64,000 nt of DNA from positions 3,744,001 to 3,808,000 of the forward strand of contig CBDCGL010000011.1 in the NCBI GenBank assembly GCA_965216755.1. The letters are read 5' to 3'. The first letter of the stretch is position 1; each line of letters starts with the position of its first letter. Of the stretch, positions 1-64,000 are shown one piece after another. The notes beneath the pieces are model-generated. The model saw only the letters and a list, made by a program, of their open reading frames with translations. It did not search any database and was not told the origin of the DNA. The position numbers and the translations under genes are program-made. The stretch comes from Alphaproteobacteria bacterium (lineage in GTDB: Bacteria > Pseudomonadota > Alphaproteobacteria > UBA7887).

Positions 1-66
1 ATAGGCGTCGAACATGTGGTTGTCGGCGGCGGTCACTATGACGGATTCACCCATCGTGTCGCCCAT
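1..66 (-). CDS. Dienelactone hydrolase family protein, N-terminal fragment (runs off the window edge)
   Basis: Manual translation gives MGDTMGESVIVTAADNHMFDAY, resembling the typical dienelactone hydrolase N-terminus. The start is at 66 or 54. Confidence 0.55.
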   Translation of the reverse strand, partial: MGDTMGESVIVTAADNHMFDAY

Positions 67-253
67 TCTCGATTTTGACCCTCAGATTTGCCGTTGAGAT
101 TACGCGATTCCTCTAACTGAAGGTATCGACTTTGCGCCACGCGATGCGATGGTGGCTGTTACGCGCGGCGGCGGGGCTTGGTTTTTTGACCCAATCGGAT
201 GATTATGGGGCCGATTAATTTGACACGTTGACGGTTTCGGGGGCCGGTGGACG

Positions 254-1834
254 ATGTCGCGAAAAATAGGTTCGTGCGTGCCGAATGATCGGCGACAACC
301 GACAGTTCTGAGCCGGGGCCTTGCCATTTGCGCCATCATTGCGAGCGGATTGGCTGGTTGTGGCGGTGCTGAATCGGATACCCAGGGTGCCCGGCCGTCA
401 GCCGCCGCACCCTACACCGATCGCTGGGACCAGGGCGATCATTTGCGGCAGCTTGTCGCCGCACAGCGCTTTGATGCCGCGGCTGCGCTGATTGCCAGCG
501 AGCGCGCCTATTTTGCTGCGGATTGGGACACGCACCGCGACACCGTCGCCAGAGTCGCCGATGGCCTCAATGCGCAATTCGCCGGCCGTTTGGAAGCGGC
601 CCGTGGTGGTTTGGCGACGGTGCGTTGGCCGGCGCCGCAACAGGATTGGCCGGCCTTTCGGCAGGCATTCGCAGCCGCGCAACGCGTCATGGATGAGTAT
701 GACGCCGTGCCGTTGTTCCAAGATCGGACATTTCGTTCGGACCTGGCGGATGAGGTCGCGTTGCGCCTCGCCCAAGACAAAGCGCGGCTGGATCGTTTCG
801 CGCCGGAAAGCTTCGTGCTGTTTGACCATTTCGGCCGGCAGTCGTTTTTTGATGTATGGCCCACGGACCTTGATCGGCGGGCTTTCATGTCAGCCCATTT
901 CGGCAACATCGAAAACCAACTGAGTCAGGCGACGCCCGCGCAATTGTTGCGATTCAGGGACCTTTATCCGCAAGACGAGGTGGTTGTCGGGCGCGCGGCC
1001 GAGAATATCGCCAATCTCTACGTTACTGCCATATTGGCCGATTTCGGCGGTCCCGTGGCCGACGTCAAGCCGTTGCTTGAAGCGTTGATTGCCGCCAATG
1101 CGCAGGGCTTTTCACCGACACAGGCGTCCGGCCTGACGATAGCCGCGGCAGATGTTTCCGAAGGTGTACCGGCGGCGGCCAGTGCGCGCCCGTTCCGGGC
1201 CGCAATCGCGCCCGATCTTGCCGGCATTACATGGCTCGGCAACCGCGCCAATCCATTGGCCACGCCCGACGCCCAGGCGGCCGATATTTTTATTGGTTTG
1301 GCGACGGCGTCGTCCCGCGCAAACTTGGCACAGGTATCGACGGCGATGATCCCATCGACCGCTCTGGAGGCGTCGCGCTTGGCGTTCGCGCCGACATTCG
1401 TGGCTGCGTGGCGTCAGGCCGTCGACGTGGCCAAAGGCGATCCGGCGGAGGTTTATCGCTTGGTGTCCGCGCAGGGCCCGGCCAGCGCGGCCGCCGACTC
1501 GGTCGTATCCGTAATGGCCGTGGACGGTGCTGGCGCGCTGCTGTCGCACTTGCAGTATCGCGAATATGCCTTCCGGCAGAGCCGTTTCACCGGCGACAAG
1601 CGCGTCACGCTGGTCTACACGATCATTGATCGAAGGCGGGGCGCGCAGTTTGAAGATGTCATGACGGTGAACGAACAGCGCGACTTCAAGGTACTGGTTG
1701 GGGTGCGCGACAACGACCCCTTGCGCGCGTTCCATTTCGCCGACGGCGCAACCGAAGAAGAAATCAGCCAATGGGATCGGCAACCGATGGAGGTCCAACT
1801 ATCGGCATTGGTCAATAATTTCTTGGGACGCTAA
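254..1834 (+). CDS. Hypothetical lipoprotein (526 aa)
   Basis: Long ORF with an N-terminal hydrophobic stretch and lipobox (GLAG|C). No family recognised. Confidence 0.7.
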   Translation: MSRKIGSCVPNDRRQPTVLSRGLAICAIIASGLAGCGGAESDTQGARPSAAAPYTDRWDQGDHLRQLVAAQRFDAAAALIASERAYFAADWDTHRDTVARVADGLNAQFAGRLEAARGGLATVRWPAPQQDWPAFRQAFAAAQRVMDEYDAVPLFQDRTFRSDLADEVALRLAQDKARLDRFAPESFVLFDHFGRQSFFDVWPTDLDRRAFMSAHFGNIENQLSQATPAQLLRFRDLYPQDEVVVGRAAENIANLYVTAILADFGGPVADVKPLLEALIAANAQGFSPTQASGLTIAAADVSEGVPAAASARPFRAAIAPDLAGITWLGNRANPLATPDAQAADIFIGLATASSRANLAQVSTAMIPSTALEASRLAFAPTFVAAWRQAVDVAKGDPAEVYRLVSAQGPASAAADSVVSVMAVDGAGALLSHLQYREYAFRQSRFTGDKRVTLVYTIIDRRRGAQFEDVMTVNEQRDFKVLVGVRDNDPLRAFHFADGATEEEISQWDRQPMEVQLSALVNNFLGR

Positions 1835-2331
1835 GAAATCTTCATCTGAATTTGTTGATACCTTCGACGCAAACAAAATTCGTCAGTTTGGGCGAAGATC
1901 ACTGTGTGACGATACGATATCCTTCTTTCCGTGTAGGGTGCTCTGATCCGTCTAGATTGTGAAATGCCCTTGATAAATCACCGGTATCAGGGATGAAATC
2001 TCTGTGCGTATCGTAGAGTCTCTATGACGATATTTGGAATATCTTGGTGGCAAAATTGATTTTCTATTGTAATAGAAAGAATATGTTCTGATTAAACGAA
2101 AACGACGGTCTTTGGCCTTCATTGCGATTAAGCATAACAAACTAAATTGTTATCCAACGACTGGATATTCTAAGAAGATTTCGTCACATATTGCGTGGAT
2201 ATAGGGATTCTTATATCAGTCCAAGAATGATGCGGTGGCGCTTTGAAAATTCCGTGAAGGCCAACAATTCTCAGCCACGCAAGGAAAATGAATCCCAGTG
2301 GCAAGGATTTCCCGCCAATGTCTAGGAATCC

Positions 2332-3432
2332 TTAGACGTTAAACCGAAACAGCAGAACGTCCCCGTCAGCAATCACATAATCACGGCCTTCTTGGCGCAT
2401 CTTGCCCGCATCCTTCGCGTCTTGTTCTCCTCCACAAGCAATATAGTCGTCAAAACTGATCGTTTCGGCGCAAATGAAGCCACGTTCGAAATCGCTGTGG
2501 ATGTTTCCTGCGGCTTCGGCCGCCGGCGCGCCGCGGGGCACTGTCCAAGCCCGGGATTCTTTCGGACCGGCGGTAAAGAAAGTGATCAAGTCGAGCAGGG
2601 CATAACCGGCTCTGATCAGGCGCGACAGGCCGCTCTCCTCCAATCCCAGATCATTCAAAAATCCGGTGCGCTCGGCCGCGTCGTCGAGCTGTGCGATCTC
2701 CGCTTCGATTGCCGCGGAAATCACCACAGCTTGCGCGCCCTCCGCCGCCGCCATCTCGGCAACCTTGGTGCTATGGCCGTTGCCCGTGGCGACATCGCCT
2801 TCGTCGACATTGCAAACATAGAGGACTGGTTTTGCGGTAAGCAATTGCAGGGCCTGACAACGGGTGCGATCGGCACCGTCGAAAGCCAGCTTGCGCGCCG
2901 GGATGCCGTCGCGCAGCGCGGCCAACACCTGCTCCATAACCGACAACGTTGCGCGGGTTTCCTTGTCGCCGCCACGCGCGCGTTTGGCGCTCGCTTCCAC
3001 GCGTCGCTCCATGCTGTCTAAATCGGCCAGCAGCAATTCGGTGGATACAGTCTCAGCATCGCCGATCGGGTCGACGCGGCCGCCAACATGGGCAATGTTG
3101 TTATCTTCGAAACAACGCAAAACATGGGCGATCGCATCGACGCCGCGAATTTGGCCGAGAAACTGGTTGCCCAGCCCTTCCCCTTGGCTGGCCCCACGGA
3201 CCAGCCCGGCGATATCGACGAATTCGAGATGGGTTGGGACAACGCTTGGCGAACCGGCCAGTTTGGCGACTTGGTCAAGACGGTCATCGGGCACCGCGAC
3301 CCGGCCGACATTGGGCTCGATCGTGCAGAATGGATAGTTGGCGGCTTCGGCCGCCGCCGTGCTGGTCAGTGCGTTAAACAGCGTCGATTTGCCGACATTG
3401 GGCAGGCCGACAATGCCACAGTTAAATCCCAT
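2332..3432 (-). CDS. ychF: Redox-regulated ATPase YchF
   Basis: GIVGLPNVGKST P-loop, NYPFCTIEPN, DIAGLV, C-terminal TGS domain ending LFRFNV. Confidence 0.98.
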   Translation of the reverse strand: MGFNCGIVGLPNVGKSTLFNALTSTAAAEAANYPFCTIEPNVGRVAVPDDRLDQVAKLAGSPSVVPTHLEFVDIAGLVRGASQGEGLGNQFLGQIRGVDAIAHVLRCFEDNNIAHVGGRVDPIGDAETVSTELLLADLDSMERRVEASAKRARGGDKETRATLSVMEQVLAALRDGIPARKLAFDGADRTRCQALQLLTAKPVLYVCNVDEGDVATGNGHSTKVAEMAAAEGAQAVVISAAIEAEIAQLDDAAERTGFLNDLGLEESGLSRLIRAGYALLDLITFFTAGPKESRAWTVPRGAPAAEAAGNIHSDFERGFICAETISFDDYIACGGEQDAKDAGKMRQEGRDYVIADGDVLLFRFNV

Positions 3433-3439
3433 ATGGCGC

Positions 3440-3879
3440 CTAGCGCGATATCCGACAAAATTGAACGATCCTGCCGGCGCACATTTTCGCCAATATCAAG
3501 TCGCTGTCCGCAAGGCGTATCCGGCATACGGCCAAGGATAGCGGCGCAGGGATTGACGTAAAATCGCCCGGCCCCGCAGGTTTGTGGCTGGCGGGCCGCC
3601 ACTTTGTCGTATGACTTGCCCGATGCGCGCGTGCGGTGGATCGGACGTACGCTTGATCTCGCATCGAGCACCAGAGCGAACGTCCGATCCGTGAACCGCA
3701 CGAGATCCAAATATTCGGCTCGTGTCCTGACGAAACAGAAGTTCGTAAGGTGCCTGGGGTCAGACGTGACGAACTGCGGTTTCGGGACACGAGCATCGCG
3801 CTGCGGCGGCATTCGCGTGGATCGCGACGCCGCCGAGCCGCGAGCAGAATTGATCCAATTTTGTCGGACACGGCTCTAG
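3440..3879. mobile_element. Non-autonomous MITE-like, highly structured element between pth and ychF
   Basis: CTAG at both ends (3440-3443, 3876-3879). Each lies exactly 7 nt outside a perfect 13-bp inverted repeat TCCGACAAAATTG (3451-3463) / CAATTTTGTCGGA (3856-3868). Five internal hairpins and no credible protein. Confidence 0.75.
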
Positions 3880-4493
3880 TCGCTGGCTTGGCGGTCGGTG
3901 GACGGGGTGTCTGACTTGGGCGGCCGCGGGTTCATGACCAGGGCGACTTTGTTCATGAAGTTGGCGTCATCGCCCCGTACCAGCTCCGGCGCCGCATCGG
4001 CGATTGCCGGCAGCATCCGGTCAAGCCATTCTTGATCGGCCTTGGCAAAGTCTTTCAGCACGTACCCGTGCACCATGTCGCGCTGGCCCGGATGGCCAAT
4101 GCCGATGCGCACGCGCCGGTAAGCCTTGCCGATATGGGCGTCGATGCTGCGAATGCCGTTATGGCCGCCGGCGCCGCCGCCCGTCTTGACCCTGAGTTTG
4201 CCTGGCGCCAGGTCAAGTTCGTCGTAAAGCACCACGATCGAATCGAGCTGCAGCTTGTAAAAGCGCGTGACTTCACCGACCGCGCGTCCGGACTCGTTCA
4301 TGAATGTCGTTGGCTTCAGGCCCAGCACGCGCGTGCCGGCGATATGGCCTTCGGCAATTTCACCCTGGAAACGACGTCGATAAGAGCCAAAGCGGTAACG
4401 CTGCGCGATGGCGTCAAGGGCCATGTAACCGACATTGTGACGATTCCAGACGTGTTTTGCGCCCGGATTGCCAAGACCGACGAACAACAACAC
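3876..4493 (-). CDS. pth: Peptidyl-tRNA hydrolase
   Basis: VGLGNPG, RHNVG, KPTTFMNESG, GGHNGIRS motifs. Confidence 0.97.
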   Translation of the reverse strand: MLLFVGLGNPGAKHVWNRHNVGYMALDAIAQRYRFGSYRRRFQGEIAEGHIAGTRVLGLKPTTFMNESGRAVGEVTRFYKLQLDSIVVLYDELDLAPGKLRVKTGGGAGGHNGIRSIDAHIGKAYRRVRIGIGHPGQRDMVHGYVLKDFAKADQEWLDRMLPAIADAAPELVRGDDANFMNKVALVMNPRPPKSDTPSTDRQASD

Positions 4494-4512
4494 AACAGGT
4501 CACCGCTGATGC

Positions 4513-5187
4513 CTATTCGCTTTCATCTTCGGTCGCCGCGCCGTCGGCCTCGGCTTCAGCTTCAGTTTCGATGCCTTCCTCTTCCTCGGCGGTTTCCTCA
4601 GCCTCGTGGACAACTGTTGGCGCGGCTACGGTCGCGATCGTGAAGTCGCGATCCGTGATGGTCGGCTGCACGCCGTCGGGCAAAGCCACCGCGCTGATAT
4701 GTATCGAGTCGCCGATATCGTGGCCGGTCAGGTCGATCTCAATCGCTTCGGGGATCGAATCGGCCCGGCAATTCAGTTCCACTGTGTGCCGCACAATGTT
4801 GAGCACGCCACCGCGTTTCAAGCCAGGCGCCGCTTCTTCATTGGCGAAGTGAACCGCAACTTCCACATTGACCCGGGAATCAGCGGTCAGGCGCAAAAAG
4901 TCGACATGCAGCGGTGTGTCCTTGACCGGGTGAACTTGCACATCACGCGGCAATGCGCGGACCTTGGTGCCGTCCACATCAAGGTCATAGAGACGGCTAA
5001 AAAAACCTGGGTCGCGAAACGCAAGCGAGAAGGTCTTTTGATCGATGGCGATCGCCATTGGCGCTTCCGACGTGCCATAGACGATGCCCGGCACATTTCC
5101 GGTCCGGCGGCATGCGCGCGCCGCGCCGGTGCCGATTGCCGTACGCCGTTGTGCGGCCATGCCCGCAATTTCTGCCATGTCATCCAC
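4513..5187 (-). CDS. rplY: 50S ribosomal protein L25/Ctc
   Basis: VPGIVYG, LHVDF, GLKRGGVL, GDSIHI motifs and an acidic tail; prs-rplY-pth order. Confidence 0.96.
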   Translation of the reverse strand: MDDMAEIAGMAAQRRTAIGTGAARACRRTGNVPGIVYGTSEAPMAIAIDQKTFSLAFRDPGFFSRLYDLDVDGTKVRALPRDVQVHPVKDTPLHVDFLRLTADSRVNVEVAVHFANEEAAPGLKRGGVLNIVRHTVELNCRADSIPEAIEIDLTGHDIGDSIHISAVALPDGVQPTITDRDFTIATVAAPTVVHEAEETAEEEEGIETEAEAEADGAATEDESE

Positions 5188-5251
5188 TCCTCAAAGGCCA
5201 ATTTGCGCCGCCGTTTTCACTTCAGCGGATCTTTGCCGGGACCTTTCGATT

Positions 5252-6184
5252 TCAATCGAAAAGACTTGAAACCGAGCTTTCCTCGCTGATCCGTCGCATC
5301 GCCTCGGCCAACAGCTGGGCGATCGACAAAACGCGAATATTGTTTGCCACGCGCACGGCCTCGGTTGCTTGGATCGTGTCTGTGATCACCAACTCGCTGA
5401 TCACCGACGCGCTAACCCGCGCCACGGCCCCGCCCGATAACACGCCATGGGCGACATAAGAGATTACCTTTGTCGCGCCCGCCTCGACCAATGCCTCGGC
5501 CGCGTTGCACAACGTGCCCGCGCTATCGACGATGTCATCTACCAGAATACAGCGCCGCCCTTCAACCTCACCGATGATGTTCATCACTTCGGAAACGCCG
5601 GCACGTTCGCGCCTCTTATCCACAATGGCCAAGCCGGCGTCAATCCGCTTTGCGATCGCGCGCGCGCGGACCACGCCGCCAACATCGGGCGAGACCACCA
5701 CCAGATCATTGCCGGCGTGGCGCGACTTGATGTCTGCGACCATTACCGGCGCGGCGAACAAATTGTCCACGGGGATATCGAAAAAGCCTTGGATTTGGCC
5801 CGCGTGCAGGTCCATGGTCAGCACCCGGTCGGCGCCCGCCACAGTGATCAGGTTGGCGACCAACTTCGCCGAGATCGGCGTCCGTGGTCCGGGTTTGCGG
5901 TCCTGCCGGGCATAGCCGAAATAAGGGATCACGGTGGTAATGCGTCGCGCCGACGCACGCTTCAAGGCATCAACCGTGACCAGCAGTTCCATCAGATTGT
6001 CGTTGGCGGGAAACGACGTTGACTGCACCAAGAACATGTCCTCGCCGCGGACATTTTCCAGAATCTCAACAAACACTTCTTGATCAGAGAAGCGCCGAAT
6101 GCCGGCATCGGTGAGCGGCATGTTGCAATAGGCCGCGACGGCTTCGGCCAACTGCCGATTGCTGTTTCCCGCGATGATCTTCAT
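5252..6184 (-). CDS. prs: Ribose-phosphate pyrophosphokinase
   Basis: [34 protein letters not shown]. Confidence 0.98.
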
Positions 6185-6308
6185 GGCCGCCCGAATCCGA
6201 CGTTGAGTTGCGTCACGAAATACCGCACGCAGACAGCGCGGCCGGTGCGCCGCGCGCGGACTTTAACAGTGCTGTCACACAGTGTAAATCGACGGCGACA
6301 CGACGCGG

Positions 6309-7214
6309 TCACCGGGGCGCCGGACCGTTCGGCCGCGCGACGCGCTGTTGGTTCAGTGCGTCGAGTAGGTCGCGTAAACCATCGGCCGCGGCGATCGCAA
6401 TCGCGCCGGCGATTTCTCCCCATGGGCCGTCCAGGGTGCCCGCGGCGAGGCGGTTTTCTTGGCTGATCGATCCGAGCTCCTCACCGTCCGGCGCGATCAG
6501 CGACCAGTGGATGGCGACATCTTCATGGGCGCCGCGTGGTGTCATGTGAACAGTGCCCAGAATAACAAGCGTGTCGTCTTCGAGACCTTCGGCCAGCGCA
6601 ATGCCGTGCTGGTTGAGGGCCAAACGCAGCGCCTGTGTCAATGAACGGTTGCCGTCGCCCGGCGCGCCATCGACCGACATCACGGCAACCATTGGTGGCG
6701 CGCTGCGCGTGCCCGCCGATGGCGCCAAATCCTGCATCAAACTGGCGACCCGCGGGGCGGCGTGGCGCGCAATGATTCCGGCGAGTTGCGGATCGGCGCG
6801 TCGCCAATGGTCTGGCGCCACACTCTCGTCTTGCTCGAACAGGCCGACAACATCGCCGTCCGCATCGATCAATTGCCAACTGAGGCGAAGGCGGCCATCG
6901 GCCGTCGGATAGCGCGCCGTGCTGGTCAACAGATAGCTCGCGCGGTTGGCGGATAAGCGGCTGGCAGCGACGCCAACCGCGTGCAACGCCTCGGTCAAGG
7001 CATCTGCGGTGGCTGTACCCAGATCGCGCGGCATCTCGTCGGTCGCGGCGACGAAAATGCCGATCTTGTCCTCATAGGGCAAATTGGTGACGTCTTGCGT
7101 GGCCTTTGCGCTGGGCAGAAACGGCTTCGGCACCGGCTGGCACGCGGCCACGACGACGCACATCGCCGCCAACCACGTCGCCCGCCAGGGCCACGTCCAA
7201 CTACAACAGCGCAC
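6309..7214 (-). CDS. Hypothetical lipoprotein
   Basis: Lipobox-like VAAC followed by QPVPKPF. It fills the prs-pgeF gap; the start is uncertain. Confidence 0.7.
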   Translation of the reverse strand: MRCCSWTWPWRATWLAAMCVVVAACQPVPKPFLPSAKATQDVTNLPYEDKIGIFVAATDEMPRDLGTATADALTEALHAVGVAASRLSANRASYLLTSTARYPTADGRLRLSWQLIDADGDVVGLFEQDESVAPDHWRRADPQLAGIIARHAAPRVASLMQDLAPSAGTRSAPPMVAVMSVDGAPGDGNRSLTQALRLALNQHGIALAEGLEDDTLVILGTVHMTPRGAHEDVAIHWSLIAPDGEELGSISQENRLAAGTLDGPWGEIAGAIAIAAADGLRDLLDALNQQRVARPNGPAPR

Positions 7215-7282
7215 AGCTGGCCAACATGCCCAGTAGACAGAAGATCGCGGACAAGACCATATGGGGCATCGTGTCGCCCGGA

Positions 7283-8041
7283 TCAGGGGGTCAAGGCAAC
7301 CACGGACAGCGCACGTCCATAGCCCGCTTCACACCGATGAACGCTGCGACGGTAGCTGAAAAACAGGTCGGCATTCGCATAGGTATCGGCGGTGCATTCA
7401 TCCACTTCTGCCAATCCCGACCGGCGCAAACGCTGCGCCACATAGCCGGGCAAATCGAACTGATGGTAACCCGCCTGGGCGGAGGGTGCAAAAAACCCGG
7501 CATTGGCCGGGTCTTGATTGACAAACGCGGCGGGAAAGTCGGGGCCAACCTGGTACGAGTCCTGATTGATCGTTGGCCCAATCGCGGCGCGAATTTCGGG
7601 CTTCGCCGAACCCAGTGCAACCATGGCGTCAATAGTCGCTTCTAAGATGCCAGCGATGGCGCCGCGCCATCCCGCGTGGGCCGCGCCGACCACCCCGGGG
7701 GCGACAAACAAGACCGGTGCGCAGTCCGCGGTTAATACGCCCAGGGCGATGCCCGGCACGTCGGTGACCATGGCGTCGGCTTCGGGCGCCGCCATCGGCG
7801 CCCAGGGCGATTGCACCGGCACCACGGTTGCGCTGTGGATCTGAAAACAGGTCACCAAGCCGCCTTGTTCGGGCAAAATCTGGTGCAAGACGCGCGACCT
7901 GTTTTCATGCACCGCGTCGAGATCGTCGCCGGAGCCGAGGCCGCAATTGAGACTTTGGTACACACCCCTGGAAACGCCGCCTTGGCGCGTAAAAAAACCG
8001 TGCCGACAGTGGGCGGCGGTCAAAATCTCGCTGGTTAGCAT
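7283..8041 (-). CDS. pgeF: PgeF/YfiH family protein
   Basis: HGFFTRQGGVS, TADCAPVL, AHAGWRG, FFSYRR. Confidence 0.93.
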   Translation of the reverse strand: MLTSEILTAAHCRHGFFTRQGGVSRGVYQSLNCGLGSGDDLDAVHENRSRVLHQILPEQGGLVTCFQIHSATVVPVQSPWAPMAAPEADAMVTDVPGIALGVLTADCAPVLFVAPGVVGAAHAGWRGAIAGILEATIDAMVALGSAKPEIRAAIGPTINQDSYQVGPDFPAAFVNQDPANAGFFAPSAQAGYHQFDLPGYVAQRLRRSGLAEVDECTADTYANADLFFSYRRSVHRCEAGYGRALSVVALTP

Positions 8042-9147
8042 GGCGTGTTTGCTCCGCTTTCAAAGCCGGCCGGGGTCGCCAAATCTGGGCTGGTGATTGC
8101 CAATGCCTGAAAAAGCGCACCCATTTGATCGGGTGCGGTCAGACGGTGCACGGCCTGGTCGATGGCTGAGCGCTGGCCTGCGCTGGCGCGCTGGCGCAAC
8201 ATGGCGGCACGGGTTTCAAGTCCGAGGGCTGTCAAAATTACGGATTGGCTGACCGGTCCGTGACACCGGGCGCCGCTGGCGCGCGCCGCTGTGGCCAGGC
8301 CACCAAAATCGACTGCCGCGGCGATATCGCTGCACCCGACGGCCTCGAACGGGTCGACCGATTGATGATTGCGCACCGCTTGAACCGTCGCTCCGTGATG
8401 GTCGGCGCGGACAAAGTCGATGATCAGCGCCGCGCCGGCATCGCGGGTCAGCCGCGCGCCAATTTCAGCCGATAAGGTCGCGCCCGCGGCGGAAATCTCT
8501 TGGATTTGTCCGGGTTTTGCCGCCGACCAGCGCTTTGTCGCCAAGGCGCATGCGGGGGTCGGCGCGGTTGCGGTGACGACGGCGAACCGCGCCCGGTCAT
8601 GATCCCAGCTGACCAAGCGCTCGCGCCAGCCGGCCTCGGTCATGACAAATTGGTGCACCGGCAGCGCGTCAAAGAATTCGTTTGCGATCAATAGGAAAGC
8701 ACCGGTCGGGACGGCCGTCAGTCGGCCATGCCAGGACACTGGTGGGAAATTCGCGCTGGCGGATACCGCACTTTCTTGGCGGGCGCGCAGGGATGGGCTG
8801 GTCTCCACAAAATGGATGTGCAGCGCCTCGCGAAAATCTGGCACAGTCGCTGCGGCACGGATCAGGTCGACCATCAGCGTGCCGCGACCGGGGCCCAACT
8901 CGATCAAATTGACCGGCAACGGGCGGCCCATGGCCTGCCAAGTTTGGGCACACCACAAACCGATCAGCTCGCCAAACATCTGACTGATTTCTGGCGCCGT
9001 GATGAAATCGCCGCTGACGCCAAATGGGTCGCGGGTTGCGTAATAGCCATAATCGGGGGCGCTTAAGGCTTCGGCCATGAACTGGGCCATGGGGATCGGA
9101 CCGCCGATCTCGATCAGACGCGCCAAGCGGGCGGTCAGTGGTGTCAT
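8035..9147 (-). CDS. SAM-dependent methyltransferase, MidA/NDUFAF7 family
   Basis: GDFITAPEISQMFGE, ELGPGRGTL, ANEFFDALP. ATGA overlap with lgt. Confidence 0.92.
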   Translation of the reverse strand: MTPLTARLARLIEIGGPIPMAQFMAEALSAPDYGYYATRDPFGVSGDFITAPEISQMFGELIGLWCAQTWQAMGRPLPVNLIELGPGRGTLMVDLIRAAATVPDFREALHIHFVETSPSLRARQESAVSASANFPPVSWHGRLTAVPTGAFLLIANEFFDALPVHQFVMTEAGWRERLVSWDHDRARFAVVTATAPTPACALATKRWSAAKPGQIQEISAAGATLSAEIGARLTRDAGAALIIDFVRADHHGATVQAVRNHQSVDPFEAVGCSDIAAAVDFGGLATAARASGARCHGPVSQSVILTALGLETRAAMLRQRASAGQRSAIDQAVHRLTAPDQMGALFQALAITSPDLATPAGFESGANTPC

Positions 9148-9938
9148 GGTGACGCGCGGGCGCGCCAGATCAGCCACAAACCAGCCAACAGCATCGGCAG
9201 CGATAGCAGCTGGCCCATGGTGATGCCGCCGGCTAGAAAACCGATATGCGCGTCGGGCTGCCGAAATAGCTCACCGATCATACGTGCCAGCGCATAGCCC
9301 GCCAGGAACACCCCGGTCAACAGCCCGCGTCGACCGGCGAGGGCCGCGTTATGCGCCAACCAAGCCAAAACCACAAACAGCAACGCGCCCTCTAATGCCG
9401 CCTGATAGAGCTGGCTGGGGTGGCGCGGTTCTGGCCCGGCCATCGGAAACACCATGGCCCATGGCACATCGCCGGCACGGCCAAATAGTTCGCCATTGAT
9501 GAAATTCGACAGGCGACCAAAGAACAAGCCGATCGGCACGGCGGCGGCAACCGGATCGGAGACTTCAAAAACCGACACCTTTTGTCGCCGGGCAAATACC
9601 ACCATGGCAATAATCACGCCGATCAGGCCACCGTGGAACGACATGCCGCCTTGCCATATCGCCAACGCTTCCAACGGATTGGCGAGATAGTGACCGAGCC
9701 GATAAAACAACACATAACCGAGTCGCCCGCCCAACACGACGCCCAAGGTTGCCCACAGGAGCAAATCATCGATGGCGACCCCGCCGAGGCGGGTGACGCC
9801 GCGCCGCGACAAGTAGTGAACGTAGCGCCAGCCGAGCAACAAGCTCACCACATAGGCGAGCGCATACCAGCGAATCGCCAACGGGCCGATCTGAATGGCG
9901 ATCGGATCGAAGCCGGGAAAGACCAAAGGATCGTTCAT
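9144..9938 (-). CDS. lgt: Prolipoprotein diacylglyceryl transferase
   Basis: GGRLGYVLFY, GGMSFHGG, GRLSNFINGEL, HPSQLY. Confidence 0.97.
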   Translation of the reverse strand: MNDPLVFPGFDPIAIQIGPLAIRWYALAYVVSLLLGWRYVHYLSRRGVTRLGGVAIDDLLLWATLGVVLGGRLGYVLFYRLGHYLANPLEALAIWQGGMSFHGGLIGVIIAMVVFARRQKVSVFEVSDPVAAAVPIGLFFGRLSNFINGELFGRAGDVPWAMVFPMAGPEPRHPSQLYQAALEGALLFVVLAWLAHNAALAGRRGLLTGVFLAGYALARMIGELFRQPDAHIGFLAGGITMGQLLSLPMLLAGLWLIWRARASP

Positions 9939-9941
9939 CGG

Positions 9942-10946
9942 CTACCGGTAGGGGTCATCGGTGGCCAAATAATCACCGACATATTTGGCGACACCGTCTT
10001 CAAGGCTGGTAAAGGGGCGTGCATAGCCGGCGGCCCGCAGGCGCTTCAGGCTTGCTTCCGTAAAATATTGATAATGTTCTCGAATCTGTTCGGGCATGGG
10101 GATATAGGCGATTTGGGACGGCTGTCCGATGGCAGCTGACAAAGCGCGCGCCAGGTCGTTGAAGCTGCGCGCCGCGCCCGTGCCGACGTTAAACAATCCG
10201 GACACATCAGGGTGTTCGTACAGCCACAGCATGACGTCGACGCAATCGTCCACATAGACAAAGTCGCGCTGCTGGGCGCCGTCATTGACGCCATCCCGAT
10301 ATGATTTGAACAATGTGATCGGCTGGCCGTCGCGGGCCAGTGGGAACTTGTGCGCGACGACGCTTTTCATCTGGCCTTTGTGGTATTCGTTCGGGCCGTA
10401 AACGTTGAAGAATTTCAGCCCCGCCCATTGTGGCGGCCGGGTGTTTTCATGCATCGCCCAACGGGCCGCCTGCTGGTCGAACGCATGCTTGGTCCAGCCA
10501 TAGGGGTTGCGCGGCCGCAACCGCGCCAATGCGGCCGGCGACCCATTATCGTCGAAGCCGCGGCCGCCGTCGCCATAGGTCGCGGCACTGGATGCGTAGA
10601 TCAGGCGGACGCCGAACTCCGTGCATATGCGCCACAAGGCGACGCTGGCAGCGAAGTTTTGGCCGACAACAAGATCAACGTCGGTTTCAGTGGTGGCCGA
10701 GTTGGCACCTAAATGAAATACCGCCGACAGTCGGCCCCAGCGACTATCGGCGCGGACATGCTCGCGCAAATACGAAATGACGCCATCCGGTGGGACAATA
10801 TCGGCAATTGCATGTTTGGCGACATTTCGCCATTTGTCGCTGCGACCGAAGTTATCGCAGACGACCACCGGTTCGTCCGCCCGCGCACACAGCGCCGCGA
10901 CCAGGTTGGAACCAATAAATCCGGCTCCGCCGGTGACCAATATCAT
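9942..10946 (-). CDS. hldD: ADP-L-glycero-D-manno-heptose 6-epimerase
   Basis: MILVTGGAGFIGSNLV, YASSAATYG, FFNVYGPNEYHKG, RDFVYVDD, YQYFTEA. Confidence 0.93.
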   Translation of the reverse strand: MILVTGGAGFIGSNLVAALCARADEPVVVCDNFGRSDKWRNVAKHAIADIVPPDGVISYLREHVRADSRWGRLSAVFHLGANSATTETDVDLVVGQNFAASVALWRICTEFGVRLIYASSAATYGDGGRGFDDNGSPAALARLRPRNPYGWTKHAFDQQAARWAMHENTRPPQWAGLKFFNVYGPNEYHKGQMKSVVAHKFPLARDGQPITLFKSYRDGVNDGAQQRDFVYVDDCVDVMLWLYEHPDVSGLFNVGTGAARSFNDLARALSAAIGQPSQIAYIPMPEQIREHYQYFTEASLKRLRAAGYARPFTSLEDGVAKYVGDYLATDDPYR

Positions 10947-11100
10947 GGTCAGGGGTATAAAGCGGTGTCCCAACCGCGGCAAGCAATTGCGCCGAAGTGT
11001 GCCGATCACCACCTATGGGGGAAGTTACCCCGAGGCAGAGCCAGGTGCCTCCGAGAACATGCTAACGCGCGCGGATGCGCGCCAAACGAGGCCGGGAAAG

Positions 11101-11418
11101 ATGGATCGAGACAATCGTTTTTTTGATGACTTCGCCAAAGTCGCAGAGGGAGCCATGTCGTCTTTATCGGCCCTGCGCGATGAGGCCGAAGTACGGATGC
11201 GCGGCCAAGTTGAGCGCTTCTTGGAAGGCATGGACATGGTGCGGCGCGATGAATTTGAGGCGGTCCGCGAAATGGCGGTCAAGGCGCGGGCAGAGAACGA
11301 GGCGCTGTCGGGCCGTATTGCCGCGCTTGAAACCGCGCTGCGCGCGGCGGGCGCTAGCGAATCGGACTCAGGCGAAGGATCGCGGGCGTCACCTGATAGC
11401 TCGTCGCACAACGGCTAG
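11101..11418 (+). CDS. Accessory factor UbiK (BMFP) family protein
   Basis: NRFFDDFAKV...MDMVRRDEFEAVREMAVKARAENEAL coiled coil. Confidence 0.88.
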   Translation: MDRDNRFFDDFAKVAEGAMSSLSALRDEAEVRMRGQVERFLEGMDMVRRDEFEAVREMAVKARAENEALSGRIAALETALRAAGASESDSGEGSRASPDSSSHNG

Positions 11419-11648
11419 CGGCCTTGCCAAAGAGCGGCATCGGTGGCGAAAAACCGTGCCATTTCTGCCAGATGCGAGGGCATCGCGGGTCATTCGGATT
11501 GACGCGGATCGTGTCATTTCCTTTTCGGACACTACAGCGTATTGTGTGCCAGCTGTCGTGCGAATACTAAATCCATGGTTTGAGCAAGCCATGCGACGAA
11601 TGCCGAAAGGGGCGGCCGAGGACTTCAGCGCCGCAGGAGGATAAGAGC

Positions 11649-12152
11649 ATGGCAACCACAATGACAAGCACCGAAACGACGTCGTTCAACCCGATCGATG
11701 TCATAGAAGAAATTGCCGCGCACAACGATTGGGCGCACGAACGGCAAAGCGATGAAGAACTGGCGTTGCGTGTCACAGGCGCGTGGTGCGAGTACCATCT
11801 TTGGTTCGTCTGGCGTTCGGAAATCGGTGCGCTCTATTTCTCATGTGGGCTGGACATGCGGGTGCCCAAGGAGCGGCGCGAGGCTCTTTACCCCTTGCTG
11901 GCGAAGCTCAATGAACGACTTTGGCTCGGTCATTTTGAGATCTGGTCCGATGAAGGATGGCCAACCTTTCGCCATACAATCTTGGTGCGCGACGTCCACT
12001 CGGTGACGATTCGAATTGTCGAGGATCTGATCGACTGCGGGTTGGCTGAATGCGAACGCTTTTACCCGGCATTTCAGTTTGTCATTTGGGGTGGGCGGAG
12101 CGCCGATGAGGCGATCGAAGCCGCGCTACTGGATACGGTCGGCGAGGCATAG
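11649..12152 (+). CDS. YbjN domain-containing protein
   Basis: NPIDVIE, NERLWLGHFE, ECERFYPAFQFVIW. GGAGG RBS upstream and adjacent to proC. Confidence 0.88.
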   Translation: MATTMTSTETTSFNPIDVIEEIAAHNDWAHERQSDEELALRVTGAWCEYHLWFVWRSEIGALYFSCGLDMRVPKERREALYPLLAKLNERLWLGHFEIWSDEGWPTFRHTILVRDVHSVTIRIVEDLIDCGLAECERFYPAFQFVIWGGRSADEAIEAALLDTVGEA

Positions 12153-12156
12153 AATC

Positions 12157-12978
12157 ATGGCCGTGAATGTCTTGCTGGTTGGCGGCGGCCGCATGGGCAG
12201 CGCTATGCTTGCAGGGTGGCTGTCGCGCGGCATTGTCGGCGCCAATTCGATCATCGTGGTGGAACCACAATCAGATGCGGCGGCGGCGTTGCGTTCGCGG
12301 CAGGCTGTTGTGGTGGTCAATGGCGCGGCCGACGTGGCGGAAGATTTCGACCCGGCAATCGTCGTTTTCGCCGTCAAGCCGCAAGTCATGGCGACCGTGG
12401 TGCCTGACTATCGGGACTGGGTCCGGCCGTCGCGCGTTTTTCTGTCGATCGCCGCCGGAATAACCATCGACTTTCTACAGCAGCGGCTGGCCACCAATGC
12501 CGCGATCGTGCGCAGCATGCCAAACACACCGGCTGCGGTCGGTCGTGGCATCTCGGTCGCATGCCCCAATGGCGCGGTCCGTGCCGACCAGCGGGCCTTG
12601 TGCCAGCAACTTCTGGAATCGGTCGGTGAGGCAGCTTGGTTGGATAACGAGGCGGATCTAGATGCGGTGACCGCCGTATCCGGCAGCGGCCCCGCGTACG
12701 TATTCTTGCTCATTGAGTGCTTAGCTGAGGCTGGCGTTGCGGCGGGCCTGGCACCGGACCTTGCGGCGCGGCTGGCACGCGCTACGGTGATCGGATCTGG
12801 CGAACTGGCGCATCAATCCGAGCTATCGGCGGCGCAGTTGCGCGAGAATGTCACCAGTCCGGGCGGCACCACAGCCGCCGCACTCGAGACTTTGATGGCA
12901 AAAGACGGACTGGCACCGCTCATGGTGCGTGCGGTGAAAGCGGCGGCGGCGCGCAGCCGCGAGCTGGCGGCCGGATGA
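12157..12978 (+). CDS. proC: Pyrroline-5-carboxylate reductase
   Basis: GGGRMG, AVKPQ, RSMPNTP, SGSGPAY, VTSPGGTT. Confidence 0.97.
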   Translation: MAVNVLLVGGGRMGSAMLAGWLSRGIVGANSIIVVEPQSDAAAALRSRQAVVVVNGAADVAEDFDPAIVVFAVKPQVMATVVPDYRDWVRPSRVFLSIAAGITIDFLQQRLATNAAIVRSMPNTPAAVGRGISVACPNGAVRADQRALCQQLLESVGEAAWLDNEADLDAVTAVSGSGPAYVFLLIECLAEAGVAAGLAPDLAARLARATVIGSGELAHQSELSAAQLRENVTSPGGTTAAALETLMAKDGLAPLMVRAVKAAAARSRELAAG

Positions 12979-13027
12979 CCACCGCTTGTCCCTGGCTTGT
13001 GGCGCGGTCCTATGATTCGAAATGGAT

Positions 13028-13894
13028 TTAGATGGCCGCGCGACCAGTGACTTGCGGCACCGCCAAAGCGCGCATCTTGTCCATTGCGCGCGCTTCAATC
13101 TGTCGCACCCGTTCCTTGGAAATGCCGAGTTCACGCCCCAGGCTTTCCAATGTTTGCGAGACGTCCGATAAATAGCGTCGACGAATGATCAACAATTCGC
13201 GGTGCGACAGCGCGGCCAAGGCAGCAGCCGCGGCGCCACGCCGCCGGCGCCGCTCGTCACGCCAAATCAGGCTTTCTTCGGGATTGGCAAGGTCGGTGTG
13301 GGGAGTCGACATCGCACCGCCATCACATTCGGCGTCGCCGGAATCGTCCGCGCCGTTGCGATTACTCAAACTGCCGTCCGGTCCGGCCAGGCGTTGCTCC
13401 ATGCTGCGCACCTCTTTTTCCGGTACGCTGAGCACGCGCGCGATGTGGGCCACCGCCGCATCACTCATCGATTCTCCGGTTTCATTGAGCGCGCTACGCA
13501 ACCGGCGCAAATTGAAGAACAAGGATTTCTGTGCCGCACTGGTCCCGATGCGCACCAGAGACCAGGATCGCATCACATGATCTTGAATTGCTGCTTTGAT
13601 CCACCACATCGCATAGGTCGAAAGGCGTGCGTCGCGATCTGGGTTAAAGCGTTGTAATGCTTGCAGAAGTCCGACGCAGCCCTCTTGCACGAGGTCGGGC
13701 ATGGTCAGGCCCGCGCTTTGGTAACGCTCGGCGATTTTGATCACCAGGCGCAGATGGCTGACCACGAGCCGCGACAGCGCCTCCTTGTCGCCCGAATGGG
13801 CCAAGCGGGCCAAATCGCGCTCTTCGTCGCGCGACAACATCGGTTGTCGTACGGCAAAGCGACGGAACGCACTATCTGAGCCGAGAATGTGCAT
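13028..13894 (-). CDS. RNA polymerase sigma-32 family factor (RpoH2-like)
   Basis: DLVQEGCVGL, STYAMWWI, RpoH box QKSLFFNLR, region 4 ISKERVRQIE. Confidence 0.9.
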   Translation of the reverse strand: MHILGSDSAFRRFAVRQPMLSRDEERDLARLAHSGDKEALSRLVVSHLRLVIKIAERYQSAGLTMPDLVQEGCVGLLQALQRFNPDRDARLSTYAMWWIKAAIQDHVMRSWSLVRIGTSAAQKSLFFNLRRLRSALNETGESMSDAAVAHIARVLSVPEKEVRSMEQRLAGPDGSLSNRNGADDSGDAECDGGAMSTPHTDLANPEESLIWRDERRRRRGAAAAALAALSHRELLIIRRRYLSDVSQTLESLGRELGISKERVRQIEARAMDKMRALAVPQVTGRAAI

Positions 13895-13995
13895 GGTCTA
13901 AAAAACGGTTGTGTCGTCATCAAGCATCGTATCACGATAGCATTGCAGGCGAAGCCGACCTGTCAATGCCGGCGTTGGCCGGGGACGGAGGAACT

Positions 13996-14628
13996 ATGGT
14001 ACGCAAAGCCGATTTGCCCGATCATATTATTGACAAAGCACTAGAATTGGCGGCGCGCGACGGTTGGGGGGGGCTTCGATTGAGCGTGCTCGCCGACGCT
14101 GCGGGAGTCTCTGTGGCGGATGTCTGGCAGACCTATTCATCGAAGTCCGATATTCTGGCCGCCTATGCGGCGCGCCTGGACCAAACGACGCTTGCAGCGG
14201 CGCCCAAGGATCTTGCCGAGCAGCCTGTTCGTGATCGCTTGTTTGATCTGATCATGCGCCGACTCGATGCCATGGCTGAACACAAAGAGGCCGTGCGCAG
14301 CATCGCGCGCGATGTACCGCGCGACCCGATTGGCCTCTGTTGCGCCAGCAAAACATTAGGCCGCTCAATGCGGGCGTTGTTGGCTGGTGCCGGTCTGGCC
14401 TCTGATGGCGTTGCCGGCATGGTGCAGGCCAAAGGCTTGGCGGCAATATATGTTGGGACGCTGCGGGTTTGGATGGGTGATGACAGCGAGGACTCATCGC
14501 GGACCATGGCCGCGCTCGACAAAAGGCTGCGGCGTGCCGACCAAGTCATGGCCGTATTGTGCCGGATTGGTCGCCGGCGGTCCTCGGCCGCGCCCGCCGA
14601 CGCGGAAGAGGCGCCGCAAGCGGGGTAG
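13996..14628 (+). CDS. TetR/AcrR-family regulator-like protein
   Basis: N-terminal HTH-like segment, RDRLFDLIMRR, TMAALDKRL. GGAGG RBS. Confidence 0.8.
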   Translation: MVRKADLPDHIIDKALELAARDGWGGLRLSVLADAAGVSVADVWQTYSSKSDILAAYAARLDQTTLAAAPKDLAEQPVRDRLFDLIMRRLDAMAEHKEAVRSIARDVPRDPIGLCCASKTLGRSMRALLAGAGLASDGVAGMVQAKGLAAIYVGTLRVWMGDDSEDSSRTMAALDKRLRRADQVMAVLCRIGRRRSSAAPADAEEAPQAG

Positions 14629-14684
14629 CGCGGCGTCGGTCATTGCCCATGGCCGACGGCAGAATTTACGTGGAGGAGTAGGAT

Positions 14685-15107
14685 GTGACCGAATCACCTT
14701 TTGACCCGTCAAATTTCGATTTTAGCAAGATGTTCGGCGAAATGGCGTGGCCGAAGCTTGACCCACAGATGTTTGTCAGCGCACAGCGCCGCGCCGTGGA
14801 AGGCATGATCGAGGCCGGCCAACAGATGACCGGCGGTTACGGCAATGTGGCGTTGCGCCAGGTCGATATGCTCAACGCTGTGCTTGGCGCGCTCAAGGAC
14901 GCGCAGGCGGCGATGACAAGCAGTGTCACGCCCCAAGAGGCCGCCGCCAAGCAGATGGAATTGTCGACACAAGCCTTTCAGGAAGCCTTGACGAATATGA
15001 CCGCGCTGGCACAGCAGACGGGTGAGGTCAATCGGCAAGCTGTGGAAACCATTCAGCAACGCTTGCTGGAAAGCCTGGAAGAACTGTCGCAGAGCGGCGG
15101 TACGTAG
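14685..15107 (+). CDS. Phasin family protein
   Basis: Ala/Gln-rich helical protein of phasin size (AQRRAVE...RQ...RLLESLEEL). GGAGGAG RBS. Confidence 0.75.
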   Translation: MTESPFDPSNFDFSKMFGEMAWPKLDPQMFVSAQRRAVEGMIEAGQQMTGGYGNVALRQVDMLNAVLGALKDAQAAMTSSVTPQEAAAKQMELSTQAFQEALTNMTALAQQTGEVNRQAVETIQQRLLESLEELSQSGGT

Positions 15108-15281
15108 CCGCGACCAGGAGAGCCGCCGGAACATGGTGGTCGATCGTATTGAGTGCGACGGCCACGTGCGACCTGCGGTGCGGCCCATCCGGTTAAGAAT
15201 TTGGCAGCGCCCGTCGGCGAAAGTGCCGTCATGGCGTGTAAACCCGTTTCAGATGGCGGTCTCGGCACCGATACGTTGTTG

Positions 15282-15491
15282 ATGTGCCCGCAGTTTGCCG
15301 CGGATGCGATCGGGCTTTTGCAAACGGTTCTGGGAGAAGATCTCAGCGCCGTGTTTCGCGCCCAGCCGATGGCGTTCGAGGCGATCGGGTTCTTGGTCCT
15401 GGCGGTTTTGTTCGGCGGCATGATGGCTTGCACCATCGGTGATGGCGGCGACGGCGGATTTGACGGCGGCGGTTGCGATGGCGGTGATTAA
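15282..15491 (+). CDS. Small hypothetical membrane protein with Gly/Asp-rich tail (start uncertain, possibly 15369)
   Basis: One hydrophobic helix followed by GDGGDGGFDGGGCDGGD; converges on the GST gene. Confidence 0.4.
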   Translation: MCPQFAADAIGLLQTVLGEDLSAVFRAQPMAFEAIGFLVLAVLFGGMMACTIGDGGDGGFDGGGCDGGD

Positions 15492-15497
15492 TATGCT

Positions 15498-16220
15498 TTA
15501 CGCAGGCGCCGGTCGGGCGCGTTGATTATAAAGCAGCTTGCGCCGGCGCGCCTTTTCTTCGTCCGACAATGTCGCCGGGTCTTCGCCAAAGTCGCGGCCG
15601 ACCGCTAAGCCTTTCTGCACGGCCGGACGCGCCGACAGTTCTTCGAACCAACGCTTGAAATATTTGAACTCTTCGATGTCTTGGTCCTGGGCCTGCCAAG
15701 CGACGGTCCAGGGATAGCAAATCATGTCGGCGATCGTGTAGCTGTCACCGGCCACATAGGGCCGATCATAAAGCCGGATATTGAGCACGCCATAAAGCCG
15801 ATTGACCTCGTCGGTAAATCGGCGCAAGGCATAGGACTGATCGCCCTGTTCATCGCCCAATCGCTTGAAGTGGCCGCGTTCGCCGGTTTTCGGGCCTTGG
15901 TTGGCCATTTGCCACATCAGCCACTGATTGACTTCATAACGGCCACGCATGTCTTGGGGATAGAATTGCCCAGCCTTTTCGGCGATGTACATCATGATGG
16001 CGCCGGATTCGAATACGCTGATTGGGTCGCCGCCGCCGGGCGGATCGTGATCAACGATAGCCGGCATACGGTTGTTTGGACAAATTTTTAGAAAGTCGTC
16101 CGCGAATTGGTCGCCACGACCGATGTTGCACGGGATCACTCGATAGGGAAGGTTGCATTCTTCCAGCAATATGGTGACCTTCTTGCCGTTGGGGGTCGGC
16201 CAATAATGCAGATCGATCAT
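15498..16220 (-). CDS. Glutathione S-transferase (YfcG/YghU-like)
   Basis: MIDLHYWPTPNGKK, PNNRMPAI, FESGAI, TIADM. Confidence 0.93.
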   Translation of the reverse strand: MIDLHYWPTPNGKKVTILLEECNLPYRVIPCNIGRGDQFADDFLKICPNNRMPAIVDHDPPGGGDPISVFESGAIMMYIAEKAGQFYPQDMRGRYEVNQWLMWQMANQGPKTGERGHFKRLGDEQGDQSYALRRFTDEVNRLYGVLNIRLYDRPYVAGDSYTIADMICYPWTVAWQAQDQDIEEFKYFKRWFEELSARPAVQKGLAVGRDFGEDPATLSDEEKARRRKLLYNQRARPAPA

Positions 16221-16263
16221 TTGACGTCTCCGATGTGAAAGCGGCCGGCCCAGGGCCGCGACG

Positions 16264-17028
16264 TTAATCGCAGCGCAGCTCCACCGCACCAAACGGGTCA
16301 AAGACCGTGTGCACGTGATCGCCGCGCGCGAGCGCGTACTGTTTGGTAAAAGATCCAGACATGATGAGATCGCCGGCGCGCAGCGCGTGGTCATGGGCGT
16401 TGAGTGCACCGGCCAGCCAAACCACCGCGTTGATCGGGTTGCCCAACACTTCGGCGCCGGTGGCGCGTTCCTGCGCGACGCCATTGACCTCCACGCACAC
16501 GGTCGTTTCAGCCAGATCGACGTCGGCGTCCAGTAGCGAGAATTCGCCGACCACAAAATGACGTTGTTGGGCATTGCCGGCCATGGCGAGCGGAAAATCC
16601 TGTCCGAACACACCACGCTTTTCGACGATTTCCAACGCCGGTGCGACGCCGGCGATGGCCGCGCGGGCTTGGTCGAAATTGATCGCGGCGCCGTCGAGAT
16701 CGTGGCCAAGACGCAGGCACAATTCGTTCTCAAATCCCGGCGCGATCATTTCCTCGAAGTGAAGTTGGGCCGGTGACTCGCGCTGCCCCGATGCCAGCAG
16801 ATGACCGAAACACGGTTCATGAACGCCTTGTTGCGCCTGCATGGCTTGTGACGTGAGGCCAACTTTCCAGCCAACCGCACATTCGCCATCCGCTTCGCGC
16901 AAGGCCAGCAGCTCAAATTGCGCGCGGTAGGCGTTCGGCAAGTCGAGCTGGCCGTGCGCCGCGTCCGGAAACATGGCGCCGCGTCTGTAGGCGTCATGGA
17001 TAAGCTTGGCAATGTCCTGATGCCGCAT
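16264..17028 (-). CDS. 2-keto-4-pentenoate hydratase / FAH family protein
   Basis: AYRAQ, GWKVGLTS, ENEL, GNPINAVVWL, SGSFT. Confidence 0.88.
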   Translation of the reverse strand: MRHQDIAKLIHDAYRRGAMFPDAAHGQLDLPNAYRAQFELLALREADGECAVGWKVGLTSQAMQAQQGVHEPCFGHLLASGQRESPAQLHFEEMIAPGFENELCLRLGHDLDGAAINFDQARAAIAGVAPALEIVEKRGVFGQDFPLAMAGNAQQRHFVVGEFSLLDADVDLAETTVCVEVNGVAQERATGAEVLGNPINAVVWLAGALNAHDHALRAGDLIMSGSFTKQYALARGDHVHTVFDPFGAVELRCD

Positions 17029-17146
17029 GCCGACCTTCCGTTTCTGACCAAGACGATGTCCGCATCATATCGAAACCGGCCACGCAAAGGGACGCGTTTG
17101 CCACGCACCTTGCCAGCGGAATGGTTCAATATGGTCGGCAAGTGCG

Positions 17147-18508
17147 TCAGATCGGCAGTTTTAGCGCCGCGCGCAAGCCACCCATGGGCGAGTCACCCAA
17201 TATCAGGTCACCACCATGATTGCGGACCACATCGCGGGCGATGCTTAGACCCAAGCCGATTCCGCCGGTTTCCACATTGCGCGAGGCGTCCAGGCGGTAA
17301 AATGGTTTGAACACCGACTCGCGTTGGTTGACGGGAATACCGGGCCCATCATCGTCCACTGAGATCGTCACGAAGCCATTTTGTTGCTCGGCGCCAACGC
17401 GCACATGTGTGCCATGGCGGGTGGCGTTCTCGACCAAGTTTGTCAATGCCCGCTTTACCGCATTGCGGCGTACAGTCACCGTGGCGCGGTCGCACCCCGC
17501 CACGTCGACAAGGGCGCCATTGCGGCGCGCGCCCACCACGACTTCGTCGACGACGTCGGCAATCTTTACCGCGACCGGCAATTCGGTGCCTTCGCCGCGC
17601 GCGAACGCCAGATAACCATCGACCATTTTCTGCATTTCAGCGGCATCGGCTTTCAGGTCGCGCACCGCGTCGCTGTCGGGCAACATGGCGAGTTGCAGCT
17701 TCATTCGCGTTAAGGGCGTGCGCAGGTCATGGCTGACACCGGCCAGCATTTCCGTGCGCTGCGAAATCTGTCGCTGAATCCGTTCGCGCATACGCAAGAA
17801 CGCGTTCGCGGCCTGACGCACTTCGCGCGCGCCGGATGGTTTGAAGTCGACCACCTGGATGCCCTTGCCAAAGCTTTCGGCGGCGTCGGCCAGGCGACGA
17901 ATCGGTTGGACTTGGCGGCTGAGAAAATAAATTGCGGTCGCCAACAAAATCACGGAAGTGCCGACCATCCACAATATGAAAACGTGAATTGTGGAGCTGA
18001 ACAATCGCTTGCGCGGCACCGACGCGAACAGCACGCCACCCGGTAGTTCGATCCATACCTTAACCAATGTGGGCTCGGACTGGGTATCGAAATAGAAGGG
18101 GTAGGGAATACGTTCCGGCAGCACGCGCAACAACGTTTTATCGACCGATCCAGACGGCGCGTGCGGCGGTGTCTCGGCCATCTGGTGGTTCGATTGGAAC
18201 ATCGCCGACAATTGTTGATTCTCACGCACTTGTTCGAGCAGCCAGTAGAACTCGGGTCCGGTACCGAACTCCTCTAGCGCTTCGATAACGACTGCCACGT
18301 CGCTGGCGAAACCCAGCGCCAGCCGCCGACCAACATCGGCCCAATGGCGATTGTAGAACACGTACGCCGATATGGCCTGCAATAGGATGATCGGTACCAT
18401 CACGATCAGGAGTGAGCGACCGAATAAAGAGGTTGGCAACAATCGGCGCTGCGGTGCGGCCGTGGGGCCGTCGGTCAGGCTGGTAGCGTGTGGCCGCTGG
18501 GCGGTCAT
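17147..18508 (-). CDS. EnvZ-like HAMP sensor histidine kinase
   Basis: Two TM segments, HAMP domain, H-box SHDLRTPLTR, N box, DDGPGI, GIGLGL. Confidence 0.95.
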   Translation of the reverse strand: MTAQRPHATSLTDGPTAAPQRRLLPTSLFGRSLLIVMVPIILLQAISAYVFYNRHWADVGRRLALGFASDVAVVIEALEEFGTGPEFYWLLEQVRENQQLSAMFQSNHQMAETPPHAPSGSVDKTLLRVLPERIPYPFYFDTQSEPTLVKVWIELPGGVLFASVPRKRLFSSTIHVFILWMVGTSVILLATAIYFLSRQVQPIRRLADAAESFGKGIQVVDFKPSGAREVRQAANAFLRMRERIQRQISQRTEMLAGVSHDLRTPLTRMKLQLAMLPDSDAVRDLKADAAEMQKMVDGYLAFARGEGTELPVAVKIADVVDEVVVGARRNGALVDVAGCDRATVTVRRNAVKRALTNLVENATRHGTHVRVGAEQQNGFVTISVDDDGPGIPVNQRESVFKPFYRLDASRNVETGGIGLGLSIARDVVRNHGGDLILGDSPMGGLRAALKLPI

Positions 18509-19185
18509 GTCGTGCGCAGGGCGTAGCCGGCGCCGCGGACGGTGATCAAATAGCGGGGATCTTTCGGATCGCGCTCGATCTTCCGGCGCAAGCGGGTGAT
18601 TTGTACGTCGACCGCTCGTGCAGCGACTTGTGGCTGGGCGCCGAGCTGTTCGCGGCTGAGCACGGCCCCCGGTGCCCGGGTGAGCATGCTCAACAAAGTT
18701 GTTTCACTGGCGGTCAGGTTGACAGGCGCGCCGCCCTGGCGCAGTTCGCCACGTGCGCGGTCGAATTCAAATGCACCGAAGCGGACAATGTCGACGACCG
18801 GTGGACTGGCATGGCGCCGCATAATGTTATTCAGACGCAGCACCAGCTCGCGCGGCTCGAAAGGTTTGCCGAGATAGTCGTCGGCACCCTGTTCCAACCC
18901 GGCGACGCGATGCTCTGCCTCGTCCATCGCGGTCAACAGCAAGATCGGCACGGCGCCTGTTTCTTTGATCGCGGCGGTGAGTTGCAACCCATCCTCGCCC
19001 GGCATCATGACGTCCAGCACCAAAGCGTCGAAATGCAAATTGGCCAGTTTGGCGCGCGCGTCACCGGAGTTGGCGGCCGTGGTCACCAAAAATCCATGGT
19101 CGGCCAGAAATCGGCGCAACAGCTCGCGCAAGCGCTTGTCGTCGTCGACCACCAGCACATGCGGCGCCTCGCCTTCGTTGGTCAT
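18505..19185 (-). CDS. OmpR-family response regulator (PetR-like)
   Basis: VVDDD, LDVMMPG, GADDYLGKPF, winged helix VDVQITRLRRK. Confidence 0.95.
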   Translation of the reverse strand: MTNEGEAPHVLVVDDDKRLRELLRRFLADHGFLVTTAANSGDARAKLANLHFDALVLDVMMPGEDGLQLTAAIKETGAVPILLLTAMDEAEHRVAGLEQGADDYLGKPFEPRELVLRLNNIMRRHASPPVVDIVRFGAFEFDRARGELRQGGAPVNLTASETTLLSMLTRAPGAVLSREQLGAQPQVAARAVDVQITRLRRKIERDPKDPRYLITVRGAGYALRTT

Positions 19186-19308
19186 GTCCACGGTTCGGAC
19201 CATAACCAACAGTATATCGTGGGTGACCATGAACTGGCCAAGCGCCGGCGCGCAAATGACCCGGATGCTCGGGCGGATGCGTGTGCCGCGCCCGAAGCCG
19301 TCATGAAA

Positions 19309-19782
19309 TTAAAGGCGACGTCGGTCGCTGTCCTCCATTAGGCTCAGCATGACGGCACGAAAGCCGTTGACCGCATCGCCACCGGCGGCGCCGTAGGCGC
19401 GGGCGATTCGCGTTCGCTGCGCGGCCGAAAGGCGTCGTTCCAAAGCGCGCCCCTTTTCCGTTAGGTGCAGTAGGCGTTGTCGGCGGTCGCGCGTGCCCTT
19501 TTCTTGGGCGACATATTCCTGTTCGACAAGTTGTCCCAACACGCGGCTCAGGCTTTGCTTGGTGATCTTCAATATGTCCAGCAGTGCCGCCACTGAAATG
19601 CCCGGATTGCGGCCGACAAAGTAGATGACTCGGTGGTGGGCCCGGCCGAGTCCGAGAGGTGCCAGCATGGCATCGCATTCGCCGGTGAAGTCGCGATAAG
19701 CGAAATACAGCATCTCAATACCCTGATTGAGTTCCTCTTCGCGGAGGAACAAAGGGCTGATTCCCGATTTTATGTCAGTCAT
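19309..19782 (-). CDS. MarR-family regulator (PetP-like)
   Basis: GRAHHR, ITKQSLSRVL, DRRQRLL. Confidence 0.92.
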   Translation of the reverse strand: MTDIKSGISPLFLREEELNQGIEMLYFAYRDFTGECDAMLAPLGLGRAHHRVIYFVGRNPGISVAALLDILKITKQSLSRVLGQLVEQEYVAQEKGTRDRRQRLLHLTEKGRALERRLSAAQRTRIARAYGAAGGDAVNGFRAVMLSLMEDSDRRRL

Positions 19783-19791
19783 GTTGACATA
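19771..19791. promoter_or_regulatory. Palindromic operator overlapping the MarR start codon and the divergent ilvE promoter region
   Basis: Perfect 7-7-7 inverted repeat TATGTCA-gtcatgt-TGACATA. Confidence 0.55.
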
Positions 19792-19871
19792 TATGAACGC
19801 CGATGCTAGTCAACGCAACCTTTCTCTTGCACAATTGGGTGTCGAGTTTCCGCGAGAAGATCGGACTGATC

Positions 19872-20777
19872 ATGCTTTCTTACGAAGATAGGGACGGGTT
19901 CATTTGGATGGATGGCGCTTTGGTGCCATGGCGCCAGGCCAGCCTTCACGTTTGTTCGCACGGTTTGCATTATGCGAGCTGTGTGTTCGAGGGTGAGCGC
20001 GTCTATGGCGGCACAATTTTCAAGTTGCAGGAACATACCGAGCGCTTGTTTGAATCGGCCCGCGGATTGGGTTTTGAGATTCCATACTCAGTCGATGCGA
20101 TCAATGCGGCCAATTACGAGGTCTTGGAAGCCAACGGTATTGGCGACGGCTATGTGCGCCCTGTGGCGTGGCGCGGTAGCGAGATGATGGGAGTCTCGGC
20201 ACAAAAAAACACCATCCATGTTGCGATTGCCGCATGGGAATGGCCGTCCTATTTTTCGCCGGAAGCGCGGTTGAAGGGCATCAAGCTGCAGTGGTCAGAG
20301 TGGAAACGGCCGTCGCCGGAAACGATTCCAGCCAAGACCAAGGCCGCCGGGCTGTACATGATCTGCACATTGAGCAAGCACCAGGCCGAGGCGGAAGGCT
20401 TCGATGACGCACTCATGGTTGACTGGCGCGGGCGTCTGGCCGAAGCCACCGGCGCCAATATTTTTTTGGTGATCGACGGTGCCTTACACACACCGACGCC
20501 GGATTGTTTTCTAGACGGGATAACCCGGCGGGCGGTGATTGAATTGGCGCGCGCCCGCAACGTCGACGTGATCGAACGCACGATCATGCCCGACGAATTG
20601 GCTAAGGCGGACGAGGTGTTTTTGACCGGCACCGCCGCAGAAGTGACACCGGTCGGCCAAATTGGAGATCTGCATTTCCAGGTCGGTTCGATCACCCGGC
20701 AATTGATGGACGATTTTACGGCTCTCACCAACAATGTCGGCGAACATCGCCCGGCGCGTGTCGGTGCGGCAGAATGA
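19872..20777 (+). CDS. ilvE: Branched-chain amino acid aminotransferase
   Basis: HGLHYASCVFEG, KAAGLY, EATGAN, LDGITR, FLTGTAAE. Confidence 0.95.
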   Translation: MLSYEDRDGFIWMDGALVPWRQASLHVCSHGLHYASCVFEGERVYGGTIFKLQEHTERLFESARGLGFEIPYSVDAINAANYEVLEANGIGDGYVRPVAWRGSEMMGVSAQKNTIHVAIAAWEWPSYFSPEARLKGIKLQWSEWKRPSPETIPAKTKAAGLYMICTLSKHQAEAEGFDDALMVDWRGRLAEATGANIFLVIDGALHTPTPDCFLDGITRRAVIELARARNVDVIERTIMPDELAKADEVFLTGTAAEVTPVGQIGDLHFQVGSITRQLMDDFTALTNNVGEHRPARVGAAE

Positions 20778-20796
20778 GCTTTAATATCGCTTGAGA

Positions 20797-21276
20797 TTAT
20801 TCCGCCGCGTCGGCCATGCGTCGGTCGTCGGTGCCCCATTTGGCGGCGGCTTCGTCGTCGCTTTCGCGGGCGTCAACCCAACGTTTTCCCGTCGCCGTAT
20901 CCTCACATTTCCAGAACGGCGCTTTGGTTTTGAGCCAGTCGATCAGAAATTGACACGATTCGAGTGCCGCCTGGCGGTGGGCCGATGCCGTGACCACCAG
21001 CACGATTCGCGCGCCCGGCTCAAGCCGGCCGTAACGATGGATAATCAGCACATCGTCCAACGGCCAACGCGCGCGGGCATCGGCTTCCAATGCGGCAAGC
21101 TGTTTTTCGGTCATGCCTGGATAGTGTTCCAGGGTCATCGCACCGATTTTGTCGTCGCCGGCCATGTCGCGTACCAAACCGACAAAACTGGCAACACCGC
21201 CAATGTCATGGCGACCGCGGCTGAGCGCTTCAATCTCGGCGCCGATGTCAAAATCTTCAGTCTGGACGCGGATCAT
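20797..21276 (-). CDS. moaE: Molybdopterin synthase catalytic subunit
   Basis: LEHYPGMT, HRYG, SAHR, KTKAPFWK. Confidence 0.96.
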   Translation of the reverse strand: MIRVQTEDFDIGAEIEALSRGRHDIGGVASFVGLVRDMAGDDKIGAMTLEHYPGMTEKQLAALEADARARWPLDDVLIIHRYGRLEPGARIVLVVTASAHRQAALESCQFLIDWLKTKAPFWKCEDTATGKRWVDARESDDEAAAKWGTDDRRMADAAE

Positions 21277-21280
21277 GGCT

Positions 21281-21535
21281 CTAACCTCCGGTCACCGGCG
21301 GAAACAGCGCGACCTCGTCATCGGCAGCGATCGGATGGTCGTCCCTGACATATTCCTCGTTCACGGCGACACGCACGACGGACAGGTCGGCCAACGCGGC
21401 CGCGTATCCATCACCACGGGTCTGCAGCCAGCCAAGCAAGTCGCCGACGGTGGCCACGCCATCAGGCAATGTGACCGTTTCTTCGGCGAGGCCCGCTTTC
21501 TCGCGGATCCATGCAAAATACAACAACTTCATCAC
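21281..21535 (-). CDS. moaD: Molybdopterin synthase sulfur carrier subunit
   Basis: YFAWIRE and C-terminal FPPVTGG. Confidence 0.96.
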   Translation of the reverse strand: MMKLLYFAWIREKAGLAEETVTLPDGVATVGDLLGWLQTRGDGYAAALADLSVVRVAVNEEYVRDDHPIAADDEVALFPPVTGG

Positions 21536-22821
21536 GCAACTTCACCAAACGGCAGGAAATCAACGACGCTGCCGGCCGCAACATACGACAAATCCTCCGC
21601 CAATTCGACAAAACCGTCTGCGGCTGACACCGAGGTCAAGATCGCGGCGCCTTGGCCACCCGCCCGCTCGGCCAGCGGCAAATGATCGCGCCTGCCGGTC
21701 AAGCGGCAACGGACAAATTCACGGCGCCCCAACTTTTTCTTGTGGTCAAAGCCCAACAACACTGGAAACAGCAGTGGCCGCACATTTTCGCAGCCGGCTA
21801 GCCGCAAGATGAGTGGACGGACAAAGCGCAGGAACGTCACCATCACCGCGACAGGATTGCCGGGCAGGCCGACAAACGGGACGAAATCCGCGCTTTGCGG
21901 CGTGCGGCGCAGTTCGCCCAGCGCCAATGGCCGGCCCGGCTTGATCGCCAGTCGCCAAAATGTGAGACGACCGAGCGCTTCGAGCGCGGTCTTGACATGA
22001 TCTTCCTCGCCGACCGATGCGCCGCCAGAGGTGATCAACGCGTCGTGATCCGGCGCGGCGTCCGCCAGCGCATCGCGGACGGCCACCAAGTCATCGGCGA
22101 TGATACCCAAATCATCGACCTCGCAGCCCAGGCGTGTCAGCAGCGACGTCAGCACATAGCGGTTGGAATCGTAAATAGTGCCGGCTTCCAGCGTGGCGCC
22201 GGGCTCACGGACCTCATCTCCGGTCGAAAAAACCGCGACACGTAGGCGTCGATATACGACGAGAGAAGCCCGGCCAAGTGCGGCGGCAAGACCCAGATCC
22301 TCTGGTCGCAAGCGACGCCCGCGGCGAAGGACGGTGCCGCCGGCGGTGACATCTTCACCAGCCCGCCGGCGATTGGCGTGGCGCGCAATGCCCGGCGGTA
22401 GGCGCACCTGGTCGCCGCGCATCTCGCAGTCCTCTTGCATGAAGATCGTGTCGGGACCGGCGTCGCGCGTGCCGCGCGGCATGGCGGCCCCGGTAAACAC
22501 GCGCAATGCTTCCCCACGCCGCGCCGGGCGGTTCAGCGCGTGGCCTGCGGTGACGCGGCCGGTGACGGGCAACAGGGTCGTCGCGCCTGGCGCTAGGTCG
22601 TCATAATAGACCGCGTAACCATCGACGGCCGAGTTGTCGAATGGCGGCACGTCCAGGGTGGCCACCAGATCTTCCCCGAGAATGCGTCCGACGGTGTCGC
22701 CCAGCGGCACGGATTCGATCGCGGCCACCGGTGCAATGCGCTGCTCCAGCAGGGTCAGCGCGTCGTCCAGCGGCATCAATGCATCGCCATGCCGAAAGCA
22801 ATCGTCGCTGAGCTGTGTCAT
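21532..22821 (-). CDS. moeA: Molybdopterin molybdenumtransferase
   Basis: PPFDNSAVDGYA, STGDE, TSGGASVG, KPGRP, LPGNP. Confidence 0.96.
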   Translation of the reverse strand: MTQLSDDCFRHGDALMPLDDALTLLEQRIAPVAAIESVPLGDTVGRILGEDLVATLDVPPFDNSAVDGYAVYYDDLAPGATTLLPVTGRVTAGHALNRPARRGEALRVFTGAAMPRGTRDAGPDTIFMQEDCEMRGDQVRLPPGIARHANRRRAGEDVTAGGTVLRRGRRLRPEDLGLAAALGRASLVVYRRLRVAVFSTGDEVREPGATLEAGTIYDSNRYVLTSLLTRLGCEVDDLGIIADDLVAVRDALADAAPDHDALITSGGASVGEEDHVKTALEALGRLTFWRLAIKPGRPLALGELRRTPQSADFVPFVGLPGNPVAVMVTFLRFVRPLILRLAGCENVRPLLFPVLLGFDHKKKLGRREFVRCRLTGRRDHLPLAERAGGQGAAILTSVSAADGFVELAEDLSYVAAGSVVDFLPFGEVA

Positions 22822-23333
22822 GGATTCCCGGCCGGCGGCGTGCACAGGCCGACGACGAAATCGGCAATGGCGTCAATATCGTCAAGATTTAACACCGTTC
22901 GCGCGCCCGGATCCTTCGGCAATGGTGCATCGGTCGCGACGGCGATAACACTGTCATTGTCCGGATAGAGCAGTGGATTGTCGCTGCCGGTACGACAGAC
23001 TTCGATCTTTTCATGAGCTTCCGAGCGATACCCCTCGACCAGAACCAAATCGACCGGACTCAGCCGTGCGATCAATTGGTCCAAATCCGGTTCGCAGGCG
23101 CCGCGCAGTTCGCCCATATGCGCCCAACGGGTCGCTGAGCTGATCAAGACTTCATTCGCGCCGGCGTTTCGATGGTGAAACGAATCTTTTCCCGGCTGGT
23201 CAATGTCGAAGCCGTGATGTGCATGTTTGATGGTCGAAACCGTCAGGCCGCGCGCCACGAGCACGGGCAGTAGCCGCGTAATGAGGGTAGTCTTGCCGCT
23301 GCCACTCCACCCGGATATGCCAAGAACGCGCAT
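22818..23333 (-). CDS. mobB: Molybdopterin-guanine dinucleotide biosynthesis protein B
   Basis: GWSGSGKTT, KHAHHGFDID, VLVEGY. Confidence 0.95.
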   Translation of the reverse strand: MRVLGISGWSGSGKTTLITRLLPVLVARGLTVSTIKHAHHGFDIDQPGKDSFHHRNAGANEVLISSATRWAHMGELRGACEPDLDQLIARLSPVDLVLVEGYRSEAHEKIEVCRTGSDNPLLYPDNDSVIAVATDAPLPKDPGARTVLNLDDIDAIADFVVGLCTPPAGNP

Positions 23334-23350
23334 CGAGGGCCCAGGTCGAT

Positions 23351-23971
23351 CTAGCGAACCTCGCCGACACCGCCGGAGGCACCGGTTGGTGACTTGGCGC
23401 CAGGCGTGGTCGGTTCAGCAAGCATGTGGCGCAAGCCGACGCGCAAATAACTGTAACCGGTTACCAGTGTCAGCACGGCGGCGATCCATAGCAAAATCGT
23501 ACCGATAAACAGCGGGTCGGAACTGGGTGGAATCAACACCGGCCCAGCATCGCCGACCAGCAGAAAGCATAGCGCGACGATTTGCACGCCGGTTTTCCAT
23601 TTGGCGAGCCGGCTGACCGGCACGCTGACATTCAATTCGGCCAAGAATTCGCGTAAGCCGGAGACCAGGATTTCGCGGCAGAGAATGACCAAGCAGGGCA
23701 GGATCGGCGCGTGTTCCGCCCAAACCAGCATGACAATCGCGGCACTCACCAGCAGCTTGTCGGCGATCGGGTCCAAGAAACGGCCAAGCGCCGACGTCAT
23801 TTGCCAGCGACGCGCCAAATAGCCGTCGAAATAGTCGGTAATGCCCGCGAGCAAGAACAGCCCGAACGCGCACCAGTTGGCGCCCGGATAGGGCAAATAG
23901 AAAGCGGCAACGAATAGTGGAATGACCACAATCCGCGACAGCGTCAGTAAATTGGGCAGCGACGTCAGCAT
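23351..23971 (-). CDS. pgsA: CDP-diacylglycerol--glycerol-3-phosphate 3-phosphatidyltransferase
   Basis: PNLLTLSRI, DYFDGYLAR, FLDPIADK, REILVSGLRE. Confidence 0.96.
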   Translation of the reverse strand: MLTSLPNLLTLSRIVVIPLFVAAFYLPYPGANWCAFGLFLLAGITDYFDGYLARRWQMTSALGRFLDPIADKLLVSAAIVMLVWAEHAPILPCLVILCREILVSGLREFLAELNVSVPVSRLAKWKTGVQIVALCFLLVGDAGPVLIPPSSDPLFIGTILLWIAAVLTLVTGYSYLRVGLRHMLAEPTTPGAKSPTGASGGVGEVR

Positions 23972-24121
23972 CTCGCACCGTCCTTGTGCGTGTGGGCACC
24001 ATAGCAAGCTTGTCTTGGTGTGGCCATTCTCGGTCCGGTACGTGGTTGGCACGAGCCGGTTTCGGCCGGGGCGCCGGCGCAAATGGCGTCCACCGCGCCC
24101 ACCGCGCCAAGTCGGGCGCGC

Positions 24122-26044
24122 TTAGCCGTCGCCATGAAAGTGATCATAGATGCGCTTTGCGACAGTTCTGCTGATACCATCGACCGTTTCCAGGTCGGCC
24201 AGCGCGGCATCGGCGACCGCGCGCGCCGAGCCAAAGCGATGCAACAGCGCGCGCTTGCGTTTTGATCCGATTCCCTCGATCGAATCGATTTCTGACCGGC
24301 CCAACGATTTCGATCGACGCGCACGATGGCTAGAGATGGCGAAACGATGCGCCTCGTCGCGCAGGCGCTGCAGAAAATACAGCACCGGATTGTCGGGTTG
24401 CAGCATGAACGGTGCCCGACCCGGCACATGAAAGCGTTCGCGGCCGGCGTCACGGTCGGGCCCTTTGGCGATCGCCGCCACCGGAACATCGGCGACGCCG
24501 AGGTCGGCGAAAACCTGCTGCACGCTAGACAGCTGTCCGGCGCCCCCGTCGATCAGAACCAAGTCCGGCCATTGGCCTTTGTCGCGATCGGGATCTTCGC
24601 GACGCAGGCGCGCGAAACGGCGGCCAAGGACCTCGCGCATCATGGCGTAGTCGTCGCCGGGCGCGGCCAACGCGGCGCCATCGCTGGCCCCGGCGGTGCG
24701 TATATTGAATTTCCGGTAGGCGTTTTTTTGCAGCCCGTCGGCGCCGGCGACGATCATCGCGCCCACGGCTTGGTGACCTGAAATGTGACTGTTGTCATAG
24801 ACTTCGATCCGTCGGGGTGTGCTGTCGAGCCCAAGCACCTCGGCGACACCGTCCAGCAGTCTACGCTGCGCCGCACTTTCCGACAGACGCCGCGCCAAGG
24901 CTTCACGGGCGTTGTCGCGCGCGTAGGCGACCAATTTCTGCTTGTCGCCGCGCAAAGGCGCCGTCACCGTGACCCGCCGTCCCGCGCGCACACCCAGGGC
25001 CTGGGCAATCAACTCCTCTGCATCGATCGCGTGGCTCAACAAAACGAGTTTCGGTGGGGTGCGATTCTCGTAATATTGGGCGATGAACGCGGCGACGACG
25101 GCCTCGACAGGCTCGCTACGGTGGTGGCTGGGAAAGTATGCGCGATTGCCGTAGTGACTGCCGCCGCGATAGAAAAACACCTGTATGCAGGTGTGGCCGC
25201 CCTCTTGATGGGCCGCGATCACATCGGCTTCGTCGATGCTGCGCACATTGATGTCTTGCTGCGACTGGATATGGGCCAGCGCACGGAGACGGTCGCGCAA
25301 CACCGCCGCCGATTCGAACTCCAAGCGGTCGCTGGCCGTCTGCATTTGCCCCGACAGCCGACCTTGCACGTCTTGGCTCTTGCCCGACAGGAAATCCCGT
25401 GCCTGGCCGACCAGTTCGGCATAATCGACGCGGCCGATAAGGCCGACGCACGGCGCCGTGCAACGTTTGATCTGGTATTGGAGACACGGCCGTGAACGAG
25501 TCGCGAAAACCGAATCCGAACAAGATCGGATCGGAAACGCACGTTGCAACGCGTTCAAGGTCCGATTGACGGCACCGGCGGATGCAAATGGGCCGAAATA
25601 CTCGCCTTTGCGGTCGCGGGCGCCACGATGCTTGACCAGCTGCGGCCAGTCGTGATCGCCGGTCAGTAGAATGTAAGGGTGCGATTTATCGTCGCGCAGA
25701 ACGATATTGTAGCGCGGTTTAAGGCGCTTGATCAGATTGGCTTCCAGCAGCAGCGCTTCGGCTTCGGTATGCGTGGTGACGATCTCAAGCGCTGTCGTCT
25801 CGCTGATCATGCGCGCGATGCGTTGGCCATGGCGAACCAAATTGGCGTAACTGGTGACGCGCTTTTTGAGATTGCGTGCCTTGCCGACATACAACGGCTG
25901 ACCGTCGGCGCCGATCATGCGATAGACTCCGGGGACCGCCGGCATGGTTTTCAGGCTGGCCTGAATTACGGCGACGCCGCGCAACTGGGCCGCTTCGCCT
26001 TGTGGCGATGACGGGTGGTCTTGGTCGGTGTCGGTGCCGATCAT
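24122..26044 (-). CDS. uvrC: Excinuclease ABC subunit C
   Basis: GIY-YIG domain (GVYRM, YVGKA), [21 protein letters not shown]-terminal HhH. Confidence 0.97.
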
Positions 26045-26151
26045 GGCACGAATATCGTGGTGGGATCGGTCGCGGTCAACGCGCAGACGCATGACGCCTG
26101 ATCGTAATTGTCGTCCCGCCGAATCAAACGGTCATGCGACTTGAATTGGCC

Positions 26152-26361
26152 TGTGGAAAATTCTGTGTAAAACCGTCGTCCGACATAAGGTATCGGTCTG
26201 TGTTTCAAGGATTTGTTGGCAAATCCATGAAATATCCAAGAAATTATAAGTTATTGATTTTTTTATAATATCCCTTGTCAAATGATTTCGGGCGGACAGC
26301 CGGGCGGATAATTGTCATTTGACTCCTTGCGCGACGGTCAAGTTTTCGACGTTGTGTACAA
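26152..26361. promoter_or_regulatory. AT-rich cluster of DnaA boxes around an IHF consensus site
   Basis: TGTGGAAAA (26152-60) and TGTGTAAAA (26164-72) match the reverse complement of TTWTNCACA. TAAGTTATTGATT (26247-59) matches the reverse complement of WATCAANNNNTTR. TGTGTACAA (26353-61) has 1 mismatch. Confidence 0.6.
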
Positions 26362-26423
26362 ATGGCCGAATGGGGCGGCGCAGTCGGCCGAGTATCGGGT
26401 AGCGAATCGCGCTTGCAGCCAAT

Positions 26424-26846
26424 TCAGTTTTCGGCTACGCGCTCGATTTCGACGCCGACTCCGCCGGCATCGGCGATAACATCCAGTTTCTCCACGCGGA
26501 CCCAGGCACGATCGACGCGGCGATCGTCCAAACACAGGTCAGCGATTCGCTGGGCCAAAGTCTCGACCAAATTGAGATGTCCAGAATCAACAATGGTGCG
26601 GATCTGGTCGACGACATGTTCATAGCTGACCACATCGCTGATATGGTCACCAAACGGTGCGGCCGCGTCCCTGATATCCAGGCGCACATTGATTCGCACG
26701 CGCTGGCGTTTACCGCGTTCATGGGCATAAACGCCGATCTCACATGGCAACACAAGATCGCGTACGAACAAGCGCCGCGCGACGGTTGTGCGCGTACTTA
26801 GGCGCAGGGGTTCAATGGTACCGTGCCCCGGCAAGCGTTTGGCCAT
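26424..26846 (-). CDS. folB: Dihydroneopterin aldolase
   Basis: IGVYAHE, VVSYE, LVETLA, VRVEK, GVGVEIER. Confidence 0.9.
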   Translation of the reverse strand: MAKRLPGHGTIEPLRLSTRTTVARRLFVRDLVLPCEIGVYAHERGKRQRVRINVRLDIRDAAAPFGDHISDVVSYEHVVDQIRTIVDSGHLNLVETLAQRIADLCLDDRRVDRAWVRVEKLDVIADAGGVGVEIERVAEN

Positions 26847-26856
26847 AAACAAAAGC

Positions 26857-27618
26857 CTATTCAGGAGGCGGCGCCTGTTGCGCCGACGGCGCCCAACCCA
26901 AATGCTGACCGCCATCCAGGGCGATCATTTGCCCGGTCATGGCCGGCGCGTCCAGAATAAAAAGCACGGCCGCGGCAATCTCGCCTGGACTTGTGCCACG
27001 TCCCAAAGGCATCGAGCGACATTGGGCGGCGAATTGCTCGGGTGTCTGCCGCGGGCTCGGCAATGTCGGCCCCGGACCGATGGCGTTGACGCGAATGTTG
27101 GGCGCCAATGCGAGGGCCATGGTTTGAGTTAGGGTCCACAGGCCTGTCTTAGAGACGGTGTATGACACGAAATAGGGGGTCAGATTCCACACCCGTTCGT
27201 CGATAATATTGACGATTGTGCCTTGGCGGTTTGCGCCGAGAGCCTTGGCGAATTCTTGCATCAGCACAAAGGGCGCACGCAGATTGACCGCCATGTGGCG
27301 GTCCCAACTGGCTCTGGTTGCCGTTGCGACATCGTCGGCTTCAAATAACGCGGCGTTGTTGATCAAGACACTGATGGGGCCAAGGGTGGTCTCCGCGCTG
27401 CCGATCAGCGCTGCCGTCTCCCCTTCGTCGGTCAAGTCAGCGGCAAGGGCAACCGCGCGGCCGCCCTCGGATTCGATGGTTGCCACCGCCGTCTCGGCGG
27501 CCGCCTGGCCGGTGTGATAATGCACGGCGACCGCATAGTCGGCGCGGCCGAGGGCGAGCGCGATCGCCTCTCCGATGCGCGCGCCGCCGCCTGTCACCAA
27601 TGCGGTTCCTCGTGACAT
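26857..27618 (-). CDS. SDR oxidoreductase (pteridine reductase/FolM-like)
   Basis: TGGGARIG, NNAA, YTVSK, VNAIGPG; adjacent to folB. Confidence 0.9.
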   Translation of the reverse strand: MSRGTALVTGGGARIGEAIALALGRADYAVAVHYHTGQAAAETAVATIESEGGRAVALAADLTDEGETAALIGSAETTLGPISVLINNAALFEADDVATATRASWDRHMAVNLRAPFVLMQEFAKALGANRQGTIVNIIDERVWNLTPYFVSYTVSKTGLWTLTQTMALALAPNIRVNAIGPGPTLPSPRQTPEQFAAQCRSMPLGRGTSPGEIAAAVLFILDAPAMTGQMIALDGGQHLGWAPSAQQAPPPE

Positions 27619-27694
27619 AGGCGGGAGAGTGGCGTATGCGGGGGGCGACGGCAAGTACCCGCGATCAGGCGGTTGCGGACTAAGGAATTATGAG

Positions 27695-28681
27695 ATGAAG
27701 GCACAGATTTTGCGCGCTTTTGGCGACGCGGACCAGCTTGAACTGACCGATTGGCCGGATCCGGACTGCCGCGCAGGTGAAGTGTTGGTGCGCATTGGCG
27801 CCGCCAGCATCAATCCCGTCGACTATAAATCGCGCCAGGCGGGGCCGCCATTCGCACCGCAACCGCCGGCGGTGATGGGCATGGACTTGGCTGGTACCGT
27901 CGAAAGGGTCGGTGACGGCGTGACCGAATTTCAACCGGGCGACAAGGTGTATGGCTGCGCCGGCGGCATCCGCGGCCTGGGCGGCACTTATGCCGAGCTG
28001 ATCGCCACCGATCATCGATTGCTCGCTAAAGCGCCAACAAGCCTCTCCATCCGCGAGGTTGCGGCGTTGCCGCTGGTGTCGATCACCGCTTGGGAAGCCC
28101 TACATGATCGCGCCCATGTCAAATCAGGCGACAAAGTGCTGGTCCATGCCGGAACCGGCGGTGTCGGCCATATTGGAATTCAATTGGCGAAGGCCGCGGG
28201 CGCATGGGTCTGCGCCACGGTATCCAACGACGATAAGGCGCGCATTTCCCGGCAACTGGGCGCCGACGAAACAATCAACTACCGAACCGAAGCGCCGGCC
28301 GACTATGTCGCACGCCTGACCGACGGGCAGGGCTTTGACATCGTCTTAGACACGGTCGGCGGCGACAATATCGCGCCATCGTTGGATGCCGCGCGGCTCA
28401 ACGGCACGGTCGTGACGATCATGGCGCGCGCCAACCTTGATCTTGGCGCGATGCATGTCAAAGGGCTCTCGTTGCACGCCGTCTTCATGCTGATCCCGAT
28501 GATTCACGATGTTGGTCGCGCCCGCCATGGCGCGATTTTGACCGAACTCGCCGCCTTGGTCGACGCCGGCAAGGTCAAGCCGCTGCTCGACGAGCTGGAC
28601 TTCACGCTGGCGCAATTGCCAGACGCCATGCGACGCCTGGAATCGGGCGCAGCTATCGGCAAGGTCGTTGTGACGGTCTAA
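27695..28681 (+). CDS. MDR superfamily (quinone oxidoreductase/zinc ADH-like) protein
   Basis: SINPVDYK, GMDLAG, HAGTGGVG, GKVVV. Confidence 0.92.
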   Translation: MKAQILRAFGDADQLELTDWPDPDCRAGEVLVRIGAASINPVDYKSRQAGPPFAPQPPAVMGMDLAGTVERVGDGVTEFQPGDKVYGCAGGIRGLGGTYAELIATDHRLLAKAPTSLSIREVAALPLVSITAWEALHDRAHVKSGDKVLVHAGTGGVGHIGIQLAKAAGAWVCATVSNDDKARISRQLGADETINYRTEAPADYVARLTDGQGFDIVLDTVGGDNIAPSLDAARLNGTVVTIMARANLDLGAMHVKGLSLHAVFMLIPMIHDVGRARHGAILTELAALVDAGKVKPLLDELDFTLAQLPDAMRRLESGAAIGKVVVTV

Positions 28682-29937
28682 GCGTCTGTGGAACTCGCCA
28701 TGGTGATGCGCACCAAAGCGACACCCAGCCACAGAGCGCACAGCCACCAGGCTTGCCAGACGCCATAGGACAGGCTGCACAGCGTCAATCCGGCGATCAA
28801 AGTCGCCGCCACTGCGCCCTTGCCCAGCCGATCGGGCCCAACGCGCGGCACGGAAAATAACAGGGCGACGGTCAGGGCGGCCAACGTCATGGCGCCCGGT
28901 AGGCCCAGTTCCAACCAAATCTGCAGGCCCGCATTGTGCGGGTGCAAGGGCATCACGGTCATGCCGCCATAGGTCTCGGCGGGCAAACCCGGATTAACGT
29001 CGACCAACCGCTGGCCGCCACCTGGAATCGCCCGCGCCGAATCGAGCCCCCAGCCGGTCAATGGTCGTTCATAGATTTTTTCGCCGGTGAATTGCCAGAT
29101 ATACAGGCGGTGAACCCCCGTCGACGGCCATGTGGCATGGTCCGGCTGGGCGAGCATGCGGCCCGACAAGAATGTGATCAGTACCGGCGCAAACAAAGTC
29201 ATCAGACATTGGCTGATCGCCAACACCCGCGTCATGATGTAGGGGGCAATGGTGATCAAGATCATGGTCAGGGTGCCGGTAAACAAACCGGTTAGGGCAG
29301 AGCCGCTCTCCGCGACCACCAGCAGGCCGACGCAGACGGCGAGCGCCGCGATCGCGATCAGCCATGAGCGCTGCAATAAATAGTAACAAACCGGCCAAAT
29401 GATCAACGCGGCGACGGTCGCGGCCGGATTGAGGATGGCGCGTCCGTAGCGTGCCGGTTCGTCGAACAACAGGCGGCGGATCGCTTGATTGCTGCCGATG
29501 TCGATGGCAAACAAAGCCAGGCCCAGTGCCGCGCCCCAGGCGGCCATGGTGCCGATATAGCGGACCTCGCTGGGGTTTAGGCGCGGCAGCCCACCGATCA
29601 AGACAAAGCCGCCGCCAACGATGGCGATCAGTTCGATTGCCTGACGAATCGAACGTTCAGGATCCCCCGACCACGCCGCCGAAAACGTTGCCCATAAAAG
29701 AAAAATCGTAAACGCGTTGACGTAGACCCGGGGCAGCAACCGCCACGTGAACTGTCGTTGTCGCAGCAGGTCGAGCGATGCGCAGGCCGCAATGACGGCC
29801 AAAATTGTCAACGCCTTGTGGGCAATCACGGCAGTCGGCAGGATCATGAACAGTGACACCGCCAGAACATGCACGGCCAATGGCCGCGCCGTCGAGCCAA
29901 TGGCCGCCACGGCGCCGTCGCGCGTGTCTGTCGTCAT
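28678..29937 (-). CDS. O-antigen ligase (Wzy_C) family membrane protein
   Basis: Multiple TM segments, HRLYIW, PLTGWG, HPHNAGLQIWLELG. Confidence 0.88.
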   Translation of the reverse strand: MTTDTRDGAVAAIGSTARPLAVHVLAVSLFMILPTAVIAHKALTILAVIAACASLDLLRQRQFTWRLLPRVYVNAFTIFLLWATFSAAWSGDPERSIRQAIELIAIVGGGFVLIGGLPRLNPSEVRYIGTMAAWGAALGLALFAIDIGSNQAIRRLLFDEPARYGRAILNPAATVAALIIWPVCYYLLQRSWLIAIAALAVCVGLLVVAESGSALTGLFTGTLTMILITIAPYIMTRVLAISQCLMTLFAPVLITFLSGRMLAQPDHATWPSTGVHRLYIWQFTGEKIYERPLTGWGLDSARAIPGGGQRLVDVNPGLPAETYGGMTVMPLHPHNAGLQIWLELGLPGAMTLAALTVALLFSVPRVGPDRLGKGAVAATLIAGLTLCSLSYGVWQAWWLCALWLGVALVRITMASSTDA

Positions 29938-30041
29938 TCTGGTTCCGGTTGGTTACGTGAGCCGTCATTTTGCGGCGCTGGGCGCCGAATTTGCGGCGAG
30001 CATAGGCGCGGCAATTCAGTCTGTCACGGCTTGCCCGGCTA

Positions 30042-32182
<2,141 letters not shown>

Positions 32183-32216
32183 CTTGTCATCTGTCTGGCC
32201 CTGTTCAAGACCCCGA

Positions 32217-33404
32217 CTACGCCGCCTGGCTCCATCCCGCACCGCTGGCATAGTCACGGATGCGGGCCAAGGCGCGGCGGATGTTGTCGATGCTGTTGGC
32301 ATAGGAAAAGCGGATGTAGCCTTCGCCGAACGCGCCGAAGCTGGTCCCCGCAATGGCGGCCACCCCGAGTTCCTCCAACAACAGGGTTTCCATTTGCTTA
32401 GAGGTCATGCCGGTGCCGGCGATGTTCGGCATCGTGTAAAAGGCACCGGTCGGCAAGATCGATGAGCAACCGGGAATGTTGTTGGTCTCTTCGACGATGA
32501 TTTTGCGCCGTTCGTCGAATGCCTGGCGCATGGTTTCGACTGAATCCTGCGGGCCGGTCAGCGCCGCCAGTGCGGCATATTGCGTGGCCGCGTTGGTGCA
32601 CGAGACCGAATTGATGTTGAGCCGGGTCGCATGGTCGACCAGCGGCGACGGCCACACCGCATAGCCGATCCGCCAGCCGGTCATGGCATAGGTTTTCGAC
32701 CAGCCATCCAACAGGATCAGGCGGTCGCGCAGCGACTCATAGCTGAGCAGGGTGACGAATTCGGTGTCGTCATAGAGCAGCCGCGAATAGATCTCGTCAG
32801 ACATGACGACCACCTGCGGGTGACGCGCGAGCCCTTCTACCAATCGGTCAAATTGTGCGCGCGGGACGACGCCGCCGGTCGGATTGGCGGGACTGTTGAT
32901 GATCAGCAAGCGGGTCTGTGGGGTAATCTTGTCCAGCACTTCGTCCGCGTCGAAGGCAAAGCCATTGGCCTCGCGCAGCGGAATTGGCACGGCTTTGGCG
33001 CCGGAGAAGTTGATCACCGACTCGTAAATCGGGAAACCGGGATTGGGGTACATAATCTCCGCGCCCGGTTCGCCGAACATCAGAATGGCGTACCACATCG
33101 TGACCTTGCCGCCGGGGACGATGACGACATCATCGGGATTGACCTCGATGCCCCGAAACGACGCGCAATCGGCGGCGACGGCCGCGCGCAAGGGCAGGAT
33201 GCCGTTGCCCGGCGTATAGCCGTGATGTCCGTCGGCCAAGGCCTTTTGTGCCGCTTCAACGATATGATCGGGGGTGCGAAAATCAGGTTGGCCGATACCG
33301 AGATTGATAATGTCGCGGCCCTGCAATTCAAGCGCCTTGGCCCGCGCCAAAACTTCAAACGCGCTTTCGGTGCCGAGCCGGCTCATATGTGCGGCAAGTT
33401 GCAT
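32217..33404 (-). CDS. PLP-dependent aminotransferase class I/II
   Basis: [33 protein letters not shown]. Confidence 0.94.
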
Positions 33405-33456
33405 ATTTGTGGTCTCCTCGCTTGGGCCATTTGGCGCCGACGGCCAACCCTTTTGA

Positions 33457-34812
<1,356 letters not shown>

Positions 34813-34816
34813 GGCC

Positions 34817-36892
34817 ATGGACCGAGACAGCCCGATCGATATCGCCTATTCGGCGTGTCCCCACGATTGCCCGTCGACTTGCGCGCTAGAGGTCGAGCGG
34901 ATCGACGACTTCACCATCGGCCGCGTCCACGGCGCGCGGGACAACAGCTATACCTCTGGTGTTGTCTGCGCCAAAGTGGCGCGCTATGCGGAGCGGGTCC
35001 ACCATCCGGATCGCCTGAAAGAACCGCTTCGCCGCACCGGCCAAAAAGGGGCAGGTCGTTTCGAACCGATCAGTTGGGACGACGCGTTGGACATCGTCGC
35101 GGAAGCCTTTGTCAAGGCGGCCCAGGCCCATGGCTCTGAGGCGGTGTGGCCATATTTCTACGCCGGCACTATGGGCTTGGTACAGCGCGACGGCATTGAA
35201 CGATTGCGCCACGACATGCGCTATTCCGGTCAGTACAGCACGATCTGCACGACCTTGGCGCGGACCGGCTGGATGGCTGGTGCCGGAAAATTGGTCGGAC
35301 CCGACCCGCGCGAAATGGAAGAGGCCGACCTGATCGTGTCGTGGGGCGGCAATCCGGCGTCGACCCAAGTCAACGTCATGAGCCACATTCAAAAGGCGCG
35401 CAAGGCGCGCGGCGCCAAGCTGGTGGCGATCGACCCCTATCGAAATCGGACGGCCAAGGTTGCCGACATGCACTTGGCGTTGCGGCCGGGTACCGACGGC
35501 GCGCTGGCCTGTGCGGTGATGCACGTCGCATTTCGGGATGGTTATGCGGACCCCGCCTACATGGCCAAATACGCCGATTGTCCGGAACGTCTTGAAGCCC
35601 ATTTGGCGACTCGGACCCCGGCCTGGGCGGCCGACATCACGGGGTTGTCGGTCGACGAAATTGAGCAATTTGGCGCCCTTTACGGGCGCACACAGCGCAG
35701 CTACATCCGCGTCGGTTACGGGTTTTCCCGATCACGCAATGGCACGGTCAATATGCACGCCGTATCGTGCCTGCCGACGGTCACCGGCGCCTGGCGTCAT
35801 GTGGGCGGCGGCGCGTTCTATTCCAACGGTGACATCTATCATTGGGACAAGACCCTGATCGAAGGCTTGGATGTGCGCGACCCCAGCATTCGCATGCTCG
35901 ATATGTCGCGCATTGGGCCGGTGCTGGCCGGCGACAAGCGAGACCTTGGCGATGGCCCTCCGGTCACCGCCATGATCACGCAAAATACCAATCCGGCGGT
36001 GGTGGCACCGGAGTCCGGGTTGGTCAATCGTGGCCTCGCGCGCGAAGACCTGTTTCTGTGCGTACATGAACAGTTCATGACCGATACCGCCGTTTACGCC
36101 GATATCGTGTTGCCAGCGACCATGTTTGTGGAGCATGACGACATCTATCAGGGCGGCGGCCACCAACACATCATTCTGGGGCCGAAAATCATCGAACCCT
36201 ATGCCGAATCGCGATCCAACCACGACGTGTTGTGCGGTTTGGCGGCACGCCTGGGCGCCGGTCATCGCGGCTTTAAGATGACCGCCTGGGACATCATCGA
36301 CCAAACCTTGAGTGCGTCCGGTTGGGGCAACGTGGAGACATTGCAGGCCAATCGCTGGCGCGATTGCCAACCCGAATTCGAAAACGCGCATTTTCTGAAT
36401 GGGTTCGGCCATGCCGACGGTCGGTTCAAATTTGCTCCGGATTGGCCGGCCTTGGGGCCCAATCACCAGGCCATGCCGGAATTGCCCGACCATGTGCCGT
36501 TGATCGAGGGAGCAGATGCCGAACATCCGTTTCGCATGGTGACGGCGCCCGCCCACAACTATCTGAACACAAGCTTCACGGAGACCGATACCTCGATCGA
36601 CAAGGAATCGCGGCCCATGGCCAAGATTCATCCCGATGATGCCGGCAACTTGGGTATCGCGTACGGCGACCGCGTACGGCTTGGCAATCGGCGCGGCGAC
36701 GTGCTGGTGCACGCCGAACTTTTCGATGGGCTCCAGCCCGGCGTGATCGTGGTGGAGAGCATTTGGCCAAACCGGGCCTTCGAAGAGGGACGTGGGATCA
36801 ATACCTTGGTTGGCGCTGATGCTGGACCGCCGGCCGGTGGCGCCGTCTTTCACGACACCGCGGTGTGGGTGCGCGCGGATCCATCGGGCTAA
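34817..36892 (+). CDS. Molybdopterin oxidoreductase family protein (DMSO reductase superfamily)
   Basis: N-terminal CPHDCPSTC...C Fe-S motif, LRPGTDGAL, ADIVLPA, C-terminal MGD-binding domain. No Tat signal. Confidence 0.92.
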   Translation: MDRDSPIDIAYSACPHDCPSTCALEVERIDDFTIGRVHGARDNSYTSGVVCAKVARYAERVHHPDRLKEPLRRTGQKGAGRFEPISWDDALDIVAEAFVKAAQAHGSEAVWPYFYAGTMGLVQRDGIERLRHDMRYSGQYSTICTTLARTGWMAGAGKLVGPDPREMEEADLIVSWGGNPASTQVNVMSHIQKARKARGAKLVAIDPYRNRTAKVADMHLALRPGTDGALACAVMHVAFRDGYADPAYMAKYADCPERLEAHLATRTPAWAADITGLSVDEIEQFGALYGRTQRSYIRVGYGFSRSRNGTVNMHAVSCLPTVTGAWRHVGGGAFYSNGDIYHWDKTLIEGLDVRDPSIRMLDMSRIGPVLAGDKRDLGDGPPVTAMITQNTNPAVVAPESGLVNRGLAREDLFLCVHEQFMTDTAVYADIVLPATMFVEHDDIYQGGGHQHIILGPKIIEPYAESRSNHDVLCGLAARLGAGHRGFKMTAWDIIDQTLSASGWGNVETLQANRWRDCQPEFENAHFLNGFGHADGRFKFAPDWPALGPNHQAMPELPDHVPLIEGADAEHPFRMVTAPAHNYLNTSFTETDTSIDKESRPMAKIHPDDAGNLGIAYGDRVRLGNRRGDVLVHAELFDGLQPGVIVVESIWPNRAFEEGRGINTLVGADAGPPAGGAVFHDTAVWVRADPSG

Positions 36893-36933
36893 CGGCTATC
36901 GATCAAGCCCTTGTGAGGGCGCGTGAAAAGCCG

Positions 36934-36960
36934 TTGACGTTGCGGCGCCCAGCCCCATTT
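36934..36960 (+). promoter_or_regulatory. Putative sigma-32 (RpoH) promoter of msrP
   Basis: TTGACG-N13-CCCCATTT compared with consensus TTGAAA-N13/14-CCCCATWT. Confidence 0.5.
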
Positions 36961-37030
36961 ATCGAGGCACAGGTGTCCGCCGAAAGAAGCGGCGCATAAA
37001 CTCCACATCGCCCTGCGAGGATCGTGCCGC

Positions 37031-38032
37031 ATGCTGATCAAATCCATTCCCGGTTGGGGTCTTCCCGAACGCGCCGCGACGCCAGAGGACGTTTTTTGGC
37101 GGCGGCGTTCGCTGGTCAAAGGCATCGCGGCCGGCAGTATTCTGGCGACGGCGGCGCCCTTGCTTGGCGCGTGCGATGGTGCCGGGTCAGAGACCGCGGC
37201 CGAGGCTGCCGTGGTTGTCACCGATGACCCGACCGCCGATCTGTATCCGGTGGCGCGCAATACGCGCTACGCCGTTGATCGTGATCTGACCGAGGAGAAA
37301 TGGGTCACGACCTACAACAATTTCTATGAATTCGGGTCGCATAAGAAGATCTGGAAAAGTGTCGGCAAGTTCCAGCCGCGCCCCTGGGAAGTGGCAATCG
37401 ACGGCATGGTTGAGAAGCCGTTCAAGATCGAAGCCGATGACTTGATTCGTGAGATGCCCCTAGAGGAGCGGCTCTATCGGCATCGCTGCGTCGAAGCCTG
37501 GTCGATGGCCGTGCCGTGGAGTGGTTTTCCGTTGGCGGCTTTGGTCGATAAGGCGCGTCCTTTGGCCAGCGCCAAATATGTGCGCATGGAGAGTTTCTTT
37601 GATCCAGACGTGGCGCCAGGGCAACATCAGAACTGGTATCCCTGGCCCTATGTCGAGGGCTTGACCCTGGACGAGGCGAGAAACGAACTGGCGTTCATCG
37701 TGACCGGCGCCTATGGCAAACCCATGCGCAAACAGAATGGTGCGCCGTTGCGGTTGGCCGTACCGTGGAAATATGGCTTTAAGCACATCAAGTCGATCAC
37801 CCGATTTACCTTTGCCGAGGAACGCCCGCGTACTTTTTGGGAAGAGGTTGGCCCGAACGAGTACGGCTTTTGGGCGAACGTGAATCCGAAAGTCGACCAT
37901 GCGCGTTGGAGCCAAGCCAAGGAACGTGTGCTCGGCGCCAGCAAGAAAGTGCCGACGTTGCTGTATAATGGCTACGAAGAATTCGTTGCGCACTTATATG
38001 ACGGCATGAACGACCAGAAACTCTATATGTGA
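37031..38032 (+). CDS. msrP: Protein-methionine-sulfoxide reductase catalytic subunit
   Basis: Tat motif RRRSL, YNNFYEFG, RCVEAWSM, QNGAPLRL, WKYGFK, FWANVNP. Confidence 0.95.
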   Translation: MLIKSIPGWGLPERAATPEDVFWRRRSLVKGIAAGSILATAAPLLGACDGAGSETAAEAAVVVTDDPTADLYPVARNTRYAVDRDLTEEKWVTTYNNFYEFGSHKKIWKSVGKFQPRPWEVAIDGMVEKPFKIEADDLIREMPLEERLYRHRCVEAWSMAVPWSGFPLAALVDKARPLASAKYVRMESFFDPDVAPGQHQNWYPWPYVEGLTLDEARNELAFIVTGAYGKPMRKQNGAPLRLAVPWKYGFKHIKSITRFTFAEERPRTFWEEVGPNEYGFWANVNPKVDHARWSQAKERVLGASKKVPTLLYNGYEEFVAHLYDGMNDQKLYM

Positions 38033-38703
38033 CGGGCAAGTCATCAATTGCCCCGCGGCTGGTCATTTTTGATTGCGATGGGGTCCTGGTTGACAGCGAA
38101 CCGATCGCCAACCGCATTCTTGCCGCGGCGCTGACCAACGCTGGTTACGCATGCACCGTGGCGCAGGCGGTCGAGAAATTCGTGGGCCGCAGCTTGCCGA
38201 ATATCATCACCGATGTGGAAACGGAGTTGGGACGGTTGTTGCCCGCGCATTTCGCAGAGAGTTTGCAGGCCGACACATTTGATGCTTTTCGGCGCGAGCT
38301 CAAACCGGTGCCCGGGGTCGCGGCGGCACTAGACCGGATCACCCTACGTAAATGCGTTGCCTCGAGCGGTGCGCCGGAAAAGATACGCCTGTCGCTGTCA
38401 CTGACGGGATTGGATAGTCAATTCGGCAACAGTTTGTTTTCCGCCTTGCAAGTATCAAGGGGCAAACCGCACCCAGACTTGTTCTTGTTTGCGGCCCGGT
38501 CGATGGACACGCCGGCGGCCGCTTGCGTGGTTGTGGAAGACAGCACACCAGGGGTTCAGGCCGCGCGCGCCGCCGGCATGCGCGTGCTTGGATATCGCGG
38601 TGGCGATCACGTTGGCCCGAACCATGGCGATCGCCTGGCGGCCCACGGCGCGGAGGTGTTCGCCCGGATGGCCGATTTGCCCCGGCTGTTGTCCGGCTCA
38701 TGA
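38029..38703 (+). CDS. HAD family hydrolase
   Basis: IFDCDGVLVDSE, GKPHPDLF, VEDS. Confidence 0.92.
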   Translation: MTGKSSIAPRLVIFDCDGVLVDSEPIANRILAAALTNAGYACTVAQAVEKFVGRSLPNIITDVETELGRLLPAHFAESLQADTFDAFRRELKPVPGVAAALDRITLRKCVASSGAPEKIRLSLSLTGLDSQFGNSLFSALQVSRGKPHPDLFLFAARSMDTPAAACVVVEDSTPGVQAARAAGMRVLGYRGGDHVGPNHGDRLAAHGAEVFARMADLPRLLSGS

Positions 38704-38716
38704 TATCGTTATTCGA

Positions 38717-39613
38717 CTAAAGCGGCGTATCCGCGACCTTGCGTAACAAAAAGTCGCGAAACACGCCGACACGCCGCGAGTTGCGCAACTCTTCAGGATA
38801 TACGAAATAACCTTCGACATTGGGCGTTTGCACGTCGGGCAGCACGCGGACAAATTGCGAGGATTTATCCGCCAAGTAGGCCGGCAACGTCGCAACGCCG
38901 ATGCCGGTCTGCACCGCCCGGAAAATCCCGTAAACATTGTTGACCGTCAGCGCCGGCTTAAAATCGGCGTCTTGACTGCGGAGTTTCTCGACCAGCCAGT
39001 CGACATCATCATAGGGTGACGGCGCGCCTTCACCAAAGCCGATGACACGATGATCATGGGCAAGATCGGCCAAGCTGCGTGGGGTCCCGAAGCGATTGAT
39101 GTAGGCCGGTGCGGCATAAATACCAAAATGGGCCGTGAACAGATGGCGCTGGATCAGGGTTGGTTGCCGCGGCGGCGTCAACCTGACCGCCACGTCGGCC
39201 TGGCGCATGGCCAGATCGAGTTCGACATCGAGGACCAACAGCTGTACGGAAATATCGCGATAATGGTCGATGAATTCACCGATATAGCTGGTCAGCCACA
39301 GTGAGCCGAAGCCAATTGTCGTCGATACGCGCAGCGGGCCCTTGGCTTCGGCCTTGCTTTCCTTGAGTGTTGCTTCGGTCATCGCCAATTTGGCGAATAC
39401 TTCGCGCGCGGTTGAGTACAGCGTCTCGCCTTGCTCGGTGAGAATCAAGCCGCGCGCATGGCGATGAAACAAAGGCAGGTTGAGTGAATCTTCCAGACTT
39501 CGAATCTGCCGACTGACGGCGGATTGACTAAGGTGAAGGGTGTCCGCCGCATGCGTGAAGCTACCACAATCGGCCACAACGCGAAAAACCCGTAGCTTGT
39601 CCCAATCCATCAT
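38717..39613 (-). CDS. LysR family regulator (LsrB/VtlR-like)
   Basis: MDWDKLRVF, SQSAVSRQI, LFHRHARGL; directly downstream of trxB. Confidence 0.93.
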   Translation of the reverse strand: MMDWDKLRVFRVVADCGSFTHAADTLHLSQSAVSRQIRSLEDSLNLPLFHRHARGLILTEQGETLYSTAREVFAKLAMTEATLKESKAEAKGPLRVSTTIGFGSLWLTSYIGEFIDHYRDISVQLLVLDVELDLAMRQADVAVRLTPPRQPTLIQRHLFTAHFGIYAAPAYINRFGTPRSLADLAHDHRVIGFGEGAPSPYDDVDWLVEKLRSQDADFKPALTVNNVYGIFRAVQTGIGVATLPAYLADKSSQFVRVLPDVQTPNVEGYFVYPEELRNSRRVGVFRDFLLRKVADTPL

Positions 39614-39633
39614 CGCTGCGCCATCATTTCGAG

Positions 39634-40635
39634 CTACGCATCAATTGGCTCGCGATCCGATTCCGGCATCGCAGCCCGCACCGTTTGCGCGTTCTCTTGG
39701 CTCGCCAAAAAGCGTTCGGCTTCAAGCGCCGCCATGCACCCGGTGCCGGCCGCGGTGACCGCCTGGCGATACGTCTTATCCTGGACATCGCCGGCTGCGA
39801 ACACGCCTGCGACGTTGGTACGCGTGCTATCCGGGGCGGTGACAACGTAGCCGTCTCGGTCGATCTCTATTTGACCACGGAACAGGGCCGTGTTCGGTGT
39901 GTGGCCAATTGCGACAAAAACACCGTCGGCAGCCTGATCCCGCGTCACGCCGGTTTTGACGTTGCGAACGCGCGCGCCGGTTACGGCCGGCGGGGTCCCG
40001 TCACCCAGGATTTCGTCAACCACCGTATCCCAAAGGATGTCGATCTTGGGATGGGCAAACAGTCGATCCTGCAGGATCTTTTCGGCACGCAATTCATCCC
40101 TGCGGTGGACCACTGTGACCCGACTGGCAAAGTTGGTCAGAAACAGCGCTTCTTCGACCGCAGTATTGCCGCCGCCGACCACGATGACAGCCTTGTCGCG
40201 GAAAAAGAAGCCATCACACGTCGCGCAAGCCGAGACGCCGAACCCTTTGAACTTCTCCTCGCTGTCCAGGCCCAGCCAACGCGCCTGAGCACCTGTACAT
40301 AAAAGCACCGTGTCGCCGGAATAGATGGCGCCGGAATCGCCAACACAGCGGAACGGCCGCGCGCTCAAGTCAACCTCGACAATCGTGTCGGCAAACATCG
40401 CCGTGCCGACCCCTTTCGCCTGGGCCTCCATTTGTTCCATCAACCAGGGGCCTTGGATCACCTCGGCAAAACCAGGATAGTTTTCGACGTCGGTCGTAAT
40501 CGTCATCTGTCCGCCCGGCTGCAGGCCGTAAACCAGGATGGGCGATAAATTCCCGCGCGCTGCATATATGGCGGCGGTGTAGCCGGCCGGGCCGGATCCC
40601 AGAATCAAGACCTTGGTGTGGTGTTGTTCAGCCAT
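39634..40635 (-). CDS. trxB: Thioredoxin reductase
   Basis: GSGPAGYTA, CATCDG, GGGNTA, HRRDE, RQAVTAAG. Confidence 0.97.
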   Translation of the reverse strand: MAEQHHTKVLILGSGPAGYTAAIYAARGNLSPILVYGLQPGGQMTITTDVENYPGFAEVIQGPWLMEQMEAQAKGVGTAMFADTIVEVDLSARPFRCVGDSGAIYSGDTVLLCTGAQARWLGLDSEEKFKGFGVSACATCDGFFFRDKAVIVVGGGNTAVEEALFLTNFASRVTVVHRRDELRAEKILQDRLFAHPKIDILWDTVVDEILGDGTPPAVTGARVRNVKTGVTRDQAADGVFVAIGHTPNTALFRGQIEIDRDGYVVTAPDSTRTNVAGVFAAGDVQDKTYRQAVTAAGTGCMAALEAERFLASQENAQTVRAAMPESDREPIDA

Positions 40636-40854
40636 TTCGCCGTTCTCGTTCTCCCTTGCGCGCGGCATTGCGGCATTGCGGCATGCGGCGCGCCAACCGA
40701 TCACCGGACCTGCCCGGTTTCGGGCCGCCGATCAAAGATGGCGGTGCCGAAGAATCTGTCAACCGCTTGATGTCAAAGCCGACCTTGGCACTATGGTGGC
40801 GGTGCCGCAGCCTCTGCCTCAGTCAAAATTCTACCCTTTTTCCGATGTTTTGTG

Positions 40855-40883
40855 TTGCGAATGGTTCTCATTCGCGATAAATC
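40855..40883 (+). promoter_or_regulatory. Fur-type box overlapping a sigma-70-like promoter
   Basis: TGCGAATGGTTCTCATTCGC contains the perfect inverted repeat GCGAATG-N5-CATTCGC and a 7-1-7 TGCGAAT-G-GTTCTCA. -35 TTGCGA (40855-60), 17-nt spacer, -10 (GA)TAAATC (40878-83). Confidence 0.65.
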
Positions 40884-40889
40884 ATAACT

Positions 40890-40985
40890 GACGACTTCGA
40901 CGCGGCCGCAAATGGGCTTTGTCGAAGGAGCCTCTCCTTCGACTGGGTGGGTCGGTTCTGTCACGGGGGCCGGCCCCATTTTTTT
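40890..40985 (+). ncRNA. Putative iron (Fur)-regulated small RNA
   Basis: Promoter and Fur box upstream, structured body with a CCUCUCCUU anti-SD motif, plus-strand intrinsic terminator. Both neighbouring genes are on the minus strand. Confidence 0.65.
40949..40985 (+). terminator. Rho-independent terminator (plus strand)
   Basis: GGGTCGGTTC (40949-58) pairs with GGGCCGGCCC (40967-76) using G-U pairs, followed by T7 (40979-85). Confidence 0.75.
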
Positions 40986-41979
40986 ATCGCGCGGTCTCGT
41001 TCCAATTGCCCTGCGACAAGATCGCCTGAGCCACGGTGCCGGCGTCGTCGAGTGGGCGTTGATCGGTGGCGCGACGACGGTCGAGGCGGGCGGTCAAGTT
41101 GAACGGCTGCGCGAAGCCGGATTGATATAGGATTTGGTGGAAGCGTCTGTGGCGATGGCCGGTCGCGCCTGGTGGCGCAAAAATGAAGACCGGTTTGCCG
41201 GTTGCGCAAGCCTCGGCGCACATGGACATGGAATCGCCAGTCACGACGATCGCGTCGGCATGACCGAGCATGCCGAGATAGGGATTAGCGGCCGGTGGCG
41301 GCCGCCACCCGTATTTCTCCGCCGAGTCGGGCAATGCCGCGAACAGCGCGACTGTAGCGGTCGCAGACGTGCGGCGGCTGGTTGTGGCCATGATATGGGC
41401 GCCGAGGCGTTGCGCGAATGCCGTCACCTGGTGCCCCAAATCCGTTGCGTGTTTCGACGTGAAGCGATGACGGCCCGCGTCGCCGCCGACAATCAGGGCC
41501 AGACGCGGGCCTGGACCGGGCGCGAAAGACGTCTGCCATTCTTGCTTGGCGGCGGCCAGCGTGGCGATCGTGACGCCGTGCGGCGCGCCGACCGTTTCGA
41601 TGAGCCCGGCACGTTTTGACACGCGGTCGTGGACGGGTACCGCGATCAGGTCGAGTCCAGTCGTCGGGCGGCCTGGCCACATCAGCTGCACGGTCATGGT
41701 GGCATTTCGGCTTTGACTTTTGATATGGCGATTGACCGGTACTGTTCGCCGACCGGCCCCGATCACGATATCGGGCCAAGGTGGCGCAATACGGGCGGCA
41801 CTGGATGCGGTCAGATGGCCCAGGCGCGCACCCAACAGCAGATTGGGCAATCCGGCCGCGCGATTGTAACGAAGCGTCTTGATGGTGTAGGGCAGGGCCA
41901 GTGCGTCGGCCACGGCCAAGCACTGGCTGACATTTCCGGCACGGTCGTCAACGAGGGCCCAAATAATCGGCAACGTCAT
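40984..41979 (-). CDS. Mitochondrial fission ELM1 family protein
   Basis: DDRAGNVSQC, PWPDIVIGAGRR, TTSRRT, NPYLG, VTGDSMSM. Confidence 0.9.
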   Translation of the reverse strand: MTLPIIWALVDDRAGNVSQCLAVADALALPYTIKTLRYNRAAGLPNLLLGARLGHLTASSAARIAPPWPDIVIGAGRRTVPVNRHIKSQSRNATMTVQLMWPGRPTTGLDLIAVPVHDRVSKRAGLIETVGAPHGVTIATLAAAKQEWQTSFAPGPGPRLALIVGGDAGRHRFTSKHATDLGHQVTAFAQRLGAHIMATTSRRTSATATVALFAALPDSAEKYGWRPPPAANPYLGMLGHADAIVVTGDSMSMCAEACATGKPVFIFAPPGATGHRHRRFHQILYQSGFAQPFNLTARLDRRRATDQRPLDDAGTVAQAILSQGNWNETAR

Positions 41980-42127
41980 TGTTAGGAGACAAACTTATAG
42001 GCCGTAGCCGTCATGCGCATGCTGGCCAGCGGTCGTCAGAGGCCAAATATGTGTCGCACAACCGTTTCAAGTTTTTGTCTGTTCATTCGTGAGGGCCGTG
42101 CCAGACGACCGCGCCGAGATCGCGGAC

Positions 42128-42601
42128 CTATTTGAAATCGAGGGCGATGATTTCGTAGGATTTCTGACCGCCCGGCGTGGTTACATGCGCAGTGTCGCCA
42201 AGCTCTTTGCCGATTAAGGCACGGGCCAGGGGCGAGGTGACCGATAGCCGCCCTTTGTTCACATCCGATTCATCGGCGCCAACGATCTGATAGGTTGTTT
42301 CGTCGCCGGTATCTTCATCGGCGACCGTGACTGTCGCGCCAAACTTGACGTGCTCCCCAGACAATTTACTGACATCGATCACGTCGGCGCGACCCATTTT
42401 GTCTTCCAGTTCGCGCACCCGCCCCTCGATAAAGCTCTGCCGCTCACGGGCCGCGTGATATTCGGCATTTTCACTCAAATCGCCATGCTCACGCGCTTCG
42501 GCAAGCTGACGAATGACCGCCGGCCGTTCGATGCTTTTCAGGCGCTTCAACTCCGCCTCGAGCCGCCCGTAGCCTTCGGCGGTCATCGGTATCCTGTCCA
42601 T
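42128..42601 (-). CDS. greA: Transcription elongation factor GreA
   Basis: HGDLSENAEYHAA, SPLARALIGK. Confidence 0.97.
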   Translation of the reverse strand: MDRIPMTAEGYGRLEAELKRLKSIERPAVIRQLAEAREHGDLSENAEYHAARERQSFIEGRVRELEDKMGRADVIDVSKLSGEHVKFGATVTVADEDTGDETTYQIVGADESDVNKGRLSVTSPLARALIGKELGDTAHVTTPGGQKSYEIIALDFK

Positions 42602-42691
42602 GATCGACCTTTCTCAGCCACATTCCCAAGATGTGGGTCGTCGCGCTTGGGGTCGATGGCCCCGATCGCATTTCAAAAGTTTTTCGAATGA

Positions 42692-45600
42692 CTAAGTGTA
42701 GGATTGAAGACTTGCTACTTCAAGGTTGCCCCGTCGCAAAGCGGCGATGGCATTGACCGCGGCACGGCTGCCGGCGACCGTCGTATAGTACGGCACATTG
42801 CCCATCAACGCCGCCCGGCGCAGGCTGAAACTATCGGCAATCGCCTGGGCCCCTTCGGTCGTATTGAATATCAAATCCACTTGGCCATCCTTGATCGCGT
42901 CCACCAGATGCGGCCGACCTTCGCGCACCTTGTTTATCACATCAACCGGTAGCCCCGCGTTTTCAAGGAAATCACCGGTGCCGCGGGTCGCGATGATTCG
43001 GAAACCCATGTTGACCAGGCTGTGGCCCAACACGACCATCGCCGGTTTGTCGCGATCCCGCACCGAAATAAAAACGGTTCCCGACTGTGGCAGTTGCGTG
43101 CCACTGGCAATTTGTGATTTTGCGAAAGCCCGGGCGAAATCCTGGTCGAGCCCCATGACTTCGCCCGTCGACTTCATCTCCGGGCCCAAAAGCGTGTCGA
43201 CGCCTGGGAAACGCGCAAACGGAAACACCGCCTCTTTCACCGCGACATGTTCGATCGCCCGCTCGGTCAGCTCAAAGTCGGCCAAGCGCTCGCCAATCAT
43301 CAGTCGGGCGGCGATCTTGGCGATCGCTACGCCGGTCGCCTTGGCAACAAAGGGGACGGTTCGACTCGCCCGCGGATTGACTTCAATCACATAGACCGTT
43401 TCGACGCCGTCACCATCGGTCTTGACCGCAAACTGAATGTTCATTAGCCCGATGACGTTTAGTTTTTTCGCCAAAGCCACGGTCTGGCGGCGAATCTCGG
43501 CGATGACATCGTCAGATAATGAATGCGGTGGCAACGAGCACGCGGAATCGCCAGAATGGATGCCGGCCTCTTCGATATGTTCCATGATGCCGGCCACATA
43601 AACATCGGCGCCATCGGCGAGGGCATCGACATCGACCTCGATGGCGTCGGCCAGAAAGCCGTCGATCAGGACCGGGTTGTCACCGGAAACCGCGACCGCC
43701 GTCGCCACGTAGGAGGTTAGGGCGTCACGATCATGGACGATTTGCATGGCGCGACCGCCGAGCACATAGGACGGGCGCACCAACACCGGATAACCGATAT
43801 TCTCGGCGACCGCGATCGCTTCGTCGACCGACTGGCAAGTTCCATTTGGCGGTTGGCTCAGGTCGAGTTCGGCAAGCAGCTGTTGAAAGCGCTTGCGGTC
43901 TTCGGCCAGGTCGATGGCGTCGGGCGACGTGCCAATGATCGGGATGCCCGCGGCTTCCAGGCTGCGCGACAGTTTCAACGGCGTTTGGCCGCCGAACTGC
44001 ACGACCGCGCCCAGCAACGTTCCGGCGGCTTGTTCGCGACGGGCCAGTTCGATGACGTCTTCGGCGGTCAGCGGCTCAAAATAGAGCCGGTCTGAGGTGT
44101 CATAATCGGTCGACACCGTTTCAGGATTACAGTTGACCATAATGGCTTCGATGCCGGCTTCGCGCAGGCTATAGGCCGCGTGAACGCAGCAATAGTCGAA
44201 CTCGATGCCTTGGCCGATGCGATTTGGGCCGCCGCCCAAAATAATGACTTTGTCACAAGCATTTGGCTGCGCTTCGCACAGGGCGGCGCCGTTGAGCGGC
44301 GCTTCGTAGGTGGAATACATGTACGGTGTGCGAGCTTCGAATTCGGCGGCACATGTATCGACGCGCTTGAACATCGGCAACAGGCCATCGTCCCGACGGC
44401 GCGCCGCGACGTCGGCCTCGGACATGCCGGTCAGTTCGCCCAGGCGCGCATCAGAAAAGCCAAGTTGCTTGAGCGCCAGCAGCGCGTGCGCGGTGGTTGG
44501 CAAGCCATCTTCGCGCAGCCGCCGCTCGACGGCGACAATCTGTTCGATCTGCGCCAAAAACCAGGGATCGAATCGGCACGCATCGTGGATTTCGTCGATG
44601 CTCAAGCCGGCGCGAAACGCTTGCGCGACGACCAGAATACGATCCGGCGACGGTTGCGCCAGCGCCGCGCGAACCGCGTCGCGATCGGCCTCCGCGCCGG
44701 GGATTTCGACGTCGTTCAAGCCGGTCAAACCGGTTTCCATAGAGCGCAATGCCTTTTGCAGCGATTCGGCAAACGTTCGGCCCATGGACATGGCTTCGCC
44801 GACCGACTTCATCGACGTGGTCAAAAGTGGTTCTGTACCCGGGAACTTCTCGAAGGTGAATCGAGGCATCTTGGTGACGATATAGTCGATGGTCGGCTCG
44901 AACGACGCCGGCGTGACGCCGGTAATGTCGTTCTGAATTTCATCGAGCGTGTAGCCGATCGCCAGCTTGGCGGCGACCTTGGCGATGGGAAATCCCGTCG
45001 CTTTCGATGCCAGCGCGGACGAACGCGAAACCCGCGGGTTCATTTCGATAATGACCTGCCGGCCCGTCGCCGGGTCGACCGCAAATTGCACGTTTGAGCC
45101 ACCGGTCTCGACGCCAATTTCGCGCAGCACCGCGATAGATGCATTGCGCATGATCTGAAATTCTTTGTCGGTCAGGGTCAATGCTGGCGCCACGGTGATG
45201 CTATCACCGGTGTGCACGCCCATAGGTTCGACATTCTCGATCGAGCAGACAATGATGCAATTGTCGACACGATCGCGAATCACCTCCATCTCAAACTCTT
45301 TCCAACCCAGCACCGATTCTTCGATCAGCACTTCGTCGGCCGGTGAGGCATCCAGGCCGGCGGCTATGATCCGCTCATAGTCGTCGCGGTTGTAGGCGAT
45401 GCCGCCGCCGGTGCCGCCAAGCGTGAATGATGGCCGCATGATCGCTGGCAGACCGACCACATCGAGCAACTGTCGGGCTTCGTCCAAACTATGCGCGACG
45501 ACACTTTTCGGTGTTTCCAAACCAATATTGGCCATCGCCTTTTTGAACAGGTCGCGATCTTCGGCCTTGGCGATGGCATCACGACTGGCGCCGATCATCT

Positions 45601-45940
45601 TGACGCCGTGGGCGTCCAGAACACCCGTTTCGGCCAATGCAAAGGCTGTATTCAGGCCGGTTTGGCCGCCCATGGTCGGCAGCAGCGCATCCGGGCACTC
45701 CTTGGCGATGATCTTGGCGACGACCTCCGGCGTGATCGGCTCGACGTAAGTCACGTCGGCGAGCCCGGGATCGGTCATGATGGTCGCCGGATTTGAATTG
45801 ACCAAAATGACCCGATAGCCTTCGTCGCGTAAGGCCTTGCAAGCCTGTGTGCCTGAATAATCGAACTCACACGCTTGTCCAATGACGATCGGGCCGGCGC
45901 CGATGATCAGGATCGATTCGATGTCAGTCCGTTTGGGCAT
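42692..45940 (-). CDS. carB: Carbamoyl-phosphate synthase large subunit
   Basis: [17 protein letters not shown], two ATP-grasp domains, MGS domain. Confidence 0.99.
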
Positions 45941-47126
45941 GGTCGTCGATCAAAGTCACAAAGCGGTCAAAAAGATAGTGGCTGTCCTGTGGGCCGGGCG
46001 ATGCTTCGGGGTGATACTGGACGCTGAAGATCGGCCTGTCGCCGACGCGCAAACCTTCAAGAGAGCCATCGAACAGCGAGATGTGGCTCGCCGAAATGCC
46101 CGCCGGCAAGCTGTCGCCAACGACCACAAAACCATGATTTTGGCTGGTGATTTCCACTTTGCCTGTGCTCAAGTCCTGCACCGGATGGTTGGCGCCGCGA
46201 TGTCCTTGGTGCATCTTTTCGGTCTGTGCACCAAGCGCGAGGGCCAGCATTTGATGGCCCAAGCATATGCCGAACAATGGTTTCCCACTGTCGATCAGGG
46301 TTCGAATGACGGGCACGGCATAGACGCCCGTCGCCGCCGGATCGCCCGGCCCGTTCGACAAGAAAATGCCGTCCGGATCGTGGCGCAGTACGTCATCGGC
46401 GCTGGCGGTTGCGGGCATCACCGTGACACGACAACCGGCGGCAGCCAGACAGCGTAGAATATTGCGCTTGGCGCCATAGTCGATGGCCACAACATGTCGC
46501 GTCGGTGCGCCGCCGCCGACATCAGGCGCCACGGCGCCGAAACCATCGCCCATGCGCCAGGTTGTCTCTCGCCACGCATAAGACTGCGTACAACTGACTG
46601 TCTTGGCCAGGTCCATGCCCTTTAAGCCCGGCCATTTCAGCGCCCGGTCGTGGAGCGCGTCGAGATCAAACGCACCCGCGGGATCGTGGGCGACGACACC
46701 GCTCGGTGCGCCCTCAACCCGGATTCTCGCGGTCAATCCACGCGTATCGAGGCCACTGATGCCTATTAGATCATGCGACTTGAGCCACTTGTCCAAATGC
46801 GCGGCGCTGCGATAGTTCGACGGATCCGTGATGTTGGCCCGCAGGATCAGGCCACGCGTTGCCGGTGTGGTCGATTCGATATCCTCGACATTTGTGCCGA
46901 CATTGCCGATATGCGGGAACGTGAATGTGATGATTTGCCCGGCATAGGACGGATCCGTGAGGATCTCTTGGTATCCGGTGATCGAGGTGTTGAAGCACAC
47001 TTCGCCGACGGCGATTCCATGGGCTCCCAGGCCGTGGCCCCATAGCACCGATCCGTCGGCGAGAACCAATACAGCAGTCGCGTCAAAACGCGCCTCCGAT
47101 TGGCGAAGCGAATCGGCGTTTTTCAT
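45924..47126 (-). CDS. carA: Carbamoyl-phosphate synthase small subunit
   Basis: [31 protein letters not shown]. Confidence 0.98.
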
Positions 47127-47240
47127 ATGGTCGATCGATCTCTGGCGGGAAACGGCCCGCATCCCAGTGGGCTTAACGACAGCCGAACGGCGTCAACATA
47201 CGCTGACGGTACCCCCTAGTCAAGCATGCGGCCAGACCAA

Positions 47241-47339
47241 AATGATGTGCTTTTACAAAACCTTATCGCATTTGATGTGGATTGGCCGGAGTTTCCAATC
47301 GCCACGAATGCAAATGTGGTTTATGTAGCGCCGATCATT
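47241..47339. repeat. Long irregular inverted repeat (rod hairpin) in the carA/yqeY divergent spacer
   Basis: Nested pairings AATGAT/ATCATT, GTGC/GCGC, TACA/TGTA, AAACC/GGTTT, CATTTG/CAAATG, GTGG/CCAC, ATTGG/CCAAT. Confidence 0.5.
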
Positions 47340-47421
47340 GCTTCATTGGTGTGTCATCAGGGTGGTCGAATCGCGCCCGGATTGACGATATGCAATACCC
47401 TATGGACAGGGACGTAAGCTC

Positions 47422-47883
47422 ATGCGTGAACGCTTTGCGGACGATCTCAAGGCGGCCATGAAAGCCAAGGACGAATGCCGCGTTTCGACGTTGCGGCTGA
47501 TCCTGACAGCGCTCAAAGACCGCGACATCGCGGCCCGAACCGAGGGCCAGGGCGAGGAACCCAGCGACGCCGTTATCATGGACATGTTGGCAAAAATGGT
47601 TCGCCAGCGGCGCGATGCGATCAAGACTTACGAAGAAGCCGCGCGCCTCGAACTGGCCGAGCGTGAAGCTCGCGAAATCGAGATAATCGAATCCTACCTG
47701 CCCAAGCAGCTGGGCGGCGAAGAGATTGAGGAAGCCGTCCGTAACATGATTGCGGAAATCGGTGCCTCAAGCATCAAAGACATGGGGCGGACGATGGCGG
47801 CGCTGAAAAAAGTCTATGCCGGAACCATGGATTTTGGCCAAGCCAGCACAATCGCCAAGACCTTTTTGAGCAAACCACATTGA
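47422..47883 (+). CDS. GatB/YqeY domain-containing protein
   Basis: LKAAMKAKD, STLRLI, YLPKQL, DMGRTM. Confidence 0.93.
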   Translation: MRERFADDLKAAMKAKDECRVSTLRLILTALKDRDIAARTEGQGEEPSDAVIMDMLAKMVRQRRDAIKTYEEAARLELAEREAREIEIIESYLPKQLGGEEIEEAVRNMIAEIGASSIKDMGRTMAALKKVYAGTMDFGQASTIAKTFLSKPH

Positions 47884-47938
47884 AGCGCGGCGGGCCGGCC
47901 GCCAGGGTCTGGTTAGGTCACGCACCAGTGCGCGCGGT

Positions 47939-49738
47939 ATGAGCGTACCACCCGAATTTCTCGATGAAATTCGCGCGCGATTGGCGCTCAGCAGCATTGT
48001 CGGGCGTAAGGTGAAGCTCACCAAGCATGGCCGCGAACATAAAGGCCTGTGCCCGTTTCATAACGAAAAGACACCGTCGTTCACGGTCAGTGATGACAAG
48101 GCATTTTATCACTGCTTCGGGTGCGGCGCCCATGGCGACGTGATCGGTTTTGTCATGCAAACGGAAGGCATTCCGTTTCCCGAGGCAGTTGAGCAGCTGG
48201 CCAGCCAATGTGGATTGGCCATGCCGGTGCGCAGCGCCGAGGCCCGTGTCGCCAGCGCCCGACGAGCCGGAATTCTGGAAGCGCTGGAAGCGGCGGCCGG
48301 ATGGTATCAAAAACGATTGGCGGGGCGCGATGGCGCGGCCGCGTGCGGCTATTTGCGTGGCCGTGGTCTTGATGACGCCACCATCGACGCGTTTCGGCTC
48401 GGCTATGCGCCGGAACATCGCGATGCGCTAAAAATGCGTTTGACCCGGGCCGGTTTCGACGAATCGGTGTTGATCGAAGCTGGGCTGATTCGGCAGCCAG
48501 ACGATGGTCGGCCGACGCATGATTTCCTGCGCGGCCGAATCACGTTTCCGATCTGCGATGGGCGCGATCGCGTGATCGGGTTCGGCGGCCGAGCGCTCGG
48601 CGATGGACAGCCCAAATACCTGAACTCACCCGACACGCTGGCGTTTCACAAAGGGCGTGCCCTGTACAACTTGGCCCGCGCGCGCCGCGATGCGGCGAAG
48701 GCCGGCACAGTTATCGTGGCGGAAGGCTATATGGACGTGATCGCGTTATGTCGCGGCGGCTTTGAGCACGCCGTGGCACCGCTCGGCACGGCCGTGACCG
48801 AAGATCAATTGAGGCTGTTGTGGCGCATGGCGCCCGAACCGGTGCTGTGTCTGGATGGTGATGCCGCCGGGCGCCGGGCCGCGGCGCGGGCCGCAACACG
48901 GGCCCTGCCTTTGCTGGCGCCGGGGCAATCGTTGCGGGTCGCGTTTTTGCCGGCCGGCGAAGATCCCGACAGCTTGATTGCCGCCGGTGCGGCAAAATCT
49001 CTGGCCGCGCTTATCGACGCGGCACAGCCCTTGGCCGCCTTCCTTTGGGAACGGGCGTGTGCGGAAGTGCCGCTGGATACACCGGAAAGGCGGGCTGGCT
49101 TTCGTCAACGCCTCGATCAGATTGCCGGACGAATTGCCGACCGGGGTGTCCGCGATGCCTATCGGAACTATTTCGGCGAGCGGTTTGCCGCCGCCTTTCC
49201 TCAACCAGGTCTTCGGGCACGCGCGGCCGGCTCGGGCGTGCCGGGGCGTCCGTCGACCTGGACTCCAGCCGGGCATGGCCGCAGCTGGCCGGCGGACTCC
49301 GCTGGTGCCGGCTTGTTGCGGGGCCACACTTTGGGCCATGACAGCGTCGGTCAATGGTTGCATCTGGAACGCTATATAATTGAAAACGCTATAGAAAATC
49401 CCTCCGTTTTGGAACGAGGCGAGGATGCGTTCGCGGCGTTGTCGCTGCAGAATGCGGTCTATGAACAGCTGCGTATTTCAATTCTGGACATTTATGCAAC
49501 CGACCCCCACATCGATGGTGATGGCATGAAGCGGAGATTGGCGGCTGCTGGTCACGCGGATGCTGTATCAGCTTTGCGGCGGGCGCCCGCGGGCCCGGGA
49601 TTTTCGGTGCGGCGTGTGTGGCGGGAAGACGATGCGATTCGCGAGCGCGAGAGCTGGCTCGAGGCTGTGGAGCGCCACCAGCAGCAGGCGAAGGCGGTTG
49701 CCGCGGGGGCTGTCGTGAACGGCGCCTGGAAGCGTTAA
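47939..49738 (+). CDS. dnaG: DNA primase
   Basis: CPFH...CFGC zinc finger, KYLNSP, EGYMDV, DGDAAG, EDPD. Confidence 0.97.
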   Translation: MSVPPEFLDEIRARLALSSIVGRKVKLTKHGREHKGLCPFHNEKTPSFTVSDDKAFYHCFGCGAHGDVIGFVMQTEGIPFPEAVEQLASQCGLAMPVRSAEARVASARRAGILEALEAAAGWYQKRLAGRDGAAACGYLRGRGLDDATIDAFRLGYAPEHRDALKMRLTRAGFDESVLIEAGLIRQPDDGRPTHDFLRGRITFPICDGRDRVIGFGGRALGDGQPKYLNSPDTLAFHKGRALYNLARARRDAAKAGTVIVAEGYMDVIALCRGGFEHAVAPLGTAVTEDQLRLLWRMAPEPVLCLDGDAAGRRAAARAATRALPLLAPGQSLRVAFLPAGEDPDSLIAAGAAKSLAALIDAAQPLAAFLWERACAEVPLDTPERRAGFRQRLDQIAGRIADRGVRDAYRNYFGERFAAAFPQPGLRARAAGSGVPGRPSTWTPAGHGRSWPADSAGAGLLRGHTLGHDSVGQWLHLERYIIENAIENPSVLERGEDAFAALSLQNAVYEQLRISILDIYATDPHIDGDGMKRRLAAAGHADAVSALRRAPAGPGFSVRRVWREDDAIRERESWLEAVERHQQQAKAVAAGAVVNGAWKR

Positions 49739-49984
49739 GGTTAGGTGCGTGTGTGGCGATTTCGCACACGTGATGACGAAAAGAGCATGAAAAGGTTGCT
49801 CATTCCGGTTGCTTGCGGCATTCAAAGCGGTTGGGCGACGAATTGAAGGGCGTAGGGCCAAAAGCGCGCGGTGCGGATGGATGATGGCTTCCATCTGCGA
49901 CGAGCGCATATTGGATGGAAACGCGGCGCGAAAGGAAATGTTCGCGACGTTTGCGCGTGTCCGGGACGGGAGTATCGCAAACTG

Positions 49985-52063
49985 ATGGCAAAACAAGCGA
50001 CAGCGACGGAAGAGGTCGATTCGCGCGACGAATCCAACGAAACTTTGTTGATCGACTCCACCGTGGCGGCGGTTAAGCGCCTGATTCAAAAGGGTCGCGA
50101 ACGGGGATACATCACCTACGACGAACTCAATACGGTTTTGCCGTCCGAACAGGTGTCATCGGAACAGATCGAAGACACGATGGCGATGATTTCGGAACTT
50201 GGCATCAATTTGGTCGAGGCGGAAGAGAGCGACGACAACGCCAATACCGAAACCGAGCAGGAGACGACACCGGCCCCGCAGGACGACGTCGATCTGGGGC
50301 GCACCGATGACCCTGTGCGCATGTATTTGCGCGAAATGGGCAGCGTCGAGTTGCTTTCGCGCGAGGGCGAGATTGCCATCGCCAAGCGTATCGAGGCCGG
50401 TCGCGAAATGATGATCGGTGCGATTTGTGAAAGTCCGTTGACCTTGCGCGCAATCGTCGCATGGCGCGAGGCGATTGAAGACGGCCGCATGCTGTTGCGC
50501 GATGCGATTGATCTGGAAGCAACATTCGGCGGAACGCCGGAAGGCACGGCGCAGGTACAGGCACAAGCGCAGGCGCAGGCTCAGGCTTTGGCCGAGCCCA
50601 AGGCGGACGGGGCCGACGGCGCGGCCGACTCGGCGGGCAACACCACAGCCGTGTCCGGTGCCAATGGCGCGGAGCGGCCCGAGTCGGGATCGGAGGACGG
50701 CGATACGGATCTTGGTGCCAATGGCGCATTTGATGCGGACAATGAAGCCGACTCCGATGGGGACAGCGACGGCGATGGCGATGGCGAAGAAGTCAGTTTG
50801 TCAATGTCGGCCATGGAAGAGGCACTGAAGCCCTCGGTTTTGGATACCTTCGCCGCCATCACGGCGGCTTATCAGAAAATTCGTCGGATTCAGGATCAGC
50901 GATTGAAGGCCGCCGCCAATGGCGAGACTTTGAAGCCGGCCACAGAAAAGCGCTACGCCAAGTTGAAGACCGAAGTGCAGTCGCTGATGCGCAGCGTGCG
51001 TCTGCATAATGGCCGCGTTGAAGCCTTGATCGACGAGTTGTATGGACGCAACCGGCGACTGGTCGGGCGCGAGGGGCGGCTGTTGCGCATGGCGATGGGC
51101 TGCAAGGTTTCGCGTGAGGCGTTTCTGAGCAGCTATTACGGCTCAGAGCTTGAGGCGGAGTGGCTGAAGCGTATGCGCCGCCAACGTGATCCGGGTTGGA
51201 AGACGTTCGCGGAAAGGCATGCCGACGAAGTTCGTGAAATCCGCGAAGACATCGCCGCCACCGCGGCGGCGACCAATCTCGATATTGCCGAATTCCGGCG
51301 CATTGTTTCGACTGTACAGAAAGGCGAGCGCGAGGCGACGCAAGCCAAGCGCGAGATGATCGAGGCGAATTTGCGCCTGGTGATCTCGATCGCCAAGAAG
51401 TACACCAACCGTGGCTTGCAATTTCTTGATTTGATCCAGGAAGGCAATATCGGTCTGATGAAGGCGGTCGACAAGTTTGAGTACCGGCGTGGCTACAAGT
51501 TTTCGACCTATGCAACATGGTGGATTCGCCAAGCCATCACCCGGTCGATCGCCGACCAGGCACGGACGATCCGTATTCCCGTCCACATGATCGAGACCAT
51601 CAATAAACTGGTGCGTACGTCGCGCCAGATGCTGCATGAGATTGGCCGGGAACCCACCCCCGAAGAACTGGCTGAGAAGCTGTCAATGCCGCTGGAGAAA
51701 GTGCGCAAGGTTCTGAAGATCGCCAAGGAACCGATCAGCTTGGAAACGCCGATTGGTGACGAGGAAGACAGCCATCTGGGCGATTTCATCGAAGATAAGA
51801 ACGCCGTTCAACCGCTGGACGCGGCGATCCAAAGCAATTTGCGCGAGACGACAACGCGGGTGCTGGCCAGTTTGACACCACGCGAAGAGCGGGTGCTGCG
51901 CATGCGCTTCGGCATTGGCATGAATACCGACCATACGCTGGAGGAAGTCGGTCAGCAGTTTTCGGTGACCCGAGAACGCATTCGTCAGATTGAAGCCAAG
52001 GCGTTGCGCAAGCTCAAGCATCCGTCGCGATCGCGCAAACTGCGCAGTTTCCTCGACACTTAG
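49985..52063 (+). CDS. rpoD: RNA polymerase sigma factor RpoD
   Basis: Region 1.1, [40 protein letters not shown]. Confidence 0.99.
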
Positions 52064-52172
52064 AGCTCACGGCACGCGCTGCGCCAAGCGGCGAGGCCGA
52101 TCGCTGTCCGGTGCCCGGTCGCGATACCGCGCTTCACGACGGTCGGAACATCTGCTATCTGACCTCGAAACC

Positions 52173-52249
52173 GGGCCCGTAGTTCAGTTGGTCAGAACGC
52201 GCCGCTCATAACGGTGTTGTCGCAGGTTCGAGTCCTGCCGGGCCCACCA
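52173..52249 (+). tRNA. tRNA with CAT anticodon, most likely tRNA-Ile2 (lysidine-modified)
   Basis: GGGCCCG/CGGGCCC acceptor stem, CT-CAT-AA loop, GGTTCGAGTCC, encoded CCA. G1:C72 rules out the initiator; C4:G69 and C5:G68 are TilS determinants. Confidence 0.93.
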
Positions 52250-52262
52250 TCCAATCCCGCAA

Positions 52263-52375
52263 ATTACGGTGGTATTACGGTGACAGTTTACTAATTATGC
52301 CATATTTTGTATATCAGTCCCATGGTGCGCTAGATATGGTATATTTAGTAAACTGTCACCGTAATACACCGTAAT
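52263..52375. mobile_element. Short inverted-repeat element (MITE/REPIN-like) downstream of the tRNA
   Basis: Perfect 23-bp inverted repeat GTATTACGGTGACAGTTTACTAA (52272-94) / TTAGTAAACTGTCACCGTAATAC (52345-67), with reiterated outer ends ATTACGGT / ACCGTAAT. Confidence 0.7.
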
Positions 52376-52383
52376 ATCATGCC

Positions 52384-52866
52384 ATGATCCGGGCGTTGAC
52401 ATCGACCGACCGTAGCGCCGCGCTGCACGTCATCAACACCTCAGCGCGGTGGTATCGAGAGTTCCTCGACGACGGCGAAGTCCATGACCCGGAGATGACC
52501 GCGGCCGACTGGGATCGGGAATCTCAACGGATGACCTGGTACGGGGCGTTCGATGCGCAGTCGCTGGTCGGAGTCGCGGCGCTGGAGTACATCAAAGACG
52601 TTGCGCTGCTGCGACATGCGTACATTTTGCCTGCGTGGCAGCGCCAGGGTACCGGCAGCCTTCTGACACAGGCGCTGGAGGGGCAGGTCGCGTGCGGCGT
52701 GCGCATCGTGGTTGGCACCTATCGCGCCAACTACAAGGCACGCGGCGCACTTGCGAAACTCGGCTATCGCGAATGCGCGGACAGCGACGCGGTGTTGCGC
52801 GCCTATTACCGCATCCCGGAAGATCGGCTGCGCGCATCCGTGGCCTACGAGAAGCTGCGCCAGTAA
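52384..52866 (+). CDS. GNAT family N-acetyltransferase
   Basis: Motif A YILPAWQRQGTGSLL; typical size. Confidence 0.85.
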   Translation: MIRALTSTDRSAALHVINTSARWYREFLDDGEVHDPEMTAADWDRESQRMTWYGAFDAQSLVGVAALEYIKDVALLRHAYILPAWQRQGTGSLLTQALEGQVACGVRIVVGTYRANYKARGALAKLGYRECADSDAVLRAYYRIPEDRLRASVAYEKLRQ

Positions 52867-52987
52867 TCGCGCCGGCTTCGCCTAGGGTGTGTCAGGTATC
52901 CGCGCATGGGTAAAATCGTATGTGCCCGCGCGGCGGTTGCCCTCAGCTCGGCCGGAGACTGATATCGCGCGCAAACCCGATTCGCGT

Positions 52988-54682
52988 TCATGCGGCGTCG
53001 GCGAAGTCCCGTAACAATTGTCCCGGTGTGCCACAGTCGTCAAGGTTGTCACCCCGGCTGTCTACCGTCCGCACGCCATTCACCCAGACGCCATGCAACC
53101 CGACAGCCGGCGTATCGATGCGGTCAGCGCCGGTCGGCAAGTCATAGACCCGGCGTTTCTCGCCGCGTGCCACGGTGTTCGGATCGAACAACATCAGATC
53201 GGCCCAGGCGCCCGGCATCAAGCGGCCGCGGTCTTTGATGCGGTAGATATCTGCCGCGCGTGAGGTCAACGCCTGCACGGCGTATTCCACCGACATGTCA
53301 CCGCGGTCGCGCGCCCAATGCCCCAACAGGTGCAGGCCGAACCCGGCATCGCACAGAAACGAAAGATGAGCCCCAGCGTCGGACAAAGTTATCGCGGCGG
53401 CGGGGTTGCGCAGCAACTGTACGACCTGGTCCTCATCTACATTGAAAAGGCGGCAATCGAACATGGTCTTGAGGTCGTCGGCGAGACCGAAATCGAGAAA
53501 CCAATCCCATGGATCCTTGCCGGCCTCGCGCGCCAGAGGGCCGACCTTTTTGCCGACAAAGTCACGGTGGACCGGCTTATGCGCCGACATGATCGTCATA
53601 TGGTCCCAGTTGTGCGAAGAGAAGCGATTCGGCACACCCGTCGTCTTCATCTCGTCCTTAAGGTTCTGACGGAAAGAGCCATCGGCGAGAATCGCCCTAT
53701 AGGTTTCGGTCCCCTCCGCCTTTATCGCCGGACGCCAGCTCATCAGTGCCTCCAACGGATAGGGATGTTCCAAAGTGAATTCCATCCCGAGAGGGAAACA
53801 GCCGACCTGAGACCAAAGTTCGCGTCCGCGCGTGCGGGCGGCCTCAATTTGACCAATTTCGCGGAACACGCGGTCGGGATCACCCGGATCGACAAACATC
53901 GCCGCGATCATGACGGGACGGCCGTTCCTTTCGGCGATCTCTTCGAGCCAAGGCACGGTTGTTGTCATGCCTTTGGTGAGCATGAAAACGCCCTTTTCTG
54001 CCTCACCCAACGCGCCGGTCAGTTCCTGCATTTCATGTTCGTCGGCAAGGCGCGATGGCATGGGAATCCCCGCATCGCCATTGTGCTGCTCTAAGGTAGA
54101 CGTTGCGAAACCGCAGGCTCCCGATTCAAGCGCTTCCAACACGAGAGCCTTCATTTCCGCGACTTCCGTCGCGGTTGCGGCGCGGTTCGATGCGTCGTCG
54201 CCAAGCACCCACGTGCGAACCGACGAGTGGCCACAGAACGCGGCGACATTCGGCACCATCCCCCGGCGTTCCAGTGACCGCAAGTAATCCGGAAAGGTTA
54301 CGAAGTCCCAGTCGATCCCAGCCTGCATTGCTTCCAACGACATGCCTTCGACATGGGTCAGGTTCTTCAACGTCCTCTCGCGATGTTCCGGTTTGCAGGG
54401 CGCGATGGTGAAACCACAATTGCCGATGACCACGGTGGTCACGCCGAGCCTGTTCGACGGGGTCGCATAGGGATCCCAGGTAAGTTGGGCATCGAAATGG
54501 GTATGCAGATCGATGATACCGGGTGAGAGGCTTAGTCCGCCCGCGTCCACCACTTCGTGGCCGTCGCCAACCGCATGGCCGACGTCGGCGATACGCCCAC
54601 CCTTGACGGCGAGCGCGCCCTCGAAACCAGGATTTCCGAGGCCGTCGAGGATAATCGCGTTCTTGATGACCAGATCGTGCAT
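52988..54682 (-). CDS. N-acyl-D-amino-acid deacylase family amidohydrolase
   Basis: PGIIDLHTHFD, GVTTVVIGNCG, SDAGAH, ADLMLFDP. Confidence 0.9.
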   Translation of the reverse strand: MHDLVIKNAIILDGLGNPGFEGALAVKGGRIADVGHAVGDGHEVVDAGGLSLSPGIIDLHTHFDAQLTWDPYATPSNRLGVTTVVIGNCGFTIAPCKPEHRERTLKNLTHVEGMSLEAMQAGIDWDFVTFPDYLRSLERRGMVPNVAAFCGHSSVRTWVLGDDASNRAATATEVAEMKALVLEALESGACGFATSTLEQHNGDAGIPMPSRLADEHEMQELTGALGEAEKGVFMLTKGMTTTVPWLEEIAERNGRPVMIAAMFVDPGDPDRVFREIGQIEAARTRGRELWSQVGCFPLGMEFTLEHPYPLEALMSWRPAIKAEGTETYRAILADGSFRQNLKDEMKTTGVPNRFSSHNWDHMTIMSAHKPVHRDFVGKKVGPLAREAGKDPWDWFLDFGLADDLKTMFDCRLFNVDEDQVVQLLRNPAAAITLSDAGAHLSFLCDAGFGLHLLGHWARDRGDMSVEYAVQALTSRAADIYRIKDRGRLMPGAWADLMLFDPNTVARGEKRRVYDLPTGADRIDTPAVGLHGVWVNGVRTVDSRGDNLDDCGTPGQLLRDFADAA

Positions 54683-55117
54683 GCCTGCCAATTCCTTGCG
54701 CGCCGTCGAAACGATATCTCCAAATTTAACATGAACCCACGACTCAGAATTCCGGAAGCCTTAAGACTCGTTTGAAGCGCCCTGTGCCGGCGCGCATGTT
54801 CCCTGATTCCGGAGTACAGATGCGCGCTATGGGTGTTTGGGAACGCCGCGGCCAAGTCATGGACGTGGTGGTCAAAATTAGTGGGACCCCCAATCCAATT
54901 GGCCACATCAATGAAATTTCCCATATTGCAGGCAAATGAGCGGAGACGGCTTGGCTAGTGATTGCGTGACCGCCGGCCGGCGAATTGCCCAAACCGGAGA
55001 CAGAGGTCACGGAACGTGACAATCTAACCCAAGAATCGGTAGTCGCCTTGGGCCGGACCGCCATACACCAAGACCAAGGCAAGATGGCGCGCGTGCGGCG
55101 ACGTCACAGAGGGGCGT

Positions 55118-56716
55118 ATGTACGACTATGTGATCGTTGGCGGCGGCTCCGCCGGTTGCGCCATCGCCGCGCGGCTTGGCGAAATCGCGGATGCCAGATT
55201 GCTGTTGGTCGAGGCCGGGCCGGCTGATCGCGACCGCAAAATCCACTACCCCGTTTGTTTCTACAAAATGACCGACGGTGATTTGACCTGGGGCTACGAG
55301 ACTGCGCCGTCGCCGCAGCGCGATGGTCACGTCATGCGGTTTGCCCAGGCGCGCGTATTGGGCGGCGGCAGTTCCATCAATGCCATGGTCTTTACGCGCG
55401 GCCATGCGGCCGACTTTGACGCCTGGGCTCGGGAAGAACAGTGCGATGGTTGGGCGTACCAAGATGTCTTGCCCTATTTTCGTCGTTCCGAAGACAATAA
55501 CCGCCTGGCGAATGAATACCATGGTATCGGCGGCCCGCTTGGTGCGTCCGATCAAATCAATCCGCATCTGTTGAGCCACGCGTTTGTCCGCGCCGCACAG
55601 CAGGCGGGCTTGGCGCACAACCCCGATTTCAATGGCGCCGCGCAAGATGGGGTCGGGCTCTATCAGGTCACCCAGCGTGGCGCCCGGCGGTGCAGCGCCG
55701 CGGTCGGCTATCTGCACCCGGCCATGAAGCGCGGCAATATTGACTTGGTAACCGACGCGCTCGCCACCCGAATCGTCGTCAAGCATGGGCGTGCGACCGG
55801 CGTCGAATATTTTTCCCATGGTCGTGCTCGCGTGGCGCACGCGGAACAGGAGGTGATCGTTGCGTCCGGTGCGATCGGTTCACCGAAACTGCTGTTGCTA
55901 TCGGGTATCGGGCCGGCGGATGAACTCAAACCCTTAGGTATCGACGTGATCCACGACTTGCCCGGGGTGGGCAAGAATCTTCAGGACCACATCGACGTTT
56001 ACAGCATCCACGAGCTTAACGGACCGTACAGCTATGATCGCCACACGCGACCACGGAACATGTTCTGGGCCGGGCTCCAATATCTGATGTTCCGAACCGG
56101 TCCGGTGACCTCGAACCTCGCCGAGGCGGGCGGTTTTTGGCGCGCCGACGAACGCGCGTCGGCCCCCGATATCCAGTTTCATTTCCTGCCGGGCGCCGGT
56201 TTGGAAGCCGGTGTGCCGCCGGTGCCGAGCGGATATGGCTGCACGATCAACTCTTGCTACCTCAGACCTCGATCGCGGGGTAGCGTGTCGTTGCCGAGTG
56301 CCGACCCGATTGCCGCGCCGATCATCGATCCGAACTACTGGGCGGAACCCCACGATCTGGAAATGTCGCTGCGCGGCTTTGACAAGACGCGCGAGATTGC
56401 CAGCCAGCCGGCCCTTGCCAAATTCATTCGAAAAGAACATCTGCCGGGGCTCGGTGCTATGAACCGCGCCGACATCGAGGCTTACGCCAAACGCTTTGGC
56501 AAGACCGACTATCACCCGGTCGGGACGTGCAAGATGGGCGTGGATGAGCTCGCCGTGGTCGACCCACAATGCCGTGTGTACGGTATCGACGGCCTGCGTG
56601 TCGCCGACAGTTCCATCATGCCGCGCCTGATCGGTTCAAACACCAACGCGACAGCGATCATGATCGGCGAAAAGGCCAGCGACATGATCCGCGGCAATCG
56701 CACGGCCAGACACTGA
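55118..56716 (+). CDS. GMC family oxidoreductase (choline dehydrogenase-like)
   Basis: GGGSAG, LGGGSSINAM, GKNLQDH, HPVGTCKMG, NTNA. Confidence 0.93.
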   Translation: MYDYVIVGGGSAGCAIAARLGEIADARLLLVEAGPADRDRKIHYPVCFYKMTDGDLTWGYETAPSPQRDGHVMRFAQARVLGGGSSINAMVFTRGHAADFDAWAREEQCDGWAYQDVLPYFRRSEDNNRLANEYHGIGGPLGASDQINPHLLSHAFVRAAQQAGLAHNPDFNGAAQDGVGLYQVTQRGARRCSAAVGYLHPAMKRGNIDLVTDALATRIVVKHGRATGVEYFSHGRARVAHAEQEVIVASGAIGSPKLLLLSGIGPADELKPLGIDVIHDLPGVGKNLQDHIDVYSIHELNGPYSYDRHTRPRNMFWAGLQYLMFRTGPVTSNLAEAGGFWRADERASAPDIQFHFLPGAGLEAGVPPVPSGYGCTINSCYLRPRSRGSVSLPSADPIAAPIIDPNYWAEPHDLEMSLRGFDKTREIASQPALAKFIRKEHLPGLGAMNRADIEAYAKRFGKTDYHPVGTCKMGVDELAVVDPQCRVYGIDGLRVADSSIMPRLIGSNTNATAIMIGEKASDMIRGNRTARH

Positions 56717-56731
56717 CCTAGACAACGAGCA

Positions 56732-56762
56732 CCAAATATGGCGGCCATGCGCCATGATTTGG
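56732..56762. terminator. Hairpin between convergent genes
   Basis: CCAAAT-ATGGCG-gccatg-CGCCAT-g-ATTTGG. Confidence 0.4.
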
Positions 56763-56770
56763 ATTTGACC

Positions 56771-58057
56771 TCAGCGCCGGAAGCGCGCCAGTCGAAACGG
56801 CCGTGGATCCGTGCACGGGCGTTTCCCAGTTACCAGATCCGCCGCAAGTTGGCCGGCGCCGGGGCCGATCCCAAAGCCGTGTCCGGAAAAACCGGTGGCG
56901 ATGAACAGGCCGGGTATCGCGTCGACCGCGGAAATGACGGGCAGGGAATCGGGCGTCACATCGATGCACCCGGCCCAGCGGGTTTCCACGCGGGCAGCGC
57001 GAAATGCGGGGAAATGGCGCCGTATTCGGCGCTCGGCGATGGCCAGTGCGGACAGATCCGGTGCTGGATCCAGAATCCGCGTGTGCTCAAAGGGCGATGT
57101 TTGGTCCAGAGGCCAGCGTTTTGGCACACGCGCTTCGTCAAGGAACGACTTGCCGATCCGCGGCCGCAGATTTCGTCCCGTCGTCCGGAGCGCCGGCAAA
57201 AAATCGAAGAAATAGCGAAAACTGTCGGGCACGAGATCAACCCGGTTGGCATTACCGTTGGCGACCGTGTAGCCGCCATCGCGCCGTTTGCGAAAGGCGA
57301 AGCCTGGGCCGGACGCGGCTCCCTCAGGGCCACCTTCAAATGGCGCTAGGCGCATGGCGGACGCGCGCACCTTCAACTGGGGAAGCTTTACGCCCAGATT
57401 CCGGCAAAAGAGGCTGGACCAGGCGCCGGCGGCCAGGACCACCGCGTTACACGCCACGCGACCATGTTCGGTTACCACCGCCGCGACACGACCCGCCGCC
57501 ACGTCAAGGCCACGTACCGCGCACTGCCCCTTGACGACGGCGCCGCGCCGGCTTGCGGCCGCCGCGATGAGTAGGGTCGCCCGGCCCGGTTCGGCGCGGC
57601 CGTCGCTGGCGGTATGCAGCGCCCCGGTCCAACGGCCCACAAGGCCCGGCAAAATGCGCTCCAATTCGACGCCCCTGACAATCCGTGAATCGATTTGGTA
57701 GGGGCGCGCCGCCGCCAACCATTGTTGTCGTTCCGAAAGATCCTTTTCGGTTCGGCACAAATAGGTGATGCCCGACGCGACATAGCCTGTATTGGCTTCG
57801 ATGCGCCCATTCATGCGTTGCCACAGGCGCTCGCTTTCCAGCATTAGGGGCAATTCGCGCGGATCGCGCCCCATTTTGCGCACCCAGCCCCAATTGCGGC
57901 TCGATTGCTCGGCGCCGATCCGACCCTTTTCGCACAGCAGAGTGGGTATTTCGCGATGGGCGAGAAACAGCGTGGTCGAGGCACCGACGATGCCACCGCC
58001 GATCACCACGACGTCAGCCGCCCGCGGCAGCGCGGCATCAAAGACCTGTGCACTCAT
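56771..58057 (-). CDS. FAD-dependent oxidoreductase (DAO family)
   Basis: IGGGIVG, EQSSRNWGW, WAGCID, GFSGHGFGIGPG. Confidence 0.92.
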   Translation of the reverse strand: MSAQVFDAALPRAADVVVIGGGIVGASTTLFLAHREIPTLLCEKGRIGAEQSSRNWGWVRKMGRDPRELPLMLESERLWQRMNGRIEANTGYVASGITYLCRTEKDLSERQQWLAAARPYQIDSRIVRGVELERILPGLVGRWTGALHTASDGRAEPGRATLLIAAAASRRGAVVKGQCAVRGLDVAAGRVAAVVTEHGRVACNAVVLAAGAWSSLFCRNLGVKLPQLKVRASAMRLAPFEGGPEGAASGPGFAFRKRRDGGYTVANGNANRVDLVPDSFRYFFDFLPALRTTGRNLRPRIGKSFLDEARVPKRWPLDQTSPFEHTRILDPAPDLSALAIAERRIRRHFPAFRAARVETRWAGCIDVTPDSLPVISAVDAIPGLFIATGFSGHGFGIGPGAGQLAADLVTGKRPCTDPRPFRLARFRR

Positions 58058-58117
58058 GATTTATGGCAGTGCGCGCGCGAACGTCATCTCGATCGACCCT
58101 TGGTATAAGACACAGCC

Positions 58118-59056
58118 ATGATCTCCTTGCGATCGACGCTTTGCCGCGCTTCATCCGGTCTGGTTGCCAGGCCGCGGCTGCAAGCGCTTGCATGGATGGC
58201 CGGCACGCTGACCGGGTTCACATTCATGGCGATTTCGGGCCGCGCCTTGGCGACCGAAATGTCTGTCGTCCAAATCATCTTTGTGCGCAGTGCCATCGCC
58301 CTGGTGATTGTTGCGCTGTTCGTGCCACGGCGCGGTTGGCGCCTGTTGCATACCAAGCGTCTTGGGCTGCATTTGCTGCGCAACATTGCCCATTTCGGTG
58401 GCCAATACGGCTGGTTTCTGGGCGTTGCTATGATTCCATTGGCGCAAGTTTTTGCCATCGAATTCACGACGCCGATTTGGACTATTTTGCTGGCGGCCTG
58501 GTTATTGGGCGAGCGCCTGACCGGCGCACGGATCTGGGCGGTTATATTGGGAATTGTCGGCATCGCCATCATTTTGCGGCCGGGAGCGGCGGGATGGAAC
58601 ATCGCGGCCCTGGCGGTCTTAGGCGCGGCCTTTGCCTATGCCGTATCGTACATCTTGACCAAGAAGCTGACCGCGACCGAGTCGCCGCTGGCGATTTTGT
58701 TTTACATGAACTTGTTCCAGTTGCCGATGGCCTTGCTGCCGTCACTGCCCGTGTGGGTGACGCCATCGCCGGCAATGTGGCCGTGGGCGGTGGTCGTCGC
58801 GGTGGCGGGGCTTTTGGCCCATTATTGTTTGGCGCGGGCGTTGGCCCTGGCCGATGCCGCGTTCATTGTCCCGCTGGACTTTTTGCGCTTGCCTTTGATC
58901 GCACTGGTCGGTGCCGGGTTATATGGGGAACCCATTGAAATCATGGTTCTTGTTGGGGCGGCGGTGATCATGTTCGGAAGCTACGTCAACAGCCGTGGGC
59001 CGCATCGATCGGCGACGATGGCGGGCGGTTCGCCCGGTGACCAGCGGAAACGTTGA
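58118..59056 (+). CDS. DMT/EamA family transporter
   Basis: About 10 TM segments, FTTPIW, LGERL, DFLRLP. Confidence 0.9.
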   Translation: MISLRSTLCRASSGLVARPRLQALAWMAGTLTGFTFMAISGRALATEMSVVQIIFVRSAIALVIVALFVPRRGWRLLHTKRLGLHLLRNIAHFGGQYGWFLGVAMIPLAQVFAIEFTTPIWTILLAAWLLGERLTGARIWAVILGIVGIAIILRPGAAGWNIAALAVLGAAFAYAVSYILTKKLTATESPLAILFYMNLFQLPMALLPSLPVWVTPSPAMWPWAVVVAVAGLLAHYCLARALALADAAFIVPLDFLRLPLIALVGAGLYGEPIEIMVLVGAAVIMFGSYVNSRGPHRSATMAGGSPGDQRKR

Positions 59057-59235
59057 GCAAACTGCTCGCCCATTGATTTTGCCAACTGCCTCGTAGATAG
59101 TTCACCGCTTATGCGTTGACCTGCCACGCGGCGCGCCTGAGCCGTGTTTGTGCTGCCATTGTGGCGTCAATATTGAGCCGAAACGGTCACGACAAAGGCC
59201 GAACCGGCAATGAGGTTTGGGGGAGGACAAGACAT

Positions 59236-61203
59236 ATGGACTCCATGGATGCCAAAACCATTTGGCTTTTCGTATTCGTGGCCCTGTATTGGGCGTACTG
59301 CATTTTCTGGGGTATCAAGGGTGCGCTGACCGCGCGGACCGCCAGTGATTACTTCATTGCCGGGCGAGGTATTTCGATTTGGGTCTTTGTGCTGGCCGCC
59401 ACTGCCACGTCGTTTTCCGGCTGGACGTTCATGGGCCATCCCGGGCTGATTTATCGTGATGGCTTTCCGTATGCCTACGCGTCGTTTTACGCGATCACGA
59501 TCCCATTTACCGGGGTCATGTTCCTGAAACGCCAGTGGATGATCGGCAAGCGCTTTGGGTTTGTGACGCCGGGCGAAATGCTGTCGGACTATTTTCGATC
59601 GGACGCGATTCGCATTCTGGTGGTGATCGTCGCGCTGGTCTTTTCGGTACCGTATCTGGGCGTGCAGCTGCGCGCGTCCGGTTTTCTTTTCAATGTTTTG
59701 ACCGACGGCCTTTTGGGGGTCGAGGTCGGCATGTGGCTGTTGTCGGCCGTGGTGCTGATCTATGTCGCGTCGGGTGGCCTGCGCGCGGTGGCCTATGTGG
59801 ACACCATGCAGTGCATTTTGCTGGCCGGCGGCATCATCGCGATCGGCATTATCACTCTGTCGTTTGTTGGCGGCATGGGGGCATTGTCCGACGGTATCGC
59901 GCAACTGAGCGCGATTGACGAGAAACTGACGCCTGCCGGGCACAGTCACTATGTGGCAATTCCCGGTGTGATCCAGTTTGTGTCAACCGGGCCGGCGGCC
60001 GTGGGCGGCGCCTGGACCGGTATCATGATTCTGACCTACATGTTCGCGCTGATGGGCATTCAATCGGCGCCGGCGTTCTCCATGTGGGCGTTCTCGAACA
60101 AAAGCCCCGAACCGTTCGCGCCCCAGCAAGTGTGGGCGTCGTCGTTCGGCATCGGCGCTATTCTGTTCGCATTCACGGCCATCCAGGGGATCGGCGCTCA
60201 TTTGCTGGGCGCCGACACGGCCCTGCTGGCCGCCCATCCGGAAGTGGTCAACAATGTCATGGGCGAAGGCCTTGGCGGCGTCGACCTGATGGAGGCAAAA
60301 GGCAAACAAGGCATGTTGGTGCCGCAGCTGATTAATCTGATGGCCGATTCGGCGCCCTGGTTGGTTGGCTTGTTATCAGTGTGCGCCTTGGCCGCGATGC
60401 AATCGACCGGGGCGGCGTACATGTCGACCGCCGGTGGCATGCTGACCCGCGATCTGATCAAGCATTACCTGATGCCGGATGCCGGCCATGGCACGCAGAA
60501 ACTTTTCGGTCGCATCGGTGTCGCCATCATCGTCTTTGCCGCGCTGATCGTTGCCTCGACGTCGTCGGATGCGTTGGTGCTGTTGGGCGGTTTGGCCGTG
60601 GCCTATGGCTTCCAGATGTGGCCGTCGTTGATCGCGGTCTGCTGGTGGCCATGGTTGACCCGTGCCGGCGTGACCCTTGGATTGATCGCGGGATTGATCG
60701 CGGTGACGCTAACCGAGAGTATCGCGCGTGATTGGTTCGGTATCACCGCGTGGGGTCGTTGGCCGCTGACCATTCATTCTGCCGGCTGGGGCATCTTCTT
60801 CAATTTCGGCATTGCGGTTATCGTCTCGATGTTCACGCAAAACAGTGCCGATATGGCCCACAAGATGAAGGTTCATGATTTCCTGCGCGAACATGCGAGA
60901 TTGCCCGCCCATAAGCGGGGATTGGTACCGACCGCATGGATCATCACCTTGATTTGGTTTTTCTTCGCCATTGGACCGGGCGCGGTGATCGGCAATACCC
61001 TGTTTGGGGATCCGAATGACGCCACGACGTGGCTGTTCGGTGTGCCGTCGATTTGGACTTGGCAAGTCATCTGGTGGGCTGCGGGCGTGTTCATGATGTG
61101 GTTCCTGGCCTACAAGATGGAAATGGCCACGGTGCCGGCGATGGAAGTGGAGGCGCTGCACGAAGATATCGGCGACGTGCAACTGGCGATCGACAAGCCG
61201 TAA
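59236..61203 (+). CDS. Sodium:solute symporter (SSS) family transporter
   Basis: DYFIAGR, ATSFSGWTFMGHPG, GGLRAVAYVD, AAMQST. GGAGG RBS. Confidence 0.93.
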   Translation: MDSMDAKTIWLFVFVALYWAYCIFWGIKGALTARTASDYFIAGRGISIWVFVLAATATSFSGWTFMGHPGLIYRDGFPYAYASFYAITIPFTGVMFLKRQWMIGKRFGFVTPGEMLSDYFRSDAIRILVVIVALVFSVPYLGVQLRASGFLFNVLTDGLLGVEVGMWLLSAVVLIYVASGGLRAVAYVDTMQCILLAGGIIAIGIITLSFVGGMGALSDGIAQLSAIDEKLTPAGHSHYVAIPGVIQFVSTGPAAVGGAWTGIMILTYMFALMGIQSAPAFSMWAFSNKSPEPFAPQQVWASSFGIGAILFAFTAIQGIGAHLLGADTALLAAHPEVVNNVMGEGLGGVDLMEAKGKQGMLVPQLINLMADSAPWLVGLLSVCALAAMQSTGAAYMSTAGGMLTRDLIKHYLMPDAGHGTQKLFGRIGVAIIVFAALIVASTSSDALVLLGGLAVAYGFQMWPSLIAVCWWPWLTRAGVTLGLIAGLIAVTLTESIARDWFGITAWGRWPLTIHSAGWGIFFNFGIAVIVSMFTQNSADMAHKMKVHDFLREHARLPAHKRGLVPTAWIITLIWFFFAIGPGAVIGNTLFGDPNDATTWLFGVPSIWTWQVIWWAAGVFMMWFLAYKMEMATVPAMEVEALHEDIGDVQLAIDKP

Positions 61204-61273
61204 GTGGAAGCGATGGTATCGGGGCGGCGAAGACGCCGGCCCCGCCATCGTGGCGAAGGATGAGGGCGGCGAC

Positions 61274-61510
61274 ATGCCGCTGAGTTACTGGGCATGGGTC
61301 GTCGCTCTGGCGGCGGCCTTGCTGTACCCGGTCGGCCGTTTGATATGGGTGTTTAGCGTGCGCCGATTGCAGCGGCGATTGGGCCGCGCGCTGCGCGAGG
61401 AGGAAATCGCGGGCCAACGGCGGCGCGCCTATTTCATCGCGGTTCCTGTCTGTCTTGCGTTCGCTGCGCTATTCAATATGCGTTTGTTGGATTTTTCCGG
61501 CGGTGGATGA
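61274..61510 (+). CDS. Small two-TM hypothetical protein
   Basis: Two hydrophobic helices around a basic loop; overlaps the next gene. Confidence 0.7.
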   Translation: MPLSYWAWVVALAAALLYPVGRLIWVFSVRRLQRRLGRALREEEIAGQRRRAYFIAVPVCLAFAALFNMRLLDFSGGG

Positions 61511-62123
61511 ACGCCTATACCGATTTCTCAAGATCGCCGCCATTGCGCTCGCGGTGGTTTGCGCCGGTTGGTTGGTTTACGACGGATTTTTGGCGCGCCA
61601 AGATGCCGCCGGGCAAGCCGGCCAAGCGGCGGATCGCTTGTTCCAGGACGGTGCCTATGAGGCGGCGCTGGAAACCTATCGCAAAGCGGCGCTGGCCGCG
61701 CCCGAGCTGCCCGATCCCGCGCATGGCATCGCCATCAGCCTGATGCAGCTCGATCGTCGCGAACAGGCGTTGGCGGCGTTTGCCCATGCGATCGCCCTGG
61801 ATCCGACGCACGCCGGCAACTATGCGAACCGTGGCATATTGCTGGATCGCATGGGCGACCACCAAGCCGCGATGCATGACTATGAACGGGCGCTATCGCT
61901 GGACCCAAGCTTGGCTGATGGGCCGGGGTGGCTGACGCGTTTCCTGCGCAATCAGGCCGAGCGGCCGCCATCGATCGCCGATCGGTTGGATTATTTGCGG
62001 ATTGAGCTGGCTAAACCGGCGGCGGAGCGTTTGCTGCATCAGCCGGACACGGACGCGGCGCAGCGCCCGTACAAAAAGCACCGCGATGCTTCAGTCGAAG
62101 AGGCCGAAAATGTCGACGAATAG
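61503..62123 (+). CDS. Membrane-anchored TPR protein
   Basis: N-terminal TM segment and TPR-like repeats (AIALDP, YANRGI, YERALSLDP). GTG start. Confidence 0.85.
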   Translation: MDERLYRFLKIAAIALAVVCAGWLVYDGFLARQDAAGQAGQAADRLFQDGAYEAALETYRKAALAAPELPDPAHGIAISLMQLDRREQALAAFAHAIALDPTHAGNYANRGILLDRMGDHQAAMHDYERALSLDPSLADGPGWLTRFLRNQAERPPSIADRLDYLRIELAKPAAERLLHQPDTDAAQRPYKKHRDASVEEAENVDE

Positions 62124-62267
62124 AACCCGGACGCAAAACAGCAGCGCGATGGCGCCAAACAACTGATGGACCACTGGTCGTTCACCGTTTGCATCGCGAT
62201 AGGTCAAGCCATGCCAGGCGACGCCCGCCGTGACGAGAACGAAAATGACATCAAGCGGTTCGGGCAT
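62091..62267 (-). CDS. Small two-TM hypothetical protein (58 aa)
   Basis: MPEPLDVIFVLVTAGVAWHGLTYRD...LLFCVRVLFVDIFGLFD. Confidence 0.55.
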   Translation of the reverse strand: MPEPLDVIFVLVTAGVAWHGLTYRDANGERPVVHQLFGAIALLFCVRVLFVDIFGLFD

Positions 62268-62290
62268 CCCGTCGCTAACTGGTTCGTGCC

Positions 62291-62686
62291 TCAGTAACAG
62301 GGCGGAAAATAGCAGCCGGTCGGTCCACTCATATAATGGGAGCCGATAACCAAAACCGCCAGCGTTAGGCTGGTCCATACCGCATAGCGGATGCCGAGAT
62401 AGATCATGGTTGGCGTCGGCGGCTCGTGGACTATGCCATATTCGGCCGGGTCCAGGCGGCCGTCGCCCGCCTTGCGCACAATCTCGCGGGTAAAGGCGCG
62501 CACCCACATCGGCACACGGTCACGGTACATATAGGCCGTAAAGGCCGCTTCCAGCTGCGGGCCCGATTTGCGTCCGTACCACGCCAAAAAAGCCAATTCA
62601 AAAACCTGGAACTCCGGAACATCGAGTAAAGCGGCGGCATCCAACACGGTTTGGATGTCTACTGGCAAATCCGGATCAAGTTTCAT
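62291..62686 (-). CDS. Hypothetical protein with C-terminal TM segment ending CYFPPCY
   Basis: Protein-like composition (EFQVFELAFLAWYG, VPMWVR). Confidence 0.7.
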   Translation of the reverse strand: MKLDPDLPVDIQTVLDAAALLDVPEFQVFELAFLAWYGRKSGPQLEAAFTAYMYRDRVPMWVRAFTREIVRKAGDGRLDPAEYGIVHEPPTPTMIYLGIRYAVWTSLTLAVLVIGSHYMSGPTGCYFPPCY

Positions 62687-62815
62687 ATCCCGCGCCCCCG
62701 GGTTGCTGATATGGTACGCGCCGTGCCGCAGGCTTAGCAAATCTTGCGTTTCGGTCGCGTTGTCGATGCATCCAACGGCTGTCGTTCTTACGACGATGTA
62801 CCCCTAGACCTTATT

Positions 62816-64000
62816 TTGGCTCGCTTAGCCGGGAATCAAAGAGCGGACGTCACGCGTCGGGGTCAGAGTGGCGCGTCGGCAACGCCATCGCAAACGGCCG
62901 TCTTCACGCGACTGGTCCGCGATCATATGCGCGCCGCCCCGGTCCATGTGCCAGCCACAACACCGCTCAAAGACGCGGTAACCAAAATGGCCGCGGCCCG
63001 CGCCAGCGCGGTGATGGTTACCGATGATGCTGGTGCCATCGTCGGCATTGTCACCGAGCAAGACATCGCGCGGCGCATGGCGTTCGGGCCGCCGGCCGAG
63101 ACCGAAATCGGGACGGTGATGACCGCACCTGTGGCCGTGATACGCGATACGGATTTGCTCTATCACGCGATCGGTCGCATGCGACGATCCCGGTTGCGCC
63201 ATATGCCGGTGGTCGATCGCGGCGGCCGTGCGGTCGGAATTCTAGAGCTGCACGACGCGCTGGCGGTTGGAGCCGGGCAAATGGTCGACCAGATCGATCG
63301 CCTGACCCATGAAGGCAGCCTTGAAGGGTTGCGTCGGGTTAAACGGGAGCAGGCGGCCGTGGCCAGCCAGTTGCTAGCCGACAATGTTCCGGCGCCGGAC
63401 GTATTGCGGCTGATTTCCGACATCAATTGTGATCTCTATCGACGCGTGGTCGACCTGGCCTGCGAGGACGTGCGCACGGCCGAGGGCGAGCTGCCGCCGC
63501 TGCCATTTGCCGTGATTGTCATGGGATCGGGCGGGCGCGGTGAAAGCGGCCTGAGCGCAGACCAAGACAATGGGTTTATTGTCGCCGACTATCCAGACGC
63601 CGAGCATGATCGCATCGATGGGTATTTTCGCCAATTGGCGACACGCATGACCGCGATGTTGGACGAAGTGGGATTACCGCTGTGTTCGGGTGATGTTATG
63701 GCGTCCAATCCGCTGTGGCGCAAAACAGCGAGCCAATGGTGTGCGCAAGTGGACTATTGGCTGCGTAAGCGTAACGCGGCGATCTTGCGGTTGGGTGACG
63801 TATTTTTCGATTTTCAAGCGGCCGCTGGGGCGCATGATTTGGCCGAGCGGGTGCGCGCCCATATCGCCGAGACGCTGCCTGGCGCCTACCCATTTTTGCA
63901 GACCATGTATGGCGCGCAACAGAACCACCGCACGGCGCTGGGCTTATTCGGTTGGTTTCGGCGCGAGGCCGAGGGGCCGCACAAAGGCATGATCAGCCTA
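62816..64000 (+). CDS. CBS-pair plus DUF294 nucleotidyltransferase-like protein (partial; start uncertain)
   Basis: Not in the ORF track because it runs off the window. Manual translation gives LVRDHM...GIVTEQDI...LRHMPVVD (CBS pair), MGSGGRGE...DQDNG (NTase motif) and VMASNPLW. Confidence 0.88.
   Translation, partial: MARLAGNQRADVTRRGQSGASATPSQTAVFTRLVRDHMRAAPVHVPATTPLKDAVTKMAAARASAVMVTDDAGAIVGIVTEQDIARRMAFGPPAETEIGTVMTAPVAVIRDTDLLYHAIGRMRRSRLRHMPVVDRGGRAVGILELHDALAVGAGQMVDQIDRLTHEGSLEGLRRVKREQAAVASQLLADNVPAPDVLRLISDINCDLYRRVVDLACEDVRTAEGELPPLPFAVIVMGSGGRGESGLSADQDNGFIVADYPDAEHDRIDGYFRQLATRMTAMLDEVGLPLCSGDVMASNPLWRKTASQWCAQVDYWLRKRNAAILRLGDVFFDFQAAAGAHDLAERVRAHIAETLPGAYPFLQTMYGAQQNHRTALGLFGWFRREAEGPHKGMISL

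Follow-up and report, generated by a model that had tools for sequence, protein, structure and literature searches.

The genes for peptidyl-tRNA hydrolase (pth) and the ribosome-binding ATPase YchF (ychF) follow one another in an operon of the window, the whole 64-kb stretch of DNA analysed here, and are separated by 443 nt of hairpin-rich DNA with a CTAG at either side. The locus raises the question of what this DNA is and how an otherwise tight operon junction accommodates it. Our best reading is that of an orphan, unusually large, hairpin-rich MITE-like element of IS5-like or IS630-like kind. We consider it rather likely that positions 3444-3875, along with a duplication of TA or CTAG, make up a non-autonomous, MITE-like DNA transposon of about 432-436 bp.

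The gene order on the minus strand is prs (5252-6184), rplY/L25 (4513-5187), pth (3876-4493) and ychF (2332-3432). Pth has 205 aa (Pfam PF01195, E 5e-62), and YchF, with 366 aa (PF06071 and PF01926), aligns over its full length with YchF of relatives at 61-72% identity among the matches listed. The right CTAG (3876-3879) holds the TAG stop of pth (3878..3876, minus strand), and the left CTAG (3440-3443) is separated from the ychF ATG (3432..3430) by a 7-nt minus-strand leader, GCGCCAT (3433-3439). Taking out 3444-3879 leaves the junction GAC-TAG-GCGCCAT-ATG. The preliminary description, which had proposed CTAG-flanked symmetric ends, a pth stop within the right CTAG and a compact operon junction after deletion of the element, is exact on these points. 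The C-terminus of Pth is intact; alignments with several relatives among the matches listed reach residue 205, hence the insertion has neither shortened nor lengthened the protein.

Inside the two CTAGs lies a terminal inverted repeat. Its ychF-proximal arm (3444-3463, plus strand; located by sequence and repeat search) has the tip CGCGATA and a perfect core at 3451-3463, and its operon-proximal arm (3856-3875, minus strand; located by repeat search) has the tip (G)AGCCGTG and a perfect core at 3856-3868. The core is the 13-mer TCCGACAAAATTG, which matches at 13/13 positions between the plus strand at 3451-3463 and the minus strand at 3856-3868 and has no third exact copy in the 64-kb window. 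Each CTAG stands 7 nt beyond its 13-nt arm. The 20-nt arms agree at 16/20 positions and the repeat lengthens to 28 nt (3436-3463 and 3856-3883) with 23/28 (82%) matching, so that the terminal inverted repeats expected of a MITE are present. The outermost 7 nt agree at 3/7 positions only, and the tips are usually the best-kept part of transposons. By eye, the right end agrees with the IHF-site consensus only in part.

CTAG is scarce in the window, with 32 occurrences where base composition would predict 228 and a Markov estimate 50, and 14 of the 32 lie outside coding sequence, though non-coding DNA makes up about 10% of the window. Among the 37 pairs of CTAGs less than 2.5 kb apart, the pair at 3440 and 3876 alone encloses matching inverted sequence (18/25 positions in register; all others ≤11). 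The flanks fit the insertion of an IS5-family element (IS5 or IS427 group) at YTAR, either with a 2-bp duplication (C-TA-G) or with a 4-bp one (CTAG), and we treat the right and left CTAG as putative copies of a duplicated target, comprising TA or all four bases. IS630 elements likewise duplicate TA within CTAG and would give the same picture. Because CTAG is itself a palindrome, one copy of the element cannot separate a target duplication (TA or CTAG) from a part of the repeat.

Loci of relatives indicate how the junction looks without the element. A Pth scan of genome contigs gave at least 80 loci, the best of them at 65-70% Pth identity and from Rhodospirillales or other alphaproteobacteria; since the top identity among the matches listed is 70%, these are distant relatives. 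In 63 of the 80 loci listed, ychF lies downstream of pth in the same orientation; 13 of the other 17 have no ychF in the locus, three have it on the opposite strand and in one the N-terminus is unaligned. Among the 63 listed, the pth-ychF spacer measures -11 to +8 nt in 28 loci, 20-126 nt in 22, 271 nt in one (L023) and more than 800 nt (0.8-2.8 kb) in 12, and 271 nt is the largest value under 800 nt. The eight most YchF-similar relatives among the matches listed all (8/8) have a spacer of ≤5 nt. In two loci, L014 and L017, the junction reads GAC-TAG-G-ATG, which is an unoccupied CTAG at the same codon; an empty site thus exists, in relatives as distant as ≤70% Pth identity among the matches listed, as the check proposed for an insertion had called for. 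That the element is an insertion into an otherwise tight pth-ychF junction is well supported, and the earlier suggestion of a non-coding insertion with transposon-like ends and a CTAG on each side gains from the tight spacing in 28 of the 63 relatives listed.

Structured inserts occupy the same junction in other lineages. The 271-nt spacer of L023 holds a palindromic element unrelated to that of the window (minimum free energy -186, z -13.7), in the arrangement TAA-CTAA[...]CTAG-T-ATG and with 26-nt inverted ends matching at 25/26 positions. The spacers of L041, L026 and L029 carry palindromes of 70-90 nt (z -3.6 to -5.4) that are also present in other loci, so the search method is able to detect dispersed repeats. 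Junction repeats of Bradyrhizobium and Afipia type are dispersed, and those of Bradyrhizobium type recur across loci of 10-20 kb.

The interior of the element is largely paired. Hairpin A (3483-3564, core 3500-3547) is the sole hairpin that clearly folds better on the plus strand, its core reaching -23.8 kcal/mol there, with two G-U pairs, versus -16.3 kcal/mol on the minus strand. Hairpin B (3566-3600) is a short, weak, G+C-rich stem whose fold depends on strand and context and is about equally stable on both strands (-17.5 kcal/mol on plus, -16.9 on minus). The remaining three are strong on either strand: hairpin C (3628-3704, 77 nt, one inverted repeat) with -45.6 kcal/mol on plus and -47.4 on minus, hairpin D (3716-3796, 81 nt, two inverted repeats) with -39.3 kcal/mol on both, and hairpin E (3796-3843, 48 nt, two inverted repeats) with -32.1 on plus and -33.6 on minus. 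In the minimum-energy folds a terminal helix encloses all five. In operon-sense RNA this closing helix comprises 33 bp, its 5' arm (3843-3879, minus strand) pairing with 3440-3475, and has predicted pair probabilities of 0.95-1.0 in a 747-nt sense-strand mRNA context; the left and right CTAG pair with each other at 0.95-0.98, and the 7-nt ychF leader is unpaired. Six G-U pairs of the sense-strand closing helix would be C-A mismatches on the opposite strand.

As RNA, the 447-nt stretch reaches -209.2 kcal/mol in the plus-strand orientation (z -5.1) and -223.3 kcal/mol in the minus-strand one (z -8.6), and the interior alone (3480-3845) gives z -5.0 and -6.5, respectively. None of 100 shuffles folded as well, for the whole or the interior and on either strand, in agreement with the earlier view of a largely paired interior whose hairpins are closed by the terminal repeat. 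Six other intergenic stretches of the window, used as a control with 15 shuffles each, ranged from z +0.6 to -4.4. The sense fold contains 161 pairs, 16 of them G-U, and the antisense fold 148 pairs with six G-U. A preference for the plus strand, antisense to the operon, had been deduced from G-U pairs in hairpins A and B; this stands for hairpin A, but B is about equal between strands and the whole element folds better in the operon-sense direction, leaving the antisense-RNA idea unsupported. Folded as single-stranded DNA, the two strands differ little, one reaching -126.4 kcal/mol (z -7.1) and the other -123.2 kcal/mol (z -6.4), which is the outcome that DNA palindromes give. A search of 3300-4000 for a sigma-70-like promoter or an excess of terminators found none.

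Neither further copies nor a parent insertion sequence emerged from the sequences searched. Searches of the 64-kb window, of the 80 listed relatives' loci (1.27 Mb), of plasmids and of phages turned up neither the element nor any of its hairpins a second time; no transposase domain was detected among 56 window ORFs scanned, and no insertion sequence with the 40-nt ends of the window element among 72,556 plasmids. The plasmid matches obtained with these ends are attributable to chance (E = 6), one lying inside an ABC-transporter gene and another on an archaeal plasmid. A literature search with the repeat string gave primers and unrelated matches only. One lead comes from ISPsy19, an IS5-family element with a 17-nt repeat (PMC3189936): its repeat, GAGGGTGTAGACAAAAT, agrees by eye with GAGCCGTGTCCGACAAAAT of the window at 15/17 positions with two 1-nt gaps.

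Elements of comparable design do occur in relatives. We scanned the window and the listed loci (1.34 Mb) blindly for pairs of YTAR sites 70-2200 nt apart (30,306 pairs) with at least 17/24 inverted matches in register, and obtained six hits, namely the window element and elements of 114-266 nt in L023, L046, L004, L021 and L036. All six fold with z values between -5 and -16 whichever strand is taken, and in each a closing helix spans internal hairpins. The CTAG-ended element of L036 was removed from the set with YTAR duplications; a direct repeat of 10 bp lies beyond its CTAGs, which means that CTAG can belong to the ends of an element. The elements of L023, L046, L004 and L021 resemble that of the window in having YTAR on both sides, terminal inverted repeats, a closing helix and internal hairpins, and the L023 element also shares its placement at the pth-ychF junction, but none has significant sequence similarity to it (z ≤3.3). 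The claim that small TA- or CTAG-type elements exist in alphaproteobacteria is thereby borne out by YTAR-flanked elements in relatives, one of them at this very junction.

If TA alone is read as the duplication, three of these four elements (L004, L021 and L046) have perfect tips by eye, with CTAA, TTAG and CTAG as their respective targets. The sequence after TA is GAGC at both ends of the L004 element, AAGCGTTTCG at both ends in L021 and GAGCCTTTCACGG at both ends in L046, so that the tips read GAGC in L004 and L046, AAGC in L021 and GAGCC at the right end of the window element. The operon-proximal end of the latter, GAGCCGTGTCCGA, is close to GAGCATTTCCGA of L004.

Known mobile elements offer partial parallels. 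Copies of IS5 are flanked by CTAA or CTAG (PMC11677980), and IS427-group elements of Paracoccus, the commonest insertion sequence group captured there, have 2-bp repeats (PMC3281130). PMC3189936 describes MITEPsy1 of Pseudomonas syringae as derived from an IS5-family insertion sequence, with duplication of CTAG or YTAA and repeats that are imperfect at the tips and perfect over the inner 12 nt; it is thus like the window element in being non-coding, in its imperfect outer and perfect inner repeats, and in having a CTAG/YTAA site on both sides. However, MITEPsy1 measures 100 nt, has several copies and a parent, ISPsy2, and has been seen to transpose (PMC3189936), whereas the window element is about four times longer, contains five long hairpins, is single-copy in the sequences searched and is without a known parent. 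The Correia/NEMIS elements of Neisseria likewise have inverted-repeat ends and TA termini and lie between co-transcribed genes, but they are 107-155 bp long, are present in hundreds of copies, contain an IHF site in the long form and are unrelated in sequence (PMC2229807). The long stem of a Correia transcript is reported to be cut by RNase III, affecting neighbouring mRNAs (PMC2229807), and this processing may serve, by analogy, as a model of how the window element works.

The definitions of RIMEs, Sm-repeats and BIMEs are not known to require terminal inverted repeats accompanied by a target-like duplication. These repeats and BIME-type mosaics share with the window element an intergenic, non-coding nature, several palindromes and a position inside alphaproteobacterial operons, but are defined by many dispersed shared units (PMC2573895), whereas no unit of the window element recurs within the 64 kb, which also means that recurrence of REP, BIME or RIME type was not observed for any of its hairpins.

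We propose that the element was mobilised in trans by a DDE transposase inserting at YTAR sites, the likeliest source being the IS5 family (IS427-like with TA duplicated, or the IS5 group with CTAG duplicated) and an IS630-like enzyme the alternative. The landing site would have been the CTAG made by the last codon and the stop of pth (GA-CTAG). As the element starts with G and ends with C, insertion rebuilds CTAG on both sides, and pth therefore keeps its TAG stop and C-terminus and ychF its 7-nt leader, as can be read directly from the sequence. The element would then be carried passively in the pth-ychF transcript, co-transcribed with the operon. In this RNA the inverted ends are expected to form the 33-bp helix over the five unrelated hairpins, bringing the UAG of pth and the AUG of ychF to the foot of one helix. 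The CUAG portion of the weak, Shine-Dalgarno-like UAGG in front of ychF would be paired as well. When a ribosome terminates at pth, it could unwind the 5' arm and expose the start of ychF, in which case the ancestral stop-start coupling could outlast a 0.44-kb insertion. By analogy with Correia elements, the long duplexes are plausible RNase III sites and could uncouple the two halves of the mRNA. Any inverted-repeat element in a tight junction gives such a geometry, so the arrangement accounts for tolerance of the insert and is no proof of function.

Two readings would remove the need for a mobile element and are both very improbable. The stretch could be a protein-coding gene or its decayed remnant, for example of the genes that lie between pth and ychF in some relatives, given that a 143-aa ORF on the operon strand (3440-3871) spans the element and that 12 of the 63 relatives listed have 0.8-2.8 kb at this position. 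However, for none of three ORFs, the one of 143 aa, one of 91 aa on the plus strand and one of 148 aa, was there a homologue among 5.8 billion clusters and 1.84 billion representatives (the searches with the 143- and 91-aa ORFs left out the 'longer' and 'shorter' length classes) or a Pfam match, G+C by codon position is flat (.55/.62/.62 versus about.67/.45/.72 in window genes), and tblastx of the element against the 80 listed relatives' loci gave noise only (≤35 bits). The element is non-coding: the conserved protein homologue that might have made it a gene did not appear for any of the three ORFs, and small size, lack of a transposase and lack of coding capacity are all as in MITEs. An artefact of assembly, for instance a chimeric join or a fold-back, is suggested by the palindromic nature of the stretch and by nothing else, and is hard to reconcile with intact, correctly oriented genes on both flanks, the exact reconstruction of the junction, a G+C content of 0.60 equal to that of the window, and several distinct imperfect hairpins unlike a fold-back chimera.

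Several points run counter to a MITE. A simple deletion derivative of an insertion sequence leaves the five unrelated long hairpins unexplained; no second copy and no parent were found in the sequences searched, and the arm tips are poorly matched; and reviews give smaller sizes for bacterial MITEs, about 100-200 bp (PMC2229807) and generally <300 bp (PMC3189936). A resident cis-acting RNA of any origin, whose intercistronic structure selection would maintain so as to adjust how ychF is translated, or how the mRNA is processed, relative to pth, would agree with the better RNA fold of the operon-sense strand, with its 16 versus 6 G-U pairs, six of them within the closing helix, with the pairing of the CUAG beside the ychF leader (probability ≥0.95) and with the structured inserts that L023, L041, L026 and L029 carry at the same junction. 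We nevertheless regard it as unlikely. The element has no Rfam match at the gathering threshold and, at E ≤10, a single chance match of 17.7 bits to a microRNA model; it has no homologue for covariation, so that the large structured RNA envisaged earlier does not take shape as a family, and it is absent from the closest relatives among the matches listed. Both strands fold equally as DNA and hairpin A favours the opposite strand. By sequence, the other inserts at this junction are unrelated, and the Bradyrhizobium- and Afipia-type ones are dispersed repeats, which speaks for landings that were tolerated and not for a function that was conserved. Introns of groups I and II, omega or bridge RNAs and retron RNA, considered from general knowledge, were set aside as there was neither an Rfam signal nor a neighbouring gene. 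A further variant, to which we give still less weight and which is quite improbable, would unite the window element with the other YTAR-flanked, helix-closed multi-hairpin elements (five alphaproteobacterial genomes) as a self-closing intercistronic RNA module instead of inert transposon remains, in which the helix would hold the pth stop and ychF start together, termination-dependent unmasking would keep or tune coupling across 0.44 kb, and the sense-RNA structure would be selected. It would account for both the tolerance and the recurrence of such elements in an otherwise overlapping junction.

Unlikely, too, is a mosaic formed by successive landings of different small palindromic repeats (REP/BIME/RIME-like) in or beside one inverted-repeat element, as opposed to a single element inserted whole. 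The five hairpins are indeed mutually unrelated (z ≤3.2 in 20 comparisons), the elements of L023 and L046 are built from a reusable hairpin unit that also has a solo copy, and in rhizobial genomes intergenic repeats of mosaic and palindromic type number in the dozens (PMC2573895). But no hairpin recurs in the 64-kb window, unlike the Bradyrhizobium-type repeats across loci of 10-20 kb; hairpins C, D and E lack flanking TA, CTAG or other direct repeats; and covariance models R1 and R2 of the L023/L046 unit had no match to the window element at E ≤10 (1.34 Mb). The notion of a nest of MITEs fares poorly for similar reasons, with no hairpin recurring in the window and none related to another.

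If the MITE-like insertion is the right reading, there would be nothing out of the ordinary in it. Copies of CTAG are few and cluster near the ends of genes, so transposons that target CTAG or TA land on stop codons. A tight junction of an essential operon could then absorb a 0.44-kb insert, its inverted ends folding the insert aside, and YTAR flanks combined with in-register inverted repeats would provide a simple recipe for finding little-described, hairpin-filled MITE-like elements in alphaproteobacteria; no long-standing question is opened by the element.

The L023 and L046 elements are homologous to one another (local alignment z 15.3). Their alignment has 78% column identity, with both sides changed in 22 of 70 pairs, mostly in the inverted ends, and each element consists of two copies of an 87-nt hairpin unit in inverted orientation. 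Homology of window hairpins to this unit was considered from a likeness by eye at the tip of hairpin A and a weak local alignment at hairpin E (z 3.3), and was rejected for want of a significant match to R1 or R2, the scores reaching 10-17 bits only with filters off (701 nt). A solo third copy of the 87-nt unit lies at positions 9417-9496 of L046 (E 2.7e-5; 68 bits).

The junction between pth and ychF also carries a strongly folded element in another alphaproteobacterial genome, distinct from the one in the window. In this genome (locus L023), a palindromic element of 270 nt at positions 729-998 lies exactly between the pth stop codon (TAA) and the ychF ATG, flanked by CTAA and CTAG and bounded by inverted ends of 26 nt. 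Its predicted minimum free energy is about -186 kcal/mol, with a z of about -14 to -16 when its folding is compared with that of shuffled sequences. Its sequence is unrelated to that of the window element. In genomes of the Bradyrhizobium and Afipia type, the spacer between pth and ychF contains palindromic repeats of 70-90 nt (z -3.6 to -5.4), as seen at L041 (10607-10732), L026 (10610-10722) and L029 (10622-10738). These repeats are also present elsewhere, in several loci, so the junction is a place where dispersed repeats have landed more than once.

The L023 element is homologous to one in locus L046 (L023 772-958; L046 12871-13057), and in both a hairpin unit of 87 nt forms an inverted dimer; the tip of the unit is invariant (GATGC...CATCG) and its stems vary. 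A solo copy of this unit was found in L046 at 9417-9499, away from the dimer, and next to it, near 9374, is an end reading CTAG-AGCCCGTTTC. This layout is like that of REPINs; however, the L023 and L046 elements differ from REPINs in having inverted-repeat ends and YTAR flanks. In a divergent intergenic region of L046 (173-193), a solo 21-mer matches the L023 element's inverted end at all but two positions, with no partner arm nearby. A small element of another kind, 169 nt in length, is present at L036 1890-2058, where inverted ends starting with CTAG are bordered externally by a 10-bp direct repeat (TGCTTTCGCA), and the whole appears to have been inserted into a GTCCCTGC...GCAGGGAC palindrome, at its loop.

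Within the window, CTAG is about 7-fold rarer than expected (32 observed vs 228 expected), and 14 of the 32 copies lie between genes or at stop codons, compared with a coding share of approximately 90% according to a crude gene call. Two copies, at 1952 and 2322, fall within a 497-nt stretch downstream of ychF (1835-2331) with a G+C content of 41% vs 60.5% for the whole window; the two CTAGs have no inverted repeats inside them, no ORF in the stretch shows a GC bias like that of coding sequence, and its folding is unremarkable (z -0.9 and -0.6). A uvrB-like ORF (30452-32353) is flanked on both sides by long stretches that are ORF-free by gene call (29938-30451 and 32354-33079). Pfam did not list a C-terminal UVR domain for it at an E-value of 1e-5 or less; there may be a frameshift, or the ends may have been called wrongly. 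The intergenic stretch at 40705-40983, upstream of an ELM1-like gene (PF06258), folds more stably than its shuffles (z -3.1 and -4.4, 15 shuffles), and the sole hairpin seen there is a short one of 10 bp at 40921-40943.

Follow-up and report, generated by a model that had tools for sequence, protein, structure and literature searches.

A candidate Fur-controlled small RNA gene between trxB and an ELM1-family gene of an alphaproteobacterium

The gap between trxB and an ELM1-family gene in the analysed stretch of DNA (the window, 64,000 nucleotides of contig C11) may hold a lineage-specific, Fur-controlled small RNA gene of about 97 nt on the plus strand, a reading that we regard as an even call. 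It is likely, judging from the sequence and its predicted folds, that a small plus-strand RNA is made from the unit, and it is plausible that the unit belongs to a new sequence family of the RyhB/PrrF class. An iron-sparing role is suggested for the predicted RNA, and two target leads were found. The specific targets and the proposed switch fall short of an even call and are held with less confidence than the small RNA gene itself. Every sequence feature named in an earlier, sequence-only reading of this DNA was found again in its place, and all of these elements lie in the 348-nt trxB-ELM1 gap. The host genome was 5.0 Mb in size with 59% G+C; genes were called with a home-made caller (4353 genes) whose starts are approximate, those of trxB and bfr being too far upstream and sdhC being uncalled. 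The host is an alphaproteobacterium of uncultured type. TrxB relatives with 65-78% identity were mostly labelled Rhodospirillales, Rhodospirillaceae or Alphaproteobacteria. The features of the locus were as follows.

38717-39613, minus strand: LysR-type gene
39634-40635, minus strand: trxB (thioredoxin reductase), divergent from the Fur box, its ATG about 220 nt away
40854-40875: putative Fur-alpha box, a 19-mer (40854-72) in the Caulobacter 9-1-9 pattern with an overlapping perfect palindrome
40855-40860, plus strand: -35-like hexamer TTGCGA, read from the sequence; same hexamer and spacing in the four copies of a unit in genus g66
40876-40883, plus strand: -10-like region, TAAATC (40878-83) after 17 nt or GATAAA after 16 nt
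40889-40985, plus strand: predicted noncoding RNA of about 97 nt, its 5' end placed from the -10 region and its 3' end inside the U-tract
40895-40927, plus strand: predicted 5' stem-loop of the "open" fold, CUUCGACG...UGUCGAAG, first to form in stepwise folding
40921-40943, plus strand: predicted 10-bp hairpin of the "closed" fold, burying most of the CU-rich motif (z -3.85)
40931-40949, plus strand: CU-rich candidate seed CCUCUCCUUCGACUGGGUG, including the anti-Shine-Dalgarno motif CCUCUCCUU at 40931-39
40949-40976, plus strand: predicted intrinsic terminator stem (11 bp including 4 G-U, 6-nt loop), followed by T7 at 40979-85
40984-41979, minus strand: ELM1-family gene, its stop codon overlapping the final two T of the U-tract
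Near ELM1, minus strand: greA

The unit had been described as a plus-strand transcription unit with no credible ORF, and the plus-strand ORFs of the gap were indeed random-looking, consisted of Cys/Arg-rich runs, or ran antisense into ELM1. A small-protein reading was dropped; the AAGGAG at 40925-30 had no start codon at a usable distance, and the plus-strand ORFs looked random.

The Fur-like palindrome noticed earlier proved, at the sequence level, to be a near-consensus alphaproteobacterial Fur box lying over a -35. It is a perfect 7-nt inverted repeat, GCGAATG (40857-63) and CATTCGC (40869-75) separated by N5, and its 7-1-7 reading (TGCGAAT-G-GTTCTCA) spans 40856-70. Shifted by 4 nt and read on the other strand, the palindrome has its hexamers arranged as in a classical Fur box of 19 bp. 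The 19-mer GTTGCGAATGGTTCTCATT (40854-72) agreed with 16 of 17 positions of TTGCGAA-N3-TTCTCAA, with one mismatch in the 14 specified bases, and the box has the ATTGCGAA-N3-TTCTCAAT-type Fur-alpha motif drawn from footprinted or shifted Caulobacter sites. PMC2724300 gives the validated Fur sites of Caulobacter as 9-1-9 palindromes spanning 19 bp (ATTGCGAAC-G-TTTCTCAAT type), and comparison with its Table 3 showed that the window box resembles validated sites such as those of nuo and sdh. The box was also the top-scoring site of the whole genome with a matrix built from six sites, a ranking that is partly circular because the window site is one of the six. On its own the box was not significant at the scale of the window: allowing up to 2 mismatches there was 1 match against 0.34 expected, and at least one match occurred in 27 of 100 shuffles. 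A Fur-type box of the alphaproteobacterial kind is nevertheless a well supported reading of the palindrome. Readings as an Irr (ICE), RirA, Zur or LysR-type site were dropped by eye, the genome's own ICE-like box being different.

That comparison could be made within the host, which encodes Fur, Irr, a Zur-like protein and Hfq. A His-rich stretch, a usual mark of Irr proteins, is present in its Irr, and a rubrerythrin gene next to irr is preceded by an Irr-type box of its own, TTTAGAAC-T-ATTCTAAA. This box differs from the window box, showing that Fur and Irr motifs are separable in the host.

A weak promoter-like site has its -35 and spacer under the box. A sigma-70 scan called no promoter-like site in the gap on either strand, indicating that the candidate promoter is a weak one when judged against the E. 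coli consensus. A better fit appears to be the Caulobacter sigma-70 consensus (TTGAC-16-G/C-CTANA in PMC2724300), as TTGCG-16-GATAAA. A Fur box in such a placement is associated in Caulobacter with Fur-repressed promoters, according to the same paper.

Fifty-two sites in the genome matched the degenerate consensus with up to 2 mismatches; 19 of them fell in intergenic DNA, which makes up 14% of the genome, so matches are enriched between genes. Five sites, the window site among them, had no more than 1 mismatch. Iron-related neighbours of the matches included an operon of a polyferredoxin with an Fe2+-transport gene (PF10634), an FbpA-like binding protein, two 2Fe-2S/molybdopterin enzyme loci, a di-haem oxidoreductase, a radical-SAM gene and ALA synthase; sugar transferases and GmrSD were neighbours unrelated to iron, and the sole perfect match lay between GmrSD and a beta-helix gene. 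The picture of an iron regulon that these neighbours give is suggestive and not clean. No second copy of the RNA was seen at the two long-gap intergenic matches (C11:429608 and 4708030). A 3-mismatch palindrome scan and a scan for AATG-N5-CATT were both too noisy and were discarded. In related genomes, a near-identical box was observed upstream of a gene for a Cys-rich protein of about 400 aa.

The hairpin before T7, which was said to need plus-strand G-U pairs, folded on the plus strand only. The terminator region reached -19.5 kcal/mol on the plus strand (z -2.96; 1 of 200 shuffles equally good), whereas the minus strand gave -8.7 kcal/mol (z +0.22; 104 of 200 shuffles equally good), and a U-run follows the hairpin on the plus strand only. 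Confinement of both to the plus strand shows that they cannot be the terminator of ELM1, a minus-strand gene. The element has the form of a rho-independent terminator, that is, a GC-rich hairpin directly before a U-run on the transcribed strand. When T6 runs preceded by a hairpin were counted along contig C11 against our own gene predictions, 80 of 242 sites were intergenic; 43 of these lay within 150 nt after a same-strand gene, 16 lay further away, and 21 were "orphans", whose upstream neighbour is on the opposite strand. The terminator of the candidate was one of the 21. The host's copy of MmgR/SuhB (RF00519, 60 bits) fell in the class more than 150 nt after a same-strand gene, and an RF00519 relative of 37.8 bits was found among the orphans, indicating that genuine small RNA genes of the host occur in both classes.

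The box could instead serve only the divergent trxB, with the plus-strand hexamers incidental, the hairpin and T-run stray or related to ELM1, and no stable RNA made; we consider this unlikely. ALA synthase, a minus-strand gene, has the second-best box of the genome 109 nt upstream of it, in the same orientation as the window box; about 30 nt, flank included, are similar to the window site, and there is neither a plus-strand -10 nor a terminator beside it, showing that a protein gene on the divergent side can be served by a box of this kind. In Caulobacter, iron-using operons are activated from Fur sites at -87 to -204 (PMC2724300), and PMC3751524 lists a thioredoxin-like gene that is induced by iron limitation and in a fur mutant of Caulobacter. 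Because of the ALA synthase box and the activation from such positions in Caulobacter, the window box may have trxB as a second target besides the RNA promoter, or as its target in place of that promoter. A minus-strand TAGAAT at 40833-28, a -10-like hexamer picked by eye, would put the box near -44. The sigma-70 scan, which called no plus-strand promoter, likewise called none on the minus strand, and the terminator does not fold on the minus strand, the strand of ELM1. A Fur box was found in the gap upstream of trxB in 0 of 80 alphaproteobacterial loci (one 2-mismatch match was located at -571), showing that the box is not a conserved feature of trxB. The same geometry of box and promoter also heads a conserved small unit in the genus g66, described below, which again argues against a box that serves trxB only.

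Folding of the predicted RNA itself was modelled on 40889-40985 (97 nt). GTCGAAG (40921-27) can pair with CTTCGAC at 40895-901 over 7 bp, or it can take part in a perfect 10-bp hairpin between GTCGAAGGAG (40921-30) and CTCCTTCGAC (40934-43) with the loop CCT. The two folds were predicted to be nearly isoenergetic, with ensemble energies of -43.34 kcal/mol (closed) and -42.82 kcal/mol (open) and pair probabilities of about 0.70 and 0.30, and the seed was mostly paired in the favoured, closed fold. When the nascent RNA was ended at 40927 or 40933, the open stem-loop was the minimum-free-energy structure, and it would stay so until the 3' arm of the hairpin emerges. In the open fold, 40928-48 was largely unpaired between the 5' stem-loop and the terminator. 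A free stretch in this position is the common layout of Hfq-dependent sRNAs. The competition between two folds that had been proposed for this RNA was thus reproduced as a thermodynamic prediction, and the toggling of the seed between open and closed states as a switch is real as a prediction of that kind.

The unit was sought in relatives at several depths. A DNA search of 60 relatives found no homologue, a single-sequence covariance model gave nothing convincing in 22 family genomes (best E 0.05) and no homologue at 80 alphaproteobacterial trxB loci, and a metagenome scan by ELM1 protein returned 2 distant loci with no homologue of the unit. Contigs from three sequencing runs yielded no copy of the spacer from a relative: two runs showed just the contig of the host itself, of which they may be the source, and the third gave short pieces unrelated to it. 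Within the host genome, a paralogue search gave chance 15-18-mers only, with no repeat or mobile-element copy. ELM1 of the 22 family genomes was 35-52% identical by the best matching segment. Six of these genomes keep ELM1 next to trxB, with gaps of about 50-220 nt versus 352 nt in the host (tblastn measure). Alignment of the ELM1-trxB spacer across relatives, a check put forward with the sequence-only reading, went against it: box, seed and terminator were missing from the spacers of all six syntenic genomes. This test of conservation is weak because the six belong to other genera and their ELM1 is about 50% identical.

The arrangement itself, a Fur box with T6 80-110 nt downstream of it, was also sought. 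Six of 301 alphaproteobacterial genomes carried it, and the reversed pattern, used as a control in the same 301, gave 2 hits. The six were the host genome, three AT-rich or leader contexts and two genomes of the genus g66; in the family of the host, none of the other 22 among 23 genomes showed the pattern. A unit of about 91 nt was present in 3 of 3 g66 genomes in four copies (L201:1528-1654, L202, L194 and L203), two of which lie about 0.9 kb apart on one strand of one genome, loosely recalling PrrF1/PrrF2. The copies were nearly identical in the box, in TTGCGA, in the spacer of 17 nt, in an nnnATC -10 and in some 58 nt of the body; each terminator stem was paired despite differing stem sequences, and the flanks were unrelated. 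Conservation of this kind would be expected of a genuine small RNA gene under Fur control. Like the window unit, the g66 unit lies between unrelated genes and has a Fur-alpha box over TTGCGA, a 17-nt spacer, nnnATC, a 5' stem-loop, a C-rich single strand and a terminator with U7, and the ATCA that closes the -10 region stands at the same distance from TTGCGA in both. The g66 unit differs in being conserved in 3 genomes, whereas the window unit stands alone, and the two are not homologous: against the window, a model of the four copies scored 10.9 bits, with the register shifted. That model matched nothing in the host genome, and the model of the window unit did not find the g66 unit. Among 151 genomes of the class outside g66, the g66 model found only a borderline match of 25 bits (G164, E 0.0095) at E of at most 0.01. 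On RF00519 the g66 unit scored 27 bits, below the gathering score of 41.

The finding of a single copy in a single genome, the lack of conservation and the short spacers of the relatives are all what would be expected if the extra 250-300 nt or so had no function, being a decayed remnant or an insertion in which the elements coincide by chance. We find this improbable. The joint occurrence of box and T6 is rare, as the 2 control hits in 301 genomes show; the terminator and the 10-bp hairpin both folded better than shuffles; and the two-copy arrangement of CTTCGAC/GTCGAAG, direct and inverted, speaks against chance. The absence of any repeat or mobile-element copy from the genome points the same way.

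Comparison with known RNAs supports placing the candidate gene in a new sequence family. As had been anticipated for a new family, no RNA family reached its gathering score at the unit: Rfam matched one tRNA only in the whole window, and RyhB (RF00057), PrrF, NrrF and FsrA were unmatched. At E of at most 10, the region 40600-41100 gave only HTT-AS1_3 (13.2 bits) and suhB (12.6 bits). According to PMC11005374 and PMC3751524, RyhB, PrrF, NrrF and FsrA serve the iron-sparing response in gamma- and betaproteobacteria and Firmicutes, and IsrR is described as another Fur-repressed sRNA of this response. The window unit would share with RyhB of Enterobacteria and PrrF1/PrrF2 of Pseudomonas a Fur box on the promoter, an RNA some 90-110 nt long that ends in an intrinsic terminator and U-tail (in the window unit predicted only), an hfq gene in the same genome and bacterioferritin as a predicted target. 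It differs from them in having no match to their Rfam sequence or structure, in the alphaproteobacterial type of its box, in a seed that is a CU-rich anti-Shine-Dalgarno stretch maskable by a 10-bp hairpin, and in being a predicted gene present as a single copy. RusT of Caulobacter crescentus is also an alphaproteobacterial, Hfq-bound sRNA induced by iron starvation; by its description it differs from the window unit, being under the control of NtrYX and having a promoter in which the authors of PMC11005374 saw no Fur consensus. An unidentified iron-responsive sRNA was postulated for Caulobacter in PMC3751524, and no Fur-repressed sRNA of Alphaproteobacteria was found in a literature search that left subscription journals outside its scope.

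The sole sRNA family in the weak Rfam list was suhB. MmgR/SuhB (alpha-r8, RF00519) resembles the candidate in its stem-loop, CU-rich anti-Shine-Dalgarno stretch and terminator. However, the candidate's 12.6 bits (E 7.5 in 501 nt) fall short of the gathering score of 41, the true copy of the host lies elsewhere (C11:3906425-3906495), and the candidate was not among the 12 matches with E of at most 1 when RF00519 was searched in the host genome. SuhB of Sphingopyxis is under a LysR-type activator and not under Fur (bioRxiv 10.64898/2025.12.09.693200). A real plus-strand RNA of this MmgR-like, CU-rich kind, outside the control of Fur and iron, with the palindrome belonging to another regulator or being plain promoter sequence, is quite improbable in our view. 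Several orphan terminators of the host are preceded by CCUCCC-type motifs, the box by itself lacks significance in the window, and several consensus matches, the perfect one included, stand beside non-iron genes. Against this, the box agrees with Fur-alpha at 16 of 17 positions and adds a perfect 7-5-7 palindrome, other matches do have iron-related neighbours, and the Irr-type motif is different.

For a Fur-controlled RNA, pairing with mRNAs of iron proteins was examined through complementarity of at least 9 contiguous bases between 40926-50 and the region near the start of each of 4353 predicted genes. Nineteen genes were found versus 14 for the reversed control, giving no statistical signal, and the enrichment of Fe-protein mRNAs that the sequence-only reading had offered as a check was not seen. 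The ten longest matches included a di-iron monooxygenase alpha subunit, a radical-SAM protein, a DUF3501 protein and a NarJ-like chaperone, their iron label being assigned after the fact. The mRNA of the soluble di-iron monooxygenase alpha subunit, encoded at C11:251802-253319, would form 11 contiguous pairs on its Shine-Dalgarno sequence, at positions -14 to -4. Plain duplex energies were dominated by GC-rich, loop-rich duplexes and by an ORF repeated in 8 copies and were used for ranks only: among 4348 genes the di-iron monooxygenase ranked 44th, nuoA 46th (a loop-rich duplex that we do not trust), bfr (bacterioferritin) 71st, an aconitase-family gene 437th, sdhD 928th, acnA 1986th, the Fur-box 2Fe-2S genes about 2900th to 3300th and hemA 4309th. 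Most of the iron genes chosen a priori thus ranked low. The predicted duplex with bfr, which lies at C11:1231561-1232064, comprised 11+5 pairs between 40933-49 and mRNA positions -30 to -15. A search of the host genome for Sod_Fe_C (PF02777) gave no match. An accessibility-weighted prediction, in which 1592 genes were scored, was biased towards the edge of the scored region and was set aside. We treat bfr and the di-iron monooxygenase as single leads for possible targets.

Taken as a Fur-controlled small RNA gene, the unit would work as follows. With iron present, Fe2+-Fur would occlude the promoter and the RNA would be off; with iron absent, the RNA would be made. The 5' stem-loop would form first, leaving the CU-rich stretch 40931-49 single-stranded beside the terminator and U-tail. 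This stretch may then pair with ribosome-binding regions of mRNAs, those of bfr and the soluble di-iron monooxygenase being the best leads, and the pairing would lower translation of the targets, a response to iron limitation like that of RyhB and PrrF. The seed could be masked by the competing 10-bp hairpin, and trxB, on the divergent side, may be a further target of the box. The original reading of an RyhB analogue stands in its box, its lack of an ORF, its terminator, its two folds and its absence from Rfam; conservation and target enrichment did not bear it out. Action in cis, in which convergent iron-dependent transcription would alter ELM1 (and trxB by read-through) by interference or by pairing with the ELM1 3' UTR, is very improbable: the U-tract overlaps the ELM1 stop codon, and relatives with short spacers may transcribe ELM1 and trxB together, but the strong terminator should halt the RNA at that stop codon, so that the overlap with the ELM1 coding sequence would be 2 nt.

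More broadly, and only as a tentative proposal that we hold to be rather less than probable, Alphaproteobacteria may have directly Fur-repressed riboregulators, which would supply the negative arm so far missing from their Fur regulons. Such RNAs would be genus-specific and short-lived and would share one promoter design, a Fur-alpha box over TTGCGA, with at least two unrelated examples; the window RNA would in addition mask its own seed, its activity being set by co-transcriptional folding, Hfq or temperature besides abundance. The window unit is at present a prediction from a single genome, and the g66 unit is a second, better-supported example. A validated Fur-repressed sRNA would fill a gap for the Alphaproteobacteria, and validation of both the window and g66 units would mean that such regulators arise repeatedly from one promoter design.

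In another alphaproteobacterial genus (g66), a unit of approximately 91 nt, not homologous to the RNA predicted between ELM1 and trxB, was found under a Fur-alpha box in four copies, all on the minus strand of the DNA stretches compared:

L201:1528-1654, minus strand, g66 unit
L202:1507-1633, minus strand, g66 unit
L194:1501-1629, minus strand, g66 unit
L203:1505-1632, minus strand, g66 unit

The four copies were distributed over three genomes, one of which carried two, about 0.9 kb apart. The body of the unit was invariant and the flanks were unrelated; the terminator stems differed in sequence, yet were paired in each copy. In genome G080, the unit had a DUF179/AlgH-like gene on one side and a DUF1989 gene on the other. 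Its score against the MmgR/SuhB family (RF00519) was 27 bits, below the gathering score of 41 bits. The g66 unit is probably a real Fur-repressed sRNA that has so far been undescribed.

In the genome under study (G000), three RF00519-like loci were detected on contig C11 outside the window, only one of them above the gathering score:

3906425-3906495, plus strand, MmgR/SuhB copy, 60 bits
4240839-4240915, minus strand, weaker look-alike, 37.8 bits
1800287-1800366, minus strand, weaker look-alike, 26.8 bits

At all three, a CCUCCC-type motif was located immediately 5' of an orphan terminator. No match to PF02777, the C-terminal domain of Fe/Mn superoxide dismutases, was observed in the whole G000 genome, rated 99.8% complete. 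Eight places on C11 outside the window (e.g., 172046-172399) carried copies of a 354-nt ORF, each preceded by the same sequence. This ORF probably belongs to an insertion sequence; its appearance as a target of the window RNA, when mRNAs were ranked by plain duplex energy, was a false entry.

Other repeats and palindromes were as follows:

window 40658-40694, GCGGCATT, about 2.5 repeats in the trxB leader, with an 11-nt inverted repeat GCGCGCGGCAT/ATGCGGCGCGC
C11:3165604-3165620, outside the window, TTTAGAAC-T-ATTCTAAA, ICE-like palindrome of the Irr type, flanked by irr and a rubrerythrin gene

DUF3501, among the genes complementary to the CU-rich seed, was about 2 kb from this palindrome. 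In three family genomes (L002, L006 and L008 of G014, G005 and G011, respectively), near-identical Fur-type boxes preceded a Cys-rich gene of about 400 aa, the C-terminus of whose product presumably resembles DUF2325.

The second-best Fur-type box of G000 was also outside the window:

C11:1030014-1030049 (L060:2515-2550), upstream of hemA (ALA synthase), 109 nt from its start

This position, together with approximately 30 nt in common with the window site, including the T-rich flank, suggests that haem synthesis is under Fur control or that a regulatory module was duplicated.
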